From Syntrophales bacterium (GTDB taxonomy: Bacteria > Desulfobacterota > Syntrophia > Syntrophales > PHBD01): a stretch of DNA of 64,000 nt. The stretch is taken from the NCBI GenBank assembly GCA_963668175.1, contig OY764159.1, positions 192,001 through 256,000 on the forward strand, given 5' to 3'. The notes beneath the pieces were generated by a model. It was not told where the DNA came from, did not search any database, and saw only the letters and a list, made by a program, of their open reading frames with translations. The position numbers and the translations under genes were made by a program. Each line of letters begins with the position of its first letter. The stretch's first letter is position 1. Shown here piece by piece: positions 1 to 64,000 of the stretch.

Positions 1-3
1 CGT

Positions 4-276
4 ATGAGCATCTTTGAAGGCGTTATGCTGATCTGTTTCGGGGCCAGTTGGCCCATATCCATCCTGAAATCCATCCGGGTCAAAGACGTTACGGGCAAAA
101 GTCCGCTGTTTCTCGTCATTGTTGCCGTAGGTTATGTCAGCGGTATCGTCCACAAGGTCCTCTATTCCCTGGATTGGATCATCATTCTGTATATCGTCAA
201 TTTAATTATGATTTTAACCGATTTGACCTTATATATCCATTACAGCCGCAAGAACAGGATACAACCAGTTTGTTAA
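4..276 (+). CDS. Small PQ-loop/SemiSWEET-like membrane protein
   Basis: 90 aa ORF with three hydrophobic segments and a 'FGASWP..I.KS....GKS' pattern. Confidence 0.6.
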   Translation: MSIFEGVMLICFGASWPISILKSIRVKDVTGKSPLFLVIVAVGYVSGIVHKVLYSLDWIIILYIVNLIMILTDLTLYIHYSRKNRIQPVC

Positions 277-298
277 CGCTATAGGGGGGGCTTAAGGT

Positions 299-1042
299 AT
301 GGAACGATGGCAGACGATCATTGCGGAAAAAAGTCATGATGGAATAGGCGTTATCACCTTCAACCGGCCGGAACTGAAGAACGCGGTATCGATCCGCATG
401 CGCCAGGAGATATCCGACTGTCTCGGCGAATGGCGCGACGATCCGGACTTGGGCGTCGTCATTTTTACGGGGGCCGGCACGACTTTCACGGCGGGATTCG
501 ATTTGAAGGAATTCAAGGACCCCGCTCTCTTCGATACAATCCTCGCTACGTCGTCCCGGTACCACCGGGATATCTGGAAATTCCCCAAGCCGACGATTGC
601 CGCCGTCAACGGCGCGGCCCTCGCCGGGGGCTTCGACCTGGCAAAATTATGCGACATCCGTATCTGTTCGACGAGGGCCGTTTTCGGGCACCCGGAGATC
701 AAGTTCGGCGTCCCGCCCCTTTTTACGCCGCTGCGCTGGATCATCGGGGAAGGACTGGCCCGCGACCTCTGCCTGACGGGCCGAAATATCAACGCAGAGG
801 AAGCCTACCGCATCCGCCTCGTCAGCGAGGCGACCGACCCGGATATGCTCATGGCTCGCGCCAGGACAATCGCCGGCGGTATCCTGGAGGCCCCATTGGC
901 AGCTTTAAAGATGACCAAGGCGTTTCTCATGGACAATGCCGGGCGCGGCATGGAGGAATCGTTCCTCATCGAGCACGATGAGGCATTTCACAAGGTCATG
1001 CAGTCGATTGCCGGAGGTCTTAAGAAAGTAGGCAAAGGTTGA
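299..1042 (+). CDS. Enoyl-CoA hydratase/isomerase (crotonase family)
   Basis: Motifs FNRPE..NA, FTAGFDL, PTIAAVNGAALAGG, CDIRI and FGHPEIKFG. Confidence 0.92.
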   Translation: MERWQTIIAEKSHDGIGVITFNRPELKNAVSIRMRQEISDCLGEWRDDPDLGVVIFTGAGTTFTAGFDLKEFKDPALFDTILATSSRYHRDIWKFPKPTIAAVNGAALAGGFDLAKLCDIRICSTRAVFGHPEIKFGVPPLFTPLRWIIGEGLARDLCLTGRNINAEEAYRIRLVSEATDPDMLMARARTIAGGILEAPLAALKMTKAFLMDNAGRGMEESFLIEHDEAFHKVMQSIAGGLKKVGKG

Positions 1043-1439
1043 AACGCCGCACTGACGGGACGAAATAGAATCTAGATCCTGCGGCATAGTGTCAGCAGGT
1101 CTCGATGAACAGCTACGGACCTGTTCGTTTTCAACTGAATATAATTCCGAAAAATTCGAAAATTAACTATTGACACGCTCAGCGATATCCATTAAGGTCG
1201 AAAAACTTTCACATTATTGGAATGTTCCGGAATGATGACACGGGTATTTGAGAGAAGAGAGATTCTGGGTCTGAACGTACTTTGGGCGTTGTTGCGTCTC
1301 TCTCTTCTATTGATGGGACTAAACCCATCACCCGGAGTTTTTAGGAACTGAACCATATTTATCGACATCAATGAAATCCTAAAGGCCATGGGTGAAAAAT
1401 CCATGGCCTTTTTTTCGATTAAACGTGAGGAGTCATACC

Positions 1440-1997
1440 ATGTACGAAGTCATTTGGCACGGAAGAGGCGGCCAGGGGGTTGTCGTGGCGGCACAAATCC
1501 TGGCCGAATCCGCGTATCTTCAAGGATTCAAGGGTGTTACATCGGCGCCGACTTTCGGGCCGGAGAGACGGGGGGCGCCGCTGACGGCATCGACCCGATT
1601 TTCGTCAAACACCATCAGGATGGTTTCACAGATCGAGCATGCGGACATCGCCGTCGTTCTCGACCCTTCATTGCTTTCCGTTGTCAATATCCTGGGAACG
1701 CTGAAGGAAGGCGGCTTGATCGTCATCAATACCGAGCTGAAGCCCGACGAACTCCATATCGACGGCAAAGTCCGGATCGCGACTATCGACGCCGGGGCCG
1801 TCGCTATCAGGCACCGTCTGATCCGGGAGGGACAGCCCGTCGTCAATACGCCGATGCTCGGGGCCTTTTCGAAAGCGTCCAACCTCGTCGACATGGAGGC
1901 CATTGAAAGGGGTCTGAAAGGCAAATTATCGAGCGCCGTCTCGGCCCCGAACATCCTGGCCTTGAGAGATGCATACGAACAAACCTGTATAAAATAG
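1440..1997 (+). CDS. porC: 2-oxoacid:ferredoxin oxidoreductase gamma subunit
   Basis: HGRGGQGVV and FGPERRGAP motifs; ATG at 1440 follows GAGGAG. Confidence 0.9.
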   Translation: MYEVIWHGRGGQGVVVAAQILAESAYLQGFKGVTSAPTFGPERRGAPLTASTRFSSNTIRMVSQIEHADIAVVLDPSLLSVVNILGTLKEGGLIVINTELKPDELHIDGKVRIATIDAGAVAIRHRLIREGQPVVNTPMLGAFSKASNLVDMEAIERGLKGKLSSAVSAPNILALRDAYEQTCIK

Positions 1998-2016
1998 ATT
2001 ACGTGAGGATAGATTC

Positions 2017-2313
2017 ATGAAGAAAAAGGATACCAACATTTCCGCCATGGCTACGCCCGCCGTTGGAGAGGCCGGTAGAACGGGGGATTGGCGGGACATG
2101 AGACCGGTCATCGATCAGTCGAAATGCATTCCGTCCCTCAAGAAGAAATCAGCCTGCTTCCTTTGCTGGCTGTATTGCCCCGAGGGAGTCATCAGCACGT
2201 CGATACCCGTTCGGATCGATTACGATTATTGCAAGGGATGCGGCGTCTGCGCTGAGGAATGTCCGGCCAAGGCTATAACGATGGTACATGAAGGAGAGGA
2301 GATACATGAGTAA
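2017..2313 (+). CDS. porD: 2-oxoacid:ferredoxin oxidoreductase delta subunit (4Fe-4S)
   Basis: TGDWR..RP motif, CxxCxxxCP and DYDYCKGCGVCAEECP. Confidence 0.92.
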   Translation: MKKKDTNISAMATPAVGEAGRTGDWRDMRPVIDQSKCIPSLKKKSACFLCWLYCPEGVISTSIPVRIDYDYCKGCGVCAEECPAKAITMVHEGEEIHE

Positions 2314-3520
2314 CGTCCATATCATGACAGGCAACACGGCTGCGGCGCTCGGGGCAAAATTATGCCAGGTCCAGGTCGTTGCCGCCTATCCGATCACGCC
2401 GCAGACTTCCGTCACCGAAACCCTTTCCCAATATATAGAGAGCGGAGAATTAAAGGCCGAATACATCCGTGTCGAATCGGAGCACTCGGCACTTACCGTA
2501 TGCGTATCCGCATCGACCGTCGGCGCAAGGGCCTTCACCTCGACCAGTTCCCAGGGCCTCCTCTACATGCATGAGCAGATCCATTGGGCCGCGGGCTCAC
2601 GGCTTCCCATCGTCATGTGCTGCGTCAACCGCGGGGTGGGTGCTCCCTGGACGATTTTCAACGATCAGCAGGACAGCATTTCTCAGCGCGACACGGGCTG
2701 GATCCAAATCTACTGCCGGGACAACCAGGAGATCGTCGACTCGGTCATCCAGGGGTACCGGATCGCAGAAGCCGTTTACGTCCCCGTCATGGTCTGTTAC
2801 GACGGCTTTGTCATGTCCCACACGATGATGCCCGTCGATGTACCCGATGCCGAGCTTGTCGCAAATTACCTGCCCCCCTACAAACCCCACACGATTCTTT
2901 CTCCCGAAGCACCCAGGAATATCAATCCGGTTCTCTTTCCCTGGCGGCGCGCCAATTCGGAGGGCGTCATGTGCGACGGCTATATGGAAATGAGGTATAA
3001 ACTCCAGAAAGCCCTTGACGATTCCCGCGAGGTCATAAAAGCGACCAACCGCTCCTTTGCAGAGACCTTCGGCAGGGATCACGGGGGCATGCTCTGGCAT
3101 TACAGAACGGAAGACGCCGATCTGATCCTGACGGGCATGGGCTCCGTGGCGAACGAAGCAACAGCCGCCGTCGACGAACTCCGCGAAGAGGGCTTCAAAG
3201 TGGGCGTCATCGGCATCCGCGTTTTCAGACCCTTCCCCAGGGACGAGATCAGGGATGCCTTTAAACGGGCGAAATCCCTTATCGTTTTAGAGAAAGCCAT
3301 CAGTTACGGGAACGAAGGAGCGCTATGCAACGAACTCAAGGCCGCCTTTACGGAACCGACATCCGGGTCCCCATGCACAACTATGTCGTGGGCCTGGGTG
3401 GCAGGGACGTCAAGGCCCGGGAAATCGCCGAAGCGGTACGGACGTCCGTCGAAGCGATGGAAAAAGGGGACACCGAACCGAAGCCCGATGTGGCTGAACT
3501 GTTTTACGGATACGGAGTGA
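2306..3520 (+). CDS. porA: 2-oxoacid:ferredoxin oxidoreductase alpha subunit, with two compensating indels near 3345 and 3485
   Basis: AYPITPQT, ESEHSA and TSSQGL motifs. The conserved C-terminal VGLGGRDV lies in another frame (ORF 3325..3549). Confidence 0.9.
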   Translation: MSNVHIMTGNTAAALGAKLCQVQVVAAYPITPQTSVTETLSQYIESGELKAEYIRVESEHSALTVCVSASTVGARAFTSTSSQGLLYMHEQIHWAAGSRLPIVMCCVNRGVGAPWTIFNDQQDSISQRDTGWIQIYCRDNQEIVDSVIQGYRIAEAVYVPVMVCYDGFVMSHTMMPVDVPDAELVANYLPPYKPHTILSPEAPRNINPVLFPWRRANSEGVMCDGYMEMRYKLQKALDDSREVIKATNRSFAETFGRDHGGMLWHYRTEDADLILTGMGSVANEATAAVDELREEGFKVGVIGIRVFRPFPRDEIRDAFKRAKSLIVLEKAISYGNEGALCNELKAAFTEPTSGSPCTTMSWAWVAGTSRPGKSPKRYGRPSKRWKKGTPNRSPMWLNCFTDTE

Positions 3521-3524
3521 CGTC

Positions 3525-4432
3525 ATGCCAGAAAATCTTTTCAAAGTGAATATCGAAGAATACATGCTTCCGGGACAGAGGGCCTGCCAGGGCTGCGGTC
3601 TGTCCCTCGCCTACCGTTACGTCCTCAAGGCGCTGCGGGAAAGCACCATCCTGACGCTGCCGGCCTGTTGTCTGACGGTTCTCCACGGCCTCTACCCGAC
3701 GACATCCGTGGCGATCCCCGCATTGAACTGCACGTTTGCGAGTACAGCCGCCTCGGCATCGGGGCCTTGTGGCGGGCTTGAACGCCCTGAACAAAACCGA
3801 CATCACCGTCGTGGCCATCGCGGGCGACGGGGGAAACGTTCGACATCGGCATCCAGGGCGCTAAGCGGCGCCGTGGAGAGGGGAACCGATTTCATCTTTG
3901 TCTGCTATGACAACGAAGCCTATATGAACACGGGTACCCAGCGCTCCAGCGCAACCCCTGTCGGCGCCGTCACGACGACCACGCCCGTCATGACCAAGCA
4001 GCAGCCGAAGAAGGACATGCCTCAGGATCATGGAGGGCCCACGACCTCCCTTACCTCGCCACCACGTCGCCGGCCTATCCCATCGATCTCTATGACAAGT
4101 TCGTCAAGGCGAAGAGAATCAAAGGCCCTCGTTACATGCAGATCGCGGTTGCCGTGTCCCCCCCCGGATGGGGTTACGCCCCCAAGGACACCGTACGCAT
4201 GGGGCGGCTGGCCGTCGAAACGGGCATTGTTGTCCTGTTCGAAATTGAAAACGGGAAGTTCCGATTTACCGGCAGGAGCAAGACCATGGCCGAAAAGGGC
4301 CAGAGGACACCGGTCGTCCATTATGTGGAAAGACAGGGCCGGTTTAAAAAGATGAATATGGAACAGTTGGGCCAACTGCAGCGCTGGGTAGACACACGCT
4401 GGAACGAATACCTGAAGAAGGCCGAGAACTGA
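3525..4432 (+). CDS. porB: 2-oxoacid:ferredoxin oxidoreductase beta subunit (TPP-binding), several homopolymer frameshifts
   Basis: ACQGCG and YDNEAYMNTGTQRS motifs. GDGG/FDIG at about 3830 and PPGWG at about 4165 are recoverable only by changing frame. Confidence 0.85.
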
Positions 4433-4829
4433 AGAAATAAGATCGCTTTGAACAACGACTCCGCTGAGTAACTCTGTGCGATGTGAAAGGCGGAGTCGTT
4501 CAAATCTTTCCACTGATGCCGTGAGACGCATCCTTCCGTGAGATTGCAGCCGTTCAATGCGTCATACAACGAAGGCTGCTTCCGATGCCATCGTCACCCG
4601 GCGGGATTCCTTCTCCTCCAACGTGTTCCAGGTGTCTGCATCGACCCTTTACTTGCCCCCTCATTAATCCGCAACAAGATTTACCGCCCGGCGACGAAAA
4701 ACGCCGGTTATATGGATCGCATATTTTCAAGACTTGATATTGACAAGGAAGCCGTCTCCGGTTATTTCTTTTTCCGTCGGCTGTCCGTCCGGCGATTAAT
4801 TCCCGTATACCACGATCAAGGGTTGGATC

Positions 4830-6311
4830 ATGAATGTCCTTCTGGTCTTTCCGCAATTGATGGATTGGTTCTGGAACTTCAAGGACGCCTTGCGTTTTAT
4901 CCGAAAAGAAGCCGTCTTTCCGCCTCTGGGATTGATGACGGTCGCCTCCCTGCTGCCTTCCGAATGGAACAAGCGCCTGGTCGATCTCAATGCGCAGTGC
5001 CTTTCCGCCCAGGATCTGGAATGGGCCGATTACGTCTTCATCAGCGCCATGTTCGTCCAGCGCGATTTCGTGAAAGACCTGGTTTCTCTCTGCAAGAAGG
5101 CGGGGTGCAGGATCGTTGCCGGCGGACCCTTATTCACCACCGACTGGAAAGACTATCCCGATATCGACCATTTCGTCCTGAATGAGGCGGAATTGACCTT
5201 ACCGAAATTCGTCGCCGACCTCCAGGGAGGCCGCGCCGAACGTCTGTACGCCACATCGGAATACCCGGACATCCGGCAATCGCCTTGCCCTTCATGGCGG
5301 ATCGCTTCAATGGAACATTACGACGTCATGAGCATACAATATTCCCGCGGATGCCCCAACCGCTGCGATTTCTGTAATGTGAGCCAGGTCTTCGGAACGC
5401 GTTATCGAACCAAATCGGCGGCCCAGATCGTCGCCGAATTGGACAACCTCTACGCCTGCGGATGGCGAAAGAACATCTATTTTATCGACGACAACCTGAT
5501 AGGCAACCGGAGGGAGATTAAAAACGAGATACTGCCGGCTCTGATCGCCTGGCGGCGAGGCAAATCGGGAATGCCTTTTCAGACTTTTGCCACCATCGAT
5601 CTCGCCGATGACGAGGAACTGCTGCAGTTGATGTATGCGGCGGGATTTAATTGCGTATTTGTGGGCATAGAATCCCCGGACGAAGGCAGCCTAAACGAAT
5701 GCAACAAGTACCTCAACAAGAACAGGAACTTACTCGATAGTGTCCGGCGCATTCAACGTGCCGGCATCCGCGTGCAAGGGGGATTTATCGTCGGCTTCGA
5801 CAACGATTCGCCCGATATATTTGAGCGGCAAATCGATTTTATCCAAGAGAGCGGCATCGTCGCCGCCAAGGTGAATCAGCTCTATGCCTTTCCGGGGACG
5901 AAACTCTACGAGCGAATCGAGAGGGAGGGACGGCTGCGCCCGGACGTCGGCCATCAGATGGATGAATCGGAGGCAACCAACATTATTCCCTTGATGGGTC
6001 TCGATACTTTCCAGGCCGGGTATAAAAGACTGATGGCGTATATTTACTCGCCCGGACCTTATTACGAACGGATCAGAGTTTTCCTGAAGGAATTCAGGAA
6101 ACCGAAATACCAGTCACCGCTCGAACCCGAGTATATCATGGCTTTTCTTCGCACGATCTATCAGATCGGCATCATCGGCAGGGAACGCCTTCATTACTGG
6201 CGCCTGTTAATCTGGACGCTCGTTCACCATCCCGGGTTGCTGCCCATGGCGGTGACGCTTGCCGTCTACGGCGTCCATTTCCGGAAAGTCTGCGACCGAT
6301 TCCGGAACTGA
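4830..6311 (+). CDS. B12-binding radical SAM protein (DUF4070-type C-terminus)
   Basis: N-terminal PPLGL motif; SRGCPNRCDFC (CxxxCxxC); FIDDNLIGN; GFIVGFDND. Confidence 0.88.
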   Translation: MNVLLVFPQLMDWFWNFKDALRFIRKEAVFPPLGLMTVASLLPSEWNKRLVDLNAQCLSAQDLEWADYVFISAMFVQRDFVKDLVSLCKKAGCRIVAGGPLFTTDWKDYPDIDHFVLNEAELTLPKFVADLQGGRAERLYATSEYPDIRQSPCPSWRIASMEHYDVMSIQYSRGCPNRCDFCNVSQVFGTRYRTKSAAQIVAELDNLYACGWRKNIYFIDDNLIGNRREIKNEILPALIAWRRGKSGMPFQTFATIDLADDEELLQLMYAAGFNCVFVGIESPDEGSLNECNKYLNKNRNLLDSVRRIQRAGIRVQGGFIVGFDNDSPDIFERQIDFIQESGIVAAKVNQLYAFPGTKLYERIEREGRLRPDVGHQMDESEATNIIPLMGLDTFQAGYKRLMAYIYSPGPYYERIRVFLKEFRKPKYQSPLEPEYIMAFLRTIYQIGIIGRERLHYWRLLIWTLVHHPGLLPMAVTLAVYGVHFRKVCDRFRN

Positions 6312-6323
6312 GCGGACGGGCCG

Positions 6324-7616
6324 TCATCTCACATGCATGCGGATCATGGCCGCATATCTTTGGGCCGCACCCATATTGGCAATGACGATATCGCGCCCTC
6401 TACTGCCGCGCCGGGCCAGCTCTTCGGGATCGGCCACATACTTGAGCAGACATTCCGAAAGGTCGATGCCGTCCTTCACTGTTATTCCGGTTCCGGCCGC
6501 TTCGAGCAATGATCTCTCTTCGCGGAAATCCTCCATGGATGGTCCGTAAAAGACCATCTTTCCCCACGCCGCAGGTTCCAGAATATTCTGCCCGCCCCTC
6601 GGCACCAGGCTGCCGCCGCAGAAGACAACCGTCGCCAGGCTGTATACCTTGAAAAGCTCCCCGATCACATCTACAACAACGACACGTTCGCTGCCGCGCT
6701 TTTTCCCCTTATTGATATCGCTCATGGAAACGCAGTCCGTAAAACCGGATGCTTTAGCCAACGCCAGAACGTCCTGCCCCCGCTCGGGATGGCGGGGAAC
6801 GATAATCAATTTGAAGTCGGGATAGCGGTCCAGCAACTTGCGGTAGGCATCAAATACCATTTGATCCTCGCCCTCATGGGTGCTTCCGGCTACGAAAATC
6901 CGATCGCCGGTCTTCATGTTGAGTCGGGAAGCGATCTCTTCCCGGAAGCCCGGCGAAGCCTTTGCTGCGAGACTGTCATATTTGGCATTCCCTAGCACAT
7001 GGATTTTTTCGGGCTTGGCCCCCATGACCTGCAGGCGCTCGGCATCAACATTCGAAATCACGCCGATTTCTTCAATGGCCTTAATGATGCCCTTCCAGAA
7101 GAATCTCGTCAGTTTGTACCGCTTGAATGAACGAGGGGAGATACGTCCGTTGACCATAATGACCTTTGTTCCATGGGCCTTGCTGATGCGGATAAAGTGG
7201 GGCCACAATTCCGTTTCCACCAGGATGAAGATATCGGCATTGACGGACCGGATCACCTTCCTGACGACAAAAGGGATATCCAGGGGATAGTAGAAGAAGG
7301 CCGTAGCCGCGGAACAAATCTTTCGGGCCATCTCCTGCCCGGTTTCGGTGCCCGTCGAAAGAACAATGCAGGCATCGGGAAAGTGGTCCCTTATGGAGGA
7401 GATAATCGGTGCCGCCGCCGTCACTTCACCGACGGACACGGCATGGACCCAGATTCTGGGCCGTCCCTTCATTTTTTCATAGACCTCCCGGGGAACAAAT
7501 CCGAACTTTTGGCCCAGGCTTTTCCTGTATTTGCCCGTAAAAACCATAACGGCCAGATAATAGGGGAAAATAACGATAAAACCGATCAAAAGAAGAATGT
7601 CGTAAATGATAAACAT
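6324..7616 (-). CDS. waaA: 3-deoxy-D-manno-octulosonic acid (Kdo) transferase
   Basis: WVHAVSVGE, ETELWP, GSTHEGE, VPRHPER and GGQNILEPA motifs. Confidence 0.95.
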   Translation of the reverse strand: MFIIYDILLLIGFIVIFPYYLAVMVFTGKYRKSLGQKFGFVPREVYEKMKGRPRIWVHAVSVGEVTAAAPIISSIRDHFPDACIVLSTGTETGQEMARKICSAATAFFYYPLDIPFVVRKVIRSVNADIFILVETELWPHFIRISKAHGTKVIMVNGRISPRSFKRYKLTRFFWKGIIKAIEEIGVISNVDAERLQVMGAKPEKIHVLGNAKYDSLAAKASPGFREEIASRLNMKTGDRIFVAGSTHEGEDQMVFDAYRKLLDRYPDFKLIIVPRHPERGQDVLALAKASGFTDCVSMSDINKGKKRGSERVVVVDVIGELFKVYSLATVVFCGGSLVPRGGQNILEPAAWGKMVFYGPSMEDFREERSLLEAAGTGITVKDGIDLSECLLKYVADPEELARRGSRGRDIVIANMGAAQRYAAMIRMHVR

Positions 7617-7779
7617 GGATCACCGAAAGATATTGCCTTAGTCAACGACAGGGCTGCGATCATGATCTTTTTTCCTTGTTATGTCAAGGCTATTCATCAT
7701 GACAGGCAAAGTCGTTACCGATTGACAGGGCAACGCCAATCATGTATGCATCGTAAATCGTATTCCAGAAAGGATGGCC

Positions 7780-8433
7780 ATGAAGCTTATTGCCCCCTCG
7801 ATACTGTCGGCTGATTTCAGCCGCCTCGGCGAGGAAATCAAAGCAGTTGAATCAGCAGGTGCAAACTGGATTCATATTGATGTCATGGACGGCCATTTTG
7901 TCCCCAATATAACCATAGGGCCCGCTGTCGTTGCTTCATTGCGCAGGACGACCAAACTTCCTTTCGATGTCCACCTGATGATCAATCATCCGGAGCAATA
8001 TATCGAGGCCTTTGCCTCCGCCGGCAGCGATATCATCACGGTCCACGCGGAAGCGGCCAGCCACCTGCACCGCACCATCGGGGCCATCAAAGAGCGGAAG
8101 ATCAAGGCCGGCGTCTCCATTAATCCGGCAACGCCCCTTGCCTTCATTGAGCCGATCCTGCCGGACGTCGACCTGCTTCTCATTATGACCGTCAATCCCG
8201 GTTTTAGCGGCCAGAAATTCATCGGCAGTTGCCTCGCCAAGATCAAGCAGGCCAGGGAACTTATCGGCCGACTGGCCAATACCGTTACGATCGAAGTGGA
8301 TGGCGGCGTCACGCTGGACAATATAGGATCGATCGTCGATGCCGGCGCCGACGTCTGCGTGGCTGGTTCATCGGTCTTTGGAAGCGCCGATTACGCCAAA
8401 ACGATTGCCGCAATGAGGGCTATCATAAAATAA
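7780..8433 (+). CDS. rpe: Ribulose-phosphate 3-epimerase
   Basis: APSILSADF, HIDVMDGHFVPN, MTVNPGF and EVDGG motifs. Confidence 0.97.
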   Translation: MKLIAPSILSADFSRLGEEIKAVESAGANWIHIDVMDGHFVPNITIGPAVVASLRRTTKLPFDVHLMINHPEQYIEAFASAGSDIITVHAEAASHLHRTIGAIKERKIKAGVSINPATPLAFIEPILPDVDLLLIMTVNPGFSGQKFIGSCLAKIKQARELIGRLANTVTIEVDGGVTLDNIGSIVDAGADVCVAGSSVFGSADYAKTIAAMRAIIK

Positions 8434-8468
8434 ATCCCCCTGAATCGCTTAAGCAATCCAGGGGGATC
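8434..8468. terminator. Hairpin between convergent genes, probable bidirectional terminator
   Basis: ATCCCCCTGAATCGCTT / AAGCAATCCAGGGGGAT imperfect inverted repeat directly after the rpe stop. Confidence 0.55.
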
Positions 8469-8489
8469 AACCATTCTACACGTTGCATC

Positions 8490-9527
8490 CTAAGATATCA
8501 TTTCACCCAGATTTTTCTGGATTTCCCTCGCTTCCGAAACAATACGTTGAAAGAGTTCCGCGACGGTAGGCTCATCGTCGATCAGGCCGGTTACCTGCCC
8601 GACGGGCAGGACACCCTTCACTTCATCGCCCTTCTCGGTGGCCAGGCGGATAGCTTCAAAGGCATTGGCCATGAAGGCCATTTGCCTGGCGTTCTTCCAT
8701 CCGGAAGCCAGAACACCCAGGAACAGCTTGAAATAAGGAAGTTTGATCTGACGAGCGATCTCCCGGGAGGTCAAGAATGCCGCCGGGAGGTCCAACCCGC
8801 GTTCGATGGCCCGCTTCGCCGCGTCCGTTTTCAAAACGCGGCAATAAATGCCGTCGAAGCGTTTCGAGTAAAGGGTATCCGTAACTTCTTTTTCGATGGA
8901 AAGCTTCTTATAATTGTCATGCAAAGGGCTTTCCTTCGTGGTCATCAGGCGGGTGCCCATGGCGATCCCATCGGCGCCCAAAGCGAGGGCCGCTACCAAT
9001 CCCTTGCCGTCGGCCATGCCGCCGGCCGCTATGACGGGAATTTTCAAATGCCTACGAAGGCTGGGAATCAGGATAAACGACGTCAACTCCTCGCCGTGGG
9101 CCGCCGCTTCATTGCCCGTGGCGATGACGGCGTCGCAGCCGTAATCCTGAGCCCGTTTCGCATGCCTAGGATTGACCGTTGTCGCTACGACTTTTCCGCC
9201 GTATTGATGCGCCTTCTCGACCAGCCAATCGCCTTTCCCCAAAGCAAAATTGATGACGGGTACCTGTTCTTCGATGAGGACTTTGGCGTTGTCCTTTGCC
9301 CCCGGAAACATAAGGGAGGCATTGGCACCAAAGGGTTTGTCCGTCAGTTTCCGGATTTCCCTGATCGACGCCCTGGTTTGCTCCACACTCAGCGGACCTG
9401 TTGCCAGAATGCCGAGGCCGCCGGCATTGGAAACGGCGGCCACCATCTTAGGAACACTGATCCAACTCATGCCTGAAAGAACGATGGGATACTCGATACC
9501 GAAAAGCTCTGTTATGCGGGTTTTCAC
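8490..9527 (-). CDS. Nitronate monooxygenase / FabK-like flavin oxidoreductase
   Basis: MKTRITELFGIEYPI, AVSNAGGLG, PVIAAGG and MGTR motifs. Confidence 0.88.
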   Translation of the reverse strand: MKTRITELFGIEYPIVLSGMSWISVPKMVAAVSNAGGLGILATGPLSVEQTRASIREIRKLTDKPFGANASLMFPGAKDNAKVLIEEQVPVINFALGKGDWLVEKAHQYGGKVVATTVNPRHAKRAQDYGCDAVIATGNEAAAHGEELTSFILIPSLRRHLKIPVIAAGGMADGKGLVAALALGADGIAMGTRLMTTKESPLHDNYKKLSIEKEVTDTLYSKRFDGIYCRVLKTDAAKRAIERGLDLPAAFLTSREIARQIKLPYFKLFLGVLASGWKNARQMAFMANAFEAIRLATEKGDEVKGVLPVGQVTGLIDDEPTVAELFQRIVSEAREIQKNLGEMIS

Positions 9528-9593
9528 AAATGACTCCTCCGTCCTGCCTGAGAGATCGAGAGGATCTCGATCTCTCAGGCCTCCGTGATACGA

Positions 9594-10736
9594 TTATTTC
9601 GCCTGAAGGGCCCTACCGATGGTCAGAATCTCAGCCTCTTTCGTACCTTCGTACAGCTCCAGAATCTTCGCATCGCGGTACCACTTCTGTACCGAATACT
9701 CGTCGATGTAGCCGTAGCCCCCGTGCAGCTCCACGCCGGCGTTCGCGCAAAACACCGCCGTTTGGCCGCTGAAGAACTTCGCCATCGCCGCCAGGTGGTA
9801 ATCCGGACGGCCCACGTCGATCAACCACGCCGACTTGTAAATGAGACCGCGAAGAGCCTCTATCTGGATCGCCATCTCCGTCAGTTTCTTCTGCGTCATT
9901 TGGTAGCTGCCCAAAGGTGCGCCAAACGCCGTCCGCTCCTTGACATACTTGATGCTTGTATCGAGACAACCTTCCGACAGGCCCAAACCCTGGGCCGCCA
10001 CCATCACGCGTGTCGTGTCGAAAAAGTGCATCAACTGGTAAAATCCCCGGCCTTCCTTACCGACCAGGTGCGTCTGGGGTACCCGCACGTCTTCCAGGGC
10101 GATCTCCGCCGTGTCGCTTGCGCGGAGGCCCATCTTTCCGTGAATCTTGTTCCGCGTCACGCCCTTGGCGTCCATCGGGATGATGATCTGCGAAAAGCTG
10201 TTGTGCCTCTTCTCGTCCGGGTTCGTGATGCACTGCGTAACCATGAAATTGCTGTACGTCCCGTTCGTGATGAACATTTTGTTCCCGTTGATCACGTAGT
10301 CCGAGCCGTCCTTCACCGCACGGGTCTTGTAGCCCGCTACGTCCGTCCCGGCGTTCGGCTCCGTGAATCCCCCCGCACTGACCCAGTCCCCGGCGCAAAC
10401 AGGCGGCAGATAGGTCTTCTTCTGCTCCTCCGTGCCGTACTGGATGACCGATTCGCAGCCGAAGGTCGCCGCCACGATGTTCAGGGCGATGGCCATATCG
10501 ACTTTAGATAATTCTTCCGTGATGATCGCATTTCCGAGAATACCCGCGCCGGCGCCGCCGTATTCCTCCGGAACCCAGGCGCCTACCAACCCGTTTTCGG
10601 CTGCTTTCTTCCTGGTTTCCGGCATATATTTCTCATGCTCGTCACATTCTTTCGATACCGGCGTAAGTTCCGCCACGGCAAACTTGTACGCCATATCCTT
10701 CAACATCTTTAACTCTTCCGTCAACTCAAAATCCAT
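9594..10736 (-). CDS. Acyl-CoA dehydrogenase
   Basis: FTEPNAGTD, INGNKMFITNG, KMGLRAS, HGGYGY and YEGTKE motifs; start assumed at MDFEL. Confidence 0.95.
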   Translation of the reverse strand: MDFELTEELKMLKDMAYKFAVAELTPVSKECDEHEKYMPETRKKAAENGLVGAWVPEEYGGAGAGILGNAIITEELSKVDMAIALNIVAATFGCESVIQYGTEEQKKTYLPPVCAGDWVSAGGFTEPNAGTDVAGYKTRAVKDGSDYVINGNKMFITNGTYSNFMVTQCITNPDEKRHNSFSQIIIPMDAKGVTRNKIHGKMGLRASDTAEIALEDVRVPQTHLVGKEGRGFYQLMHFFDTTRVMVAAQGLGLSEGCLDTSIKYVKERTAFGAPLGSYQMTQKKLTEMAIQIEALRGLIYKSAWLIDVGRPDYHLAAMAKFFSGQTAVFCANAGVELHGGYGYIDEYSVQKWYRDAKILELYEGTKEAEILTIGRALQAK

Positions 10737-10815
10737 ACTGCTATACATCTCCTTATCTATATTATTATCCTGCAATGCAGGAATTGAAAGGCATCTCAAC
10801 GATGCCTTGTCTCTC

Positions 10816-12459
10816 TTAAGAATAGATTTTCCGAAGTTCGATTTTGTTTATTTTGCCGACGCTTGTCTTGGGGATGGTTTCGACAAACATGATCTTATCC
10901 GGCACGCCGTACTTGGGAATACGCCCTTCCTCCGCAAATTTCAACAGAAATTTGCGAATGTCGTCCCCGGCGATCCTGTCTTTGTACTCCGGCTTGACGA
11001 CGGCCACAATAAGGGGCCGCTCCCCCCACTTGGGATCGGGAATACCGATCGCCGCCGCTTCCACAACCGCTTCATGCTGGCTGACGAGATTTTCCAATTC
11101 CAGGGAAGATATCCATTCGCCGCCGGTCTTGATGACATCCTTGATCCTGTCCGTAATCTGAATGTAGCCTTGCGGGTCGATAAAGGCGACATCTCCCGTA
11201 TGCAGCCACCCGTTTCGCCACAGATCCTTCGCACGATCCGGGTCCTTGAAATAGCTCTCCGTCAGCCACGGCGCCCTCAACACCAGTTCGCCCGTAGCGA
11301 CGCCGTCATGGGGCAGCTCTTTGCCCCGGGGATCGACGATTCTCGCATAGACCATAGGAATGGGCAATCCCGTCATGATGAGGCGGTCAACCTGCTCGTC
11401 GGGGCTTGAGGTCAGCATGTCGGGTTTGAGGTTGGCAATCGAGATGACCGGGCAGGTTTCCGACATGCCATAACCGGCATAGATCTGTATTCCCAGCTTC
11501 ATGGCGGCCTGCGCCAGTCCCTTCGGCAGCCTCGACCCGCCGATCAACACTTTCCATTTGGTGAGATCGAATTTGCTGGCTGCGGGGTTTGTTACGAGCA
11601 TCTGGATAATGGTCGGAACACAATGGGAAAAGGTCACTTTTTCCGTGATGATCAGTTTAATAAGCATCTCCGGCTCATACCGTCCCGGATAAACCTGCTT
11701 GATGCCCAACATCGTTGCGGCATAGGGTACACCCCAAGCATGTACGTGAAACATGGGCGTTATCGGCATGTAGACATCGCCGGAACGCAATCTCCCGATG
11801 GAGTCGTAGCACCCCACCATCAGCAAAGTGGACTGGGCGTGAAGGACCAATTGCCGGTGGGAAAAATAGACGCCCTTCGGCAAACCTGTCGTACCGGTCG
11901 TATAGAAAGTCGTCGCCCTCGTATGCTCGTCGAAATCTTCGAAGTCATAGGTTTCCGGGGCGGAGGCGAGCATGGCTTCATATTCTGCGTCGAAAACGAT
12001 CTTGGATTCAGCCTTCTCGTCATCGTCGGAAATGAGCACGTATTTTTTGACGGTTTCAAGTTTGTCCTTGATAGCTTCAAGGAAGGGGAGGAAATCCTTA
12101 TGGATAAGGACAATGTCATCTTCGGCATGATTCATGGTGTAGAGAATCTGCTCGGGGGAAAGTCGCCAGTTCTGGGTATGGAGCACGGCGCCCATCATGG
12201 GAACGGCAAAGAAACATTCCAGATAGCGGTGGCTGTCGTAGTCAAAAACACAGACGGTATCTCCCTTTTTGACCCCCAGCTTCTCAAGGGCGCCAGCCAA
12301 CCGGTTGATCCGTTGGTAGAGTTTTCGGTAAGTCAGTCGAACCTTGTCGCGATATACGATCTCCTGATCAGGTGCAAAGAATAAGGGCGTTTCGAGAATG
12401 TTCTTGATCAACAGTTGATACTTGAAATTTTCGCCGTCAGCATATACTTTTTTTCCCAT
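10816..12459 (-). CDS. Fatty acid--CoA ligase (AMP-binding)
   Basis: YTTGTTGLPKG, YGMSET, WLHTGD, DRIKDVIKTGGEW and PKTSVGK motifs. Confidence 0.95.
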   Translation of the reverse strand: MGKKVYADGENFKYQLLIKNILETPLFFAPDQEIVYRDKVRLTYRKLYQRINRLAGALEKLGVKKGDTVCVFDYDSHRYLECFFAVPMMGAVLHTQNWRLSPEQILYTMNHAEDDIVLIHKDFLPFLEAIKDKLETVKKYVLISDDDEKAESKIVFDAEYEAMLASAPETYDFEDFDEHTRATTFYTTGTTGLPKGVYFSHRQLVLHAQSTLLMVGCYDSIGRLRSGDVYMPITPMFHVHAWGVPYAATMLGIKQVYPGRYEPEMLIKLIITEKVTFSHCVPTIIQMLVTNPAASKFDLTKWKVLIGGSRLPKGLAQAAMKLGIQIYAGYGMSETCPVISIANLKPDMLTSSPDEQVDRLIMTGLPIPMVYARIVDPRGKELPHDGVATGELVLRAPWLTESYFKDPDRAKDLWRNGWLHTGDVAFIDPQGYIQITDRIKDVIKTGGEWISSLELENLVSQHEAVVEAAAIGIPDPKWGERPLIVAVVKPEYKDRIAGDDIRKFLLKFAEEGRIPKYGVPDKIMFVETIPKTSVGKINKIELRKIYS

Positions 12460-12832
12460 AGAACGTCCTCCTTGATATGATGGTTAGAGAATCTTGACCT
12501 TGTTCTATATTCTTTTCAGACACCTCCACCCCTGTCGTCTCCGCCATATCGCCACACTCTGCGCCTTCCAAAGAAGACCCCGGAGCTGAATTTACCGTGA
12601 AGCGACCGATACACCCCACCATGTCGGAATTCTCAAATAAAACATGATACTGCCGTCATATCCTGCCGAAAAGATAAAATCCTGCTCATCCCGGCCGCAA
12701 GCGACAATCCGAAGATTGTCTCTCCGGGTTACATGCAAGGTTGATGTTGAAAAAGGATGCTTCCTGCCGGGCGGGCCCGGCCGGATCAGATCGATGACGG
12801 CTTATGACCGAAAAAACGCAAATCGTCTCCCG

Positions 12833-14539
12833 TCAGGGAGAAACGCCGGCAAGGCTTATCGGCGTAATCGTTGTCCTGACAACACTGGCGGGTTCACTTG
12901 TAAAGACGATCATAAAAGCTACTTGGTTTTGGGGAAGAACTTTGCTGTTGGAAAGATCGCTGCCCTGGGGAATGGACAACGCGGAACCGATTTCCGCCTC
13001 ACCCAGAGTCGAAAGCTTATCATCGGAAAGAATATTTCCGCAGTAAGTCACTTTTGATGCCAGGACAGAACCTTGAGAATCGTAAAGCTCGCCCAGAATC
13101 TTGATGGCGGACACAGGAAAGGCCGCTTGGTTGACGGCGTTCCCCTCAACAATCCTGATATTTCTCCCGAGCGGATTGTTATAGATGAACCGCTGCTTGA
13201 CATCGGTGAATTTGATCTGCTGATAGACAGTCATCTCCTGTTTCCGATCCACTTCCACCAAACGATCAAAATACGGGATGTTGGACGCCATCCAACGGAT
13301 AGTTTGCTGTCCGGCATCGGGATACAACCCGAAATAACCCGCAGACATCGCAGCAAAGATCGCAAAAAGAACGCCTGCGCGCACCCAAGAACGCGTCGGC
13401 GGTTTCTGCGGCTTCGCCTTAAATGCTTTTCCGAAAACCTCTTCTTCTCTGCTTATCATCTTGTCATCGGTAATTTCCGGCACTCCCGTCGGTTCTTCGG
13501 TCGAGGGGACCGATTTCTGCAAATCAAGGGTCTTGTCAAGATCCACCGGGGTGCGACGATTTTCCGTCAGAGCCTCTTTTCTGATAATAAATGCTGGCAA
13601 AGCCTTCTCCGGCGGTTCATCTTTCGCATTTTCTTTCCCGTCCGCCGGCAGCTCATCATCTTCCCGGCGAATGGCCTCCGGCGTCGATTCAGATGCCGAT
13701 TCCTTATTTTCCAATGTCAGGGACGTACCATGTTCGGGCAACCGCTCGGATGTCGAAATCTGCTGCGGCTCTTCCTCCGATACCGCCGGAATTTCTTCCT
13801 TTCGCGGCTCCGGCGCCGGTTCCTCATCCGCCCGCTGCAGATCGACCGTCGGCCTGTCCCGCTCTTCGAGGACCAGCGGTACAGGTTCCGGTGCCTCAGA
13901 AGTCGTTGCAGCTGCCGGATGCCGCTCCTCTTCTGCATGAGTTTCCGTCGATACCGAATCTCGCCCTTCCATGACCAGGACCGGCATATCCAGGGGCGAT
14001 GGGCCGGAAATGGAAGCCTCCGGTTGTTGTTCCTGCTCCCGGGAAATATCCGCAGGCAAAGACTCTTCGGCCACGGTTGCAACGGCAGGTAAGGCGGCCG
14101 CATCGTCGCCGGTCGGAGCTTCTCCTATTCCGGCCGACATCTTATCTTCAACGGCGGTCAACCTTTCTTCCTGCGGATAGACGGCTTCTTCGCGATCACA
14201 GGACGCGAACGCAGGTTCCATTATGATCGACGCGACCGGCGTTTCCGCAGATACCTGAGGTGCGGCGTCTATGGAAAGCTCCGGCAACGCCCCTTTTTCC
14301 AAAGTCAGTTCCTGTTCGGGAACCGCTACCTCCCGATTTTCTGTAACAACCTCCGGCGGTGCAGCGTCCGCGGAAAGGACCGACGTCGGATCGCTTCCCA
14401 CGAAGGTCGCCAGGAAGTTATCCAGATCCTGCCTCTCCCGAATCAGATCGGACGCTTTTTCGTTCATGATTCCCGATAAAAAGGCATCCAGTTCTTTTTT
14501 TTCTCGAATTAGATCCAACGCATTTGTGCGAGTGCTCAT
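12833..14539 (-). CDS. Membrane-anchored protein: long acidic E/P-rich linker, one TM helix, DUF3426-like C-terminal domain
   Basis: Low-complexity N-terminal part, hydrophobic GVLFAIFAAMSAGYFGLY segment, then 'IVEGNAVN...YCGNILS...FMIVF'. Confidence 0.65.
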   Translation of the reverse strand: MSTRTNALDLIREKKELDAFLSGIMNEKASDLIRERQDLDNFLATFVGSDPTSVLSADAAPPEVVTENREVAVPEQELTLEKGALPELSIDAAPQVSAETPVASIIMEPAFASCDREEAVYPQEERLTAVEDKMSAGIGEAPTGDDAAALPAVATVAEESLPADISREQEQQPEASISGPSPLDMPVLVMEGRDSVSTETHAEEERHPAAATTSEAPEPVPLVLEERDRPTVDLQRADEEPAPEPRKEEIPAVSEEEPQQISTSERLPEHGTSLTLENKESASESTPEAIRREDDELPADGKENAKDEPPEKALPAFIIRKEALTENRRTPVDLDKTLDLQKSVPSTEEPTGVPEITDDKMISREEEVFGKAFKAKPQKPPTRSWVRAGVLFAIFAAMSAGYFGLYPDAGQQTIRWMASNIPYFDRLVEVDRKQEMTVYQQIKFTDVKQRFIYNNPLGRNIRIVEGNAVNQAAFPVSAIKILGELYDSQGSVLASKVTYCGNILSDDKLSTLGEAEIGSALSIPQGSDLSNSKVLPQNQVAFMIVFTSEPASVVRTTITPISLAGVSP

Positions 14540-14825
14540 TCTATAATGACCTCAAGGATTTAACCTGGCCGCGATACATCTCATTCCGCATTTTCCTTCG
14601 CTTCGTTTGCCTTGTTTTCGGTCAATTCCGGAATAGTGACTTCAATGATGTCCTTACAGACCCGGCAGGGGAACGTTATCACGGAATCCGTGATGTCTTC
14701 GCGTTCTATCACATATCTCTCTCCGCACTCTTCGCAAAAGATAATCATGTACGGCTTCTCGTTCTTTCCATGATGTATTTTGCAGGATGAATCCCTTTAA
14801 AATACCCGTCTCGGCCATTTCAATT

Positions 14826-15935
14826 CTACTTGAGCTTCAGATCCGCTCTCAACGACCTGATCTCGTCTGCAATCGTCTTTTTAACTTCATCGAGTACATA
14901 AGCAACGATCTCGTGCGGCGCCAGATCCTTGATTTTGCTCGGTGTATCAGAATCACCTGGGTATGGCTGAGATGTCGTACCTGTAAGAGCGGATACCTCC
15001 TGCCCGGTAAGTGACCCGTTGATCGCCGATTCCGGTCTTTTCCCGATCTTTTCGCTCTCACCGCCTGCGTGTGAGGCGAGATCAGCTGTTGCCACCCAGG
15101 ATCTGTATTTCTTAATGTCCTCCGCCAGCATGGCATGCTTTGCTTCCGCCGTTAATGTATTGGACAGAACCACGCTTTCAAGGTCATCGTATATGAACAG
15201 GAGCAGCTTGATAGAAACGGCGTCGGCATCCGCTTCCTTGGCCCGGATGAACCTGCCCAAGAATCGAAGGATGCGCAGGAATCCGAGGACAGTGCGATCT
15301 TCGGAATAGAGTTCATCCAAGTGACTGATCTCCTGATCGAATTTTTCAAGAATCGCATCATTGATTTCCCACTCGATGGAAAGGACAATACCCTTGAGTT
15401 CTTTCAGGGGTGAATACATGATGGATGACGTCTCATCCAACTTGCCGTACATGGCGTCAAAACGCTCTTCTCTAGGCTTATCTTCGCTTTGCACATCGGA
15501 TGACGGAACGATATTTTGAAGATCCGCATGGGTCGGCGTAGCAACTTCAGTCTGTCCAACCTTATCTTCCTTTAAAAAGATGGTATTTAAGCGGTCTTCT
15601 ATTTCCCGGATAAAATCCGAGCCCTTTACTTTTTCAGGCCCGGAGTCATCAACTGTGTCCTTTTTGTCGCCAAAAAGGTCCGGTTCGCTGGGCGGTTCGA
15701 TAGTCACGTCTTTGAGGCTCTCGTGAATATACAATGGTTCAGAACCTGAATCGATATGTTCAGATTTATTCCCATCCGCGTGAGGAGGTTCGAGAGCCAC
15801 TTCGTCAAGACGGTCATGCCCGCTCTTGGATTCGGCGTCTTTCTTGGCATCCCGTTTGTCGAAATCTTCGCCAAAAAGGACATTGAGGCGGCTTTCGATT
15901 TCCTGAACAAATGACGATTCCTTATTCGTCTCCAT
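14826..15935 (-). CDS. Hypothetical acidic protein, candidate MglA-associated scaffold
   Basis: 369 aa ORF directly downstream of mglA; repeated EIE(S/D)RLNxxF helix; helical core. Confidence 0.75.
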   Translation of the reverse strand: METNKESSFVQEIESRLNVLFGEDFDKRDAKKDAESKSGHDRLDEVALEPPHADGNKSEHIDSGSEPLYIHESLKDVTIEPPSEPDLFGDKKDTVDDSGPEKVKGSDFIREIEDRLNTIFLKEDKVGQTEVATPTHADLQNIVPSSDVQSEDKPREERFDAMYGKLDETSSIMYSPLKELKGIVLSIEWEINDAILEKFDQEISHLDELYSEDRTVLGFLRILRFLGRFIRAKEADADAVSIKLLLFIYDDLESVVLSNTLTAEAKHAMLAEDIKKYRSWVATADLASHAGGESEKIGKRPESAINGSLTGQEVSALTGTTSQPYPGDSDTPSKIKDLAPHEIVAYVLDEVKKTIADEIRSLRADLKLK

Positions 15936-15946
15936 TTTTCATGCTC

Positions 15947-16552
15947 CTATTGAAGTTCCTTCTCGAGAGAAGCCATCGTAGCGGATATGATCTTCTTCAA
16001 GGTCGACACAACATTAAGCCCGGACAGCGCGCTGGCTTCAAATACAGGCACTTTTAATTCAGTATTCAGGTCCGCTTCCATGGTTGCAAAATCAAGGATC
16101 TCGATACCCTGCTCGGCAATATCCCGTTTATTGTACTGCATAACCAGAGGGATATCAAAGATGTTTTTGTTGTAAAGCGCGAGGTTTTCCTCCAGGTTTT
16201 TCAGGGACATAATATTCTTTTCTCTCCTGGTCACCGCAGAATCGGCGACAAATACGACGCCGTCAACGCCTTTCAAAACCAACCGTCTTGTCGAGTTATA
16301 CTTGACTTGGCCGGGAACCGTGTACAATTGAATTTTGACGTCGTAGCCGTTGATCTTTCCCATGTCGAAAGGAAAAAAGTCAAAGAAAAGTGTCCGGTCA
16401 CCCTGGGTCTTGACCGTCACCATCTCCGAATTGATCTGAGGGCGGCATATATTGTAGATAAACTCCAGGTTGGTCGTTTTGCCGCCCCGTCCCGGCCCGT
16501 AATAGACGATCTTGGCCTGGATGACCTTGTCCTTTAAGTTAATGAATGCCAA
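15947..16552 (-). CDS. mglA: MglA-family small Ras-like GTPase
   Basis: KIVYYGPGRGGKTTNL, DRTLFFD, LYTVPGQ, VFVADS and NKRD motifs; probable TTG start at 16552. Confidence 0.95.
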   Translation of the reverse strand: MAFINLKDKVIQAKIVYYGPGRGGKTTNLEFIYNICRPQINSEMVTVKTQGDRTLFFDFFPFDMGKINGYDVKIQLYTVPGQVKYNSTRRLVLKGVDGVVFVADSAVTRREKNIMSLKNLEENLALYNKNIFDIPLVMQYNKRDIAEQGIEILDFATMEADLNTELKVPVFEASALSGLNVVSTLKKIISATMASLEKELQ

Positions 16553-16619
16553 CGCTTTTTCCTCCTCACCAGGAAGGCGCACCATCCTTTAAGGTGTAAA
16601 AATAACCGCTGCCGGAATA

Positions 16620-17015
16620 CTATGACGGAGCCAAAACTCTTAGCAATTCCTCTATAACACCGGCCACCTTCAGCCTGAGGAAGCCTAACGACACCTGGTT
16701 ATTGAAAATATTGACCAAGAGATAATCCTCGCTGACCTTGCTGAAGTAGATATTCTCTTTCTGGCCCTTGTGAAAAAGGAGCGAAAATTCGTCTTCACCG
16801 ATAATTTGCGCCATGCTGCTCATGGCACCAAAGTTGGCGGCCGCAAGGGCCGCCAGCGAATAAATATCATGAATATCGTTTCCGTTGTTCACCGAGGCAA
16901 TGATGTTACCGGCCGTATCGATCAGTATCGCACACTGCACATCAATGGTGAGAAGGTTATTCGATAAGATGTCGTGAATTTTATTGAGCTGTTCTTGACC
17001 TAATATCAAGTTCAT
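16620..17015 (-). CDS. mglB: Roadblock/LC7 protein, MglB-like GAP
   Basis: LIDTAGNII, SLAALAAANFGA, EFSLLFHKG and SLGFLRL; directly upstream of mglA. Confidence 0.88.
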   Translation of the reverse strand: MNLILGQEQLNKIHDILSNNLLTIDVQCAILIDTAGNIIASVNNGNDIHDIYSLAALAAANFGAMSSMAQIIGEDEFSLLFHKGQKENIYFSKVSEDYLLVNIFNNQVSLGFLRLKVAGVIEELLRVLAPS

Positions 17016-17160
17016 AATATCCCCGCCTGCGAGTCACGCTCCTTACGTTAGTGGTCTTCTGTCTGCCAGATCATGCAACAGCCTTCGGCATCATGCCTGA
17101 TTCCGGCATATTCATTGATGTACCGGATGTCCGGTCTCGGCGGTCCTGAAGCTGTTCCGT

Positions 17161-17343
17161 TCAGATACTCTTGTCCAGAATTTCACTTGCCGCCGCCTTA
17201 AGCTTATTGATCAGCTCTTCCGTATCTTTCATTTCCGAAGCCTGGTTCAAGGATATCCCCGTCTTGCTCGCAAGGGTCAGCCTTCCTTTGAAACCAGCTT
17301 GCTCCGTAACAATCTCGAAAATTCGAACCAGTTTCTCTCCCAT
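17161..17343 (-). CDS. Small helical hypothetical protein, copy 2
   Basis: 60 aa, GGAGG RBS, paralog of 18813..19010. Confidence 0.75.
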   Translation of the reverse strand: MGEKLVRIFEIVTEQAGFKGRLTLASKTGISLNQASEMKDTEELINKLKAAASEILDKSI

Positions 17344-17362
17344 CGCACCCTCCCTTTATCCT

Positions 17363-17740
17363 TTAAGATGTGACCGCTTCTTCAAATGCGTTGACGATGT
17401 TGGGTAATATCACGTTCAGCAGCAGGCCCAGTTTCGCTTTCTTCGTGTCGATGGCTATCCCCCATTGATAGTCGCCGAACGGAATAAAGAAGAGACCTTT
17501 GTTCCCGAGACAGTCCAGATAGTAATAACGCCCCAGTTGAGGGTAATCCTTCCCCTGGGCAAGGGACTTCTGAATATAGCTCGTCACTTCATTAAACAGG
17601 GCCGCCGTACTGGAACTCGATTTTTCCGTAGCCACCAACGTCTGGCCGTCGGCCGTCGTAACGATGCTCGACGCAATGAGACCGTCCCCCAAATCCCGCT
17701 TGATAATCTCCATACACTCGTTCAGTTTTTGAATGTTCAT
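17363..17740 (-). CDS. Atypical roadblock-like protein, copy 2
   Basis: 125 aa; roadblock-like pattern (..DGQTL.., C-terminal LGLLL); AGGAGG RBS. Confidence 0.75.
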   Translation of the reverse strand: MNIQKLNECMEIIKRDLGDGLIASSIVTTADGQTLVATEKSSSSTAALFNEVTSYIQKSLAQGKDYPQLGRYYYLDCLGNKGLFFIPFGDYQWGIAIDTKKAKLGLLLNVILPNIVNAFEEAVTS

Positions 17741-17918
17741 CGCCCCTCCTTCTCATAACAGATTTTCGATCTGCGCCTGACCCGCTGTAGAACGTGCTCG
17801 CATTTCCGAAGCCGGCCGCGCCCTCTAAAACCGATCCAGCATTATGTACACCCCGATCGGCTCTATCACCACATGTTCCACCCCTGACTGCCAGAAGGTT
17901 GGGGAACACATAAACCCC

Positions 17919-18794
17919 CTATTCCTTACCTCCCGTTTCCACTGCTGCTGCAAAGGACTGCATGAGTCGAGGCATGAGGACATTCAGGAAAAGTCCCAGT
18001 GCATGCATGTCGTTATTAAATACGATACCCCAGATATATTCATCAAACAGCAGAACGAAAAGCGTCTGATCGTCCGCAAGATCCAAATAGTAATAAGCTC
18101 CCAATTCATGTTCCGACGCATCATGAGAGAAAACACGGCCGATGAGATCGGTCAATGTTTTGAAGAAGTGGATTGCTGTGGGCGTGGATTCGTAGCCCAA
18201 CAATGTTCCGCCGTCTTTCCTGCTCAAAACGGCCGTACGTATCAGGGCATCCCCCATATTTTTACGCAAGGAGTCCAGCACCTTTTCCAATTCCGTCCTC
18301 AGTTTGGGGGAAACACCATCCTTTAAGTCACGGTCCTCATCGATTGCCTCCTCCGCCGCATCTTCCGCTGCGTGCTGCACTGCTTCATCCTGACGGCGCG
18401 AACTTTCCATCAAGAGAGCCATGAGTCCTTTATCGACGGTACGTACGATATTCGTCGTATCGATGATGTGTTTGATATTCAGCCTGACATTCTGCCATGA
18501 CATGATCTCCATGGCAGCGTCCTCTCCCCCCAGGTCGCCGCATACGGCATCATAGAGAGAACCTTGAATAAAACAGAAATGCCCATGTTTGTCGCGTCCT
18601 CGATAAACCTCCAGAATACACGTCTGTTGATCCATGGCCACGACTTGGATAAAACTGCCTATCGATAATCCGACAAGGGGCCACCCCGGTAACGTTTCGG
18701 TCGATTCTCCCTTGCCCATTTTTGCATCCGACTGCTTTTCGCGACTCGTCTTATCCTCAATCGGTTTCTTTTCCATCATTCCGGCACCTGCCAT
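17919..18794 (-). CDS. DUF4388 (PATAN-like) domain fused to a roadblock-like domain
   Basis: 'GLSIGSFIQVVAMDQQTC...G.LYDA...GEDAAMEIMSW...LMALLMESSRRQDE' fits DUF4388; the C-terminal ~125 aa align with the 125 aa paralogs. Confidence 0.8.
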   Translation of the reverse strand: MAGAGMMEKKPIEDKTSREKQSDAKMGKGESTETLPGWPLVGLSIGSFIQVVAMDQQTCILEVYRGRDKHGHFCFIQGSLYDAVCGDLGGEDAAMEIMSWQNVRLNIKHIIDTTNIVRTVDKGLMALLMESSRRQDEAVQHAAEDAAEEAIDEDRDLKDGVSPKLRTELEKVLDSLRKNMGDALIRTAVLSRKDGGTLLGYESTPTAIHFFKTLTDLIGRVFSHDASEHELGAYYYLDLADDQTLFVLLFDEYIWGIVFNNDMHALGLFLNVLMPRLMQSFAAAVETGGKE

Positions 18795-18812
18795 GCCACT
18801 TCACCCAGATCA

Positions 18813-19010
18813 TCAACTGCGTGTCATTTTCTGATGCTCTTCATAGACGTCGTTTGCAGCGTACTTGAATTTATTCACAAGCTCTTCCGTATCTTCCATT
18901 TCCGCGGCCTGGGTCATGGACACCCCTGTTTTCGCTGCCAACGCCAAGCGTCCTTTAAGACCGATCTTCTCGGTCACTATTTCATAAATACGCACCAATT
19001 TCTCTCCCAT
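18813..19010 (-). CDS. Small helical hypothetical protein, copy 1
   Basis: MGEKLVRIYEIVTE start; paralog of 17161..17343. Confidence 0.75.
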   Translation of the reverse strand: MGEKLVRIYEIVTEKIGLKGRLALAAKTGVSMTQAAEMEDTEELVNKFKYAANDVYEEHQKMTRS

Positions 19011-19029
19011 CGCACGCTCCATGAATCCT

Positions 19030-19407
19030 TTAAGATGTGACCGCTTCTTCAAATGCGTTGACGATGTTGGGTAATATCACGTTCAACAGCAGGCCCAGTT
19101 TCGCTTTCTTCGTGTCGATGGCTATCCCCCATTGATAATCACCGAACGGAATAAAAAAGAGCCCCTTATTCCCTATGCAATCCAGATAGTAATAACGCCC
19201 CAGTTGAGGGTAATCCTTCCCTTGGGAAAGAGACTTCTGAATATAGTTCGTCACTTCATTAAACAGGGCCGCTGTACTGGAACTGGATTTTTCCGTAGCC
19301 ACCAGGGTCTGGCCGTCCGCCGTCGTAACGATGCTCGATGCAATAAGACCATCCCCCAAATCCCGCTTGATAATTTCCATACACTCGTTCAGTTTTTGAA
19401 TGTTCAT
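19030..19407 (-). CDS. Atypical roadblock-like protein, copy 1
   Basis: 125 aa; differs from 17363..17740 at 3 residues. Confidence 0.75.
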   Translation of the reverse strand: MNIQKLNECMEIIKRDLGDGLIASSIVTTADGQTLVATEKSSSSTAALFNEVTNYIQKSLSQGKDYPQLGRYYYLDCIGNKGLFFIPFGDYQWGIAIDTKKAKLGLLLNVILPNIVNAFEEAVTS

Positions 19408-19814
19408 TGTCCCTCCTTCAAATTAATCCCAGTAAATTAGTCCTGCCTAGGGAGTCCAATTCTCCGCCAAGTCATGCTTTCGGGATACAATGATAAACGA
19501 TTCGCCAGCTCCCGAACGCATTCCGTATCATTCATCCTGCATACGGCCGGCCAATTTTTGCATAGGAAGATCATGCCAACACCGGCTTATGTCATATCAT
19601 GTATTACAGCAGTTGGCGAATCCTTTTTTATCGTCCGGACTCTTCGAGTGTAAAATAATAATTCAGTAAGGAAATATAGAGGATAGGCGTCTCTATGTCA
19701 ATATAAAAACTTGAAAATGCCTACTTTCCCGATCTTCATCTCCAAAAGTGTTTTCAAGAATGGCAAACGTGGGGGAACAGGCGTTCAAAGGAATTAAATC
19801 GACAAGACGAACAT

Positions 19815-20519
19815 CTAGGGTTTCCCTCGGGCGAAGGCCTCCATCTCTCCCCAATTGCCGCGTACCGACGGCAGATGAGCCTTTGCGGCTAATAAATCCA
19901 GATATTCCTTTCTCGGAATCATCCTCGCACCAAGGCTCAGGAGATGGTCCGTGTAGACCTGACAATCGATGACGGAAAAACCGAGGTCCCGGATGACCGA
20001 CACCAGGGTTATCAAGGCGGCCTTGGAGGCGTTACTCATCCTGGTAAACATCGACTCCCCGAAGAAGCAAGACCCGAGAGATACACCATAGAGTCCTCCG
20101 GCCAGAACATCCCCCGCCCAGGCTTCGACGGAGTGGGCAAGCCCAAGTTCATGAAGCCGGCAGTATGCTTCCAGCATCTCGTCGGTTATCCAGGAGCCGC
20201 TCTTGTCTTTCCGGGACTGACGGCAGTTTTCAACGACCTCCCTGAAGCTCCGATCATAGGTGATCGTGAAAGTGCCCTTCCTGAAGACCTGACGCATGCT
20301 TCTCGACACGTAAAGTTCCCCGGGAAAGAGCACAAAGCGGGGATCGGGCGACCACCAGATAATCGGTTCACCTTCCGAGTACCACGGGAATATGCCTTCT
20401 TGATAAGCCAGAATCAGGCGCTCCGGCGATAAATCGCCCCCGACGGCAAGAATACCGCTGGGAGAAGCCAGCTCCGCCGGAGGAAACAACAAGTCTGCCG
20501 CCAATCTAAAAATGGGCAT
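19815..20519 (-). CDS. aat: Leucyl/phenylalanyl-tRNA--protein transferase
   Basis: GGDLSPERL, AYQEGIFPW, WWSPDPR, AHSVEAW and FFGESMF motifs. Confidence 0.97.
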   Translation of the reverse strand: MPIFRLAADLLFPPAELASPSGILAVGGDLSPERLILAYQEGIFPWYSEGEPIIWWSPDPRFVLFPGELYVSRSMRQVFRKGTFTITYDRSFREVVENCRQSRKDKSGSWITDEMLEAYCRLHELGLAHSVEAWAGDVLAGGLYGVSLGSCFFGESMFTRMSNASKAALITLVSVIRDLGFSVIDCQVYTDHLLSLGARMIPRKEYLDLLAAKAHLPSVRGNWGEMEAFARGKP

Positions 20520-22766
20520 CTAAGATGCGGGCTCCGGAATCTCTAGGATGACCGTATCATCTTCAATACGTGCATGCACTGTTCCGCCATGCACCAGCCT
20601 GCCGAACAGCACTTCGTCGACAAAGAAATTCTTCACCCGGTCCTGGATAAGACGGGCGATTTCGCGGGCGCCGAATTCCACCGAGTAACCCTGATCCGCC
20701 AGCCACCCGAATACCTGTTCGGCGACGTCCAGCGTAACCCCCTTCTCTTTCAACTGAAGCTGAAACTCCTGGAGCTGTTTCCTGACAATATCGACGACAA
20801 CCTTTCTGCTTAAATCGTTGAAGGTGATCATGGCATCCAGTCTGTTGCGGAATTCCGGGGCAAAGATTTTCTTAACCGCATCGGATATAGCCTTTTGTGA
20901 TACCCGCCTTTCGCCGAATCCTATCTGGGATTTACCGACGCTCCGGGCGCCGGCATTGGATGTCATGATGATGATCACATTCCGGAAATCGGCCTTCCGC
21001 CCTGTGTTGTCGGTAAGGGTGGCATAGTCCATAACCTGCAGGAGCGTGTTGAAGATATCCTGATGGGCCTTTTCGATTTCATCCAGCAGCAACACCGAAT
21101 GAGGCGTTTTCCGGATCGCTTCGGTCAATAACCCCCCTTCCTCGTATCCAACGTAACCCGGAGGGGCGCCGACCAGCCTCGATACCGTATGCTTCTCCTG
21201 ATATTCGGACATGTCGTAACGGTGCAGAGGTATGCCCAGAGTCGAAGCCAGCTGCCTCGCCAGCTCCGTCTTACCGACACCCGTCGGTCCCGCAAAGAGG
21301 AACGAAGCCACCGGTTTATTCTGATCGTGGAAGCCGGCGCGCGATCTCTTGATGGCCTGGACGACAAGCTCGATGGCCTTGTCCTGCCCGAAAATCACCG
21401 ATTTCAAAGCAGGCATCAGATCCATCAGGCGTCCGGTCTCCGACGAAGATACCGATTTTTCCGGTATCCTGGCCATCTTCGCGACGACGCCTTCGATTTC
21501 ACGGGGGTTGATGGTTATGGTCCCCTCCTCGTCCGTCCTCAGGATCCGGGTGCGGGCGCCCGCTTCGTCGAGGACATCGATGGCTTTATCGGGCAGATGG
21601 CGGTCGTTGATATGCTTGGCCGATAAATCGACTGTAGCCTTCAGGGCATCGTCCGTATAGAGGACATCGTGATAGGATTCATACTTGCCCCTCAGTCCCA
21701 GGAGAATCTGGTAGGTTTCGTCCGTCGTAGGTTCGGGAACCTCTATGGGCTGGAAGCGCCTAGACAGGGCCCTGTCCTTGTCGAAGAACTTACGGTATTC
21801 GTCATGGGTGGTCGATCCGATACACCGGACCTTGCCCGACGTCAGCATGGGCTTGAGGATATTGGAGGCATCTATGGAGCCCCCCGATACGGCGCCGGCG
21901 CCGACGATCGTATGGATTTCATCGATAAAGAGGATGACGTTTTCCTGTCTTTTCAATTCGGCGATGACCCGCTTCAATCGTTCCTCAAAATCGCCGCGAA
22001 ACCGGGTGCCGGCAAGCAGGGCGCCCATGTCCAGCGAGAATATTTTAGCGTTCTTGAGGGGCCGCGGCACCTGACCGTTGGCAATTCTCTGGGCAAGGCC
22101 TTCCGTTATCGCCGTTTTGCCCACGCCGACCTCGCCGATATGAATCGGGTTGTTTTTATAGCGGCGGCATAGGACCTGCACGGTCCTTTCGATGATATCC
22201 TCTCTGCCGATCAGGGGATCGAAGTCCCCTGCCTTCGCTTTTTCCACAAGCTCGGTCGTAAACGATGACAGCACTTTTCTGTCGCGGCTTGTTCGGACAT
22301 CTTCGTCATCCTTTCTGCCCGCTTCCGTCTCTTCCGGGATCATCGGCACGCCGTGCGAGATGTAATTAAGCAGGTCCAGCCTGGTGATGCCTTCCTGATT
22401 GAGGAAATATGCGGCATGGGACTGCTCTTCATCGAAAATTGCGATCAGGACATCGCCGATATCCAATTCCTTTTTCTGGGCGGAAGCCGTATGCCAGATG
22501 GCCCGTTCCATGACGTTCTGGAAACCCATGCTCTGTTCCGGTTCCGTGTCGGAAGGCGCAGGAGGTATTTTCGTGCGGAAAAAGTGGTCGAGGGCGGATT
22601 GCAGCTTCTTGACGTCGCCTCCGCAGCCCCGGATGATCGATCGTACGGAATCGAAAAAGAGGGCCGCGAAAAGAATATGTTCCGGCGTCAGGTATTCATG
22701 TTCCCGCGTCTTGGCTTCCGAATACGCTGCCCGCAGTATATTGTCGAGTTCTTCATTGATCTTCAT
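20520..22766 (-). CDS. clpA: ATP-dependent Clp protease ATP-binding subunit ClpA
   Basis: Two AAA modules (GEVGVGKT, GPTGVGKT), N-terminal HEYLTPEH, next to clpS. Confidence 0.97.
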   Translation of the reverse strand: MKINEELDNILRAAYSEAKTREHEYLTPEHILFAALFFDSVRSIIRGCGGDVKKLQSALDHFFRTKIPPAPSDTEPEQSMGFQNVMERAIWHTASAQKKELDIGDVLIAIFDEEQSHAAYFLNQEGITRLDLLNYISHGVPMIPEETEAGRKDDEDVRTSRDRKVLSSFTTELVEKAKAGDFDPLIGREDIIERTVQVLCRRYKNNPIHIGEVGVGKTAITEGLAQRIANGQVPRPLKNAKIFSLDMGALLAGTRFRGDFEERLKRVIAELKRQENVILFIDEIHTIVGAGAVSGGSIDASNILKPMLTSGKVRCIGSTTHDEYRKFFDKDRALSRRFQPIEVPEPTTDETYQILLGLRGKYESYHDVLYTDDALKATVDLSAKHINDRHLPDKAIDVLDEAGARTRILRTDEEGTITINPREIEGVVAKMARIPEKSVSSSETGRLMDLMPALKSVIFGQDKAIELVVQAIKRSRAGFHDQNKPVASFLFAGPTGVGKTELARQLASTLGIPLHRYDMSEYQEKHTVSRLVGAPPGYVGYEEGGLLTEAIRKTPHSVLLLDEIEKAHQDIFNTLLQVMDYATLTDNTGRKADFRNVIIIMTSNAGARSVGKSQIGFGERRVSQKAISDAVKKIFAPEFRNRLDAMITFNDLSRKVVVDIVRKQLQEFQLQLKEKGVTLDVAEQVFGWLADQGYSVEFGAREIARLIQDRVKNFFVDEVLFGRLVHGGTVHARIEDDTVILEIPEPAS

Positions 22767-22777
22767 AGGACGTTATC

Positions 22778-23101
22778 TCAAATCTCCTCATAACTACTCT
22801 TTAAGGGAAACCCTTTCTGCTTCGCCGCGCGATGGACCTGCGATACTTTGGTAACGGCAATATCATACGTATACACGCCGCATACGCCGCAGCCCTTCTT
22901 GTGAACGTCAAGCATGATCTTGGTCGCTTCCGCAGCCTCTCTGTGAAAGATCTTCATCAACACCTCCACGACAAAATCCATGGTCGTATAGTGATCGTTG
23001 TGAAGAAGGACCTGGTACATCTTAGGCTCCTCCAACCGGGAATCCGAATCGGTTAGAAACTCGCCTTCGACTCTGGGGTCTGTTGACTTGCCGCCGGCCA
23101 C
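22778..23101 (-). CDS. clpS: Clp protease adaptor ClpS
   Basis: YQVLLHNDHYTTMDFVV, IMLDVHKKG and FPL motifs. Confidence 0.97.
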   Translation of the reverse strand: MAGGKSTDPRVEGEFLTDSDSRLEEPKMYQVLLHNDHYTTMDFVVEVLMKIFHREAAEATKIMLDVHKKGCGVCGVYTYDIAVTKVSQVHRAAKQKGFPLKSSYEEI

Positions 23102-23477
23102 TTCCCTGCCTCCTTTTTATATCCATTTTAATAATTGATTGCGATGTTGGCAAGGGGGAACTGGGTCTCTTCTGCTATAAGGTAAATAAAGATGGACATT
23201 ATGGCCCTGCAGGGAATCCCGGGGGGTGCGGTCCCATCGATAACGGGGCGTGATACACGTGTCACGCTTCATATCAAAAAGAGGTCTATTTCGGGGGGGC
23301 ATGGCCATACAGAGCATCAGGCCCTTGCCGGGTACAACAACCCTCACGTTTCCATCATATGAGGAAAGGATTGCATCAATCTTCCGAATATGTTAGCGCC
23401 TTTGTGGCGGGAACGTATTCACCACCGACGTTTCCCGGTACGATTTGACCTACCTGTATGGATAAAACGGTGTCCCC

Positions 23478-24950
23478 ATGAAAGGCATAACGATCGTTGT
23501 CCCCTATTCCCCGAACCCGTCTTTTTCAGCCACGATGGCGACCCTGAAAGAGATGCCCGTAATCTCGCAGATGATCGTCGTTTGTGATCGGGAACCCGCG
23601 TTTCCTCTGCCCGAAGGCGCTGCGCGCATTGACGGCTCGCTATATGCCGGCGGAACCATGCATGCCGTTCTGGCAGCCGCCGACGAAGACATCCTGATCC
23701 TGTTTCAGACCGTGGACGAGATTCGGCTCTGCCCCGATAGCCTTGTCCGCTTCGCCTCCGTGATCGAATCGACAAATGCGGGGATGATGTACTCCGATTA
23801 TTATGACCGGCATGACGGGAAAGGACTGGCTCGTTCGCTTACCGATTACCAAAGCGGGAGCGTGCGCGACGATTTCGATTTCGGGCCCATTGCCGTCTAC
23901 AATGTACAGGCGGTTCGCGCTGCCATACAACGATACGGCCTGAGGAACGACTCGCAATATTCCGCTCTCTATGAGTTGCGCCTCAAGGTCGCTTTGGAAA
24001 ACAACCTGGTCCATCTTCCGGAATTTCTTTACACGGTAAAGAGATCGTCCGAAGACAAAGCGCACAATCTGTTCGACTATGTCGATCCGGGCAACCGTAC
24101 CCTTCAGAAGGAAAGAGAGGCCGTTTTTACCAACTATTTGAAGTCCGCCGGGGCTTACTTGAAGCCTCGACAAAAAGAGACGGCACATTCGGCCCATCCT
24201 TTTCCGGTGACGGCCAGCGTCATCATACCCGTCCGTAACCGTAAAGCCACGCTTGCCGAGGCCTTGGAAAGCGCCCTGGCCCAGAAGACCGATTTCTCCT
24301 TTAACCTGATCGTCGTCGATAATCATTCCGAGGACGGTACGACAGGTCTTATCGCCGGTATGGCAAAACGATATCCCGCAATCTCCCATATCGTTCCCAA
24401 ACGCTTCGATCTCGGCATCGGCGGTTGCTGGAACGAAGCCATCTATTCTGAAATGTGCGGCCGTTACGCCGTCCAGCTCGATTCGGACGACCTCTACAGC
24501 GGCGACGATACCCTGCAGTGCATCGTCGATCTTTTCCACCGGGGCCGTTATGCCATGGTTGTCGGTTCTTACACCCTTGTCGACGCTTACCGGAAAGTGA
24601 TTCCTCCCGGACTTGTCGATCACAGCGAATGGACCGAGGAAAACGGCCACAACAACCTGTTGCGCGTCAACGGCATCGGCGCCCCCCGTGCCTTCGATAC
24701 GGAAATCCTGAGAAACTACGGTTTTCCCAATGTCAGCTACGGGGAAGATTATGCCGTATCCTTAAGAATATCGAGGGAATGGAAGATAGGGAGGATATTT
24801 GAAAGCCTCTATCTCTGCCGCCGCTGGGGAGACAACACGGACGCTTCGCTCTCGCAGGAACAGAGTGACCGCAACAACGCATACAAGGACAAGCTCCGGA
24901 CGATCGAGCTTATGGCGCGGATACAACTGAACAGACATGAAGAAGCATAA
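23478..24950 (+). CDS. Glycosyltransferase family 2, two-domain
   Basis: SVIIPVRNR, VVDNHSEDGT, QLDSDD and YGEDY motifs. Confidence 0.88.
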   Translation: MKGITIVVPYSPNPSFSATMATLKEMPVISQMIVVCDREPAFPLPEGAARIDGSLYAGGTMHAVLAAADEDILILFQTVDEIRLCPDSLVRFASVIESTNAGMMYSDYYDRHDGKGLARSLTDYQSGSVRDDFDFGPIAVYNVQAVRAAIQRYGLRNDSQYSALYELRLKVALENNLVHLPEFLYTVKRSSEDKAHNLFDYVDPGNRTLQKEREAVFTNYLKSAGAYLKPRQKETAHSAHPFPVTASVIIPVRNRKATLAEALESALAQKTDFSFNLIVVDNHSEDGTTGLIAGMAKRYPAISHIVPKRFDLGIGGCWNEAIYSEMCGRYAVQLDSDDLYSGDDTLQCIVDLFHRGRYAMVVGSYTLVDAYRKVIPPGLVDHSEWTEENGHNNLLRVNGIGAPRAFDTEILRNYGFPNVSYGEDYAVSLRISREWKIGRIFESLYLCRRWGDNTDASLSQEQSDRNNAYKDKLRTIELMARIQLNRHEEA

Positions 24951-25944
24951 CGATGACGCGCAGGATGGAGCAATTGTACTGGCCTGTTTCGATGACGATC
25001 ACGATTCAGAACCATTAATGACGCTCGTCGGAAACCTTCTGGATCAACAAAAGGCTTCATGGCGGGAGTTTGCCGCACATTGTGAAGAATTGAAGAACGT
25101 TCGTACCCGCCGATTCGAATATGATCGCTTCTCGCTCGTGTTGCAGTTCAATCCGGGTCGGATCAAGAGTACGGCAGCGTCGGTAAACCTGTCCGCCATA
25201 AACGGCCGCAAATGCTTTCTTTGCCCGCACAACCTTCCTGACGAGCAGAAAGGTATTCTTTACCGCCGGAACTATATCATTCTATGCAATCCTTACCCAA
25301 TCTTTCCCGGCCATCTCACCATCGCCCATCGGCAGCATAGGCCCCAGGCCATCGAAACGGAATTTACAGCATTACTTATGCTTGCCGAGGATTTCGGTCC
25401 GGACTATCTGTTTTTTTATAATGGCCCGCAATGCGGGGCTTCCGCGCCTGACCATCTGCATTTCCAGGGAGCGCCGAAGGGTCTCATGCCGATCGAGCGG
25501 GACATGCTGCGCGCCGGAGGCCCATTGGATCGAAAACGCATCAGCGGCGTGGACATCACCCGTTTTCACGGATTCAGCAGGGAGATTGTCATGCTCGAAG
25601 GAAGAGAGCTTGCCGAACTTGCTGCCGTCATGAGCAGATTCTGCGACGTCATGAGGCAGACGCTTCAACTGACCGCGGAGCCCATGATGAATCTTTACAG
25701 TTCCTATTCGGGATGTTCATGGCAAGTGGTCCTATTCCTGCGGAGCAAACACCGGCCGGATGTCTATTTTTCGGAAAATAATGACAGGATCATGGTCAGT
25801 CCCGGTCTTGTGGACATGGGCGGATTGTTGATTACGCCGAGAGAAAAGGACTTTGACAACCTCGACGCACGTTCCGCGGGAAAGATACTACAAGAAGTAT
25901 CGCTGGAAAACCGTACGGTTGAAGATGTTCTGGCCCGGCTATAG
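24937..25944 (+). CDS. DUF4922 family protein (HIT-like nucleotidyltransferase/phosphorylase)
   Basis: QFNPGRI.ST, CFLC, NPYPIF and YNGPQCGASAPDHLHFQG motifs. Confidence 0.85.
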   Translation: MKKHNDDAQDGAIVLACFDDDHDSEPLMTLVGNLLDQQKASWREFAAHCEELKNVRTRRFEYDRFSLVLQFNPGRIKSTAASVNLSAINGRKCFLCPHNLPDEQKGILYRRNYIILCNPYPIFPGHLTIAHRQHRPQAIETEFTALLMLAEDFGPDYLFFYNGPQCGASAPDHLHFQGAPKGLMPIERDMLRAGGPLDRKRISGVDITRFHGFSREIVMLEGRELAELAAVMSRFCDVMRQTLQLTAEPMMNLYSSYSGCSWQVVLFLRSKHRPDVYFSENNDRIMVSPGLVDMGGLLITPREKDFDNLDARSAGKILQEVSLENRTVEDVLARL

Positions 25945-25946
25945 CA

Positions 25947-26891
25947 TCAAAGCACCCTGGCAACGACGATGCCGGAGCGGATTTTCCGCCCGTTCAGATA
26001 GCCGTAGAGGGTTCGGGGGGAAATAACAACCACTTTGCCCGTGGTGGAGGCATGGAGGAGATGGAGCCGTTTGCCGACGAAGACGGCGAGGCCGACATGA
26101 ACCACGTCGAGACCGTCAATGGTCGTTGTTATGGCTATCAGATCCCCGTTCTGGATGCGGTTTTCGCAATCCCGCAGCATCTCTTTGGGAATATATTCGT
26201 GGCACTGGTCGGAAATCCGGCTTTCGACCTCCTGCATCTCGGCATAGGATTCTCCCTTCTTCAGGGCCGGGTACTTGTTTCGATTCCGCGTCATGAAGTT
26301 TACGACCTTGGAGAACGGCTCGCCGCCCAAGTCTTTGGTGATATTCCTGACGAGACCGATTTGCTCACTGTTGTGCAGCCAATCGCAGAAATAGTGAAGA
26401 CGGGAAGCATATCCGCTGATTGTGCCTGCACGATAGCGCGTCTCCTGAAGAGCGGCGGAAAAATCCTCGAACCTCGTCTGCCCCCGTTTGATGGTCTTCG
26501 CCAGGACGACCGAGTTCTCTAAAAATGTGAAGCAATCCATCCTGCGAAGATTGATAACCAGATCTTCGGGTCCCTTGGTCTCCAAGGTCTTGTAGACGTA
26601 ACGCGTACCCAGAAAATGCCGGCCGACGAGGAGAACCAGCTCATTGATGGGCTTTGCCGACCAGCCTTTTTCAAAAGCCGACTTGAGCAGTTTTTCGCAG
26701 ATGACGCGGTCTTGCGGTTTATAGATCATGATCATCTTCCTTTGATTGAAAGTGAACGTCTCCTCTATGACGTCCTCGCCCCGGCAGAGGCCGGGATACG
26801 CCGTCACGAGGCAGATCATAAGAAGAATGGCGATCCTAGCCGTATGCTTCAAATGACTTCTCAATACTCTTTTCCATCTGAAGATATTCAT
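25947..26891 (-). CDS. DUF1460 / AmiA-like NlpC/P60-fold MurNAc-L-Ala amidase
   Basis: Signal-like N-terminus; FLGTRY, MDCFTF, RLHYF, GLDVVHVG and HAS motifs. Confidence 0.85.
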   Translation of the reverse strand: MNIFRWKRVLRSHLKHTARIAILLMICLVTAYPGLCRGEDVIEETFTFNQRKMIMIYKPQDRVICEKLLKSAFEKGWSAKPINELVLLVGRHFLGTRYVYKTLETKGPEDLVINLRRMDCFTFLENSVVLAKTIKRGQTRFEDFSAALQETRYRAGTISGYASRLHYFCDWLHNSEQIGLVRNITKDLGGEPFSKVVNFMTRNRNKYPALKKGESYAEMQEVESRISDQCHEYIPKEMLRDCENRIQNGDLIAITTTIDGLDVVHVGLAVFVGKRLHLLHASTTGKVVVISPRTLYGYLNGRKIRSGIVVARVL

Positions 26892-26998
26892 GTCGCGGAT
26901 GTTGCACGGAACCTATCAGCCAAATTCTCCAAGCAGGAGATCATCGGCACGGAACAACAAGCTGTACCGCGCGACAGGGGGTGCATCTGTCACCAATC

Positions 26999-27256
26999 CT
27001 ATACGTTTTCCCTCATCTTCTTTTTGGTTTGCTGAATGGCCTCATCCAGCAACGCAACAAAATAGTCCGTATCTTCTTTGGATTTCGCTGCGTGGTCAAG
27101 AAACGATTCCCGGGGGTACCGGGCAAAGAAAGCATCCACCAGGGCGTGGAATTCCTCCTGTGCGGCCAGGCTTTCCCCGATATCCGTACTGGACATACAG
27201 ATGCGGGTGATTAAAGCCTCGGATTTCATATTGACCAAGATGTCCAGATCGTTCAT
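26999..27256 (-). CDS. Small hypothetical protein
   Basis: ATG at 27256 after GGAGG; helical composition. Confidence 0.55.
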   Translation of the reverse strand: MNDLDILVNMKSEALITRICMSSTDIGESLAAQEEFHALVDAFFARYPRESFLDHAAKSKEDTDYFVALLDEAIQQTKKKMRENV

Positions 27257-27375
27257 ATATAACGCCTCCATGATCGGCGGATCTCCGCCGCGATTCACGA
27301 CCCTGTCCGCCGTGCAGCCGGATTCGATCCGGCGGGACCGGCACGCAACATATTATCACTTGAAAATGCACGAGA

Positions 27376-27418
27376 CAAAAAAATAAGGGATTGTGACCGG
27401 CAATCGATCGCAATCCCC
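27376..27418 (-). terminator. Intrinsic terminator of tRNA-Ala
   Basis: On the minus strand, GGGATTGCGATC...GGTCACAATCCC followed by a T-run. Confidence 0.7.
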
Positions 27419-27424
27419 GAATTT

Positions 27425-27501
<77 letters not shown>

Positions 27502-27570
27502 ATGTTATTGACCCCGTGAACGAGGGGTGACAATTAACATACGGCTTCAAATCTTGTCAATACATTTCTC

Positions 27571-27598
27571 TTGACATTTCACCCCCCCTTTATATAAT
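27571..27598 (+). promoter_or_regulatory. Sigma70 promoter for tRNA-Leu
   Basis: TTGACA at 27571, 16 bp spacer, TATAAT at 27593; a divergent TTGACA at 27560-27555 faces tRNA-Ala. Confidence 0.8.
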
Positions 27599-27607
27599 CC
27601 GCGCCAT

Positions 27608-27695
27608 GCCGGAGTGGTGAAACTGGTAGACGCAGGGGACTCAAAATCCCCCTTTCCTTGCGAAAGTGTCGGTTCGATTCCGACCTCCGGCACCA
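27608..27695 (+). tRNA. tRNA-Leu (CAA)
   Basis: GCCGGAG...CTCCGGCACCA; anticodon arm GGGGA-CTCAAAA-TCCCC; long variable arm. Confidence 0.97.
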
Positions 27696-27702
27696 ATTAA
27701 TC

Positions 27703-27740
27703 AAGGGGTTGCAACCATGGCGATTGCAGCCTTTTTTATT
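27703..27740 (+). terminator. Terminator after tRNA-Leu
   Basis: GGTTGCAA...TTGCAGCC followed by a T-run. Confidence 0.65.
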
Positions 27741-27758
27741 TCAGGGGAGATTGCAGAT

Positions 27759-27788
27759 AAATGGCGGAAGTGCATGGGAATCGAACCC
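27759..27788. repeat. att core, distal copy (duplicated tRNA-Sec 3' end)
   Basis: AAATGGCGGAAGTGCATGGGAATCGAACCC, identical to 40542..40571. Confidence 0.96.
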
Positions 27789-27834
27789 GTACCCACCAAA
27801 AAATCCCCTATGAATATCAATAGTTTCCACGCCG

Positions 27835-28959
27835 TTATTTTGCGTCGGGCAGTTTTCGGGCAGTTTGTATTGTATGAACCCTTCCCATTAAGGCGCGTTT
27901 CCGCTCAAGCTCCACGTCGGCATATTTCAAGACGCTGTCCCGGCGTCTGTGATCGGTAAGCATCTGAAGCTCATCGATGGTCCCCCCTTGCTCATTGATG
28001 AACTGTGAACAGGAGCTATGCTTCAGGCCCGCATACAGGTTTATCGTTTCCCCGGTCGTTTCACACGCCTTATTCCATAAGTCCACAAGGTAGTCATGCT
28101 GATAGTGCTTGCCCTTCAACCGGCTATTCGGATTTACGAAAAAGTACGGGCTGAATGTTGTCGGCATCGCTTCCATGATCTTCTTAAATTCCGGGTGGCG
28201 GGGGATTTCATGTTCTTTGTGGGTTTTCGTGTATTCCACAAGTTGCTTGCTTGAGAATGTCCGCCTGATTGTGAAGCAATCCCGGACCGGGTCGTAATCC
28301 TCTTTGTGGAGCGCCATGGCTTCAGACGGCCTGCGAAGATGATACTTTAGCCACCAGAAAATCGGTTGGTGTTCCTTTGGGATGGCTTCGATGATCTTGA
28401 TTTGCCGGTCCTCAGAAATCCATTTAATCTTCTTTTCTGATATGCCGTAAAGCCGCCGTTCAGGGAACGGGGGAACGGCCAAGATTCTTTCTGCCTTCCA
28501 CGCGTAATCTAGGCAAGCTCTGAGGCAGTACATAACGTTGAGCTTCCCCTTGCCTGTCCTCTTAATTCCGGCAAGTAGGCTGCACAGGGTATCATAGCGG
28601 ATTTCATGAAGCTGATAGGGATTCGCTTTAAACCACGGTATCAGGTGATTATTGATCGAGTTCAGGTAATCCTTATGCGTCGCCGGGGACAGTGTCGATT
28701 CGACGGCTACAAGCCATTCTCTTAGGTAGGGGATGGTATCCACCCTTTGCTCAGTATATTTCTCTATCCTGAATGAATCGGGGTTCGCCTCAAAATCATT
28801 CTGGATAAGGGCAAGCAGTTTATGTGCTATCTGCTCGCCGCTAAGTCCGAAGACCTCGCCATCCCTGCAAAGATGGCCTTTATAGCGATATACCTTGTAG
28901 TCGCCCCATTGGACAAAATATCTGTCCCCGTCTTTTCTGTATTTGACGCGACCTTTCAT
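27835..28959 (-). CDS. Tyrosine recombinase / integrase
   Basis: SPAT..DY core-binding region, LRRPSEAMAL, LKHS, and DH...VLKYA; adjacent to att. Start assumed at MKGRVK. Confidence 0.9.
   Translation of the reverse strand: MKGRVKYRKDGDRYFVQWGDYKVYRYKGHLCRDGEVFGLSGEQIAHKLLALIQNDFEANPDSFRIEKYTEQRVDTIPYLREWLVAVESTLSPATHKDYLNSINNHLIPWFKANPYQLHEIRYDTLCSLLAGIKRTGKGKLNVMYCLRACLDYAWKAERILAVPPFPERRLYGISEKKIKWISEDRQIKIIEAIPKEHQPIFWWLKYHLRRPSEAMALHKEDYDPVRDCFTIRRTFSSKQLVEYTKTHKEHEIPRHPEFKKIMEAMPTTFSPYFFVNPNSRLKGKHYQHDYLVDLWNKACETTGETINLYAGLKHSSCSQFINEQGGTIDELQMLTDHRRRDSVLKYADVELERKRALMGRVHTIQTARKLPDAK
27846..27866. repeat. Putative integrase arm-type sites, left end
   Basis: CGGGCAGTTTTCGGGCAGTTT, identical to 40488..40508. 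Confidence 0.8.
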
Positions 28960-29195
28960 ACACAGTCCCCCCGGTTGAGTTTGGCGGACTGTAACATACT
29001 TCGCCGGACGATTGTTGAATTTTGTCAAATCATGACGCACCTCCAAGAATTTTCATTTTCAATCCGTTTTCATTTAGATTGTCGATACAGGCCCGAAGGG
29101 CCGGGGGGTCAAGGGGGGCTCGCCCCCCTCTACAGGTTCTTCCGTTTTCACCGTGGATTTTCTCCGCCATCAAAAGAAGCAAGCGCCACCCTGAA

Positions 29196-29380
29196 GATGT
29201 CAACTATGATGTCAACTGAAGGTCTAGTTGTATGTCAACTTTCATCTCAAGACCGTTTTAAATATGTTAAATATAATTAACTTGTTGCAATTAAGTTGTA
29301 TATCAACTTGTCATGCTTTAAGGAGTATCAACTGTTAGTTGTACTCTCCCCCCTCTATAGGGGAGTACAACTTACAACTC
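29196..29380. other. Putative replication origin of the island (iterons, AT-rich core, hairpin)
   Basis: Repeated (T/A)CAACT and AGTTG units in both orientations, AT-rich core, 10 bp inverted repeat 29337-29372, directly after the helicase stop. Confidence 0.6.
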
Positions 29381-30724
29381 GCAATCGTCAGGGGCTTCCT
29401 TCTGCCCGTACAAGTCTTCCCCTTTTCCGGTGAAAATATATTTTCCCCTGCCTGCTTCGGTGTCCAATTCAATGAGGCCATCTTCAACCGCCTTATCCTT
29501 AATCCGTGAAATGTAGGCTTTGTCCTTTTTCAACTCGTCGCCGATTTCCTTTTGGCTGTAACCCTGACCGAGCATCCAGATGACCTTGCCCTTAACCGCG
29601 CCGGTTGCGTTGTTGACTTTAGTCGTCTCCGTCATCCAAGCGAGACCGTTATTATCCGAATCTATCAATCGGAAACCGAAGGTGGCCGCGTCCATACCGC
29701 TTATACCCCTGGTTTTGGTGAATTCGACCGTGAGTCGGCACCCTTCTTCCGGCCTGTAATCTTTGGGGCGTGAAAGAAATATAGAATAGTCAACAGAATC
29801 CTCACGGCCCGAAGTGCCGCGCTGGGCGACCTTTTTATAATCCTTTCCTGAATGATGTACGATAATGACGGATATTCCCAAGAATCGGATGGAGAGAAAG
29901 AATTGATTTATCGGGTCGTATTGCTCTTTGGAATTCTCATCGATTCCCGGCGACAGTGCCGACAGATTATCAAAGACAACAAGCTTGATGTCCGACTCTT
30001 TGAGCGTTGTTAGAATAGCTTCACGGTGTTCCGCCCTGGTGAGGTTCGGTGCCGGGAAGCCTCTGTGGTGCATCATCTCGGCTGAAATGATCTTGAGAGG
30101 GTGTACCGGATCAGGGAGGCCCTTGAGAAGCCTGGCATATCGGCCTTGAAGTTCTGCTAGAGGCATTTCTCCGTCGATCAAAGCGCAGGGGACAGGGGTC
30201 TCTACTCTCCATGGGGCAAAGCCTTGATTATGGGTAATCGCAATAAGCAGGGAGAGAATGAAATTTGTTTTTCCGATACCTCGGGGGGCTGTTATCAAGG
30301 CTATATCGCCAAATTTCAGCCAAGGGGCAACGATCAAAGGACGGCTCGGAATATTCATGGACAAGAAATCATTGCCCGTTATAATTGCACCGCGCAAAGC
30401 GTCAATATAGGTCCCGGCATTATCTGCCATCATGACGGGGCTATTCCATTTATCAAACTGCAAGGCTGTCTTCGCTTCATCGTCTGTGTGTCCTTGCAGC
30501 ACCAGAGACTCTTTAGCCGTATTGAGCAATAGTCCCCTGGTTTCTGCATGAGTCGATTGTTCTATCCGCTTTAGGAAATCGGGCAAGGTATCGGGCGAGA
30601 CCCTTCTCGCAAATTCTCCGAGTGTGATCGTGGCGATTTCATCCGGGCGGACGTTAAAATCCTCACCCTCTCGCCATCCATCATCCATGGGGTTTGCGGT
30701 TTCTATTGTAACGGGCTCAGGCAT
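29372..30724 (-). CDS. AAA_25 / RepA-like SF4 helicase with C-terminal HTH
   Basis: Walker A APRGIGKT, IDGEM, Walker B VVFDNL, VHHSGK, QRGTS and FTKTR motifs. Confidence 0.85.
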   Translation of the reverse strand: MPEPVTIETANPMDDGWREGEDFNVRPDEIATITLGEFARRVSPDTLPDFLKRIEQSTHAETRGLLLNTAKESLVLQGHTDDEAKTALQFDKWNSPVMMADNAGTYIDALRGAIITGNDFLSMNIPSRPLIVAPWLKFGDIALITAPRGIGKTNFILSLLIAITHNQGFAPWRVETPVPCALIDGEMPLAELQGRYARLLKGLPDPVHPLKIISAEMMHHRGFPAPNLTRAEHREAILTTLKESDIKLVVFDNLSALSPGIDENSKEQYDPINQFFLSIRFLGISVIIVHHSGKDYKKVAQRGTSGREDSVDYSIFLSRPKDYRPEEGCRLTVEFTKTRGISGMDAATFGFRLIDSDNNGLAWMTETTKVNNATGAVKGKVIWMLGQGYSQKEIGDELKKDKAYISRIKDKAVEDGLIELDTEAGRGKYIFTGKGEDLYGQKEAPDDCEL

Positions 30725-30727
30725 TGG

Positions 30728-31432
30728 CTATGCACTCCTTTCATTTGTAACCATACAAGAAAGAAGGAAGACGTATTCCGCCCTGGTCCGTCCGTTCCTT
30801 GGATTATCGATGAATGTCTTTGCTCTCATTCTCAATCTCTCCAATAGGAACGCCCTGTATGCCTCATCCATCTGCGTCCCACTCCAAACGTGGAGCGCCC
30901 AATAAACCGCGATGGCTGTCAAATCATGTTCAGCTTCTCGCTCCGTGATGCACCATCGATGTCTGGCGTTGATAGCTTCCAGTAATTTAGGAGAATACGA
31001 CTTGAAGTCCCTGAAATTGGCAAACAACACGTCAAGAGAAGGTTCACAGGCGGGGGCAGGCTGTCCGGTGAATACGGCAAGGGGTCTGGCAAATCCTGTC
31101 CATAGAAGTGATTCTGTGAAGCTATGCGCAAACGCGTTCCGATGGTGCAGAATCATGTCCCGGAAGTTTTCTTGACCATGCCAAAGCTTGATTACTCCAA
31201 GCGAGACGCCCGTTTCTTGCGATATCTCACGCCGGGATAAATTATAAAGGGTTAATAAAGAGGCGTGGTATTTATTCATGGGGAAATCGATCTTTTGCCC
31301 TCTCGGGATTCCTTTCCGTCCACGCGGCTGATAAAATTTTAAGGATATTTCGATAAACTGACTCAAAGAAGTTTCTTCTTCATGTGCATTCACTTTTTCA
31401 GAAAGAGCGTGATCCGGCCGCTGTGCAATCAT
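30728..31432 (-). CDS. Hypothetical protein with HTH
   Basis: LSRREISQETGVSLGVIKLW helix-turn-helix pattern; ATG at 31432 after GAGG. Confidence 0.6.
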   Translation of the reverse strand: MIAQRPDHALSEKVNAHEEETSLSQFIEISLKFYQPRGRKGIPRGQKIDFPMNKYHASLLTLYNLSRREISQETGVSLGVIKLWHGQENFRDMILHHRNAFAHSFTESLLWTGFARPLAVFTGQPAPACEPSLDVLFANFRDFKSYSPKLLEAINARHRWCITEREAEHDLTAIAVYWALHVWSGTQMDEAYRAFLLERLRMRAKTFIDNPRNGRTRAEYVFLLSCMVTNERSA

Positions 31433-32033
31433 GTTGCCACCTCTTTTATTTTTGATATTGATGTCCATTTTAGAAGTCAGGATATTCATATCCAAGTGGT
31501 AATTTTTTTGAGGGGTACTTTTTTTCGGCAGCGAATGGGGGATGACTAATTGATTATCTGCTGGATGGACGAATGGAGTAACGGGACATGATGGCGCGGA
31601 CGATGACGAAGAAGTCCTTCAAGGCAATCTTATCCCTAGCACCTATAAACGTATTTATCGTTGATGGATAATTTAACGGATTTCAGGCGTGCCGATTGTT
31701 GAGGGGATAATCTATTGGCTAGATGTCTGATCGACCAAGGAAGAGCCGTTCTGTGGTCGTCGGTATCGGTTTGGATGAGGGAGCATTGGTATCATTGAGG
31801 AACGTCACCGACCACAATGACTATCATTGCCGGGGCATCTGACCACGTTTAGCAGCTATTCTGTTATTCCGGTTTCTTCGTATGCCCTGACCTATGCTTG
31901 CCTTCAGGGTTCAATTAAATCTTTTTAGATTATTATAACCCATCCTAACTTAAAGTCAGGCTAGTGTTCGAGGAGATGGTCAATCTTTGGTTCTTCCTGT
32001 CCAGCAAGCGAGCCTCCCGGTTCATTGGGGCAA

Positions 32034-33590
32034 TCAACGGTATTTAATATCCCCACGTTTTATAAGCTCTAATAGATATTGAAAAATGTTCTTCAGGTCA
32101 TCTTGAAATTCCGACGCCACCAGAAATAACGTCAATAAAATGAGAATCAACGTCATCCAAAAGATCCCTCGTTGCAAGCTGATATTTGTTTTAGATAGTC
32201 TATCATTGGATATTGCAGATGTTATTTGAGCTGTTCTATTGGCAATTGAATTAACTTGTTCCTCGCCTTTTTGCAGTTCTAGTACAAGCATCAAAAGAGT
32301 CTCACGTAACCCATTAAAAAGGCCCTTTTCTCTCTTTCTATGTTCAGATATCGGGAAAAACTCATAAACCTCATTTAGGAAATAATTTTTATTTTCACAT
32401 AACGGAATAACTTCTTGAATGAATGGGGTTAAATTGCGTTGAAGATTAAGGAATTTATTATCAAGAATCCGCGCTTCTGAGGCTGCCAAATCAAAATTGC
32501 TAAATTCAAGAGAACCATAGGCGTCTCTCAACATGCCAAGTTGTTTTTCGTATGTTCGTGCAAGCACGAATAGAACCCATTTTCCAATAGTCTGGTCAAA
32601 ATGCGTTAACCATTGCAATATTTGATCTTCCCTATCGTCAGGTCCAAAACGTTCGAGGTCTCTGTCATCAAGAATTCCCGATATATTACCGGATAGGACT
32701 AAATTGTCTGTAGCTTCCGTAATCTGCATGAATAACCCCTTTATTTGAGGACTTTTCCATGCGTAGAAATCATAAGCAAGATGCATTACGGATAAAAATG
32801 ATTTTCTCGAAGATTTCTTTTCTATATAAGGTTCATTCTCCTTAAAAAAAATAATCTCACATGTCGGAAAGGATTCTCCATATTGTCCGGAAGCATACAG
32901 GCCGGGAAAATTATTCTTAACCCATTCGGTGCAAAGTGATCGCGTTGATTCACGTGCTAGTTTTACAGATAACTCTTTTTGATGAATGACATCTTGATAG
33001 CTCCGCCCCCCTCGTATTTTTTCTATATAAGTTGAGTAGGTATTTCTGAGGGATTGCTCTATCGCGTTTGCGTTGTCATCGTTTAGGAAGAATTGGAAGA
33101 CAAGAATGGTCGTGCTTGATATGTCTTGAAGGATTGACGCGTGGATAGCCTCGATCCCTTCGGGCAAATCAGCTTGACGATTCCTGTATAAAGACTGACT
33201 AGAATCTCTCACAATATAGCCTAAGTTAAGCCACCCTCCACCGGAAAGACTGTATCGCATATTATCAACTGAATCTAAGGAATCTGGATTAATAACTCTT
33301 TCGCTTTGTGACCAATTCAGTTTTTCGATGGAGAGTTTTAGACTGGCGATAAAAGATGGCGGAAAAACTTCAACAACCCAGATGCATGGCATCCTGATCT
33401 GTTCGGTAAGAGGAGGGCTTGATGCCAAGTTATCTTCTGGGTCAATCATGGAATGATAATGTTGTAAGTGATTATCAATTTTAATACTATTCATACTCTT
33501 CCCGCTGATCCCAGCTTTTAAAATTTGTTCCGCACTTAACATGGAAAGAAAAACGTTGAATTGCCCTACCTCAAAATCTATAACACACAT
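32034..33590 (-). CDS. Hypothetical AT-rich cargo protein with C-terminal coiled coil and TM helix
   Basis: 518 aa ORF; C-terminal GIFWMTLILILLTLFLVA; start codon uncertain. Confidence 0.75.
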   Translation of the reverse strand: MCVIDFEVGQFNVFLSMLSAEQILKAGISGKSMNSIKIDNHLQHYHSMIDPEDNLASSPPLTEQIRMPCIWVVEVFPPSFIASLKLSIEKLNWSQSERVINPDSLDSVDNMRYSLSGGGWLNLGYIVRDSSQSLYRNRQADLPEGIEAIHASILQDISSTTILVFQFFLNDDNANAIEQSLRNTYSTYIEKIRGGRSYQDVIHQKELSVKLARESTRSLCTEWVKNNFPGLYASGQYGESFPTCEIIFFKENEPYIEKKSSRKSFLSVMHLAYDFYAWKSPQIKGLFMQITEATDNLVLSGNISGILDDRDLERFGPDDREDQILQWLTHFDQTIGKWVLFVLARTYEKQLGMLRDAYGSLEFSNFDLAASEARILDNKFLNLQRNLTPFIQEVIPLCENKNYFLNEVYEFFPISEHRKREKGLFNGLRETLLMLVLELQKGEEQVNSIANRTAQITSAISNDRLSKTNISLQRGIFWMTLILILLTLFLVASEFQDDLKNIFQYLLELIKRGDIKYR

Positions 33591-33726
33591 AAGTTAGAAT
33601 GGTGTCATTTTCTTATCGATTACCAATTAAAATGTAGTACGAATTGTCCGGCTCAATACACAGCAGTTCAGGAAGTAAGTCACGGCCCGTAATTGCCGTC
33701 ATATCTGCCGTCAAGAATGTCTTATC

Positions 33727-33966
33727 TTACGCCACTTCATCCTGACCGGTTCTTTCGTCGGTTAGCCCGTTATATCTTTGATCCGTTGTCGTAGGTGTGG
33801 ACGTTCTACTGAGAAATGACTGCGGCATTTGAATACACCGTCGATCTAATATTTGCCCCTGTTTGTCGATCCTTGCTACCATAACAAGGCAAAGCGGATC
33901 GTCTGTGTCCGGCTTGGTCGGCTGCTTCTGAATGCCGCTCAACTTGTTGTCCGGATCATCGCTCAT
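33727..33966 (-). CDS. Small hypothetical protein
   Basis: 79 aa; AAGGGG upstream of the ATG; co-oriented with neighbours. Confidence 0.4.
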   Translation of the reverse strand: MSDDPDNKLSGIQKQPTKPDTDDPLCLVMVARIDKQGQILDRRCIQMPQSFLSRTSTPTTTDQRYNGLTDERTGQDEVA

Positions 33967-34006
33967 AGATACCCCTTGTGGTTCGCTTTTAATATACCGC
34001 GTAGCG

Positions 34007-34246
34007 TCAGCGTTTCAAGTAAGGACATTTATCCGCTTGTTGGCAAGCTGCCATAGCCATTTCTCGTTCTCGTTGCTCCTTTTTTGCATCTCGTTTTCGT
34101 CTCTTAGCCATTTTTTCCTCAAACATTGCTAAGGCTGTTGGGTCCGGTGGCCTCACTTGTTTCAGTATAAGTTCCAGCACCACCCCCATAACGTTCAATT
34201 TCTGTTCGATCCTGTCCAAATCTTCCCTGCTGATTTCTTCCGACAT
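34007..34246 (-). CDS. Small coiled-coil hypothetical protein
   Basis: 79 aa; GGAG RBS; charged helical C-terminus. Confidence 0.55.
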   Translation of the reverse strand: MSEEISREDLDRIEQKLNVMGVVLELILKQVRPPDPTALAMFEEKMAKRRKRDAKKEQREREMAMAACQQADKCPYLKR

Positions 34247-34283
34247 ATCGCATCTCCGTATTCTATTCCACAGTGTAGAGTAT

Positions 34284-35336
34284 TTACTTTTTCAAAATTG
34301 CCTGAATTTTGTCCTTTGCAATGTTTTCTTCTACCGGTGTGATTGCGAATGGTCCCGCATCGTCGCCCCTTATCCGTGATTCTACGAATTGACCTACAAG
34401 CCCTCCCATTCCCGCAACGACGTTTCCGGCGCGCCGGGACACCTCGAAATAATATGTCTCTCCCGCTTTCGCATCGAAAGTTCTCGCGTGGTCCCCTTCC
34501 GCCATCTTGCCTTTGATGGATATCGTGCAAGTCCCCGGGCTGACGATCATGTAATCAGTGCCAGTCCTGTCAAGGTTTGCGACGATTTCATCATTGATGT
34601 ACACCACGACTTCTCTGCCGATAGTCGTCAGGAAATAAGAATCCCTGAACAAAACCACCTTTGCCGTAGGCATATCTTTACGGGCGTCGGCTATCGCCTT
34701 TTTGATTTCGGTGGCTACGTCCGTTTTCTGATAATATAACGCCCATGCTAATGGCGTATAGCCTTCCTTGTCTTTTGCATTCAAATTTGCGCCCTTCTTG
34801 ATTAACAACTGAACGATTTTAATGTTTGCAGAACACTTGACCGCATTCACAAGAGGGGTCGCGCCCATCCATTCCCTAGATTCAATATTTGCACCTCTGT
34901 TCAACAGAAGCTCGACTATGGCATAATCGCTGACAGCTATCGCATAATTGAGAGGTGTTGTTTCCGTCGAGTCCCTTGTTTCTATGTCCGCGCCCCTGTC
35001 CAGCAAGGCATTCACGATTTCAATCTGCTTGTAATAAGCTGCGTGATTCAAGGCGTCACATCCGGTTTTGTCCTTCACTTTTATATCTGCCCCGTATTCA
35101 ATGAGGCGTTTTGCCACCGCCGTCTTCCCTGCCCATATAGCGTGCATAAGAGGAGTGGCCCCGTGTTTCTTGTCAGGCTCATTGATATTGGCACCCTCTT
35201 TGATGAGCTTTTCGGCGGTTAAGGAATCGCCTTTCGTTGAGGCATCAATCAGCGGTGTCTTCGGGACGGTTGCACAGCTTGTAATAATCAATAATGTTGC
35301 GGCCATTAATACGAGAAACAGGTTGCTGTTTTTCAT
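34284..35336 (-). CDS. Ankyrin-repeat lipoprotein with C-terminal DUF2846-like beta domain
   Basis: Lipobox ITSC; about six TPL..A...G.DIN repeats; C-terminal AKVVLFR...VYIN...PG...AGETYYF. Confidence 0.85.
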   Translation of the reverse strand: MKNSNLFLVLMAATLLIITSCATVPKTPLIDASTKGDSLTAEKLIKEGANINEPDKKHGATPLMHAIWAGKTAVAKRLIEYGADIKVKDKTGCDALNHAAYYKQIEIVNALLDRGADIETRDSTETTPLNYAIAVSDYAIVELLLNRGANIESREWMGATPLVNAVKCSANIKIVQLLIKKGANLNAKDKEGYTPLAWALYYQKTDVATEIKKAIADARKDMPTAKVVLFRDSYFLTTIGREVVVYINDEIVANLDRTGTDYMIVSPGTCTISIKGKMAEGDHARTFDAKAGETYYFEVSRRAGNVVAGMGGLVGQFVESRIRGDDAGPFAITPVEENIAKDKIQAILKK

Positions 35337-35617
35337 TATTTTACACCATCATTGTATTATTATTATGTTCTAAGATTTAATATTGTATAGAACAATTTAT
35401 CCGGGATTGCCAGTTGAAAGCATGTCTGCCAATAGAAATCCTAACAGTAGGGGTCGCTTTGCAAACCATCTATGCTGGCGTCGGAAGGGATGTCCAAATG
35501 CATATCGTTCTTATCACTTTAGTACGACGACAAATGATGACAAAATTGACTTTGAGCCGTTGGTTGATCGGCATGTCTGGTCGTCATATATAAATAAATT
35601 TCTGTGAGGTGGGATAA

Positions 35618-36424
35618 ATGGGTGGCGTAGCTGCTGTTGCTGACAAATTGGGTCTTGAAGATACCCCTGTTGGAGATATTCTCGAAGGGGCGACCGATTT
35701 TGTTCATTCTGCCGGTACTGGCGGGCTTTCCGATGCTGTACGCGCCTACGACGAATATCAGAGCGGCGACGCCACGGGCATTGAAGCTTTGGGGAATTTT
35801 CTTGACGAAGCGATAGACCCGGGCGACTCAGTTGATACGCTGGCTAAGGCAACGAGGGACATTCCTTCATCCCAGGCCGACAAAGAGGAACAACAGAAAT
35901 GGGCCAAGAATGTTGAGGTTGGAATCGGGGCGGCGGGCAACCTGGTTGGCGGTCCAATTGTGGGCGCGCCTGCCGTGGGTTTCACTTCCAAAATAGCCGG
36001 GGAACCGTCCTATATAGGTCAAATCAAGTCTGCCCTTACTGCTGGCGGGTTTTATGGCGGACAAGTTATTGGCGCAGGGGTAGGAGACGTTGCCAAGGAA
36101 GCAGGAATAGGCGGCGATGCACTTAAATATATCAGCAATGCGGGCGGCGCAATAGGTGGAAGCGCCCTTAAAACGGGAACAGCCGCCATTGCTAATGCCG
36201 CGTTGAACTCCGGAACGGCCTCTTTGTCGCCCAAAAGTGCCATCGAGAACCCGTCCGACGTAGACACTTCCCAAACGGCCACATCTCAGGTCGCGTCCAA
36301 TGCCGTCAACGATACAGAGAAGCAATTAAAGAATTACGGCGTCACCCGCGGGGCAATTGGTACAGGGACAATGTACAATCCGAAGATCGGCCGAATGGTT
36401 GGTGGCTACAGGATTGCAGCATAA
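35618..36424 (+). CDS. Gly/Ala-rich glycine-zipper protein, phage virion/DNA-ejection-like
   Basis: 268 aa, MGG start, GxxxG repeats, no signal peptide. Function is inferred only. Confidence 0.55.
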   Translation: MGGVAAVADKLGLEDTPVGDILEGATDFVHSAGTGGLSDAVRAYDEYQSGDATGIEALGNFLDEAIDPGDSVDTLAKATRDIPSSQADKEEQQKWAKNVEVGIGAAGNLVGGPIVGAPAVGFTSKIAGEPSYIGQIKSALTAGGFYGGQVIGAGVGDVAKEAGIGGDALKYISNAGGAIGGSALKTGTAAIANAALNSGTASLSPKSAIENPSDVDTSQTATSQVASNAVNDTEKQLKNYGVTRGAIGTGTMYNPKIGRMVGGYRIAA

Positions 36425-36435
36425 AGGCATCGGTA

Positions 36436-37125
36436 TTAAGATCGCCTCCTTTTTCTTTCAATTCGATCTTCCAGGTAAGCAACTATTTGTTGCACCATGT
36501 TAAGGGCCGTCTCCTCGCTCATAGTCTGCCACTTGACGGCATTGAGATGATCAAATGATCCAAACATACGATCAAATGCAGTCTGGAATAATGGATCGAC
36601 CGGTGCAGGACCTTTCTTCTCCACCGAAGGCTTCTTTGCCTCCGGCTCCTTTGGCTTCGTAATTTTCTCAGTTTGTTTCTCCGACACCACCTCCTTCTTT
36701 TCTGTGATCATTTCCTTGACTACCTTTTCTACATGGTTGGCCGTGACTTTACCGTTAGGAGCGGTTGACTTAGCTTTTTCCCATGCTTCTGTTCGCTGTT
36801 CCGGGAGAAGTTTCGACAAGGGGCGAACCTGGAATTCTGTGATCCCTTCAGTGGAACCGGACGGTTCCACTTGACCAATTATTGCCGAAGAAGCTATTAG
36901 CCGATTTGCATGCTGCTTGGTTATGCCCCACTCAGCCTTGCAGTAAGCCGGGAAAGTTTCGTATTTTCCCCCGTTTTTTTCTTTAAACAGTTCGTCTGCT
37001 TTAATCTGCAATAATGCCCTGCCTACCTCACAAAAGGATTCAAAATTTTTCTGTATGATTCCTTCTAGCCGTTCAAGTTCTTTCGTTCGTGAAACCACAA
37101 CTACTTCATCACTCATGCCGCTCAA
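36436..37125 (-). CDS. Phage-type hypothetical DNA-binding protein
   Basis: 'F.EVGRALLQIK...YETF..YC..EWGI....ANRLI' resembles a domain often found N-terminal in phage proteins. Confidence 0.65.
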   Translation of the reverse strand: MSGMSDEVVVVSRTKELERLEGIIQKNFESFCEVGRALLQIKADELFKEKNGGKYETFPAYCKAEWGITKQHANRLIASSAIIGQVEPSGSTEGITEFQVRPLSKLLPEQRTEAWEKAKSTAPNGKVTANHVEKVVKEMITEKKEVVSEKQTEKITKPKEPEAKKPSVEKKGPAPVDPLFQTAFDRMFGSFDHLNAVKWQTMSEETALNMVQQIVAYLEDRIERKRRRS

Positions 37126-37824
37126 CCTCCAATTCTAATCCGCTTGCAAATCCGCAATATTACTTCACAAAAAACACGTACTCCCCGTCAATCAGCCGAT
37201 ACCGCATCCCGTTCATCTGGGCAAGTCGCCGGGCGTTCTCCCGCTTGTGGGAATGATTATATCCGACAGGGTATCTGGGGTTATCCGGCCGGCGACCGAG
37301 ACCGAATTGTGGAATACGGTGGACACAATCGCGAAATTAATCCGTATTTCCCATTTTAAAACAGGGAGCTTTATAATAATTGTCAATGACTCATCCCTGT
37401 TTTGCAACTATCCGAGCAATCTTTTTGCAATCTTTTTATTCTATATTGATACATAAAATCAGGCAATTAGACCGATACGATTATTTGTCAATGTTGCCGC
37501 CTGCGCAGGTCGTGTCCGGACCCTTTTTTAGATAACGGATACTATAGACAACGCCCGGAATATTCTGTCATTTTAGATTTTAGATCAATCGGTTGTGTAC
37601 TTGTCACCAAATTATGCAATGTATCTTGCAAGTTATTTTGAATCTTTTATGAAATTTTTCCGTAATTTTTCCCGGTGCCCCAGTCCTGGAGCCGGACGGC
37701 CCCCCGGCTGGATGAATTCCGAAGCCCCCCACCCCTCTTATCGACTTGACGGGGCAAAAAGGGGGGTAAGGGGTGTCAGGGCGACCAATTGAGGGGCTAG
37801 TGACGATCAGCTAACGGTGCTCAG

Positions 37825-38115
37825 TCAGCCTTTTCTCAATGCCATGAATGCGGGAAAACGGGAAGGATTGAGACTAATGAACTTGTTTAACCCCTCAAAA
37901 ACTCTGGCGATATCGGATATATCCATTACCTTGCTCAATTCGTACAATGCCGTCTCGTGTTTCTTCACAAGATTTATGCGCCTTACAAACACTTCGGGCG
38001 GTACGTCGGGCGGATTCCATGATTTATTTTCTTGTCCTTTCGCTGCTTCCATTTCCTTTGCCATTGCCATTCTCTTTGCTCCTTTCAGCATTTTGATATG
38101 TTGAGGATCATGCAC
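37825..38115 (-). CDS. Small hypothetical protein
   Basis: 96 aa ORF downstream of the HTH gene. Confidence 0.5.
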   Translation of the reverse strand: MHDPQHIKMLKGAKRMAMAKEMEAAKGQENKSWNPPDVPPEVFVRRINLVKKHETALYELSKVMDISDIARVFEGLNKFISLNPSRFPAFMALRKG

Positions 38116-38164
38116 GGCTACGCGCCCGGTTATGGCAAGCGGTCATGATCCTTCTGCGCTACTG

Positions 38165-38365
38165 TCACTGCCGTTTGAGGAAATCAATCAAATCGGCCTC
38201 GTCAATCAGGTATTGCTTACCGATACGCTTGGCCTTGAGCTTCCCATCCTTGATATACGTGCGGATGGTAACTTCGGTAAGGTTCAATTTCTGCGATATC
38301 TCCCGGACCGTCCACAGCTTTAAACTGCCCACTTCAATAGCCGTCATCGTATCCCCTCCCTTCAT
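38165..38365 (-). CDS. Excisionase-like HTH_17 DNA-binding protein
   Basis: TVREISQKLNLTEVTIRTYIKDGKLKAKRIGKQYLI; real start is probably MTAIEV, after GGAGG. Confidence 0.88.
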   Translation of the reverse strand: MKGGDTMTAIEVGSLKLWTVREISQKLNLTEVTIRTYIKDGKLKAKRIGKQYLIDEADLIDFLKRQ

Positions 38366-38547
38366 TCAGACTTTTGCACTATGGTGCAAAGCTTCTTCAT
38401 TAATTCCCCCAGGGGGGAAAAGTACCGTCTGCCGTATAATTTGCCGTATCAGATGTGCGCAATTGCGCACAAATCGAAGCCCTATCTTGTATATCCGGTA
38501 TCCTGCCGCGCCCTTTGAGCATGTCTTGTCGTTCTGAATCCGGTCGT

Positions 38548-39234
38548 TTAATGAACAGCTGTAGGGCTGAATTGCTTGCTGTAACTGGCTTTCAGGGTTC
38601 TTAGGTCCGTGTTGATCGCCTTGTGAACATACCCCAGGGATAGCCCCAGGCCCCGTGATATCTCCCGGTAAGTTTTCCCCTCTGCGTGAAGCCGTTTCGC
38701 CTTCTTGATGGCCTTCATTTGGTCGGGCTCTTCCACCAATTTCCCGTCCTCAATCTTGAAGCCGTAGGGGATGTGTCCGCACCATTGCCCCTGACTCTTC
38801 TTATGGGCCAGCGCGTCACGGGTCCGCTCTGCTATCAAGTCCCGCTCCATTTGGGCAAGGGCCGACAGGATTGTAAGAAAGAACTTGCCGGTCGCGCTCT
38901 TCGTGTCGATTCGTTCATTGATGCTGTGGAAGGCTATTCCCTGCTTTTCAAGCCGATCTATGATGTTCAGCGTATCGACGGTGTTCCGGGAGAGGCGGTC
39001 AAGTTTGTAGACGATGACGGATTCGGCTTGGCCCTCATCAAGCAATTTGAGCAAACGAGTCAGGCCTTCACGGTTAAGGGTTTTGGCAGAACGCCCTTCA
39101 TCCCGGATTATCTCCACGAGGGATAGGTTGTTCAGGTCGGCATATGCCTTTATCTTCGCTTCCTGGTTGTCCAAGGAAACGCCCTCGCGGCTTTGCTCTT
39201 CCGTGGAAACTCTTATGTAGCCTATGGTCTTCAT
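38548..39234 (-). CDS. Serine recombinase (resolvase family)
   Basis: GYIRVSTEEQ (catalytic Ser), SAKTLNREGL, VYKLDRLSRN, ERDLIAERT and PYGF motifs. Confidence 0.93.
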   Translation of the reverse strand: MKTIGYIRVSTEEQSREGVSLDNQEAKIKAYADLNNLSLVEIIRDEGRSAKTLNREGLTRLLKLLDEGQAESVIVYKLDRLSRNTVDTLNIIDRLEKQGIAFHSINERIDTKSATGKFFLTILSALAQMERDLIAERTRDALAHKKSQGQWCGHIPYGFKIEDGKLVEEPDQMKAIKKAKRLHAEGKTYREISRGLGLSLGYVHKAINTDLRTLKASYSKQFSPTAVH

Positions 39235-39549
39235 ATTTTCGCCTTTCTGGCTTTATCTGTCATTACGGTGGTGATTTTGGATTGTGTTGGTCAATTCTAT
39301 GAAAAACAATATGACACATACAATTGACTTTGTCAATATATTATTTGACTATATTTGATTGTATATAGCTGTATTATTTTATTTGTAAGATGAAGGGTCG
39401 AAACCGAATAATGTTTGGATGACAATTATGAAATAATGCATTGATAATCGTATGAAAATATTGTAGTCAAATCCTTACCAATCTGTGAAAATCTTTCCAA
39501 TTATTATAAATCGTTCCCTTCTTAAAAGAGAAAATCTTTGGAGGTAAAT

Positions 39550-39891
39550 ATGAAACGCGGCATTTTGATCAAAGATACCAGCGCGTTCTTAATCATCATG
39601 ATAATAACGATTGTAATAATCGGACTGATGCTGGCTTGTGCCAGCGGGCCTCAAACCAGAACGGTATGGTCTAGACCTAATGCTACGCAAAATGAGTTTG
39701 CCAAAGATAAATATGATTGTATGCAACAATCACAGCAAAGGCGATCTGCTTCAACAGGTGCATGGTGCTACGGTTATTATTGCGATCCTGGCGGTTCCTA
39801 TAGCACAGTTGTAACGAATCCCGATCTCTTTAATGCCTGCATGGAAGCACGCGGATGGAGTTCTCGTAAAGAGAAGATACAGACGGATTAA
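39550..39891 (+). CDS. Small Cys-containing lipoprotein
   Basis: Lipobox MLAC; W.RPNAT...F.KD.YDC and FNACMEARGW motifs; GGAGG RBS. Confidence 0.7.
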   Translation: MKRGILIKDTSAFLIIMIITIVIIGLMLACASGPQTRTVWSRPNATQNEFAKDKYDCMQQSQQRRSASTGAWCYGYYCDPGGSYSTVVTNPDLFNACMEARGWSSRKEKIQTD

Positions 39892-39912
39892 GGGGCAGAT
39901 ATCGACTTCCTC

Positions 39913-40467
39913 TTGACATTACTGAACAAATTCATTTTCCACTGGACACCTTCAAAATCCCTCTGGGTTGGAGGATACACCTTACTGTGGGATGCCCGTT
40001 GTTCCGGCATTTACATAGGATTCGGCATTAGTGTTATATATCATATTTTTAACAATCGCCGCACATCGGCCATTCCGCCAGCACCTATCATCTTTTTTAA
40101 CGCCTTGATGTTTGCCGCTCTTCCCGTAGATGTGTTCACCATAATATACGGATTGCGGGAACCATCAAATGACATTAGATTTTTCACCGGACTGCTTTTC
40201 GGGTCTTCTGTTTGCGTTTTCTTATACCCCGCCTTTGTCGCTTTAACCCTCAATAATACTCAACCGGTGTCTGCTCTTCCCTCGGCCCGAATTGCGCTTT
40301 TGCATTATCTAATCGTTGCATTGGCTGCAATTATGCTAAAATGGGATACTATATTTTCCTATCTGCTCCTTTGGACATTCTCGATGTTCGGGTTTCTCGG
40401 TATGCTCCTCATGATCGGCATAGGGTTGTGGAAACTCATTTGGAAAGTGCTCAAAAGGGATTGTTAA
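39913..40467 (+). CDS. DUF2085-like membrane protein
   Basis: ARCSGIYIG and SNDIRFFTGLLFG motifs; several TM helices. Confidence 0.7.
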   Translation: MTLLNKFIFHWTPSKSLWVGGYTLLWDARCSGIYIGFGISVIYHIFNNRRTSAIPPAPIIFFNALMFAALPVDVFTIIYGLREPSNDIRFFTGLLFGSSVCVFLYPAFVALTLNNTQPVSALPSARIALLHYLIVALAAIMLKWDTIFSYLLLWTFSMFGFLGMLLMIGIGLWKLIWKVLKRDC

Positions 40468-40478
40468 CCAAATAATGC

Positions 40479-40508
40479 CGGGCAGTCCGGGCAGTTTTCG
40501 GGCAGTTT
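40479..40508. repeat. Putative integrase arm-type sites, right end
   Basis: Three CGGGCAGT units; 40488..40508 is identical to 27846..27866. Confidence 0.8.
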
Positions 40509-40544
40509 CAATATGGAATATTATTCAATGATTTCAATATAAAA

Positions 40545-40642
40545 TGGCGGAAGTGCATGGGAATCGAACCCACCTGGGACGGTTTTAGCGCCCCACACCG
40601 GATTTGAAGTCCGGGAGGCCCACCAGTGACCTTGGCACTTCC
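40545..40642 (-). tRNA. selC: tRNA-Sec (TCA)
   Basis: 98 nt GGAAGTGC...GCACTTCCGCCA with an 8 bp acceptor stem, anticodon arm CCGGA-CTTCAAA-TCCGG and a long variable arm. Confidence 0.96.
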
Positions 40643-40878
40643 TCTGGACAACAGACGTATGCCCTGCCTGCGTTAGCTATTTTCCTGTTACGGAATCCTT
40701 TCGGGCCGCCTTGTACCGCCGCCCGGCGGTATTCCTTATACCGTTTCTTCCCCCGTCGTGCAACATTTTTCCGTGTATTCGACGTCTTGCATATAAAGGC
40801 CCATACCCTTTGGGCCTTCTATAAATCAGCCCCGGTCACGCCCGATGTTCTATTCCTTCAAACGACATTGACCGTCCC

Positions 40879-42009
40879 TCACGTTCGTGCCCTCAGGAAG
40901 GCTCCAAGAGAAAGGACGGAAAGAGCGGCGATGACAATGCTGAGGACGAAAAAATTGGAATACGCCATGACGGATGTGGCCATGAGCGGCCCCAGGGCAT
41001 TGCCGATGAATCGGGCGGAATTAAGGAACCCGAGCATGCCGCCGCTGGCCTCCCCGGCAAACGAGGAAAGAACCAAGGGGAAGACGGCCGCGATGAATGC
41101 GGTTTGCATCATTCTCACGAAAGTGAAGCTCAACACATCAGGGGCAAAACTCATGACCACCTGCAGCAGGGCCGTTATCAGGCAGGCCCATTTGATCAGC
41201 CGGATGAATCCGATTTTAACCGCAATTTTTCCAAAGATATGGTTCCCCAAGACGGATGTAGCCGTATAGGCCATCATGATCGTGCCTGCGTAATTGATTG
41301 CCACGGCATCCGTAAGATGGAAATCCCTGAGGATATTGGGAAGAATGCTGGGCAGGAAAGTGAGATTCACCATGGCGACGATGCTTAACCACCAACCCCA
41401 GATCATGCCGCCGTTCAGGGAGAGCGGCGCCTCCTTTTCATCCTTTGAGGCCGGTGTATCTTTGACGTACATGTAGCAAAAAATGGAAGAAACCAGGGCC
41501 ACGAAGAAAGCGAAGATAAAGGGGGCATGATAGCCGAAAAGGGTCACGGCATAGGCACCCAACGGAGGGCCTATAAGTTGACCGACCGTCATGGCGTTTT
41601 GAAACAGGCTGATGTGTTCGGGAATGCGTTCTTTCTCGGACGAGGAAGCAATGATGATAAGACCGATCGTCGAGACACCCCCCAGTCCGCCCTGAATGAT
41701 CCGTAAAAGCAGCATGACATGCAAACTGGACGTGAAGCCCATGCACAGGAAAATGATGCCGTTGCAGACGATACCCCGCAAAAAAAGCATCTTCGCGCTG
41801 AAGCGAGACGTTAGACTTCCCCATAAAGGGGCCGTTACCGCTGAAATCAGCGATGTCGCTCCCACGATGATGCCTATCCAAATCATGGTTTGCTGATGAT
41901 CGTAAGGACTGATCTTGATGATATAGAAAGGCATAAAGGACATGATACAGTTGAAGGAAAAGGCAATGCCGAACTGGGAAACGGCGAGAAAGAAAATGCC
42001 CTTATCCAT
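40879..42009 (-). CDS. MFS transporter (MdtG/DHA1-like)
   Basis: About 12 TM helices; APLWGSL, LRIIQG and GQLIGPPLG motifs. Confidence 0.88.
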   Translation of the reverse strand: MDKGIFFLAVSQFGIAFSFNCIMSFMPFYIIKISPYDHQQTMIWIGIIVGATSLISAVTAPLWGSLTSRFSAKMLFLRGIVCNGIIFLCMGFTSSLHVMLLLRIIQGGLGGVSTIGLIIIASSSEKERIPEHISLFQNAMTVGQLIGPPLGAYAVTLFGYHAPFIFAFFVALVSSIFCYMYVKDTPASKDEKEAPLSLNGGMIWGWWLSIVAMVNLTFLPSILPNILRDFHLTDAVAINYAGTIMMAYTATSVLGNHIFGKIAVKIGFIRLIKWACLITALLQVVMSFAPDVLSFTFVRMMQTAFIAAVFPLVLSSFAGEASGGMLGFLNSARFIGNALGPLMATSVMAYSNFFVLSIVIAALSVLSLGAFLRART

Positions 42010-42124
42010 TCTCTTCACGAGAGAAAGATGCCTTACCGTACCTGGGGACATATCTGTCTATTGACCGAGGAGGCTATTTACATCTGTCGCAGTCGCGGCT
42101 TCGGGAATCCATGCTGGCGATGAA

Positions 42125-42160
42125 ATAAAAAAGGGTTAACCCGCAATCGGTTAACCCCTT
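42125..42160 (-). terminator. Intrinsic terminator of tRNA-Phe
   Basis: GGGTTAACC...GGTTAACCC followed by a T-run on the minus strand. Confidence 0.75.
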
Positions 42161-42168
42161 GATATTCA

Positions 42169-42244
42169 TGGTGGGCCAGGGCAGAATTGAACTGCCGACA
42201 CTCGGATTTTCAGTCCGATGCTCTACCGACTGAGCTACCGGCCC
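42169..42244 (-). tRNA. tRNA-Phe (GAA)
   Basis: 76 nt GGGCCGGTAGCTCAG...GGCCCACCA; anticodon arm TCGGA-CTGAAAA-TCCGA. Confidence 0.97.
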
Positions 42245-42410
42245 CTCTTGGCTGCATGCGTGTCCTCCCATCGCAACCGGAACGCATATCTATGCAATGG
42301 GGCTGTTTTTGTCAAGGGATTTTTGACGGCCGATTTTTACGGTACTGACGCCCGTTCTCCTCCCTCAATCTACGGCAGATTTATTCGCTCTCCCCCGTAT
42401 TCGCTCCTTT

Positions 42411-42947
42411 TCAACTTCCGTGGGCTTCCACGGCCGACGCATCCCATTCATCCCGGCTCGTCGTTGTCGTCCTTTCACAGTCGGCGGCGTAGGCAACCCT
42501 TACAACCATCGTTCCGGCGATGTAATCGTGCCAGCCCCTCTTGCGCCGGTCTACGCCGATCCAGAGAAATCCTAACCATAGAAACAGCTTGGAAACAACA
42601 TATCCGGTCCAGCGCAGAAAGGCGACGCCGTAGGTCATCAGCTCGCCGTCCACCCGGATCACCTGAATTCCCAGAAGCATTTTACCCGGCGTCTGGCCGG
42701 TATTGCCGTGGAAATAGGTGAAATAAAGCATATTGAGGAAGATCAATGCAAGGTAATAGATCAGCAGACATAGAGGGGCAAGCTGCTTCATGTGCTGCAT
42801 CAACGCACGCCCCCCGACAGGAGAACCCAGAACAAAGGCGATCCATCCGGAGAAGAGGAGAATAAGCGACACGCAACCAAGAAGCATGAAGTCGACAAAA
42901 AAGGCTGTCAACCGGCACCAGAACCCGGCGTAACGATAATCCGTCAT
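42411..42947 (-). CDS. RDD family membrane protein
   Basis: YAGFWCRL.AF.VD, GQTPGKMLLGI and RGWHDYIAGT motifs. Confidence 0.92.
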   Translation of the reverse strand: MTDYRYAGFWCRLTAFFVDFMLLGCVSLILLFSGWIAFVLGSPVGGRALMQHMKQLAPLCLLIYYLALIFLNMLYFTYFHGNTGQTPGKMLLGIQVIRVDGELMTYGVAFLRWTGYVVSKLFLWLGFLWIGVDRRKRGWHDYIAGTMVVRVAYAADCERTTTTSRDEWDASAVEAHGS

Positions 42948-43734
42948 GATTGTTCCCCGCTCTCCCCGGATATTTCCGGAATACCGCCGATACCGCCCGT
43001 CTCGTACTGGATGATGGAGATAATAGCTACCGCCGCCGTCTCAACTTTGAGGACGCGCCGGCCGAGACTCGCCGGACGGAAACCCGCCGCCACGGCCCTT
43101 TCGACCTCTTCCACCGCAAAACCGCCTTCCGGCCCTATGACAATAAAAATAAGCCTGTGCGCCCCGGACTTGACCTCGTCGGGAAAGACCTGGTGCAGGC
43201 CGGTTTTGGTCTCCTCTTCCCAGAAGATGATGCGCTCGTCCGCCGTTTTCCCCAAAGCGAGCATTTCGGGAAAGCCGACAACATCGTGGACTTCCGGAAC
43301 ATCGGCACGGCCGCATTGCCGGGCCGCTTCCGCCGCGATCTTCCTCCAGCGGACGGTTTTCTGCGCCGCCCTTTCCGTTCCCGGCCTGGAAACCGAACGC
43401 GCTGAGAGAAATGGAATAATGCGGTCGATGCCCAACTCCGTAGCCTTCTGGATGATAAATTCCATTTTGCCGGCCTTGGGAACGGATTGGCAAAGGACTA
43501 TTCTGGCGCCGTCATCCCCGGGAAGCCGCCGCTTGGATATGATCCGGACATCCATTCCGGCCGGCGATACGTGCTCTATGACGCCTTCGTATTCGTTTCC
43601 GCAGCCGTCGAAAAGCGCAAGGCCATCCCCCATTTTCATCCGCAGAACGTCCTGAAGATAGTGGCGGCGGTCCTCCGCCAGCCGGTCCGTATCTCCGGGT
43701 TCCATGATGGCGGGATGGTAGATGCGGGGACGAC

Positions 43735-43738
<4 letters not shown>
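42944..43738 (-). CDS. rsmE: 16S rRNA m3U1498 methyltransferase
   Basis: QKATELG, EAARQCGR, IGPEGGF and SLGRRVLKVETA motifs. Confidence 0.95.
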
Positions 43739-44688
<950 letters not shown>

Positions 44689-44815
44689 AGAACAACTCCT
44701 TTGGTTTAATACCTGTTCTTATTTATATAACCTCTTTCCCATTACATTTCAAGCGACTTGAATTTTCAAAGTCTTCGTGATAGTTTAGAAATTCAATAAT
44801 ACACGGCGGTTTCCC

Positions 44816-45490
44816 ATGGACCAGTCAAATTCGGCACCCTACTATCCTGTCTCCCTCGACCTCAGGAACAGGCCGTGCATCGTCATCGGCGGCGGCAACG
44901 TCGCCGTCCGCAAGGTCTTGCGTCTTATGGCATGCGGGGCGCAAGTGACGGTGGTGGGACGCAATCTCGGCGACGACATGTCCGCCCTCGTTGCCGACGG
45001 GAGGATCAGGCACATCAACGCCGATTACCATCGGTCCCAGATAGAGGGTGCGTTCCTGGTGATCGGCGCGACCGACCGGGACGAGGTCAACGGCCTTATT
45101 TCACGAGATGCCCGCGATTTGCACGTTATGGTCAACATCGTCGACGATCCTGAGCGTTGCGACTTTATCTTGCCCTCGATACTTACCCGGGGCAGCCTGT
45201 CCATCGCCGTGTCGACAGGAGGGGAAAGCCCCGCCCTCGCAAAAAAGATACGTCGGGAACTGGAGGGCCAGTTCGGACCCGAATATGCTGAACTTCTCCG
45301 CATCATGGGAAGACTCCGGGAATCGATCCTGGCGGACAACCGGCCGTCAGACGAAAACAAGGTATTTTTTGAGGCCGTGATTCAATCGGATATCCTTAAC
45401 GCTGTCCGCGCCAAGGACGTGACCCGTATCCATAAAATCATCAAGGAAAAGACGGGGAAAGATATTCCCATCGCTATAACATGGACATAA
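44816..45490 (+). CDS. sirC: Precorrin-2 dehydrogenase / sirohydrochlorin ferrochelatase
   Basis: IGGGNVAVRK, VNIVDDPERCDF and STGGESPALA motifs. Confidence 0.9.
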   Translation: MDQSNSAPYYPVSLDLRNRPCIVIGGGNVAVRKVLRLMACGAQVTVVGRNLGDDMSALVADGRIRHINADYHRSQIEGAFLVIGATDRDEVNGLISRDARDLHVMVNIVDDPERCDFILPSILTRGSLSIAVSTGGESPALAKKIRRELEGQFGPEYAELLRIMGRLRESILADNRPSDENKVFFEAVIQSDILNAVRAKDVTRIHKIIKEKTGKDIPIAITWT

Positions 45491-46302
45491 CACTTTTTAA
45501 ACTGGCCCTTGTCGCCTACCTGGCAAGCACGCTGAGCTATATCGCCTCGCTTTCCCTGAAGCGCGTTGCCACAGCGAAAATCGCTACAGGGGCGATCTTT
45601 GCGGCCTTCGTCATCCACACGCTATCCTTGATCGCCCGCTGGATAGAGACGGGCCGCGTTCCCGTGATCGGCCTCTACGAAACCCTCTCCCTGTTCGCCT
45701 GGGTCATGACCGCCGCCTATCTGGCCTTCCAGATCAAGACCAAGACCCGGGTCCTGGGGGCTTTTGTCTCTCCCGTGGCCTTTATCCTCGTGCTCGTCGC
45801 CTCGGTGCGCCTGGGTGGCGAAGTCGCTATGCCGCCTGTCCTCCAGGGTAGCATGGTGGCCGCCCACGTAATCCTGTCCGTAGCCGGCGAGGCGCTTTTT
45901 GCCGTCGCCTCCTGTGCCGGGCTTATGTACATGATTCAGGACGGCCTGCTGAAAAAAAAGAAAGCCGCGGGATTCATCCGCTTTCTCCCGTCATTGAAAG
46001 ACCTGGATAACGTCAATCATCTATGCCTCCTGTGGGGATTCCCTCTGCTGACCCTCGGCATCGTCGCCGGCTCCATCTGGGCAAGGACCGCCTGGGGAAC
46101 GCACTGGCAATGGGACCCAAAGCAGGTGTGGACGCTGGCGGTCTGGTTCTCCTATGCCTTCCTGCTGCACCAACGGCTCGCCATCGGCTGGCGGGGCCAT
46201 AGGGCTGCGGTGCTGTCATGCTCGGCACTTGTCATTCTTCTTTTCCTCTTCGCCGTGGAGAAGACGTTTTTTACAACGATCCATCGCTTCTATTGGTTAT
46301 GA
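45481..46302 (+). CDS. ccsA: Cytochrome c assembly protein (CcsA/HemX-like)
   Basis: GSIWARTAWG.HWQWDPKQ (WWD-type motif); multiple TM helices. Confidence 0.85.
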   Translation: MDITLFKLALVAYLASTLSYIASLSLKRVATAKIATGAIFAAFVIHTLSLIARWIETGRVPVIGLYETLSLFAWVMTAAYLAFQIKTKTRVLGAFVSPVAFILVLVASVRLGGEVAMPPVLQGSMVAAHVILSVAGEALFAVASCAGLMYMIQDGLLKKKKAAGFIRFLPSLKDLDNVNHLCLLWGFPLLTLGIVAGSIWARTAWGTHWQWDPKQVWTLAVWFSYAFLLHQRLAIGWRGHRAAVLSCSALVILLFLFAVEKTFFTTIHRFYWL

Positions 46303-47570
46303 ATATCCTTCTTGTCGGCATGAACCACAAAACGGCTCCCCTGGAGATCAGGGAGCGGCTCACCCTGTCCTGCAGCGACGGGCCCGGCCCTCTGATAGAG
46401 ATCAAATGCATCCCTCATATTACCGAAGCGCTCTATCTTTCCACCTGTAACCGTGTGGAAGTCCTGGCGGTCACGGAGAACAGCGAAGAAGCCGAACAAA
46501 GCCTCAAACACTTCGTCTTCAACCACGGCAACTTGTCACAGGAAGAGATGCAGGCATGTCTTTACATTTACCGGGACCGCGAGGCGGTCCGCCATCTTTT
46601 CCGGGTAGCTTCGAGCCTCGATTCGCTCGTGATGGGGGAACCGCAGATCCTCGGCCAGGTGAAAGACGCCTATCGCCTGTCGGTAACACACGGGGCCGCG
46701 AGCCTGATGTTGAACAAAATCCTGCATCATACCTTCAAGGTCGCCAAACGGGTGCGCACCGAGACGGGGATTGCCGCGAATGCGGCATCCGTCAGCTACG
46801 CGGCCGTGGAATTGGCCAAGAAGATATTCGGCGCGCTGAAAGGAAAGACCATCCTGCTTATCGGCGCCGGAGAGATGTCGGAACTGGCCGCCCGCCACCT
46901 GATCGGCAACGGGGCGGAACGTCTGTTGATCGCAAACAGAACGTATGCGCGGGCTGAAGCGTTAGCCACAGCCTTCGGAGGCGAACCCATCTCCTTTGAA
47001 TCGATCGGCGAAAAAATCCGGGGAGTGGATATCGTCATCAGTTCGACAGGGGCCACAGGCTTCGTTCTCACCGCCGATATGGTCACGGCCGCCCTGAAAA
47101 GACGAAAGAATCGTCTCTTGTTTCTGATCGACATCGCCGTCCCCCGCGATATCGATCCCGCGGCGGGCCGGATTGAAAACGTCTACCTTTACAATATCGA
47201 CGACCTCCAGGCGATTGTCGACGAAAACATGCAGAACAGGAAGAAGGAGGCGGAAAAGGCCGAGGCCGTCATAGCCGAAGAAGTCGACCGACACGTGGAT
47301 TGGCTCAATAGCCTGGAAGTCGTCCCCACCATTGTTTCCCTCCGGAAAAAGCTGGAAGGCATCGTCAAACTGGAACTGGAACGGTCCGGCACATGGTTCA
47401 GGAACTTGAGCGAGGACGACCGGAAGAACATCGAGATTCTCGCCAACTCCATCGTGAACAAGATCCTTCACGAACCTACCGTAGGGCTCAAGGAGGAAAG
47501 CCGTGACCGCACGGAGAAACAGTATGTCGCCGCCGTGAGGAGACTTTTCGGCCTGGACGAAACATCGTAA
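46299..47570 (+). CDS. hemA: Glutamyl-tRNA reductase
   Basis: NHKTAP, LSTCNRVE, SLDS.VMGEPQILGQ, GAGEM and DIAVPRD motifs. Confidence 0.97.
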   Translation: MNILLVGMNHKTAPLEIRERLTLSCSDGPGPLIEIKCIPHITEALYLSTCNRVEVLAVTENSEEAEQSLKHFVFNHGNLSQEEMQACLYIYRDREAVRHLFRVASSLDSLVMGEPQILGQVKDAYRLSVTHGAASLMLNKILHHTFKVAKRVRTETGIAANAASVSYAAVELAKKIFGALKGKTILLIGAGEMSELAARHLIGNGAERLLIANRTYARAEALATAFGGEPISFESIGEKIRGVDIVISSTGATGFVLTADMVTAALKRRKNRLLFLIDIAVPRDIDPAAGRIENVYLYNIDDLQAIVDENMQNRKKEAEKAEAVIAEEVDRHVDWLNSLEVVPTIVSLRKKLEGIVKLELERSGTWFRNLSEDDRKNIEILANSIVNKILHEPTVGLKEESRDRTEKQYVAAVRRLFGLDETS

Positions 47571-47612
47571 ACGGCCGGGACATGCAAAAAAGCATGGCGC
47601 TTCTTCTCATAA

Positions 47613-48578
47613 TTGGGATATAAAGCCGGCGTAAAAAGGAGACCAGCTATCAAGACCATAAAAATAGGGACACGGGGCAGCGCCCTGGCCCTCACCCAAA
47701 CCAACCTGGTGGCAGATATGATCCGCGGAAAGTGCCCCGGGGCGAATATTGAGATACATGTCATCAAGACCAAAGGGGACATCATGCAGGACGTCTCCCT
47801 CGTCCGAATCGGGGGGAAAGGCGTCTTTGTGAAAGAAATCGAGGATGCGCTTCTTAAAAGTGAAATCGATCTGGCCGTCCACAGTATGAAGGATGTGCCG
47901 GCCGAGATACCGGAGGGACTGCAAATCTCAGGAACACCAAAGCGCGAAGACCCCAGGGATGTCCTCGTTTCCCGCAATAACTGCAAATTGGAGAAAATGG
48001 CGCGCCATGCCCGTATCGGAACAGGCTCGCTGCGACGGGCGATCCAGGTACGGGAGATCCTGCCCGATGTCGAGATCGTCCCGATCCGCGGCAACTTGGA
48101 CACGCGCATCAAAAAAATAGAAGCGGCCGAATATGACGGCGTCATTGTCGCCGCAGCAGGCATCCGGCGCATGGGATGGATGGAACGGGTAGCACAGTTT
48201 CTACCCACCGAAGTGATGCTTCCCGCCGCCGGACAGGGTATCCTGGCGATGGAACAGCGTTGCGATGACCAGGCGGTGAGCGAAATCGTCGCTTTGCTCA
48301 ACCACGAGGATACGTGGATCGAAGCATCGGCGGAGAGGGCGTTTTTGAAAAGACTGGGCGGCGGGTGCCAGTTGCCGATCGCCGCCTTCGCCAAGAAAAC
48401 GGGCAATACGATAACGGCCCGCGGTCTTCTGGGAAGCATGGACGGCAAGATCATCATCCGGGAGGAAATCCGCGGCTTCGCGGAAGACGCCGGGATCATC
48501 GGCACCAATCTCGCCGAAGCGATCCTGGCCAGGGGCGGGCAGGCCGTTCTCGAAGCCTTTTACAGGCAATGCCAGTGA
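47613..48578 (+). CDS. hemC: Hydroxymethylbilane synthase
   Basis: IGTRGSALAL, GKGVFVKE, VHSMKD, RGNLDTR and GGCQLP motifs; start uncertain. Confidence 0.96.
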   Translation: MGYKAGVKRRPAIKTIKIGTRGSALALTQTNLVADMIRGKCPGANIEIHVIKTKGDIMQDVSLVRIGGKGVFVKEIEDALLKSEIDLAVHSMKDVPAEIPEGLQISGTPKREDPRDVLVSRNNCKLEKMARHARIGTGSLRRAIQVREILPDVEIVPIRGNLDTRIKKIEAAEYDGVIVAAAGIRRMGWMERVAQFLPTEVMLPAAGQGILAMEQRCDDQAVSEIVALLNHEDTWIEASAERAFLKRLGGGCQLPIAAFAKKTGNTITARGLLGSMDGKIIIREEIRGFAEDAGIIGTNLAEAILARGGQAVLEAFYRQCQ

Positions 48579-48673
48579 ATCGGCCCCGTCGCGACAGAAA
48601 GTCCGGTCGCGTCTTGTCAGGAACTTGGTGAGTGCATATATTAATTTACAGTGCATAGCGTTAAGAGGTTGTA

Positions 48674-50188
48674 ATGGCGGATATGGGCTTTGTCTACATC
48701 GTTGGGGCGGGACCGGGCGATCCGGGTTTGATCACGGTCAAGGGGCTGGAGTCCGTCAAAAAGGCCGACGTGATCATCTACGACCACCTCGTAAGCGAGG
48801 AACTGCTCCGCCATGCCAAGGCCACCATCCGTTTTATCTATGCAGGGAAACAGGGAGGGGACCATACGCTTTCCCAGGACGAGATCAACCGCTGTCTCGT
48901 CGAAGAGGCCAGGAAAGGCCATATCGTGACGCGCCTCAAGGGCGGCGATCCCTTCGTCTTCGGTCGGGGCGGGGAGGAAGCCGAAGTTCTCGCCAGGGAA
49001 GGCATTCCCTATACCGTTATTCCCGGCGTCAGTTCCGCCGTGTCGGTGCCTGCGTATGCGGGGATACCGCTGACGCACCGCGGTATGACCTCGACGCTGG
49101 CCTTCGTCACGGGCCATGAAGATCCAACAAAAGACAAGAGCGATATCGACTGGAAGGCCCTGGCGGGGATCGGGACGCTTGTTTTCCTGATGGGCGTCAA
49201 GAACCTCTCCCGGATCGTCGACCAACTGACGAACAACGGTAAATCCCCGGAGACGCCCGTCGCCCTTATCCGCTGGGGCACGACGGCGGACCAGCAGACC
49301 GTCACCGGAACGTTGCAGGACATCGTCCGGATAGCGCAGGAAAGAAATTTCTCCCCGCCGTCCATTTTTGTCGTGGGCAACGTTGTCGCATTGCGGCCCG
49401 TTCTGAACTGGTTCGAGTCGAGACCGCTTTTCGGTAAAGGCGTGGTCATCACCAGGCCGGAGGCACAGGCCCAATCCTTTGCAGAGCTTCTCCGCGAACA
49501 TGGGGCCCGGGCTATTCATTTCCCGACAATCCGCATCGTCCCGCCCGAAAGCTGGGAACCGATGGATAAAGCCATCGACTGTCTGCCCGAGTACCAGTGG
49601 TTGATCTTTACAAGTGCCAACGGCGTGCGCTTTTTCATGCAGCGCTTAAAAGAACGAGGTCGAGACATCCGGGACATCAAGGGCGTCAAGCTCTGCACCA
49701 TCGGGCCGGCGACGGCCCAGGCCCTGGAAGAGATGGGGCTGCGTGTAGACCTCGTGCCCGAATCGTTTATCTCCGAAGGCGTCGTAAAGGCCTTTGCCGA
49801 GCAAGATATGAAAGGCAGCCGTGTTCTTCTGCCCAGGGCGGAAGAAGCCCGGGATGTGATCCCGGAAGGGCTGGCCGGTTTCGGCGCCCGCGTCGACGTC
49901 GTCACGGCCTATCGCACCGTCGGATCGGGCAGGAACAGCAGGGAGCTTACAGCCCTGATCGATGACGGCAAGGTGGATGTCGTTACTTTCACGAGCCCTT
50001 CGACGGTCAGCCATTTTATGGAAATCATGGGCCCGAAGAAGCTGCCCGACGGAATCAGGATAGCCGCCATCGGGCCCGTGACGGCAGCCGCCGTAAGGAA
50101 AGCAGGGCTTAACGTCGATATACTCCAGGAAACATATACGATACCGGGGCTGGTCGAGGCCATGGCCGATTACTACAAGAAGGCTTAG
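48674..50188 (+). CDS. cobA: Uroporphyrinogen-III C-methyltransferase / synthase fusion (CobA-HemD)
   Basis: VGAGPGDPGL and RLKGGDPFVFGRG, followed by a HemD domain with FTSANGV, IGPAT and FTSPST. Confidence 0.95.
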   Translation: MADMGFVYIVGAGPGDPGLITVKGLESVKKADVIIYDHLVSEELLRHAKATIRFIYAGKQGGDHTLSQDEINRCLVEEARKGHIVTRLKGGDPFVFGRGGEEAEVLAREGIPYTVIPGVSSAVSVPAYAGIPLTHRGMTSTLAFVTGHEDPTKDKSDIDWKALAGIGTLVFLMGVKNLSRIVDQLTNNGKSPETPVALIRWGTTADQQTVTGTLQDIVRIAQERNFSPPSIFVVGNVVALRPVLNWFESRPLFGKGVVITRPEAQAQSFAELLREHGARAIHFPTIRIVPPESWEPMDKAIDCLPEYQWLIFTSANGVRFFMQRLKERGRDIRDIKGVKLCTIGPATAQALEEMGLRVDLVPESFISEGVVKAFAEQDMKGSRVLLPRAEEARDVIPEGLAGFGARVDVVTAYRTVGSGRNSRELTALIDDGKVDVVTFTSPSTVSHFMEIMGPKKLPDGIRIAAIGPVTAAAVRKAGLNVDILQETYTIPGLVEAMADYYKKA

Positions 50189-50226
50189 GGTAAAACCGGC
50201 CCGGATACCGGATAGAGGCATAACCC

Positions 50227-51408
50227 ATGATCGGAATTTCAAAATTATATTGCGGGGCAGTGGAAGCCGCCGACGTCCTCCGGTACAACCGGGAATCGGG
50301 CAAGCTGCCGTCCCATCTGCTTCAGTTTTCCGCCGACAAGCGGCCTGTCGTCGTCTGGAACATGACGAGACGCTGCAACCTGAAATGCATCCACTGCTAC
50401 TCGAGTTCGCAGAACATCCAATACGCCGACGAACTGACCACGGCGGAGGGCAAGGCGCTCATTGCGGATCTGGCGGATTTCGGCGCTCCTGTCATCCTGT
50501 TTTCCGGGGGCGAACCCCTGATCCGGGAGGACCTGCCGGAGTTGGCCCGCTTTGCCGTTGAGCGGGGGCTTCGCGCCGTTATCTCGACCAACGGCACCCT
50601 CCTCACGGAAGAGAAAGCAAAAATCTTCAAAGACATAGGCCTGTCTTACATCGGCATCAGTCTCGACGGTATCGAGAGCACCCACGACCGTTTCCGGGGA
50701 ATCCGGGGGGCCTTCAAGGCCACCATGAAGGGCATCCGGATGTGCCGCGATGCCGGAATCAAGGTCGGCGTCCGCTTCACGATCAACCGCCATAACGTTG
50801 CCGACGTACCGGCCGTCTTCGATCTCCTGGAAAAGGAAGAGATACCCCGCTGCTGTTTTTACCATCTCGTCTATTCGGGCCGCGGTTCGAGTCTGATCGG
50901 CGAAGATATATCGCACGGGGAAACAAGGGACCTGATCGACCTGATCATGACCAGAACGAAAGACTTCTTCGACCGCGGCATCGCCAAAGAGATACTCACC
51001 GTCGATAACCATGCCGACGGCCCTTATGTCTACCTCCGCCTGCTCCGGGAAGACCCCCGACGGGCCGCAGAAGTGTTGGAACTTCTGAAGATGAACGAGG
51101 GAAACAGCTCCGGCAACGGCATCGGCTGCGTCAGCTGGGACGGCGAAGTCCATCCGGACCAATTCTGGCGGGGACTTTCATTGGGCAACGTCCGCAAGCG
51201 TCCCTTCAGTAAGATATGGACGGACATGTCCCACCCGGTCCTGGCGAAATTAAAAGACAAAAAGCCCCATGTCCACGGACGCTGCGCAGCTTGCCGATGG
51301 CTTTCCGTCTGCGGAGGCAATTTCAGGGCCCGCGCGGAAGCCGTGACGGGTGACATCTGGGCGGCCGATCCGGCCTGCTATCTGAGCGATCAGGAAATCA
51401 CCGCTTAA
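50227..51408 (+). CDS. ahbC: 12,18-didecarboxysiroheme deacetylase (radical SAM)
   Basis: [10 protein letters not shown]...[26 protein letters not shown] and a SPASM domain; heme cluster context. Confidence 0.9.
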
Positions 51409-51445
51409 TCCATCAGGAAACATTATACAACAAAAGGAGATCACT

Positions 51446-52426
51446 ATGTATTTTCCCGACTACCGACCGAGACGCATGAGAAGCAACGATAACTTCCGGA
51501 GAATGGTGAGGGAAACGAAACTATCCGTCGACGATTTCATTTATCCCCTCTTCGCCGTTCCGGGCAAAGGGGTCAAGAAGCCTATCGGCGCCATGCCGGG
51601 CAACTTCCAGATGTCCGTCGATCATATCGTCAAGGAAGCCCAAAAGGCCAAGGAACGAGGTATCCCGGGCGTTCTTCTCTTCGGTATTCCCGACAAAAAG
51701 GACGAGGTGGCCTCCGGTGCCTTCGCGAAAGACGGTATTATCCAGAGAGCCGTGAAAGAGATCAAGAACCATATCCCCGACATCCTGGTGATCACCGACG
51801 TCTGTCTCTGCGAATATACAAGCCACGGCCACTGCGGTATGCTCGAAGGGAACGATGTGGACAACGACAGCACCCTGGAAGTCCTCGCGGAAACAGCCGT
51901 CTCTCACGCCAAGGCCGGGGCGGATATGGTTGCCCCCTCCGCCATGATGGACGGACAGATCGGAGCGCTCCGCGAAGGGCTCGACGAAGCCGGATTTGAT
52001 CATGTTCCGATCATGGCCTATTCGGCCAAGTATGCTTCGTGCTTCTACGGCCCTTTCCGGGAAGCCGCGGAAAGCGCACCCCAGTTCGGGGACCGCAAGA
52101 CCTACCAGATGGACCCGGCCAACAGCGACGAAGCCATACGGGAGATAACCCTGGATGTGGAGGAAGGGGCCGATGTTATCATGGTCAAACCCGCCTTACC
52201 CTACCTCGACATCATCCGGCGCGCCCGGGAGGAATTCGATCTGCCCCTGGCGGCCTATAATGTCAGCGGCGAGTTCTCCATGATCAAGGCAGCGGCCAAT
52301 ATGGGATGGCTAGACGGCGAGCGGGCCATGATGGAGTCCCTGACGGCCATCAAACGGGCCGGGGCGGACATTATCATTACCTATTTCGCCCTCGACGCGG
52401 CGGAATTTCTGAGCCATGGCCGATAA
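51446..52426 (+). CDS. hemB: Porphobilinogen synthase
   Basis: [30 protein letters not shown] and MVKPA motifs. Confidence 0.97.
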
Positions 52427-53486
52427 GCACCGACATTCCTCCGTGCTGCCCGATACCCTGCGGATGGTGGCCTGGGAGACGACGCGGAGCTGCAATCTGG
52501 CCTGCGTCCACTGCCGGGCATCTTCCCTGTGCGGACCGTATGAAGGCGAACTTTCAGAGAGCCGCTCGCTGCAGCTTCTGGACGAGATAGCCGCGGTCGG
52601 CAAACCTGTTGTTATCCTGACCGGAGGCGAGCCGCTTCTGAGGAAAGATATCTTCAATCTCGCCGCTTACGGCGACGGGCTGGGGCTCCGCATGGTCCTG
52701 GCAACGAACGGCACGCTGGTCACAAACGACGTGGCCCGCCGGATGATCGACTCGGGCGTCAAACGGGTAAGCGTCAGCATCGACGGCATGGATGCCGCAA
52801 GCCACGACGCCTTTCGCGGACAACCGGGGGCTTTCACCGGCGCCATGGCCGGGATCGAAGCCATGAAAAAAGCGGGGATGGAGTTCCAGATCAATACGAC
52901 GATTACGCGGACAAATCTTGGCCAGGTCAAAGAGCTTCTCGACCTGGCCGTCCGGCTCGGTGCAGCAGCGCACCACATCTTTCTCCTCGTTCCGACCGGC
53001 CGCGGGAAGGACCTCGCCGATTGGGAGATCGGCCCCATCGACTACGAAGAGACCCTCGAATGGTTCTTTGAGGCAGGGCTCAGTTGCCCGATCCAGACCA
53101 AGGTCACCTGCGCACCGCACTATCACCGAATCTATCATCAGAGAAAAAAAGAGCGGGGAGCGGCGAAAGCGGAGGCCGGACCGCTGCATGCCATGACGCG
53201 GGGCTGCCTGGGGGGCAGCGCATTCTGTTTCATCTCCCACACCGGCCAGGTGCAGCCCTGCGGCTACCTGGAGATCGACTGCGGACAGGTGAAGGAGACG
53301 CCCTTCGGACAGATATGGAAGGAATCGGAGGTTTTCACCGACCTCCGTCATCTGGATCGATATCGGGGAAAGTGCGGCCGGTGCGAATTTATCACGGTAT
53401 GCGGCGGGTGCCGGGCCAGGGCATACGAAAAGACCGGCGATTATCTGGCGGAGGAACCGCTGTGCATCTATGAACCACACCGGTAG
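52416..53486 (+). CDS. ahbD: AdoMet-dependent heme b synthase (radical SAM)
   Basis: [36 protein letters not shown] and TRGCLGG motifs. Confidence 0.9.
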
Positions 53487-53574
53487 CAAGCGAACCCGGC
53501 GGTATTGCCGCTCACCGGTGCGCTCACGTAAATCGTCCGTCTCAAAGCAGACGGATTCAAAAACAGGAGAAACG

Positions 53575-54021
53575 ATGGACGACTTCGACAAGACCATTCT
53601 GAATTTGATCCAGGCCGGTTTCCCCCTGGTCCCCCGTCCGTTCGGGGTGATCGGGGAACATGTCGGACTCGGCGAAGACGAGGTCCTCGAGCGCATGCGG
53701 CATATGAAGCATTCGGGCCTAATCCGCAGGATAGGTGCCGTTTTCGACCCCAAGAAATTGGGATTCGCGAGCACCCTCTGCTGTGCAAGCGTGCCTAAGG
53801 AAAAGCTCGGCGACTTCGTGGCGACGGTCAATGCCTTCCCCGGTGTTACGCATAATTACCGGCGGAACCACACTTATAACGTCTGGTTCACCCTCATCGC
53901 CCCCGCGGAAGCCGCCCTGGAAAGAACGCTTACGGAAATCAAGGACAAGACAGGCATCACCGATATCCTCCCCATGAAATCCACAAAAACCTATAAAATC
54001 AATGCCCTGTTCGAAGTCTGA
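53575..54021 (+). CDS. ahbA: Siroheme decarboxylase subunit (Lrp/AsnC-like)
   Basis: FPLVPRPF, IRRIGAVFD..KLGFASTLC and VTHNYRR...YNVWFT motifs; AGGAG RBS. Confidence 0.88.
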   Translation: MDDFDKTILNLIQAGFPLVPRPFGVIGEHVGLGEDEVLERMRHMKHSGLIRRIGAVFDPKKLGFASTLCCASVPKEKLGDFVATVNAFPGVTHNYRRNHTYNVWFTLIAPAEAALERTLTEIKDKTGITDILPMKSTKTYKINALFEV

Positions 54022-54340
54022 TACCCGATAAGCCAGAGAAGGCAGCCCCTTGTTCTCCCTCGCAACCTGAAGCTTACCGAAACGGCAAATCCATACGGCG
54101 GATTGCAGGTATAAACTGCCCCGAAAGCGGAAAATCGGCGCAATCGCCGTACAGTTGACAAGCAATCATATAGTCATTCTCACGGCTTGTACTTCTTTTT
54201 ATCATTGACAGCGGTCCCGTTTTTCCCTATGTTATAAATGAAGGTTCTTTTCACTCTTGATCGAACTGCGAGGCAGTAGGCATCGTTCCAGTTATTACCC
54301 TATCGGCCGATATGACCCCAGCATGGCAAAGGAGGACGCG

Positions 54341-54829
54341 ATGACGGGAGTAAAAAGCGGCGATACGATCCTAGTGCACTACAAAGGGTCTCTGGAGGAC
54401 GGGACGGTATTCGATGCATCGATCAATTTCAAGCCGGTTGAATGCACGATCGGCAACGGCGATGTCATACCCGGTTTCGAAGAGGCTGTCATCGGCATGA
54501 ACGTGGGCGACAGGAAGACGGTTCACATACCCTGTGACCAGGCTTACGGACCATACGATGAGGAGAAGGTCGAAGTCGTTCCCAGAGACGCCATCCCCGA
54601 GCATGTCAATCCCGCATTAGGCCAGGAATATCAAGTCAGCCACGTTAAGGGCGAGTACGAGGATTTTATCGTCCGGGTGACAAGCGTAGACGCCGAGCAT
54701 ATCGTGTTCGACGCCAATCATCCCCTGGCGGGCAAAGATGTAGTATTTGAAATCGACCTGGTTGCCATCCTGAAACAGAGCCGGGGATGGATTACCGATA
54801 TCCCTCAGTGGTCTGTTTACGCCCCTTGA
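54341..54829 (+). CDS. FKBP-type peptidyl-prolyl isomerase (SlyD/SlpA-like)
   Basis: HYKGSLEDGTVFD, VIPGFEEA, AYG and DANHPLAGK motifs. Confidence 0.92.
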   Translation: MTGVKSGDTILVHYKGSLEDGTVFDASINFKPVECTIGNGDVIPGFEEAVIGMNVGDRKTVHIPCDQAYGPYDEEKVEVVPRDAIPEHVNPALGQEYQVSHVKGEYEDFIVRVTSVDAEHIVFDANHPLAGKDVVFEIDLVAILKQSRGWITDIPQWSVYAP

Positions 54830-54830
54830 C

Positions 54831-55634
54831 TCAGGGACCGAGCGGTAACGCCCGTTCGATCGAGAACTCCCGGGCGGCCTTGTCGAATCGAGGAGCCCTC
54901 GGGAGAGGTGTGGGCTGGAGCCATCTGTCTTTTTCGCCTTCGTAGAACCATTTATCGACAAAGCCCCGGCGCCGGATAAAGGATGGATTCTTGACCCATT
55001 GGCTCAACTCCTCGTAAGCCTGTTGTACCATCCGGAAGGTGGCATTGTCGCCGCCGACATCGGGATGGAATCTTTTAGCCTGCCGACGATAGGCGTTTTT
55101 GATGACCTGATCCAGTTCCGGGGCGTTGAGATCGAGCCGGTCCAGGCACAGCCGGGAAAGGGTCCGTTCCTTGATCGTCGGCTTCGTGATCTGCTGGGGT
55201 CTTATGATTTTAGACGATATCCTGTTCCGGTCCGCCTGCTCGAAGATGTGCATCGAAGCCATGTAATGCTTGTTGGTCTTCTTTTTCACAGACCACCAAC
55301 TGTCTCCGAGGACGTCCGCCATGCTGGAAAAATCGTCTGCGGGCTGTTTGCCGGCAGAACGGGGATAGCGAAAGCTGTAAACATCCTTGGACGCGTAGGG
55401 CAGCATGTCCATGATGATCATGTGGTCGCTGAAGAAGAATGTCGCATACCGGATGTTGAGCGCCCGCAGGAGACCGGTCCGGAGGTTGAGCTTGTACCGC
55501 AGCCTCTGGCGGCATTCAATGGAACAGTATCTGCGTCTGCCCATATTTTCCGTCGTACCGCACGACAGGCACCGCGGCCGGCCGGCATCCCTTGCGGACG
55601 AACAGGATAAGATAATACCGTTTTCAATTCTCAT
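54831..55634 (-). CDS. J-domain protein with N-terminal Cys-rich (Zn) motif
   Basis: CLSC...YCSIEC; C-terminal AYRRQAKRFHPDVGG...F..VQQAYE; start uncertain. Confidence 0.8.
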   Translation of the reverse strand: MRIENGIILSCSSARDAGRPRCLSCGTTENMGRRRYCSIECRQRLRYKLNLRTGLLRALNIRYATFFFSDHMIIMDMLPYASKDVYSFRYPRSAGKQPADDFSSMADVLGDSWWSVKKKTNKHYMASMHIFEQADRNRISSKIIRPQQITKPTIKERTLSRLCLDRLDLNAPELDQVIKNAYRRQAKRFHPDVGGDNATFRMVQQAYEELSQWVKNPSFIRRRGFVDKWFYEGEKDRWLQPTPLPRAPRFDKAAREFSIERALPLGP

Positions 55635-55821
55635 AGCGGGCCATAATATCAGGATTCGACACCGTTGTGAAGGTGTTTTGCAGAAGGATATATCATCCTG
55701 CCGATATCCATCCTCCTCACAATCCTCATGACATATCCGGCGTCTTTGGTGTATGATGGAGAGGATTATCGCAATCCGACAGTGTCGCATACATCACATT
55801 TCATTGAATGGATCGAATGAT

Positions 55822-58503
55822 ATGGAAATCATGAAGGAAAAGGACCGTCTCTTTCTTGTGGACGGCAGCAACTATCTCTACCGTGCCTACTATGCCATCC
55901 GCGACCTGTCCAATTCCAAGGGGTTCCCGACCAACGCCATTTACGGTTTCACAACCATGTTGATGAAATTGCTCAAGGATTGGAAGCCGGAACATATGGT
56001 CGTCGTCTTCGATCTCAAAGGACCGACCGAGCGCCACGAAGCCTACGATCTTTACAAGGCGAACCGCAAGGCCACACCCGACACCCTGGTTCCCCAGATT
56101 CCCTACGTGAAGGACGTCGTCCGCGCCCTCTCCATACCGGTGATCGAAATGCAGGGCATCGAGGCCGACGATATTATCGGCACCCTGGCCGTGAGGTACG
56201 CGTCGCTGGGCAAGAAAGTCGTCATCGTATCCGGCGACAAGGACCTGATGCAGCTCGTATCCGATAATGTCATTATGATGGATACGATGAAAGAGAAGAC
56301 ATACGATGCGGCGGCCGTCAAAGAACGTTTCGGTGTCAGTCCCGAACAGGTTCCGGAAATACTCGGTCTCATGGGCGACAGCTCCGACAACATCCCCGGC
56401 GTACCGGGCATCGGGGCCAAGGGGGCCATGGCCCTCGTCGAAGAATTCGGCTCGATTGAAGCACTGATAGAAAACGCCGAGAAGATCAAGAATGCCAAGG
56501 CCAAGAAAGCCATCAAAGAATTTGCCGAGCAGGCGCGGATGAGCCGCGACCTGGCCCGGATACGAACCGATATACCCGTCGACTTCGACCTCGAAACATC
56601 GCGGCAAGGGGAACCCGACACGGATGCCCTCATCGCCCTTTTCCGGGAATTCGAATTCTCGTCTCTCCTGCAGGACCTGAAGATGAAAGATCCGGCAACC
56701 AAGATGTTGTCGCAGACCATTATCGCCGGGGAAGACTTTCAATCCCTGCTTCGGAAACTTAAAACGGCCTCGGAATTTACCATCGATGCCGTCCTCAGCG
56801 ACCCGGAACCCATGAAGGCGCAAATAGTCGGCCTGACTGTTTCGCTTGAGCCCGGAGAGGTCTTTTATATCCCGTTAGGCCACGATTACGCCGGGATGCC
56901 CGATCAACTCGGAATCGGTTTCGTTCTCGAAGGCCTGATGCCGTACTTGCGGGACGGATTTGTCCGTAAACACGGCCATGACTTGAAAGCGCTCATGATC
57001 GCCCTGGCGGCCCGTAACGTTCCCATGCACGGTATTGGCTGCGACACCATGATCGCCGCTTATATTCTCAATCCGTCCCGGCACGGTTTCGCCCTCGAAG
57101 ACGCTGCCATGGAACACTTGAATCTGCGGATCGCGACGGCGAAAGACTTGGCCGGAACGGGTGCCCGTGCCATCCCCTTTTCCTTCGTAACGATCGACAG
57201 AATTCGCGAATACGCGTCCGGACGCGCCGAGGCCATCTCCAGAATGGTCCCGCTCCTCACCGAACGCATCGACAAAGAGGGTTCTACCTATCTCTTCCAT
57301 GAAGTGGAGATTCCCCTCCTGTCGATCCTGGCCGACATGGAGAGATACGGCGTTCTTCTGGACCTCGACATTCTGAAATCCATGTCCGACGAGCTTCGGG
57401 AACTCCTGACATTATCCGAGGAAAAGATCTATCGACTGGCGGGCGAGCGTTTCAACATCAATTCTCCCAAGCAACTACAAACGATCCTCTTCGACAAGAT
57501 CGGCCTCCCCAAAGGCCGCAAGACCAAAGAGGGATATTCGACGGACGGCGAAGTCCTGGCCATGCTCGCCAAGAGTCATGAGTTGCCGGGGGAAATCCTG
57601 GCGTACAGGAGCCTGGCTAAACTCAAATCCACTTACATCGATGCCCTGCCGATGCTCGTCAATAAAAATACGGGGCGCATCCATACCTCCTACAACCAGA
57701 CGGTCACGGCGACGGGCCGACTTTCCAGCAGCAATCCGAATCTCCAGAATATTCCCATTAGAACGCTGGAGGGCAAGAGGATTCGCCAGGCCTTTATAGC
57801 CCCGGCCGGTAAGCGGCTGCTTTCCGCCGATTACTCGCAGATCGAGCTTCGCGTTCTGGCCCATCTCTCGGGAGACCCGGCGCTCACGGAAGCATTCAGC
57901 TCCGGCGAAGACATACATAACAGAACGGCATCCGACATCTTCGGCGTCTTTCCCGAAATGGTCAACGCCGAAATGCGCCGTCAGGCCAAAGTCATTAATT
58001 TCGGGATTCTTTATGGGATGAGCGCCTTCGGCCTGGCGAAGGAACTCGGGTTGAATCAAAAGATGGCACAAATCTATATCGACGGATATTTCAGGAAATA
58101 CCACGGCGTAAAGGTTTACCTGGACGGCATCCTGGCCAATGCCGTCAAGAAAGGGTACGTCACGACCCTCCTCAACAGGCGACGCTACCTCCCGGATCTG
58201 ACGAGCAGCAATGCCGTGGTCCGTCAGTTCGCCGAACGAACGGCCATCAACACCCCGATCCAGGGAACGGCCGCCGACCTGATCAAAATGGCCATGATCC
58301 GCATCCACCGCCAGCTTGCCGAAAGGAAGCTGTCCGCCGCCATGATCCTGCAGGTCCACGACGAACTGGTCTTCGAGGTCCCGGAAGAGGAACTGGAGAC
58401 GGTTACGGAGCTGGTGAGAAAAGAGATGGAGGAGGTCATCAAGCTCAAGGTTCCCCTGAGGGTGGACATCGCCAGCGGCCGGAACTGGGATGAAGCCCAC
58501 TAG
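55822..58503 (+). CDS. polA: DNA polymerase I
   Basis: LVDGS..YRAY, EADDII, TGRLSS.NPNLQNIP, DYSQIELR and QVHDEL motifs. Confidence 0.98.
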   Translation: MEIMKEKDRLFLVDGSNYLYRAYYAIRDLSNSKGFPTNAIYGFTTMLMKLLKDWKPEHMVVVFDLKGPTERHEAYDLYKANRKATPDTLVPQIPYVKDVVRALSIPVIEMQGIEADDIIGTLAVRYASLGKKVVIVSGDKDLMQLVSDNVIMMDTMKEKTYDAAAVKERFGVSPEQVPEILGLMGDSSDNIPGVPGIGAKGAMALVEEFGSIEALIENAEKIKNAKAKKAIKEFAEQARMSRDLARIRTDIPVDFDLETSRQGEPDTDALIALFREFEFSSLLQDLKMKDPATKMLSQTIIAGEDFQSLLRKLKTASEFTIDAVLSDPEPMKAQIVGLTVSLEPGEVFYIPLGHDYAGMPDQLGIGFVLEGLMPYLRDGFVRKHGHDLKALMIALAARNVPMHGIGCDTMIAAYILNPSRHGFALEDAAMEHLNLRIATAKDLAGTGARAIPFSFVTIDRIREYASGRAEAISRMVPLLTERIDKEGSTYLFHEVEIPLLSILADMERYGVLLDLDILKSMSDELRELLTLSEEKIYRLAGERFNINSPKQLQTILFDKIGLPKGRKTKEGYSTDGEVLAMLAKSHELPGEILAYRSLAKLKSTYIDALPMLVNKNTGRIHTSYNQTVTATGRLSSSNPNLQNIPIRTLEGKRIRQAFIAPAGKRLLSADYSQIELRVLAHLSGDPALTEAFSSGEDIHNRTASDIFGVFPEMVNAEMRRQAKVINFGILYGMSAFGLAKELGLNQKMAQIYIDGYFRKYHGVKVYLDGILANAVKKGYVTTLLNRRRYLPDLTSSNAVVRQFAERTAINTPIQGTAADLIKMAMIRIHRQLAERKLSAAMILQVHDELVFEVPEEELETVTELVRKEMEEVIKLKVPLRVDIASGRNWDEAH

Positions 58504-58541
58504 AAAAAGGGGCACGACCCTTTGGATCGTGCCCCTTCGTT
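58504..58541. terminator. Bidirectional terminator between polA and the BCCP gene
   Basis: AAGGGGCACGA...TCGTGCCCCTT, preceded by an A-run. Confidence 0.75.
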
Positions 58542-58567
58542 GTCTACTGATAAGACGCCTAACCGGA

Positions 58568-58783
58568 CTATTCCAGAACAATCAGGACCTGGTTCGTGTC
58601 GACCTTATCCTTTTCGTTGACTTTGATTTCCGCCACCTTACCGCTGGACGTCGCCAGGATGGGGTTTTCCATCTTCATGGCTTCCAGAATGATCAATTCT
58701 TCATCAGCGGACACCTGATCGCCTACGCTGACCAGGATCTCTGCAATGGTCCCCGGCATGGGGGCTACAATGTTAACACTCAT
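58568..58783 (-). CDS. Stand-alone biotin carboxyl carrier protein
   Basis: APMPG and EAMKMEN motifs. Confidence 0.93.
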   Translation of the reverse strand: MSVNIVAPMPGTIAEILVSVGDQVSADEELIILEAMKMENPILATSSGKVAEIKVNEKDKVDTNQVLIVLE

Positions 58784-58868
58784 TTGATAATCCTCCTTAG
58801 TCTATTCGTTTTATGTCCCCTGGGGAGACATTTCAAGGGTGTTTCCCCAGGGGATCATTGTGTCATGC

Positions 58869-60062
58869 TTACTTCTTCCAGAGCGGATCCGCGGGACCCC
58901 ATTTTTCAGGCAGAATCGCTTCCGCCGACCAATCGGGCGGGATTCTCTGACCGGGTTTCTCACCGGCTTTTTCCACCAATTTCTTCAGGCCCGGACGGGC
59001 AAATTTCATATGACCCGCCTTCTGGGTACGGCCGTTGTAAATGGCTTCCGAACGGAGCCGTTTGTTCATCGTCTTTTCCATCTTTTTGCCCAGCCAAAGG
59101 ACGCGATCCACATCGTAACCGTGCTCGATGCCCAGTTCGTCGATCTGAACCAGCAGGTCTTCCATGGTGACCAATCCCACGAAGCGGGGATCGTCGTAAT
59201 AATACTCGCCCGTGCCCCTGATCGGACAATCATCGAGGAAGTTGGCCGGCTGGCCGCCCAGGCCGCCCAGCGTCGCTTCAAACCGGGTAATACCGGCATG
59301 AAGGGCCGCCAGGATCGACGAAGACGCGATGCGTTTCGTCTCATGGAGATGGCAAAGATGGGCTTCCGGGTTCGGCATGGCATCCATGACCATCGAGAAA
59401 TAACGATAAACGTCGGCGGCATTTGCCGAGCCGTCATGGTCGGCATGTTCGATGTCGTGGGCACCGATCGAGAACCAGCGCTTGGTGAACTCTACGGCGT
59501 CCTCCAGCTTGGTGGCGCCGCTGATCGGGCTTCCCCAGATCGTGCTAACAGTACCGACCATCTTGATGCCCATATCGCGGGCCTTCTTGATACAGCGCTC
59601 GGCTTCACGCCAGTACTGGGTAAGGGTCGTCCCCGAATTGGCGAAGTGGTGCTCCGGGTCCGTCGAGACCATCATGAGAATGCGGTCGGGACCATAACCT
59701 TGTTTCTTCATCTCAATGGCGCGATCCACCGCTGTTTCACGAATCGTGACACACGTCAGGCAAACATCCTTAAAGATGTCAATGCCAGCCCGGCTGCAAC
59801 GCTTCGCGAACTCATCGTTCCGCATGGCCTTCATGACCAGATCGGCATCCTTAAACTGAGGGGTTGTGGTCGCACTTCCCAGGTTCGTCACTTCCAACTC
59901 CCGGCAACCCGCCAGGATCATTTCCTGCCCGTAAAAGATCTTCGCGTCCGTGGAGATGAACTTCTCCTCGTGCTGGAAACCGTCACGGATGGTAATGTCG
60001 CCGATGGAAACTTTCTTCGGCATTCTGGGGAAAATTTTCCAATAATCATACTCTGTCGCCAT
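58869..60062 (-). CDS. HMG-CoA lyase-like protein (DRE-TIM family)
   Basis: DITIRDGFQHE, HLHET and TLGGLGG motifs; operon context. Confidence 0.8.
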   Translation of the reverse strand: MATEYDYWKIFPRMPKKVSIGDITIRDGFQHEEKFISTDAKIFYGQEMILAGCRELEVTNLGSATTTPQFKDADLVMKAMRNDEFAKRCSRAGIDIFKDVCLTCVTIRETAVDRAIEMKKQGYGPDRILMMVSTDPEHHFANSGTTLTQYWREAERCIKKARDMGIKMVGTVSTIWGSPISGATKLEDAVEFTKRWFSIGAHDIEHADHDGSANAADVYRYFSMVMDAMPNPEAHLCHLHETKRIASSSILAALHAGITRFEATLGGLGGQPANFLDDCPIRGTGEYYYDDPRFVGLVTMEDLLVQIDELGIEHGYDVDRVLWLGKKMEKTMNKRLRSEAIYNGRTQKAGHMKFARPGLKKLVEKAGEKPGQRIPPDWSAEAILPEKWGPADPLWKK

Positions 60063-60157
60063 AACTACGTCCTCCTTAGAATAAATTTGTTTAATAAGAA
60101 TTTTCCCTCCTCCGGCGGCAGGGAAGGGGAGGGAAAACTTTATTGTGATGGTTGCTC

Positions 60158-60958
60158 TTACTCGCCTTTAAAGACGGGCTTCCGCTTTTCCGCAAAGGCC
60201 GCAAGGGCTTCCAGACGGTCCTTTGTCGGGATGGTGACCTCGTAGGCCTTAGATTCCAGAGGCAACGCCACACCAAGACTCGCCTCCGTACCGTAATTAA
60301 GCACAAATTTTGCCTGGGCAACGCCTATGGGGCCGTTCTTGGCAATCTCCCTCGCCAATTCCAATGCGGCATCCATAAGCTTATCGGGCTCGACAACCTT
60401 GCTGACCAGACCGATCTCCAGCGCCGTCTGGGCGTTGATTCTTCTCGCCGTATAGATGAGTTCCTTGGCTTTCGCCATACCGACGATCCTCGGCAGTCTC
60501 TGCGTGCCGCCGGCACCGGGAATGATCGCCAAACTCGTTTCGGTAAGACCCATCAAGACGTTCGAGGATGCAATGCGAATATCGCAGGCCAGGGCTATTT
60601 CCGTGCCGCCGCCGAAAGCGAAACCATTGATGGCGGCGATGACGGGAACGCGAACCTGCTCGACGGCCGTGAATGTGTTGCGAATCGTGAAAATGAAGCG
60701 GCGGACCTGGTCCTGGGTCAGGGTTCTTCTCTCCTTGAGGTCGGCCCCAGTGGAGAAAGACCATTTCTTCGGATCGTCGCCCGCTTTTGCCCCAGTAATG
60801 ATGATGCAGCGGAGATCGTTATCGAAATTGGCTTCCTTGATCGTTTCCGCCAGCACAGCCAACAGATCGAAATTAAAGCAGTTCATGGCATCGGGGCGAT
60901 TCAACGTGAGAATCAGGATGCCATCCTCTGTTCTTTCCTTCAACAAGACATCGGACAT
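60158..60958 (-). CDS. Enoyl-CoA hydratase, probable methylglutaconyl-CoA hydratase
   Basis: FSTGADLKER, AFGGGTE and ETSLAIIPGAGGTQRL motifs. Confidence 0.85.
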   Translation of the reverse strand: MSDVLLKERTEDGILILTLNRPDAMNCFNFDLLAVLAETIKEANFDNDLRCIIITGAKAGDDPKKWSFSTGADLKERRTLTQDQVRRFIFTIRNTFTAVEQVRVPVIAAINGFAFGGGTEIALACDIRIASSNVLMGLTETSLAIIPGAGGTQRLPRIVGMAKAKELIYTARRINAQTALEIGLVSKVVEPDKLMDAALELAREIAKNGPIGVAQAKFVLNYGTEASLGVALPLESKAYEVTIPTKDRLEALAAFAEKRKPVFKGE

Positions 60959-60991
60959 ACTTCTCCTCCTCCCTGGATTGAAAACCGGATT

Positions 60992-62668
60992 TTAAACCTT
61001 TAGATCGCCCCAATCGGACTTCTTCATCGGAACGCGCAGCGCGATTTCAAACGCCCGGGCTATCTTATCCCTGGCTTCGCTGAACGCGACGACGCCGTCA
61101 TGGAACAGGAGGGATCCGGTATAGAAAGGATGACCTTCGGAATCGTACCGGTCTCTCATCATCTGGCGGAATTGGGCCATTTCTTCCTCATTGACCGTGC
61201 CACCCTTGTCGACGATGTTCTTGCGGCGGACCGTCTCAACGATGAAACCGGCCGTCTCACCGGACATAACGGTGGTGCGTCCTCTCATGTTTGTGAAGGC
61301 AAACCGGGGTTTGAAGGCACGGCCGCACATACCGTAGTTGGCAGCGCCGTGGTCCGGACCGATGACGTAGGTAATCTTTGGCGTATCGAGGCATGTACAG
61401 GCACGGACCATGTCGGAACCGTATTTACCGATACCGCCCCACTCTTCGGCCTTACCGACCATGTAGCCGGGCGAACCCTGGAGGAAGAGGACGGGAAGCT
61501 TGGAATTGCCGCAGCGGATCATCCATTCCGTCGCCTTCCGGGCCGCGTCGATATAAATGACGCCGCTGGCATTGGAGGCGATGACACCCACGGGGATTCC
61601 CTTCATCCACATCTTGCCGGCGATGATCGAATCACCGCGGCCGGGACCGTAGGTGGGTTTATATTCATGGAAGTAGCTGTCATCAGCCAGACACTTAATG
61701 GTGTCTTTGATGTTGATGTATTGATAAGTATCGGTGGGAGTGGCACTCATCATTTCTTTGAAATCGAATTTCGGTGCCCGCGTTTCCCGCCGGTCGATAT
61801 AGAGACCCTGGCGCGGCTCGAATTCCATCATGGCGCGGAGCTTCGCGATACCCTCTTCCTGGGTCCTGACAAAGTGATCGCATCCACCCGAATGCTGCGT
61901 ATGGACATAAGCACCGCCGAGGTCTTCCGGGGAGACCGTCTCGCCGATGGCCGACTTCACCATCGGGGGCCCCGCCAGGAAGGCATAGGCCATCTTTTCG
62001 ATCATGATGGATTCGCTCGCCAGATAGACGATGTAGGCGCCGCCGGCCGTGTTGCCGCCCGTGGACAGCGTATACTGCCGGATACCCTTGGCCGACATGC
62101 GGCACATGTTGTAGAACATGCTGCCGAAATGGCCGTCGTCGGCGAAGCAGCCGAGCTGGAGGGGCAGGTTGATTCCGCCCGAGTCGGCGATGTAGATGCA
62201 GGGCAGTTCCGACTGTTCGGCAATCGCCTGCGCCCGCATATGTTTTTTCAGTGTGATCGGGAAATACGTTCCCGCCGCGTAACGGTTTTCGTTCGCAAAA
62301 ATCATGCAGTCGACACCCATGACGGTCCCCACACCCGTCACGACCCCACCACCAGGGATATGACCGCGTTTTTCCGATTCGTAAATCTCACCACCGTACA
62401 GCTTCTTTTTGCCGATGTCGTAACCCGCGTCCAGACCCAATTCGAAGAACTCGGTCCCCGGATCGATCAACATCGAAATAAGCTCGCGCATGGGTTTTTT
62501 GTTCTGCTTGGCCAAACGTGCCACCTGATCGGCCCCGCCTATATTATAGGCCTCCTCACGGTGCTTGAGAAGAATGGCGTCCTGCTCTTCCCAGAACTTG
62601 AGATTCTTCTCCTTTTCCATTGCGAGTCTTTCCGCTCTTGTCAATTTTTTCTTTTCTTCTTCTGCCAT
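60992..62668 (-). CDS. Acyl-CoA carboxyltransferase (methylcrotonyl-CoA carboxylase beta-like)
   Basis: KKHMRAQAIA, DSGG.NLP.Q, TAGGAY, FLAGPPMVK and GAANYGMCGRAF motifs. Confidence 0.88.
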   Translation of the reverse strand: MAEEEKKKLTRAERLAMEKEKNLKFWEEQDAILLKHREEAYNIGGADQVARLAKQNKKPMRELISMLIDPGTEFFELGLDAGYDIGKKKLYGGEIYESEKRGHIPGGGVVTGVGTVMGVDCMIFANENRYAAGTYFPITLKKHMRAQAIAEQSELPCIYIADSGGINLPLQLGCFADDGHFGSMFYNMCRMSAKGIRQYTLSTGGNTAGGAYIVYLASESIMIEKMAYAFLAGPPMVKSAIGETVSPEDLGGAYVHTQHSGGCDHFVRTQEEGIAKLRAMMEFEPRQGLYIDRRETRAPKFDFKEMMSATPTDTYQYINIKDTIKCLADDSYFHEYKPTYGPGRGDSIIAGKMWMKGIPVGVIASNASGVIYIDAARKATEWMIRCGNSKLPVLFLQGSPGYMVGKAEEWGGIGKYGSDMVRACTCLDTPKITYVIGPDHGAANYGMCGRAFKPRFAFTNMRGRTTVMSGETAGFIVETVRRKNIVDKGGTVNEEEMAQFRQMMRDRYDSEGHPFYTGSLLFHDGVVAFSEARDKIARAFEIALRVPMKKSDWGDLKV

Positions 62669-63130
62669 GTTGTCCTCCTCATTAGAATAATGATAAAATG
62701 AACATGCGGCGGTTTTGTGAAAGAACAGGTCGTGCTGCGAGTAACGTCACTCGTTGGCTATTGGGGCGTAGGCATCGAGATATGTCGCAGGAAAAAAAAC
62801 AACCCACCTATGCTTTTCATCCCGCCGTTTCATTTTCATGCCTGAAAAAACAGAGCATCTGTATCTAATTGTTGTCTAAATATCAATTCCTTTTTTACGA
62901 TTGTGCAATAAAAAAGCCATACATATGATATTGCAGGTTTTATGCCTGTACAGACGGCCTTTTTCGGCCTCGTCGACGCATCATCAAAGGATCCGACGAC
63001 CTTGGATTATGCAGGGACTGAAGAGAGGGCATGGACGGATTTGTCCATGCCCATCCTTCTGACCAGATCAGCGGACAGTGGTTATAAATGAAATAATATG
63101 ATAGGTGATTTTTTTTATCGGAGGTAAGGC

Positions 63131-63931
63131 GTGGACAAAGAAGAATCGCGGGATACGGCAGGAGCTTTTGAAAAACTCCTTGAGCTGGTTACGAAATTGC
63201 GCGGCCCGGACGGCTGCCCCTGGGACAGGTCAAGAACGAAGGAGGAGATCGGACGCTATCTGATCGGGGAGGCCTACGAGGTCATCGACGCCATCGCAAC
63301 CGGTTCAAGGGACGGCTTGAAAGAAGAATTGGGCGATCTTCTTTTTCATATCATCTTTCTGGCCCGGATGGCGGAAGAGGACGGAACGTTCGAAATAACG
63401 GACGTCATGACGGCGATAACCGAGAAAATGATCCGCCGCCACCCCCATGTTTTCGGAAACGTAACTGTCCGAAATGTTGGTGATGTCAAAGACAATTGGG
63501 ATGAAATCAAGAAGGAGGAATATCTCCGCAAAGGGATAACGCCGGGTCTGCTGGACCGGGTACCCAGGTCGCTGCCGGCCCTCATGAAGGCCAAAGAAAT
63601 GACGGCCAAGGCGTCGCAAGTCGGCTTTGACTGGCAGAGGACCGAAGATGTTCTCTCCAAAGTCGAAGAGGAACTCGCCGAACTGAAAGCGGCGATTCTG
63701 GAAGGTCAAAAAAGCCGCGTTCAGGAGGAAACGGGAGATCTGCTCTTTTCTATCGTCAATTTAAGCCGTTTCACAGGCGTCGATGCCGAGGAGTCCCTTC
63801 AAGGCACAAACGCAAAATTTGCCAGGCGATTTGCCCACATTGAGGAACAGCTTCTCGGACAGGGAAAAACCCCGGCATCGGCAACCCTTGAAGAGATGGA
63901 CCGCCTCTGGGATGAATCGAAAGGCCGGTGA
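63131..63931 (+). CDS. mazG: Nucleoside triphosphate pyrophosphohydrolase MazG
   Basis: LRGPDGCPWD, EELGDLL, KMIRRHPHVFG and VGFDW motifs. Confidence 0.96.
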   Translation: MDKEESRDTAGAFEKLLELVTKLRGPDGCPWDRSRTKEEIGRYLIGEAYEVIDAIATGSRDGLKEELGDLLFHIIFLARMAEEDGTFEITDVMTAITEKMIRRHPHVFGNVTVRNVGDVKDNWDEIKKEEYLRKGITPGLLDRVPRSLPALMKAKEMTAKASQVGFDWQRTEDVLSKVEEELAELKAAILEGQKSRVQEETGDLLFSIVNLSRFTGVDAEESLQGTNAKFARRFAHIEEQLLGQGKTPASATLEEMDRLWDESKGR

Positions 63932-64000
63932 TCCGTCCATGCCTTTATCCGGACCATGTCGCCGAAATGTGTTACGAAGAACCCTTATCAGCAGTAAGGA

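Follow-up and report, generated by a model that had tools for sequence, protein, structure and literature searches.

We found that ten co-oriented genes on the minus strand of a Syntrophales bacterium genome (GCA_963668175.1 OY764159.1:192001-256000, the 64,000-nt stretch analysed here as a whole and called the window), at positions 12833..19407, encode an MglA/MglB switch with accessory proteins, and we lean towards a role in controlling at what site and time the motor for type IV pilus extension is active. Control of pilus extension seems likely from the conserved gene order and from the linkage of a PilB-like ATPase gene to the operon in most relatives. The nine genes of the original prediction are all present with unchanged positions and sizes, but a 55-aa zinc ribbon gene brings the count to ten, in the order A-B-C-D-E-mglB-mglA-H-I-J (all coordinates below are on the minus strand). 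Intergenic gaps range from 11 to 178 nt, and those of 178 and 145 nt divide the operon. A sigma-70-like promoter candidate, TTGACA-17-TATATT (19673..19701, 11/12 consensus matches only), and, where J ends, a terminator-like hairpin (12824..12845, consensus match only) are only suggestive as operon boundaries, since the scan returned nine promoter-like sites against 7.8 expected by chance.

The core of the operon is formed by mglB (16620..17015) and mglA (15947..16585). The MglA motifs GPGRGGKT, DRTLFFD, TVPGQ (YTVPGQ) and YNKRD are all intact, as had been claimed for the G motifs and both family signatures, and the protein matches Thermus and Myxococcus MglA with E 3e-52. Translation of mglA probably begins with the TTG at 16552, downstream of a GAGGAGG motif, which would give 201 aa (length range 201–212 aa). 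Group 1 MglA proteins are recognized, in the passages of PMC4316618 that define them, by a P-loop, an Arg beside the G2 Thr, a TVPGQ G3, an NKxD G4 and a length of 150–240 aa; each is found here, and mglB directly adjoins mglA, within the four genes used for Group 1 coupling. MglB (131 aa) carries the Robl_LC7 domain (Pfam E 1.4e-9), is similar to M. xanthus MglB (6h5b_B, E 2e-19) and scores 55.7 bits against NCBIfam NF052242, under the 200-bit equivalog cut-off. The Myxococcus-type C-terminal helix is absent from it, the protein stopping at about M. xanthus residue 130, and in 17/17 Syntrophales-type loci checked the MglB tails extend 63–70 aa past the helix-2 motif. The undamaged motifs and the homology make it likely that MglA alternates between GTP- and GDP-bound states, an MglB dimer serving as GAP.

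Upstream of this core lie two copies of a divergent free roadblock gene, A (19030..19407) and D (17363..17740), both encoding 125 aa, each followed by a gene for a small helical protein: B (18813..19010, 65 aa, the subtype preceding the PATAN gene) and E (17161..17343, 60 aa, the subtype preceding mglB). A and D are 97.6% identical and B and E 65%; from these identities, A/B and D/E are the evident products of a tandem duplication. The codon differences between A and D comprise 20 synonymous and 3 non-synonymous changes, so both copies look maintained. An assembly artefact behind the A/D duplication or the separation of I from J is unsupported: contigs of a further run (X2) show no differing letters across seven aligned pieces, which cover most of the A and D copies and span the zinc-ribbon/DUF3426 boundary, though they may share the window's own source sample, and relatives have the split too. 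Pfam PF03259 matches neither A nor D, and sequence searches of the PDB with D and with family alignments gave nothing useful, no roadblock being matched. The AlphaFold2 model of D (pLDDT 92), however, follows the roadblock/LC7 pattern of helix-2 strands-helix-3 strands-helix. Foldseek gave 98 matches at E<=0.001 (best E 4.5e-6, TM 0.75), and VIA aligned the model with an Asgard roadblock (Z 15.9, rmsd 1.9, 116 aligned), MglB (Z 14.3) and MglC (7cy1, Z 10.1). Membership of A and D in the roadblock/LC7 superfamily, which had been guessed at from the sequence, is thus supported by the fold predicted for D. The four roadblock-type domains predicted around one GTPase do exist, yet counting them as four distinct partners overstates the case, and we rejected that reading: A and D are near-identical, they group by genome in the tree, and two free copies occur in only 2/18 relatives' loci, one of these being truncated. 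The four domains are therefore of three kinds, namely MglB, the free 125-aa protein twice, and the one fused in gene C, which is 32% identical to A/D. The small proteins B and E belong to an unnamed family of 529 proteins. E has no sequence match in the PDB; in predicted shape it is similar to the helical N-terminal portion of H-NOX domains (Atlas TM 0.69–0.74, below the Atlas family-naming bar).

Gene C (17919..18794) encodes a PATAN (DUF4388) domain at residues 40–137 (E 2.7e-8; 34.3 bits against a cut-off of 25) and a roadblock-like domain at residues 168–287; Pfam finds no receiver domain on the same chain. PATAN is also the output domain of the cyanobacterial PatA-type regulators PixE, PixG and LsiR, but C has a roadblock domain in place of their receiver, and its presumed input is the GTPase module instead of a photosensor or chemosensory kinase. 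Its distant relatives are mostly REC-DUF4388-roadblock proteins, while in one locus (L027, with close homologues in L026, L028 and L030) Pfam places the receiver in a separate upstream gene. In cyanobacteria, PATAN binds the PilB1 N-terminus and PilC, and whether PATAN near mglAB ties the GTPase to the pilus motor has been posed as a question (bioRxiv 10.1101/2021.06.11.447907).

The neighbourhood survey confirmed that the accessory genes are linked to mglAB in relatives. The order C-(D)-E-mglB-mglA-H-I-J is kept in 17/18 Syntrophales-type loci, the 18th stopping at a contig edge past mglB, and C, E and mglB are adjacent in all 18. A gene encoding a PilB-like ATPase of GAF-MshEN-T2SSE organization is found in 16 of the 18, and it stays linked whether it lies downstream in the same orientation, is inverted or stands upstream. 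This gene is a second paralogue, 37–47% identical at the N-terminus to a common copy that is matched in 58/61 genomes of the order. The operon-linked ATPases do not form one clade (AU p 0.009), which rejects a single origin and indicates that linkage was acquired or renewed on at least two occasions. This LG+G4 quick tree covers 19/29 rows, with three long branches (L049, L065, L066) and seven near-redundant operon rows omitted, and one copy (G060) joined the AU-tested group after the first tree was seen. With this extra ATPase in most loci and pilus machinery genes in this genome (matches to pilM, a secretin, pilC, two PilT-like, two PilB-like and three pilin-like genes), the suggested pilus connection becomes likely. 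It is also in line with another genome (G393), in which a GAF-PilB gene comes immediately after a roadblock gene of A's family and mglA has no match. Several observations argue against the connection. The operon-linked ATPase is absent from this genome, where no pilus gene flanks the operon; a GAF-PilB gene elsewhere (G000:C1:272919), considered as a relocated operon ATPase, proved to be the common copy. Downstream of that common copy here come genes for CHASE2-kinase, PP2C, FHA and OmpA proteins in place of pilus genes, so its own pilus-motor role is only assumed. PilM occurs in 58/61 genomes of the order and MglA in only 10/61, thus pili exist without the module. Among 20 hand-picked loci with mglA and H across the phylum, in which MglA homologues occur in 229/401 genomes sampled, four do have PilB-like, pilC or pilMN genes nearby, which counts in favour of the connection, whereas no pilus gene was among the genes identified near mglA-H in the other 16.

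The same loci bear on a different, rather improbable reading, according to which two modules merely lie side by side: a phylum-wide mglB-mglA-H(-zinc ribbon) core, and a roadblock/small-protein/PATAN cassette that is a two-component output acting on PilB independently of MglA, its front half being partly redundant here (A/D duplicated, no receiver, no dedicated ATPase). Family A and the small protein were undetected in the 20 mglA-H loci elsewhere in the phylum, and family-A roadblocks occur in kinase, response-regulator and REC-DUF4388-roadblock settings with no mglA in the examined flank (L069, L070, L071). The longer family members scanned are, in 30 of 52 cases, REC plus DUF4388 proteins, and the gaps of 178 and 145 nt divide the cluster. 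Against this stand the invariant adjacency of C, E and mglB, the presence of DUF4388 genes near mglA-H in 13/20 phylum loci, a genome (G330) in which DUF4388-roadblock and small genes directly follow a different mglA, and the A/D codon differences, which suggest that both copies are maintained.

Gene H (14826..15935), which adjoins mglA, encodes an acidic 369-aa protein with a repeated N-terminal helix (8–20, 106–121), a five-helix bundle (178–283), a C-terminal helix (340–365) and disordered linkers. In 45/52 phylum genomes having H it lies within 1 kb of mglA. The bundle is CheA-P1/HPt-like by predicted structure, the best natural matches being CheA P1 domains (Z 12.2, 11.8 and 11.0; the first to 1i5n, rmsd 3.4, 117 aligned), but a designed helical bundle scores 12.4, and Z below about 13 can be generic among helical bundles; by Foldseek the best E is only 0.2. 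No column of helix B, with helices matched to P1 by eye, has His in more than 3/60 domains (9/60 just after the helix), and the only common His (42/60) belongs to a loop and is missing in this H. We therefore rejected H as a working phosphotransfer protein; its end helices may resemble those of a RomR- or PopZ-like scaffold.

The P1 likeness nevertheless favours an alternative that we regard as improbable, and more so than the side-by-side arrangement, namely that what the switch places or modulates is not pili but chemosensory arrays or some other polar structure. H would then imitate CheA P1 so as to engage CheY-like receivers, and the small protein would provide a link to chemoreceptors. 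This alternative draws further on an H homologue fused to CheW (L117), a family-A roadblock fused to a chemoreceptor (P0265), three distant small-protein homologues beside chemoreceptor genes, one of them next to an XylR_N-V4R gene, and 30 MCP and 12 CheW matches in this genome. The equal score of the designed bundle and the lack of a conserved His in helix B of H speak against it; moreover, no che gene was found among the annotated neighbours (a subset was scanned) in the 18 Syntrophales-type loci, where PilB-like genes occur in 16.

Downstream of H, the stand-alone zinc ribbon gene I (14581..14748) shows a Zn_ribbon_4 match (E 2.7e-6; 27.6 bits, under the 30.3 cut-off) and the cysteine arrangement C5xxC8-x19-C28xxC31, the same CxxC-x19-CxxC spacing as in Caulobacter ZitP and Myxococcus GltJ (AgmX). 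Gene J (12833..14539) encodes a conserved N-terminal helix, a long acidic Pro-rich linker, one predicted membrane helix at about 388–406 (hydropathy 1.63) and a C-terminal DUF3426 domain (E 2.9e-9). As ZitP carries its ribbon, one membrane helix and DUF3426 on one chain, I and J together are, by domain content, a split ZitP architecture. The ribbon is a separate gene in 17/18 relatives' loci and stands apart from the DUF3426 gene in every complete locus. A fused ZitP-like gene is also present elsewhere in this genome (G000:C1:4096565-4097500). ZitP serves another pilus type (Cpa), which counts against the pilus reading. Its DUF3426 is required for pilus assembly (PMC5182063), and the GltJ zinc ribbon binds MglB and raises GAP activity, working via the MglB C-terminal helix (PMC11135422). 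The MglB proteins here are without that helix, which argues against a GltJ-like action.

Our preferred model, control of the pilus motor by the MglA/MglB switch, proceeds from the genes, motifs, gene order and phylogeny observed and from predicted folds, while each binding step and the pilus output we infer. H would be an MglA-linked scaffold whose His-less bundle offers a binding surface instead of carrying phosphate, while partners would be tethered by its end helices and disordered linkers. Through J the assembly would be fixed to the inner membrane, DUF3426 lying outside it, and zinc ribbon I may complete the split ZitP/GltJ-like unit by binding either MglB or a helix of the scaffold. With the help of B/E, the free roadblocks would form pairs with the roadblock domain of C and thereby position C's PATAN domain; this, by analogy with cyanobacterial PATAN, would contact a PilB-type ATPase at its N-terminus: the dedicated GAF-MshEN-PilB beside the operon in most relatives, and one of the two other PilB-type ATPases in this genome. 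Least probable is that the module forms a stable polar anchor, not an oscillating switch, and, by gating pili or a secretion ATPase, serves adhesion to syntrophic partners (through aggregation or conductive pili) and not directional movement, a partner-contact role to which the missing MglB helix (which promotes nucleotide exchange in Myxococcus), the lack of a receiver-domain protein in the operon and the names of the relatives (Syntrophales, Syntrophaceae, Smithella) lend some colour, but for which the match of MglA in just 10/61 Syntrophales searched makes the module insufficiently general to the order.

Most of what is known about MglA partners comes from Myxococcus, Bdellovibrio and Thermus. 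The operon shares with the polarity module of M. xanthus (MglA, MglB, MglC, RomR/RomX, RomY) a Group 1 MglA with the intrinsic Arg finger and TVPGQ, an adjacent MglB, extra roadblock proteins and a type IV pilus link. It differs in its MglB tail, in A/D, a separate family structurally no closer to MglC than to MglB, and in gathering its accessories in one operon, including H, the 60-aa protein, PATAN and the split zinc-ribbon/DUF3426 pair; a Pfam scan finds no receiver-domain protein encoded in it. The actinobacterial conservon (CvnABCD) likewise has a single operon for a small GTPase, a roadblock protein and an unnamed small protein, but with a Group 2 GTPase bearing GTPGQ and a histidine kinase, whereas the present operon has TVPGQ and no kinase. 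The prediction of an uncharacterised multi-component module therefore stands only in part. PATAN beside Group 1 mglAB, as here, is already recorded in supplement file 3 of Wuichet and Sogaard-Andersen (PMC4316618), with PATAN>MglB>MglA in Syntrophobacter fumaroxidans and PATAN beside mglA in Desulfatibacillum and Desulfococcus; the passages and table rows on these loci name neither H, the divergent roadblock family, the small protein, the zinc ribbon/DUF3426 pair nor the dedicated ATPase. A literature search, in which subscription journals were thinly covered, returned no publication dealing with this operon, with H or with the small protein. What is new is thus the three unnamed partner families and the dedicated ATPase, MglAB beside PATAN being already published; to the specialist, the parts are familiar and the combination new.

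More broadly, and only tentatively, Desulfobacterota may run an undescribed branch of MglA polarity, in which the unnamed pseudo-HPt scaffold H would take the place of RomR/RomX and the MglB tail as a partner dedicated to MglA. In Syntrophales, the GTPase would be coupled directly to a dedicated GAF-bearing PilB motor, itself recruited on more than one occasion, by three proteins: a PATAN-roadblock protein lacking a receiver, a free roadblock and a 60-aa adaptor resembling an H-NOX fragment. The zinc ribbon would act in trans on a DUF3426 anchor in the membrane. The operon provides concrete candidates for MglA partners, namely H, which follows mglA across many families, the roadblock family, the 60-aa family and the dedicated ATPase, and makes the link between PATAN near mglAB and the pilus motor directly testable. 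If true, it would explain how anaerobic syntrophs aim their pili, and would bear on aggregation and partner contact.

Ten co-oriented genes on the minus strand occupy positions 12833-19407; the original prediction had recognized this minus-strand cluster but counted nine genes, overlooking the zinc ribbon gene I. In transcription order, they encode a free roadblock protein (A, 125 aa), a small helical protein (B, 65 aa), a PATAN (DUF4388)-roadblock fusion (C, 291 aa), a second free roadblock (D, 125 aa), a second small protein (E, 60 aa), MglB (131 aa), MglA (212 aa from ATG; probably 201 aa from TTG 16552), an acidic MglA-linked protein (H, 369 aa), a zinc ribbon with Cys5, 8, 28 and 31 (I, 55 aa) and a membrane DUF3426 protein (J, 568 aa). 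The intergenic gaps from A to J are 19, 18, 178, 19, 145, 34, 11, 77 and 41 nt. A sigma-70 site close to consensus lies at position 19701, a candidate given that promoter-like sites occurred in the scan in roughly chance number, and a hairpin is found at position 12845. The flanks hold unrelated genes: clpS-clpA-aat upstream and one for an acyl-CoA ligase downstream. The GC content of positions 14000-20000 (47-51%) is modestly lower than that of the genome (55.8%).

MglA matches its Thermus and Myxococcus counterparts (E 3e-52) and carries Group 1 features as defined in PMC4316618, i.e., Arg beside the G2 Thr, TVPGQ and NKxD, so that the G motifs and TVPGQ signature noted earlier are borne out by motif inspection. 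MglB aligns with residues 5-129 of M. xanthus MglB and ends there, and is equally short in 17 of the 17 Syntrophales-type loci checked. As the match stops at residue 129, the protein is devoid of the C-terminal helix, which in Myxococcus promotes nucleotide exchange and binds the zinc ribbon of GltJ (PMC11135422).

Neither A nor D has a match in Pfam or NCBIfam. The predicted model of D (72-sequence alignment, pLDDT 92) displays a roadblock fold, as had been supposed for the 125-aa proteins, with a Foldseek roadblock match at E 4.5e-6 and VIA Z values of 15.9 for an Asgard roadblock, 14.3 for MglB and 10.1 for MglC. A and D share 97.6% protein and 94% DNA identity (positions 19030-19407 vs. 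17363-17740), with 20 synonymous and three non-synonymous codon changes. The two roadblock copies of genome G002 (L011:6744-7124 and 8360-8740) are 86% identical in DNA, and roadblock genes of different genomes 71-74% (thus differing by 26-29%). In the tree, roadblock copies cluster by genome, whereas the small proteins retain positional orthology (80% identity between genomes, 65% within), which suggests gene conversion, probably confined to the roadblock gene and acting on copies of an older duplication. The genome also encodes a third free roadblock of this family (family A), an orphan with 53% identity (G000:C1:3702167-3702535, L020:8162-8536); it lies downstream of a PAS-HD_5 (HD-GYP-like) gene that has the same orientation.

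The C-terminal domain of C represents the same family, 32% identical to A/D, which comprises 433 clusters at E<=0.001. Among 52 longer members, hand-picked from the 150 matches listed, 30 combine REC with DUF4388, 13 possess DUF4388 only and two REC only, one is a chemoreceptor fusion and six gave no match. Since longer members are mostly of the REC+DUF4388 type, C is, judging by domain composition, a response regulator which has lost its receiver. In four loci, the receiver is retained as the gene immediately upstream. A differing arrangement is seen at L044:2819-8421: REC-DUF4388-roadblock, DUF4388-roadblock (MglB-like), divergent MglA, DUF4388-family-A roadblock, small protein and REC-DUF4388.

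The small proteins B and E are members of an unnamed family, at least 529 proteins strong, with no Pfam match among the 120 listed. In shape, their Atlas model is similar to the helical N-terminal portion of H-NOX domains, at a TM of about 0.7, below the Atlas naming bar. A phylum search matched six other genomes; in three, the small protein comes after a roadblock-type domain with an mglA nearby, and in three it lies beside chemoreceptor genes, without a roadblock match. Distant homologs of the 60-aa protein at L045:8315-10809, L046:7320-9872 and L047:253-4881 are accompanied by chemoreceptor genes as well as by proteins of 175-200 aa, one of which is XylR_N-V4R according to Pfam while four gave no match; neither a roadblock nor an mglA match occurs at these loci. 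The chemoreceptor/V4R neighbors and the H-NOX-like predicted shape hint at a split H-NOX/V4R sensor there.

MglA was detected in 10 of the 61 genomes of the order, including the one studied, and in 7 of the 8 of the family; these and the locus counts come from related genomes and are thus not independent events. The names carried by proteins of the relatives indicate Syntrophales. Across 18 other loci (repeated contigs counted once), the order C-(D)-E-mglB-mglA-H-I-J is kept in 17, the last one stopping after mglB, where its contig ends, and the expected linkage of accessory genes to mglAB in relatives therefore stands. Two free roadblocks occur in two loci, one truncated, and two small proteins in ten. 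A GAF-MshEN-T2SSE ATPase gene is present in 16 of the 18, either downstream co-oriented, downstream inverted or upstream. With the N-terminal part of the genome's own common ATPase as query, matches were obtained in 58/61 genomes, mostly at 56-87%, whereas the operon-linked ATPases show 37-47%; they are thus extra genes, and their identity with the common copy was rejected. The genome studied has no extra copy of this operon type.

In the ATPase tree, the operon-linked copies of most loci fall into a single clade, while those of family f14 group with f14's own common copies. A single clade was rejected by the AU test (p-AU 0.009) on 19 of 29 rows with an LG+G4 quick tree, leaving out L049, L065, L066 and seven near-redundant operon rows, the G060 copy having joined the tested group after the first tree was seen. 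Genome G060, which has an H homolog and no MglA match, still carries on a different contig an ATPase belonging to the operon-linked clade, which suggests a decayed operon. In G393, a family-A roadblock gene immediately precedes a GAF-MshEN-T2SSE-type ATPase gene. The common GAF-MshEN-PilB-like gene (G000:C1:272919-280000, L048:6893-13994) is followed by CHASE2-Ser/Thr kinase, PP2C, FHA and OmpA genes, and preceded by genes which we take to be glycyl-tRNA-synthetase-like.

The alignment of H contains a conserved N-terminal helix (repeated in this H), a core and a C-terminal helix. Its model (overall pLDDT 59) comprises a confident five-helix bundle (178-283) amid disordered acidic linkers, whose best natural structural matches are CheA P1 domains (Z 12.2, 11.8 and 11.0). 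Because a designed bundle scores Z 12.4 and the best Foldseek E is only 0.2, a CheA P1-like fold is assigned tentatively; across 60 domains, the helix equivalent to the CheA phospho-helix has no conserved His. Of 401 genomes of the phylum, 52 yielded H homologs, which in 45 of these genomes lie no more than 1 kb from an mglA. The remaining seven comprise four with no MglA match (H at G060:C91 (L120), G325:C64, G285:C38 and G145:C1), two with MglA elsewhere and one for which the position is unlisted.

Twenty mglA-H loci, hand-picked for diversity, carry a nearby DUF4388 gene in 13 cases, a zinc-ribbon gene in nine and a PilB-like, pilC or pilMN gene in four. Neither the family A roadblock nor the small protein was detected in these 20 loci. 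Hence, mglB-mglA-H is a phylum-wide core and A-E the front end of the Syntrophales type. At L117:6143-7441 H is fused to CheW, and at L107, L108 and L110 tandem H bundles form 787-1229-aa proteins immediately after mglA. In L104, L105, L107, L112, L113 and L115, REC-DUF4388 genes are followed by genes for 110-126-aa proteins, roadblock-like by eye only, none matching family A and, in those scanned, none matching Pfam.

J comprises a conserved helix at the N-terminus, an acidic linker rich in Pro, one moderately hydrophobic stretch at about residues 388-406 and a C-terminal DUF3426. Together, I and J reproduce the architecture of ZitP (zinc ribbon, membrane helix and DUF3426, the latter required for pilus assembly; PMC5182063), yet as two genes in every complete locus. 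Elsewhere in the genome, at G000:C1:4096565-4097500 (L021:6563-7501) and next to a phosphoribosyltransferase gene, a ZitP-like gene combines Zn_ribbon_4, a membrane helix and a weakly matching DUF3426 in fused form.

We lean slightly toward a pilus switch, a model combining observed genes, motifs, order and phylogeny with predicted folds and inferred steps. MglA would cycle under the control of MglB and be placed in the cell by H and J/I; D would pair with the roadblock domain of C, assisted by B/E, and the PATAN of C may engage PilB. The last step is proposed because Synechocystis PATAN, equated with DUF4388, binds PilC as well as PilB1's N-terminal domain (bioRxiv 10.1101/2021.06.11.447907). 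The genome carries the pilus genes needed for pilus output. Against the model, it is missing the dedicated ATPase, the GAF-bearing ATPases are only putative pilus motors and MglB is without the helix that GltJ's ribbon uses. Two independent modules within the operon seem unlikely. Chemosensory positioning, in a genome with a rich chemotaxis set (30 chemoreceptor-domain and 12 CheW-domain matches), is somewhat less probable still, and a static attachment anchor is improbable. Two weak Flagellin_N matches were also recorded in the genome.

The proximity of Group 1 mglA to PATAN genes is already on record in PMC4316618, as is a small number of systems having two MglBs, and the supplement of that paper gives PATAN>MglB>MglA for Syntrophobacter. 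Passages of PMC11580455, PMC9481161 and PMC10933270 do not describe the operon, and the literature searched yielded nothing on H, the small-protein family or the dedicated ATPase. With a true Group 1 MglA and MglB, the operon would, judging by its genes, work similarly to the Myxococcus polarity module; yet it is not that module itself but a variant on the known MglA/MglB polarity theme. PilM is encoded in 58/61 genomes of the order, and the operon is therefore accessory to nearly universal pili.

Follow-up and report, generated by a model that had tools for sequence, protein, structure and literature searches.

A low-GC, single-copy segment of 12.8 kb (27759–40571 of the window, the whole 64,000-nt stretch of DNA analysed) is supported as one discrete integrative element at the 3′ end of the tRNA-Sec gene. 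The element probably unites a phage-type integration module with a replication module and cargo genes, as a cargo-carrying sibling of satellite-like elements; it is placed there because it is devoid of terS, TerL and capsid genes, although the same helicase family occurs in elements that have them. None of its genes was recognised as serving transport in phage particles, so that it resembles an ordinary island with cargo and is not a proven phage satellite.

Ends, target gene and integration module

The tRNA-Sec gene was located at 40545–40642 on the minus strand (ARAGORN; Rfam RF01852, 77.4 bits). An exact 30-nt direct repeat (27759–27788 and 40542–40571) spans the final 27 nt of this gene, including the encoded CCA, and 3 nt beyond; it is found exactly twice in the whole genome (4,567,304 bp), and by our own arithmetic the chance expectation for such a repeat in 64 kb is about 2e-9. 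The copy at 27759–27788 constitutes the attL core, a displaced tRNA-Sec 3′ end, while the attR core lies in the intact gene (40542–40642 together, minus strand). An earlier note on this DNA had described an exact 30 bp repeat of the selC 3′ end and intact-looking ends, and both descriptions hold, the att cores being identical and both sets of arm repeats (see below) intact. GC content falls from 0.51–0.58 in the flanks to 0.37–0.52 within the element, and the flanking genes are of housekeeping type (AmiA-like, MFS, RsmE-type methyltransferase and RDD). The element was missing from all 40 relatives compared, which had only tRNAs and one 101-nt stretch of the integrase gene in common with it.

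The predicted selC-specific tyrosine integrase (27835–29046, minus strand; possibly starting at an internal Met, residue 30) matches phrog_1 at 7.5e-24, in agreement with the earlier note, while its score against Pfam Phage_integrase (24.3 bits) lies under the cut-off of 27.1. The selC islands of enterobacteria (LEE, SHI-2) use the same target gene and also duplicate the tRNA 3′ end at their far end; these islands mostly measure tens of kb, carry P4-type integrases and lack a replication module. The present integrase belongs to another family, as the Pfam scan gave no Arm-DNA-bind_3 or Phage_int_M match. Full-length alignment with the integrases of all five phage contigs found in IMG/VR gives 51–60% identity, and the surroundings of the catalytic Tyr show conserved motifs. 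Catalytic competence is assumed from this conservation and stays putative because the HxxR box reads KHSS throughout the family.

New here are these five uncultured phage contigs (31–48 kb), which have a related integrase and the same 24-nt selC core downstream of it, two of them also sharing the AACTGCC motif. Each contains an exact 24–28-nt match to the core 17–447 nt after the int ORF (17–40 nt in four of the five), and the central 24 nt of the att core are invariant in the five attP regions. One of the five, L013, derives from a real phage: int is flanked on both sides by portal, primase-helicase, ParB, exonuclease and terminase-like genes. Arm-type repeats were found at either end of the element: two tandem 11-nt units (CGGGCAGTTTT; AACTGCC on the int strand) at 27846–27866, overlapping the int 3′ end, form the P arm, and three units of CGGGCAGT(TTT) at 40478–40508 form the P′ arm. 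The arm 21-mer has two copies in 4.57 Mb, one just inside each end. Measured from the core, AACTGCC lies at −63/−74 and +44/+55 in the window, which matches its offsets in two of the five phage contigs (−69/+49 in L013 and −79/−68/+49 in L017), and its density across 13 sequences is 1.54 per kb near cores vs 0.12 per kb elsewhere. Since the phage contigs share the integrase and the selC core, and two of them the arm repeats as well, the int/att module appears to be of phage type and, judged from its sequence, looks intact. Recombination by the integrase would take place at the core, whose sequence is that of the tRNA 3′ end, guided by the AACTGCC tandem repeats on either side.

The element could in principle be the decayed remnant of a prophage once integrated at selC via this integrase. 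Such an origin would fit the phage contigs in which the closest integrases sit beside the same attP, the phage kin of one further protein of 229 aa, and the low coding density (about 77% by our own estimate, if all listed ORFs are genes), with spacers of 300–700 bp. We nevertheless regard it as highly improbable. Of the 14 proteins, the integrase (five of five contigs) and a part of one more (one of five) are the only ones matched in those phages, and neither Pfam nor PHROGs revealed remnants of structural, lysis or packaging genes. Moreover, the int ORF is full length, the cores and arm repeats show no decay, and relatives contain four complete int-linked islands with two cores (4.7–6.9 kb), too small for prophage wrecks.

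Read depth gives a weak hint of loss or excision, which may also be coverage bias: the element stood at 19.3 against 30.1–31 in the flanks in run X2, and at 55.7 against 59.3–60.2 in run X1, values that do not measure the share of cells, as the tool itself warns. The runs with the element are represented by k=31 contigs, in which neither an attB nor an attP junction was seen; the 30-bp repeat leaves both junctions without a unique 31-mer there.

Replication module and accessory recombination genes

Next to the integrase lies a putative replication module, in which the gene for an HTH protein is coupled to that of an AAA_25 helicase, followed by an iteron-like array. The RepA-like helicase named in the earlier note (29372–30724, minus strand) was recovered with PF13481 at 9.8e-25; about 120 N-terminal residues are private to it, an HTH lies at the C-terminus and there is no primase domain, and it matches only the helicase parts of the PHROG primase/helicase families. 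Many of its 287 relatives have fused primase domains, and no solved relative was found by sequence. Within small int-linked elements, relatives adjoin terS (L020, L028), and others share int-linked loci with TerL (L069, and L070, which is L021) or a capsid gene (L019, L068). A single-protein query of IMG/VR did not find RepA, and the family search returned only relatives at 30–40%; one weak match was obtained among 50,697 isolated phages.

The HTH protein (30728–31495, minus strand) is a candidate origin-binding protein or regulator. It is translationally coupled to repA, and its stored form comprises 234 aa from the Met at residue 22. There are 362 remote relatives, with homologues in the int-linked islands L062, L063 and L069, and the AF2 model is all-helical (pLDDT 83.5). 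Members of the family weakly match HTH families of the terS type (PF10668 in 8 of 50, PF13022 in 7 of 50), and comparison with the terS-like protein of L028 gave an hhalign probability of 56% over 55 columns.

Between repA and int, the array at 29196–29376 is a candidate origin and/or operator. Four copies of TATGTCAACT at up to one mismatch (29196, 29208, 29231 and 29299) have no others in the 64 kb, so that the origin-like array of the earlier note is modest but real; the 16-nt AGTTGTATRTCAACTT occurs twice, and inverted AGTTGTA/TACAACT half-sites and a hairpin lie at 29333–29376, the site of a 17-nt inverted repeat. From position and repeats we infer origin, initiator and resolvase roles in the element, whose excised circle would replicate from the array.

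Two further recombination-related genes stand towards the other end, and both had been correctly recognised before. The 66-aa excisionase/AlpA-type HTH protein (38165–38365, minus strand) matches PF12728 HTH_17 at 1.6e-11, TIGR01764 at 2.4e-10 and phrog_66, 'excisionase and transcriptional regulator', at 9.4e-8; its gene is 9 kb away from int, and the protein may give excision its direction. The small serine recombinase of resolvase/invertase type, with a C-terminal HTH (38548–39234, minus strand), matches PF00239 Resolvase at 2.2e-45 and phrog_125, 'DNA invertase', at 8.9e-54. A TTGAC/GTCAA inverted-repeat cluster upstream of its gene (39281–39347) is a candidate res-like site, at which the recombinase might resolve multimers.

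This backbone could also belong to an integrative mobilisable element, moved after excision by the conjugation apparatus of a second element via an unrecognised oriT. Many mobilisable islands consist of Int, Xis and a replication gene without transfer genes, and AAA_25 also includes the RepA helicase found on mobilisable IncQ plasmids. We find this improbable, however, as Pfam and NCBIfam gave no relaxase, coupling protein or T4SS domain in any ORF, relatives of RepA are almost absent from plasmids (one partial match in 72,556 records), and the kin of every backbone part are phage-linked, not conjugative.

Cargo, absent genes and the satellite question

The remainder of the element carries three putative cargo genes and several small ORFs. 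A membrane protein with a CorA fold (32034–33590, minus strand; stored form 486 aa, GC 0.37–0.40) was assigned by structure searches: its 12 relatives (38–68% identity) are all unnamed, the AF2 model (pLDDT 82) led Foldseek to CorA (E 3.3e-4, prob 0.99), and the top hit of a wide VIA search was the CorA cytosolic domain 5n77_A (Z 8.6, rmsd 4.8, 189 aligned). Two putative 79-aa ORFs without a family match of note (33727–33966 and 34007–34246, minus strand) are followed by an ankyrin-repeat protein (34284–35336, minus strand; Ank_2 4.5e-43) with a lipoprotein-like N-terminus and a C-terminal DUF2846 domain, the latter at 3.3e-7 and 30.7 bits, below the cut-off of 34.3. The third is a DUF2085 membrane protein (39913–40467, plus strand; PF09858 1.6e-16), preceded by a 117-aa protein whose start reads as signal- or lipobox-like (39538–39891, plus strand). 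The envelope cargo proposed earlier is borne out by the ankyrin, DUF2085 and 117-aa proteins.

The other ORFs comprise a putative 268-aa Gly/Ala-rich one (35618–36424, plus strand) and one of 96 aa (37825–38115, minus strand), both without a family match, and a probably DNA-binding 229-aa protein (36436–37125, minus strand; phrog_4571 3.4e-8). The latter is 56% identical over 52 aa to the product of the int-proximal gene of phage contig L013, and a relative in L072 adjoins a RepA-family primase-helicase; 10 unnamed relatives were found. The plural 'phage-type hypotheticals' of the earlier note thus stands for this one protein, its sole basis, and not beyond. Next to its gene, an AT-rich non-coding spacer of 700 bp (37126–37824) contains short tandem repeats (TRF, 37416–37781) and a weak match to abiF RNA at 37725–37767 (32.1 bits against a gathering score of 37).

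Family scans covered 20 ORFs in Pfam, 17 in PHROGs and 14 in NCBIfam and PADLOC. The ORFs scanned gave no match to capsid, terminase, tail, relaxase or T4SS families, as had been claimed, nor to portal families, and the element showed no terS and no gene for capsid remodelling or packaging. The host genome showed no match to five common capsid, terminase or portal families and no recognisable prophage. The claim of helper dependence accordingly found no evidence, and that of a satellite lineage divides: parts of the element do have kin in satellite-like elements, but their terS, TerL and capsid genes are lacking here.

Satellite status is less likely than not: we give a minor share of the likelihood to a true helper-dependent, minimalist satellite resembling PICMIs, without capsid-remodelling genes. 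A helper, perhaps a phage like L013 or L017 that shares att core and arm sites, would package such an element via a pac/cos signal or a small unrecognised factor. Size, integrase, AlpA-type HTH and replication gene all fit this scenario, as do the int/att module and arm motif common to real phages, the int-proximal homologue of the 229-aa protein in L013, the terS, TerL and capsid genes near RepA-family genes in small int-linked elements, and the weak small-terminase likeness of the HTH-protein family. PICMIs show that satellites can do without hijack genes (PMC10803314). Against it, no element ORF gave a terS, capsid, portal, HNH or packaging match, the HTH protein itself had no family match and its AF2 model retrieved no terminase at E ≤ 1e-3. 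The IMG/VR searches with RepA and the scan of the host genome for phage families likewise lend it no support, and the cargo is of envelope type rather than for phage interference, PADLOC finding no system in the 14 ORFs. Passage between cells in phage capsids is accordingly a possibility we hold at low odds, the rest falling to vesicles, transformation, mobilisation or no current transfer.

Comparison with known elements and modular selC islands of the class

PICIs (PMC10085698) resemble the element in size (about 10–13 kb), integrase, AlpA/MerR-type HTH, replication gene, terminal direct repeats and lack of tail or lysis genes. As it has neither terS nor a capsid-morphogenesis gene, the element reaches at most three of the five PICI core components (integrase, AlpA-type HTH and helicase), the 'Type C' that the SatelliteFinder authors treat as ambiguous (PMC10085698), which also weighs against a satellite. 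Its gene order is unlike that of classic PICIs, as the earlier note had said, the HTH gene lying 9 kb from int and rep being transcribed towards int. PICMIs share with it an integrase, an AlpA-type HTH (PF12728 counts as AlpA in their model), a replication gene and the lack of capsid-remodelling genes (PMC10803314). They are about 6 kb long, integrated beside fis, equipped with a DUF3987/DUF5906 primase and packaged as concatemers by virulent Vibrio phages (PMC10803314); the element differs in size, site and primase.

The closest analogy appears to be the cargo-carrying class of tycheposons (bioRxiv 10.1101/2020.12.28.424599). As far as that report describes them, these also have a site-specific tyrosine integrase at one end, a tRNA 3′ end as target, a small replication module adjoining the integrase, cargo in the remainder and no virion or conjugation genes; their populations, too, may be mixed for presence of the element. 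Their integration and replication modules recur in PICI-like siblings equipped with terS or a capsid gene, a relationship paralleled here, and they were not found in viral fractions, which again argues against a satellite. Membership in the tycheposons themselves depends on an integrase lineage of their own and on hallmark gene profiles. The element differs in phylum, tRNA-Sec target, an AAA_25 helicase without primase, and an integrase facing outward to the nearest att core, where theirs is described as inward.

Of 338 other genomes in the class, 23 encode relatives of the integrase at 34–71% identity (at least 56% in 22 of the 23), and most of these relatives come from draft or metagenome-assembled genomes. 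From 24 integrase matches outside the element's own genome, eight loci on long enough contigs were fetched. The earlier note had proposed to inspect selC loci in relatives; of the eight loci, four have two core copies 4.7–6.9 kb apart and are int-linked selC islands (L180, 5,339 bp; L181, 6,919 bp; L182, 4,725 bp; L184, 5,176 bp). The neighbour of int is a replication-type gene in at least four of the eight: a RepB_primase-PriCT-AAA_25 protein 38% identical to RepA in L183, DUF3987 in L185, a weak RCR-Rep-like match in L184 (1.2e-5, below cut-off) and a protein 45% identical to the latter in L182. L180 and L181 share a neighbour without assigned family (59% identical), and L186 has an AAA_24 ATPase. 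The cargo of the fetched loci varies and often consists of defence or toxin-antitoxin genes; it includes PARP+SecB, ParE, Dcm/Vsr/HNH, OLD nuclease, Schlafen/ResIII and TIR proteins.

None of the other loci has more than one or two of the 14 proteins in common with the element, and the 'family' is therefore modular rather than a conserved element. The element probably belongs to a modular pool formed by small selC islands of its class, in which the int/att module is kept, usually with a replication-type gene beside int, and the cargo is varied.

Insertion site, limits and gene content of the selC element

ARAGORN placed the tRNA-Sec gene at 40545-40642 on the reverse strand, with Rfam concurring (RF01852, 77.4 bits). 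An exact 30-nt direct repeat, spanning the tRNA from its T-arm through the CCA end plus 3 nt, occupies 27759-27788 and 40542-40571. The earlier note had described such a repeat of the selC 3' end as bounding the element, which was confirmed, as the two copies are identical and are the only ones in the 4,567,304-bp single-contig genome. GC content falls from 0.51-0.58 outside the element to 0.37-0.52 inside it, the flanks consist of housekeeping protein genes and the element is single-copy in the genome; together with the repeat, these features mark 27759-40571 as the true outer limits of the insertion. The integrase gene lies at one end, and the element is missing from the 40 relatives compared, all of which belong to other genera. 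By its far-boundary repeat, terminal integrase, deviant composition and absence in relatives, the element is a genomic island of the tyrosine-recombinase type in a tRNA gene. A tRNA-Ala/tRNA-Leu pair (27426-27501 and 27608-27695) lies 64 bp off its left end; relatives have the pair and selC far apart or on separate contigs, so the clustering of the three tRNA genes is specific to this genome.

The element's ORFs were scanned against Pfam (20 ORFs), PHROGs (17), NCBIfam (14) and PADLOC (14). The integrase (27835-29046, minus strand) matched phrog_1 at 7.5e-24, and the Pfam and PHROG scans identified an AAA_25 RepA-type helicase at 29372-30724 (minus strand), to which an HTH protein recognised in the ORF scans (30728-31495, minus strand) is coupled. 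The remaining genes encode a 518-aa membrane protein (32034-33590, minus strand), two 79-aa ORFs, a lipoprotein-like protein with ankyrin and DUF2846 domains, a Gly/Ala-rich ORF, a 229-aa protein matching phrog_4571 (36436-37125, minus strand), a 96-aa ORF, an HTH_17/excisionase-type protein (38165-38365, minus strand), a small serine recombinase (38548-39234, minus strand), a small exported protein and a DUF2085 membrane protein. Capsid, portal, terminase, tail, lysis, relaxase and T4SS families gave no match in any of the four scans, which bears out the earlier claim that capsid, terminase, tail, relaxase and T4SS genes are wanting. PADLOC recognised no defence system among its 14 ORFs; its individual matches were ankyrin-repeat ones, a weak mad8 match on RepA (0.0039) and a mad1-type HTH on the excisionase-like protein.

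The origin-like array that had been reported was also found, as four near-exact TATGTCAACT units inside 113 bp that recur nowhere else in the window. The element's iteron-like repeats are TGTCAACT units, and the spacer between repA and the integrase gene contains inverted half-sites and a hairpin. Repeats at 39281-39347 form a candidate site for the resolvase. Promoter-like sites numbered 28 (20.8 expected) and terminator-like sites 15 (14.0 expected). Only tRNAs passed the threshold in the Rfam scan; an abiF RNA motif scored below it at 37725-37767 on the plus strand (32.1 bits where the gathering score is 37; E 0.018), in a 700-bp non-coding spacer. A 36-nt inverted repeat with 72% complementarity (37347-37382 and 39498-39533) encloses the 96-aa ORF together with the genes for the excisionase-like protein and the serine recombinase, and motifs of the TTGTCAAT type are found again at either border of this segment (37377-37388, 37482-37493 and 39330-39337). 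The segment may be a cassette that inverts or excises, or these could simply be AT-rich promoters; the inverted repeat itself was dropped as a pair of invertase sites, its exact part being 13 AT-rich nucleotides, of which about one occurrence is expected by chance in the region.

The whole element was recovered in four sequencing runs of one sample, as k=31 contigs in which, owing to the 30-bp repeat, the attB and attP junctions have no unique 31-mer; that no 12.8-kb joint was reported from them is therefore uninformative. No RNA run was listed among those containing the element. In one run (X1) the element contig (27759-40565) had a depth of 55.7 against 59.3-60.2 for the flanks (93%), and in another run of the same sample (X2) 19.3 against 30.1-31 (64%). 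The latter value could mean that a third of the genome copies are without the element or could reflect coverage bias, depth being no measure of cell share. A low-depth run from another study (X5), likewise of k=31 contigs, yielded pieces of flank and element without differences; it represents the same strain and no independent transfer. The organism was not in the sole raw-read run (X6; 7 reads at 90-95%).

A selC integration system in phages and islands

Searches of IMG/VR with the integrase retrieved five contigs of 31-48 kb at about 50-60% identity. Of 14 element proteins, these contigs share just the integrase (5/5) and a portion of the 229-aa protein (1/5). One of the contigs, L013, is a real phage, in which portal, primase-helicase, ParB-like, exonuclease, resolvase and terminase-like genes flank the integrase on both sides. 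No tRNA genes were found in the four phage loci scanned for them. All five contigs carry the selC core as a 24-28-nt exact match, 17-447 nt past the integrase ORF (at most 40 nt in all but one), with 24 nt invariant and in the same orientation relative to the integrase as in the window. These matches are attP sites of phages.

Just within both ends of the element, and nowhere else in the genome, there is another exact repeat; it is 21 nt long and consists of two 11-nt units, and on the integrase strand its unit reads AACTGCC. The motif stands at -63/-74 and +44/+55 from the core in the window, at -69 and +49 in L013, and at -79/-68 and +49 in a second of the phage contigs, L017. Across 13 sequences it occurs at 1.54 per kb near cores and at 0.12 per kb elsewhere. 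It is absent from the other two phage loci examined and from all eight islands examined; its occurrence in the window, L013 and L017 only among these sequences indicates that arm sites co-vary with sub-lineages. The predicted attP architecture of the element would therefore be complete, with a P arm, core and P' arm, and the integrase and its phage relatives align over their whole length. The integration module is phage-type and looks intact, in line with the earlier description of intact-looking ends.

At E <= 1e-40, relatives of the integrase are encoded by 23 of the 338 other genomes in this class, or by 24 of 339 if the element's own genome is counted. Outside the own genome there were 24 matches, of which the eight on long enough contigs were fetched as loci; ARAGORN found a tRNA-Sec in five of the eight, and two core copies delimit elements in four, with 5,339 bp (L180), 6,919 bp (L181), 4,725 bp (L182) and 5,176 bp (L184) between the copies. 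In L179, L180, L181 and L186 the integrase gene adjoins the intact tRNA-Sec gene and is convergent with it; in a second layout, seen in L182, L184 and L185, in the five phage attPs and in the window itself, it occupies the far end and has the same direction as the tRNA. Because of this difference in integrase position and direction, the core is inverted relative to the integrase between the two layouts.

The gene next to the integrase varies among these loci. In L183 it encodes a RepB_primase-PriCT-AAA_25 protein with 38% identity to RepA, in L185 a DUF3987 primase-helicase and in L186 an AAA_24 ATPase; L180 and L181 share an uncharacterised protein (59% identity between the two), and the L184 protein, which is 45% identical to that of L182, gave a weak RCR-Rep-like match below the cut-off (1.2e-5). 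Cargo in the eight loci includes PARP and SecB, ParE, Dcm/Vsr/HNH, OLD-family nuclease, Schlafen/ResIII, TIR and TPR proteins. Five of these cargoes are likely to serve defence or as toxin-antitoxin systems, namely PARP-like and SecB-like proteins (L182:14119-15381), Vsr, HNH and C5 methylase (L184:4792-6753), an OLD-family nuclease (L183:10357-12303), Schlafen/AlbA_2 and ResIII proteins (L185:5282-9880) and a TIR/SEFIR protein (L179:6999-8150). In this class, selC looks like a defence-island hotspot, and the element shares the plan of its small islands, but with longer cargo.

Relatives of the replication and cargo proteins

RepA has 287 relatives (E <= 1e-5), eight of which cover the full length with 43-46% identity; many of the rest carry fused primase domains (zf-CHC2, Prim-Pol, AEP, DUF3854 and NrS-1-type). 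RepA was the sole recurring element protein in 40 loci from the genome collection, and in 80 metagenome loci a homologue of the HTH protein stood alongside once (L069) and one of the 229-aa protein once (L072). The neighbourhoods of RepA relatives are small integrase-linked elements. One locus (L018) combines HTH, RepA, HTH_17 and integrase genes within ~6 kb; two (L020 and L028) have an integrase, a primase-replicase and then a terS-like gene (phrog_2538, 1.4e-8); and L069 and L070 (the same as L021) pair a primase-replicase with TerL. Two further loci encode an integrase, a RepA-family primase-helicase and a major capsid protein, accompanied by an AlpA-like HTH and a flanking tRNA-Asp in L068:1-8779 and by a tape-measure-like gene in L019:9299-18031. 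These ~8-9-kb loci are candidate capsid-forming satellite-like elements of uncultured Desulfobacterota-type bacteria. RepA had one partial match among 72,556 plasmid records and one weak match among 50,697 records of isolated phages; as a single-protein query it had no match in IMG/VR, and its alignment matched no solved structure.

The HTH protein has 362 remote relatives, and its family is represented in three of the class's 338 other genomes. Its predicted model is confident and all-helical, with no fold match in PDB and BFVD by Foldseek at E <= 1e-3 (the best being weakly TetR-like), and terS-type HTH families were matched weakly by 8/50 and 7/50 family members. In two loci (L062 and L063) a family gene adjoins the integrase, the islands also encoding AlpA, a DnaD-like loader, DnaB and TerL. 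A search of IMG/VR with 10 family sequences matched 58 patterns and confirmed none, and hhalign found no relation between the family and the integrase-proximal proteins of L018, L020 and L028. The HTH protein is a putative origin binder or regulator.

The 518-aa cargo protein has 12 unnamed relatives, and its model (pLDDT 82) matched CorA in Foldseek (E 3.3e-4, prob 0.99, TM 0.19-0.25). The top match of VIA wide, slightly above the helical background, was the CorA cytosolic domain (5n77_A; Z 8.6, rmsd 4.8, 189 aligned). CorA/ZntB-type channels combine a cytosolic alpha/beta domain with stalk helices, a C-terminal membrane segment and a GMN motif; in the 518-aa protein just one C-terminal membrane helix is predicted. 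A CorA fold is moderately supported for the modelled protein by two aligners, with TM-scores of 0.2-0.3.

Comparison with known satellites

Under the SatelliteFinder definition (PMC10085698), PICIs have five core components: an integrase, an alpA/merR/stl regulator, a primase-replicase, a capsid morphogenesis gene and terS. The same paper treats three-component elements as possibly defective, as other mobile elements or as chance aggregates. The element has at most three of the five. The integrase is present (phrog_1, 7.5e-24). PICI regulators are near the integrase; a candidate regulator, the HTH_17/excisionase-type protein, is present 9 kb from the element's integrase and next to the serine recombinase. 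As a candidate replicase, the AAA_25 helicase resembles PHROG primase/helicase families in their helicase portions, and no primase domain was found. For terS, no element ORF matched in Pfam or PHROGs, the weak matches being confined to relatives of the HTH protein; nor was a capsid-morphogenesis gene matched in these databases, small uncharacterised ORFs remaining.

Other known systems differ in turn. PICMIs (PMC10803314) are satellites that can do without hijack genes and are defined by their own primase, target site and demonstrated packaging; they have a DUF3987/DUF5906 primase and a site next to fis, whereas the element is without such a domain and targets selC. The capsid, portal, large terminase subunit and head-tail genes of cfPICIs and prophages were not found in the element with Pfam and PHROGs, and the psu, delta, sid, epsilon and alpha primase-helicase kinds of P4-like satellites were unmatched in its ORFs by Pfam/PHROG profiles. 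Domain scans found no relaxase, coupling protein or T4SS domain of an ICE or IME. The host genome had no matches to Phage_capsid, TerL_ATPase, Phage_portal, Terminase_6N or GpA_ATPase; with these five phage families unmatched, a resident helper is not recognisable, and the genome scan leaves room for an external helper phage.

By architecture, the best analogy appears to be the tycheposon family. Tycheposons are defined by a lineage-specific tyrosine recombinase and shared hallmark gene profiles. As described (bioRxiv 10.1101/2020.12.28.424599), they have a tRNA-targeting integrase at one end, optionally with a replication module beside it, and form two functional classes with common integrase and replication modules. 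There, PICI-like tycheposons with terS or a capsid gene are abundant in viral fractions, and cargo-carrying ones were not found in viral fractions and are enriched in vesicles. The earlier proposal of a phage satellite stands in part: the element has a satellite-type backbone and an integration system common to real phages, but the place taken by packaging genes in its relatives is filled here by cargo. The element belongs to a kind already known, the tRNA-integrated integrase-replication-cargo islands.

A bolder reading, which we consider improbable, would make the element the first of a minimalist phage-satellite lineage in Desulfobacterota-type anaerobes, excised in trans, marked by its HTH protein for helper packaging and armed with abortive-infection cargo. 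Temperate phages of the L013/L017 kind would have the selC core and the integrase arm sites in common with it, so that a superinfecting or induced helper would excise it in trans. After excision it would replicate by means of the HTH protein and RepA; the HTH protein, remotely related to the DNA-binding domains of small terminases, would mark the DNA for the helper's packaging motor, and the CorA-fold membrane protein would act as abortive-infection cargo. Our literature search found no paper combining "phage satellite" with "Desulfobacterota".

Taken as a single island, the element adds little, and the surrounding picture is more useful. The core, arm motif and iterons are concrete sites for bench work. 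One selC-specific integrase/attP system in one class of anaerobes serves full phages, 5-7-kb defence/toxin-antitoxin islands and a 12.8-kb cargo element, with the integrase-adjacent replication gene swapped freely among them. This parallels, in an unrelated and poorly studied group, the tycheposon and PICI story of marine cyanobacteria.
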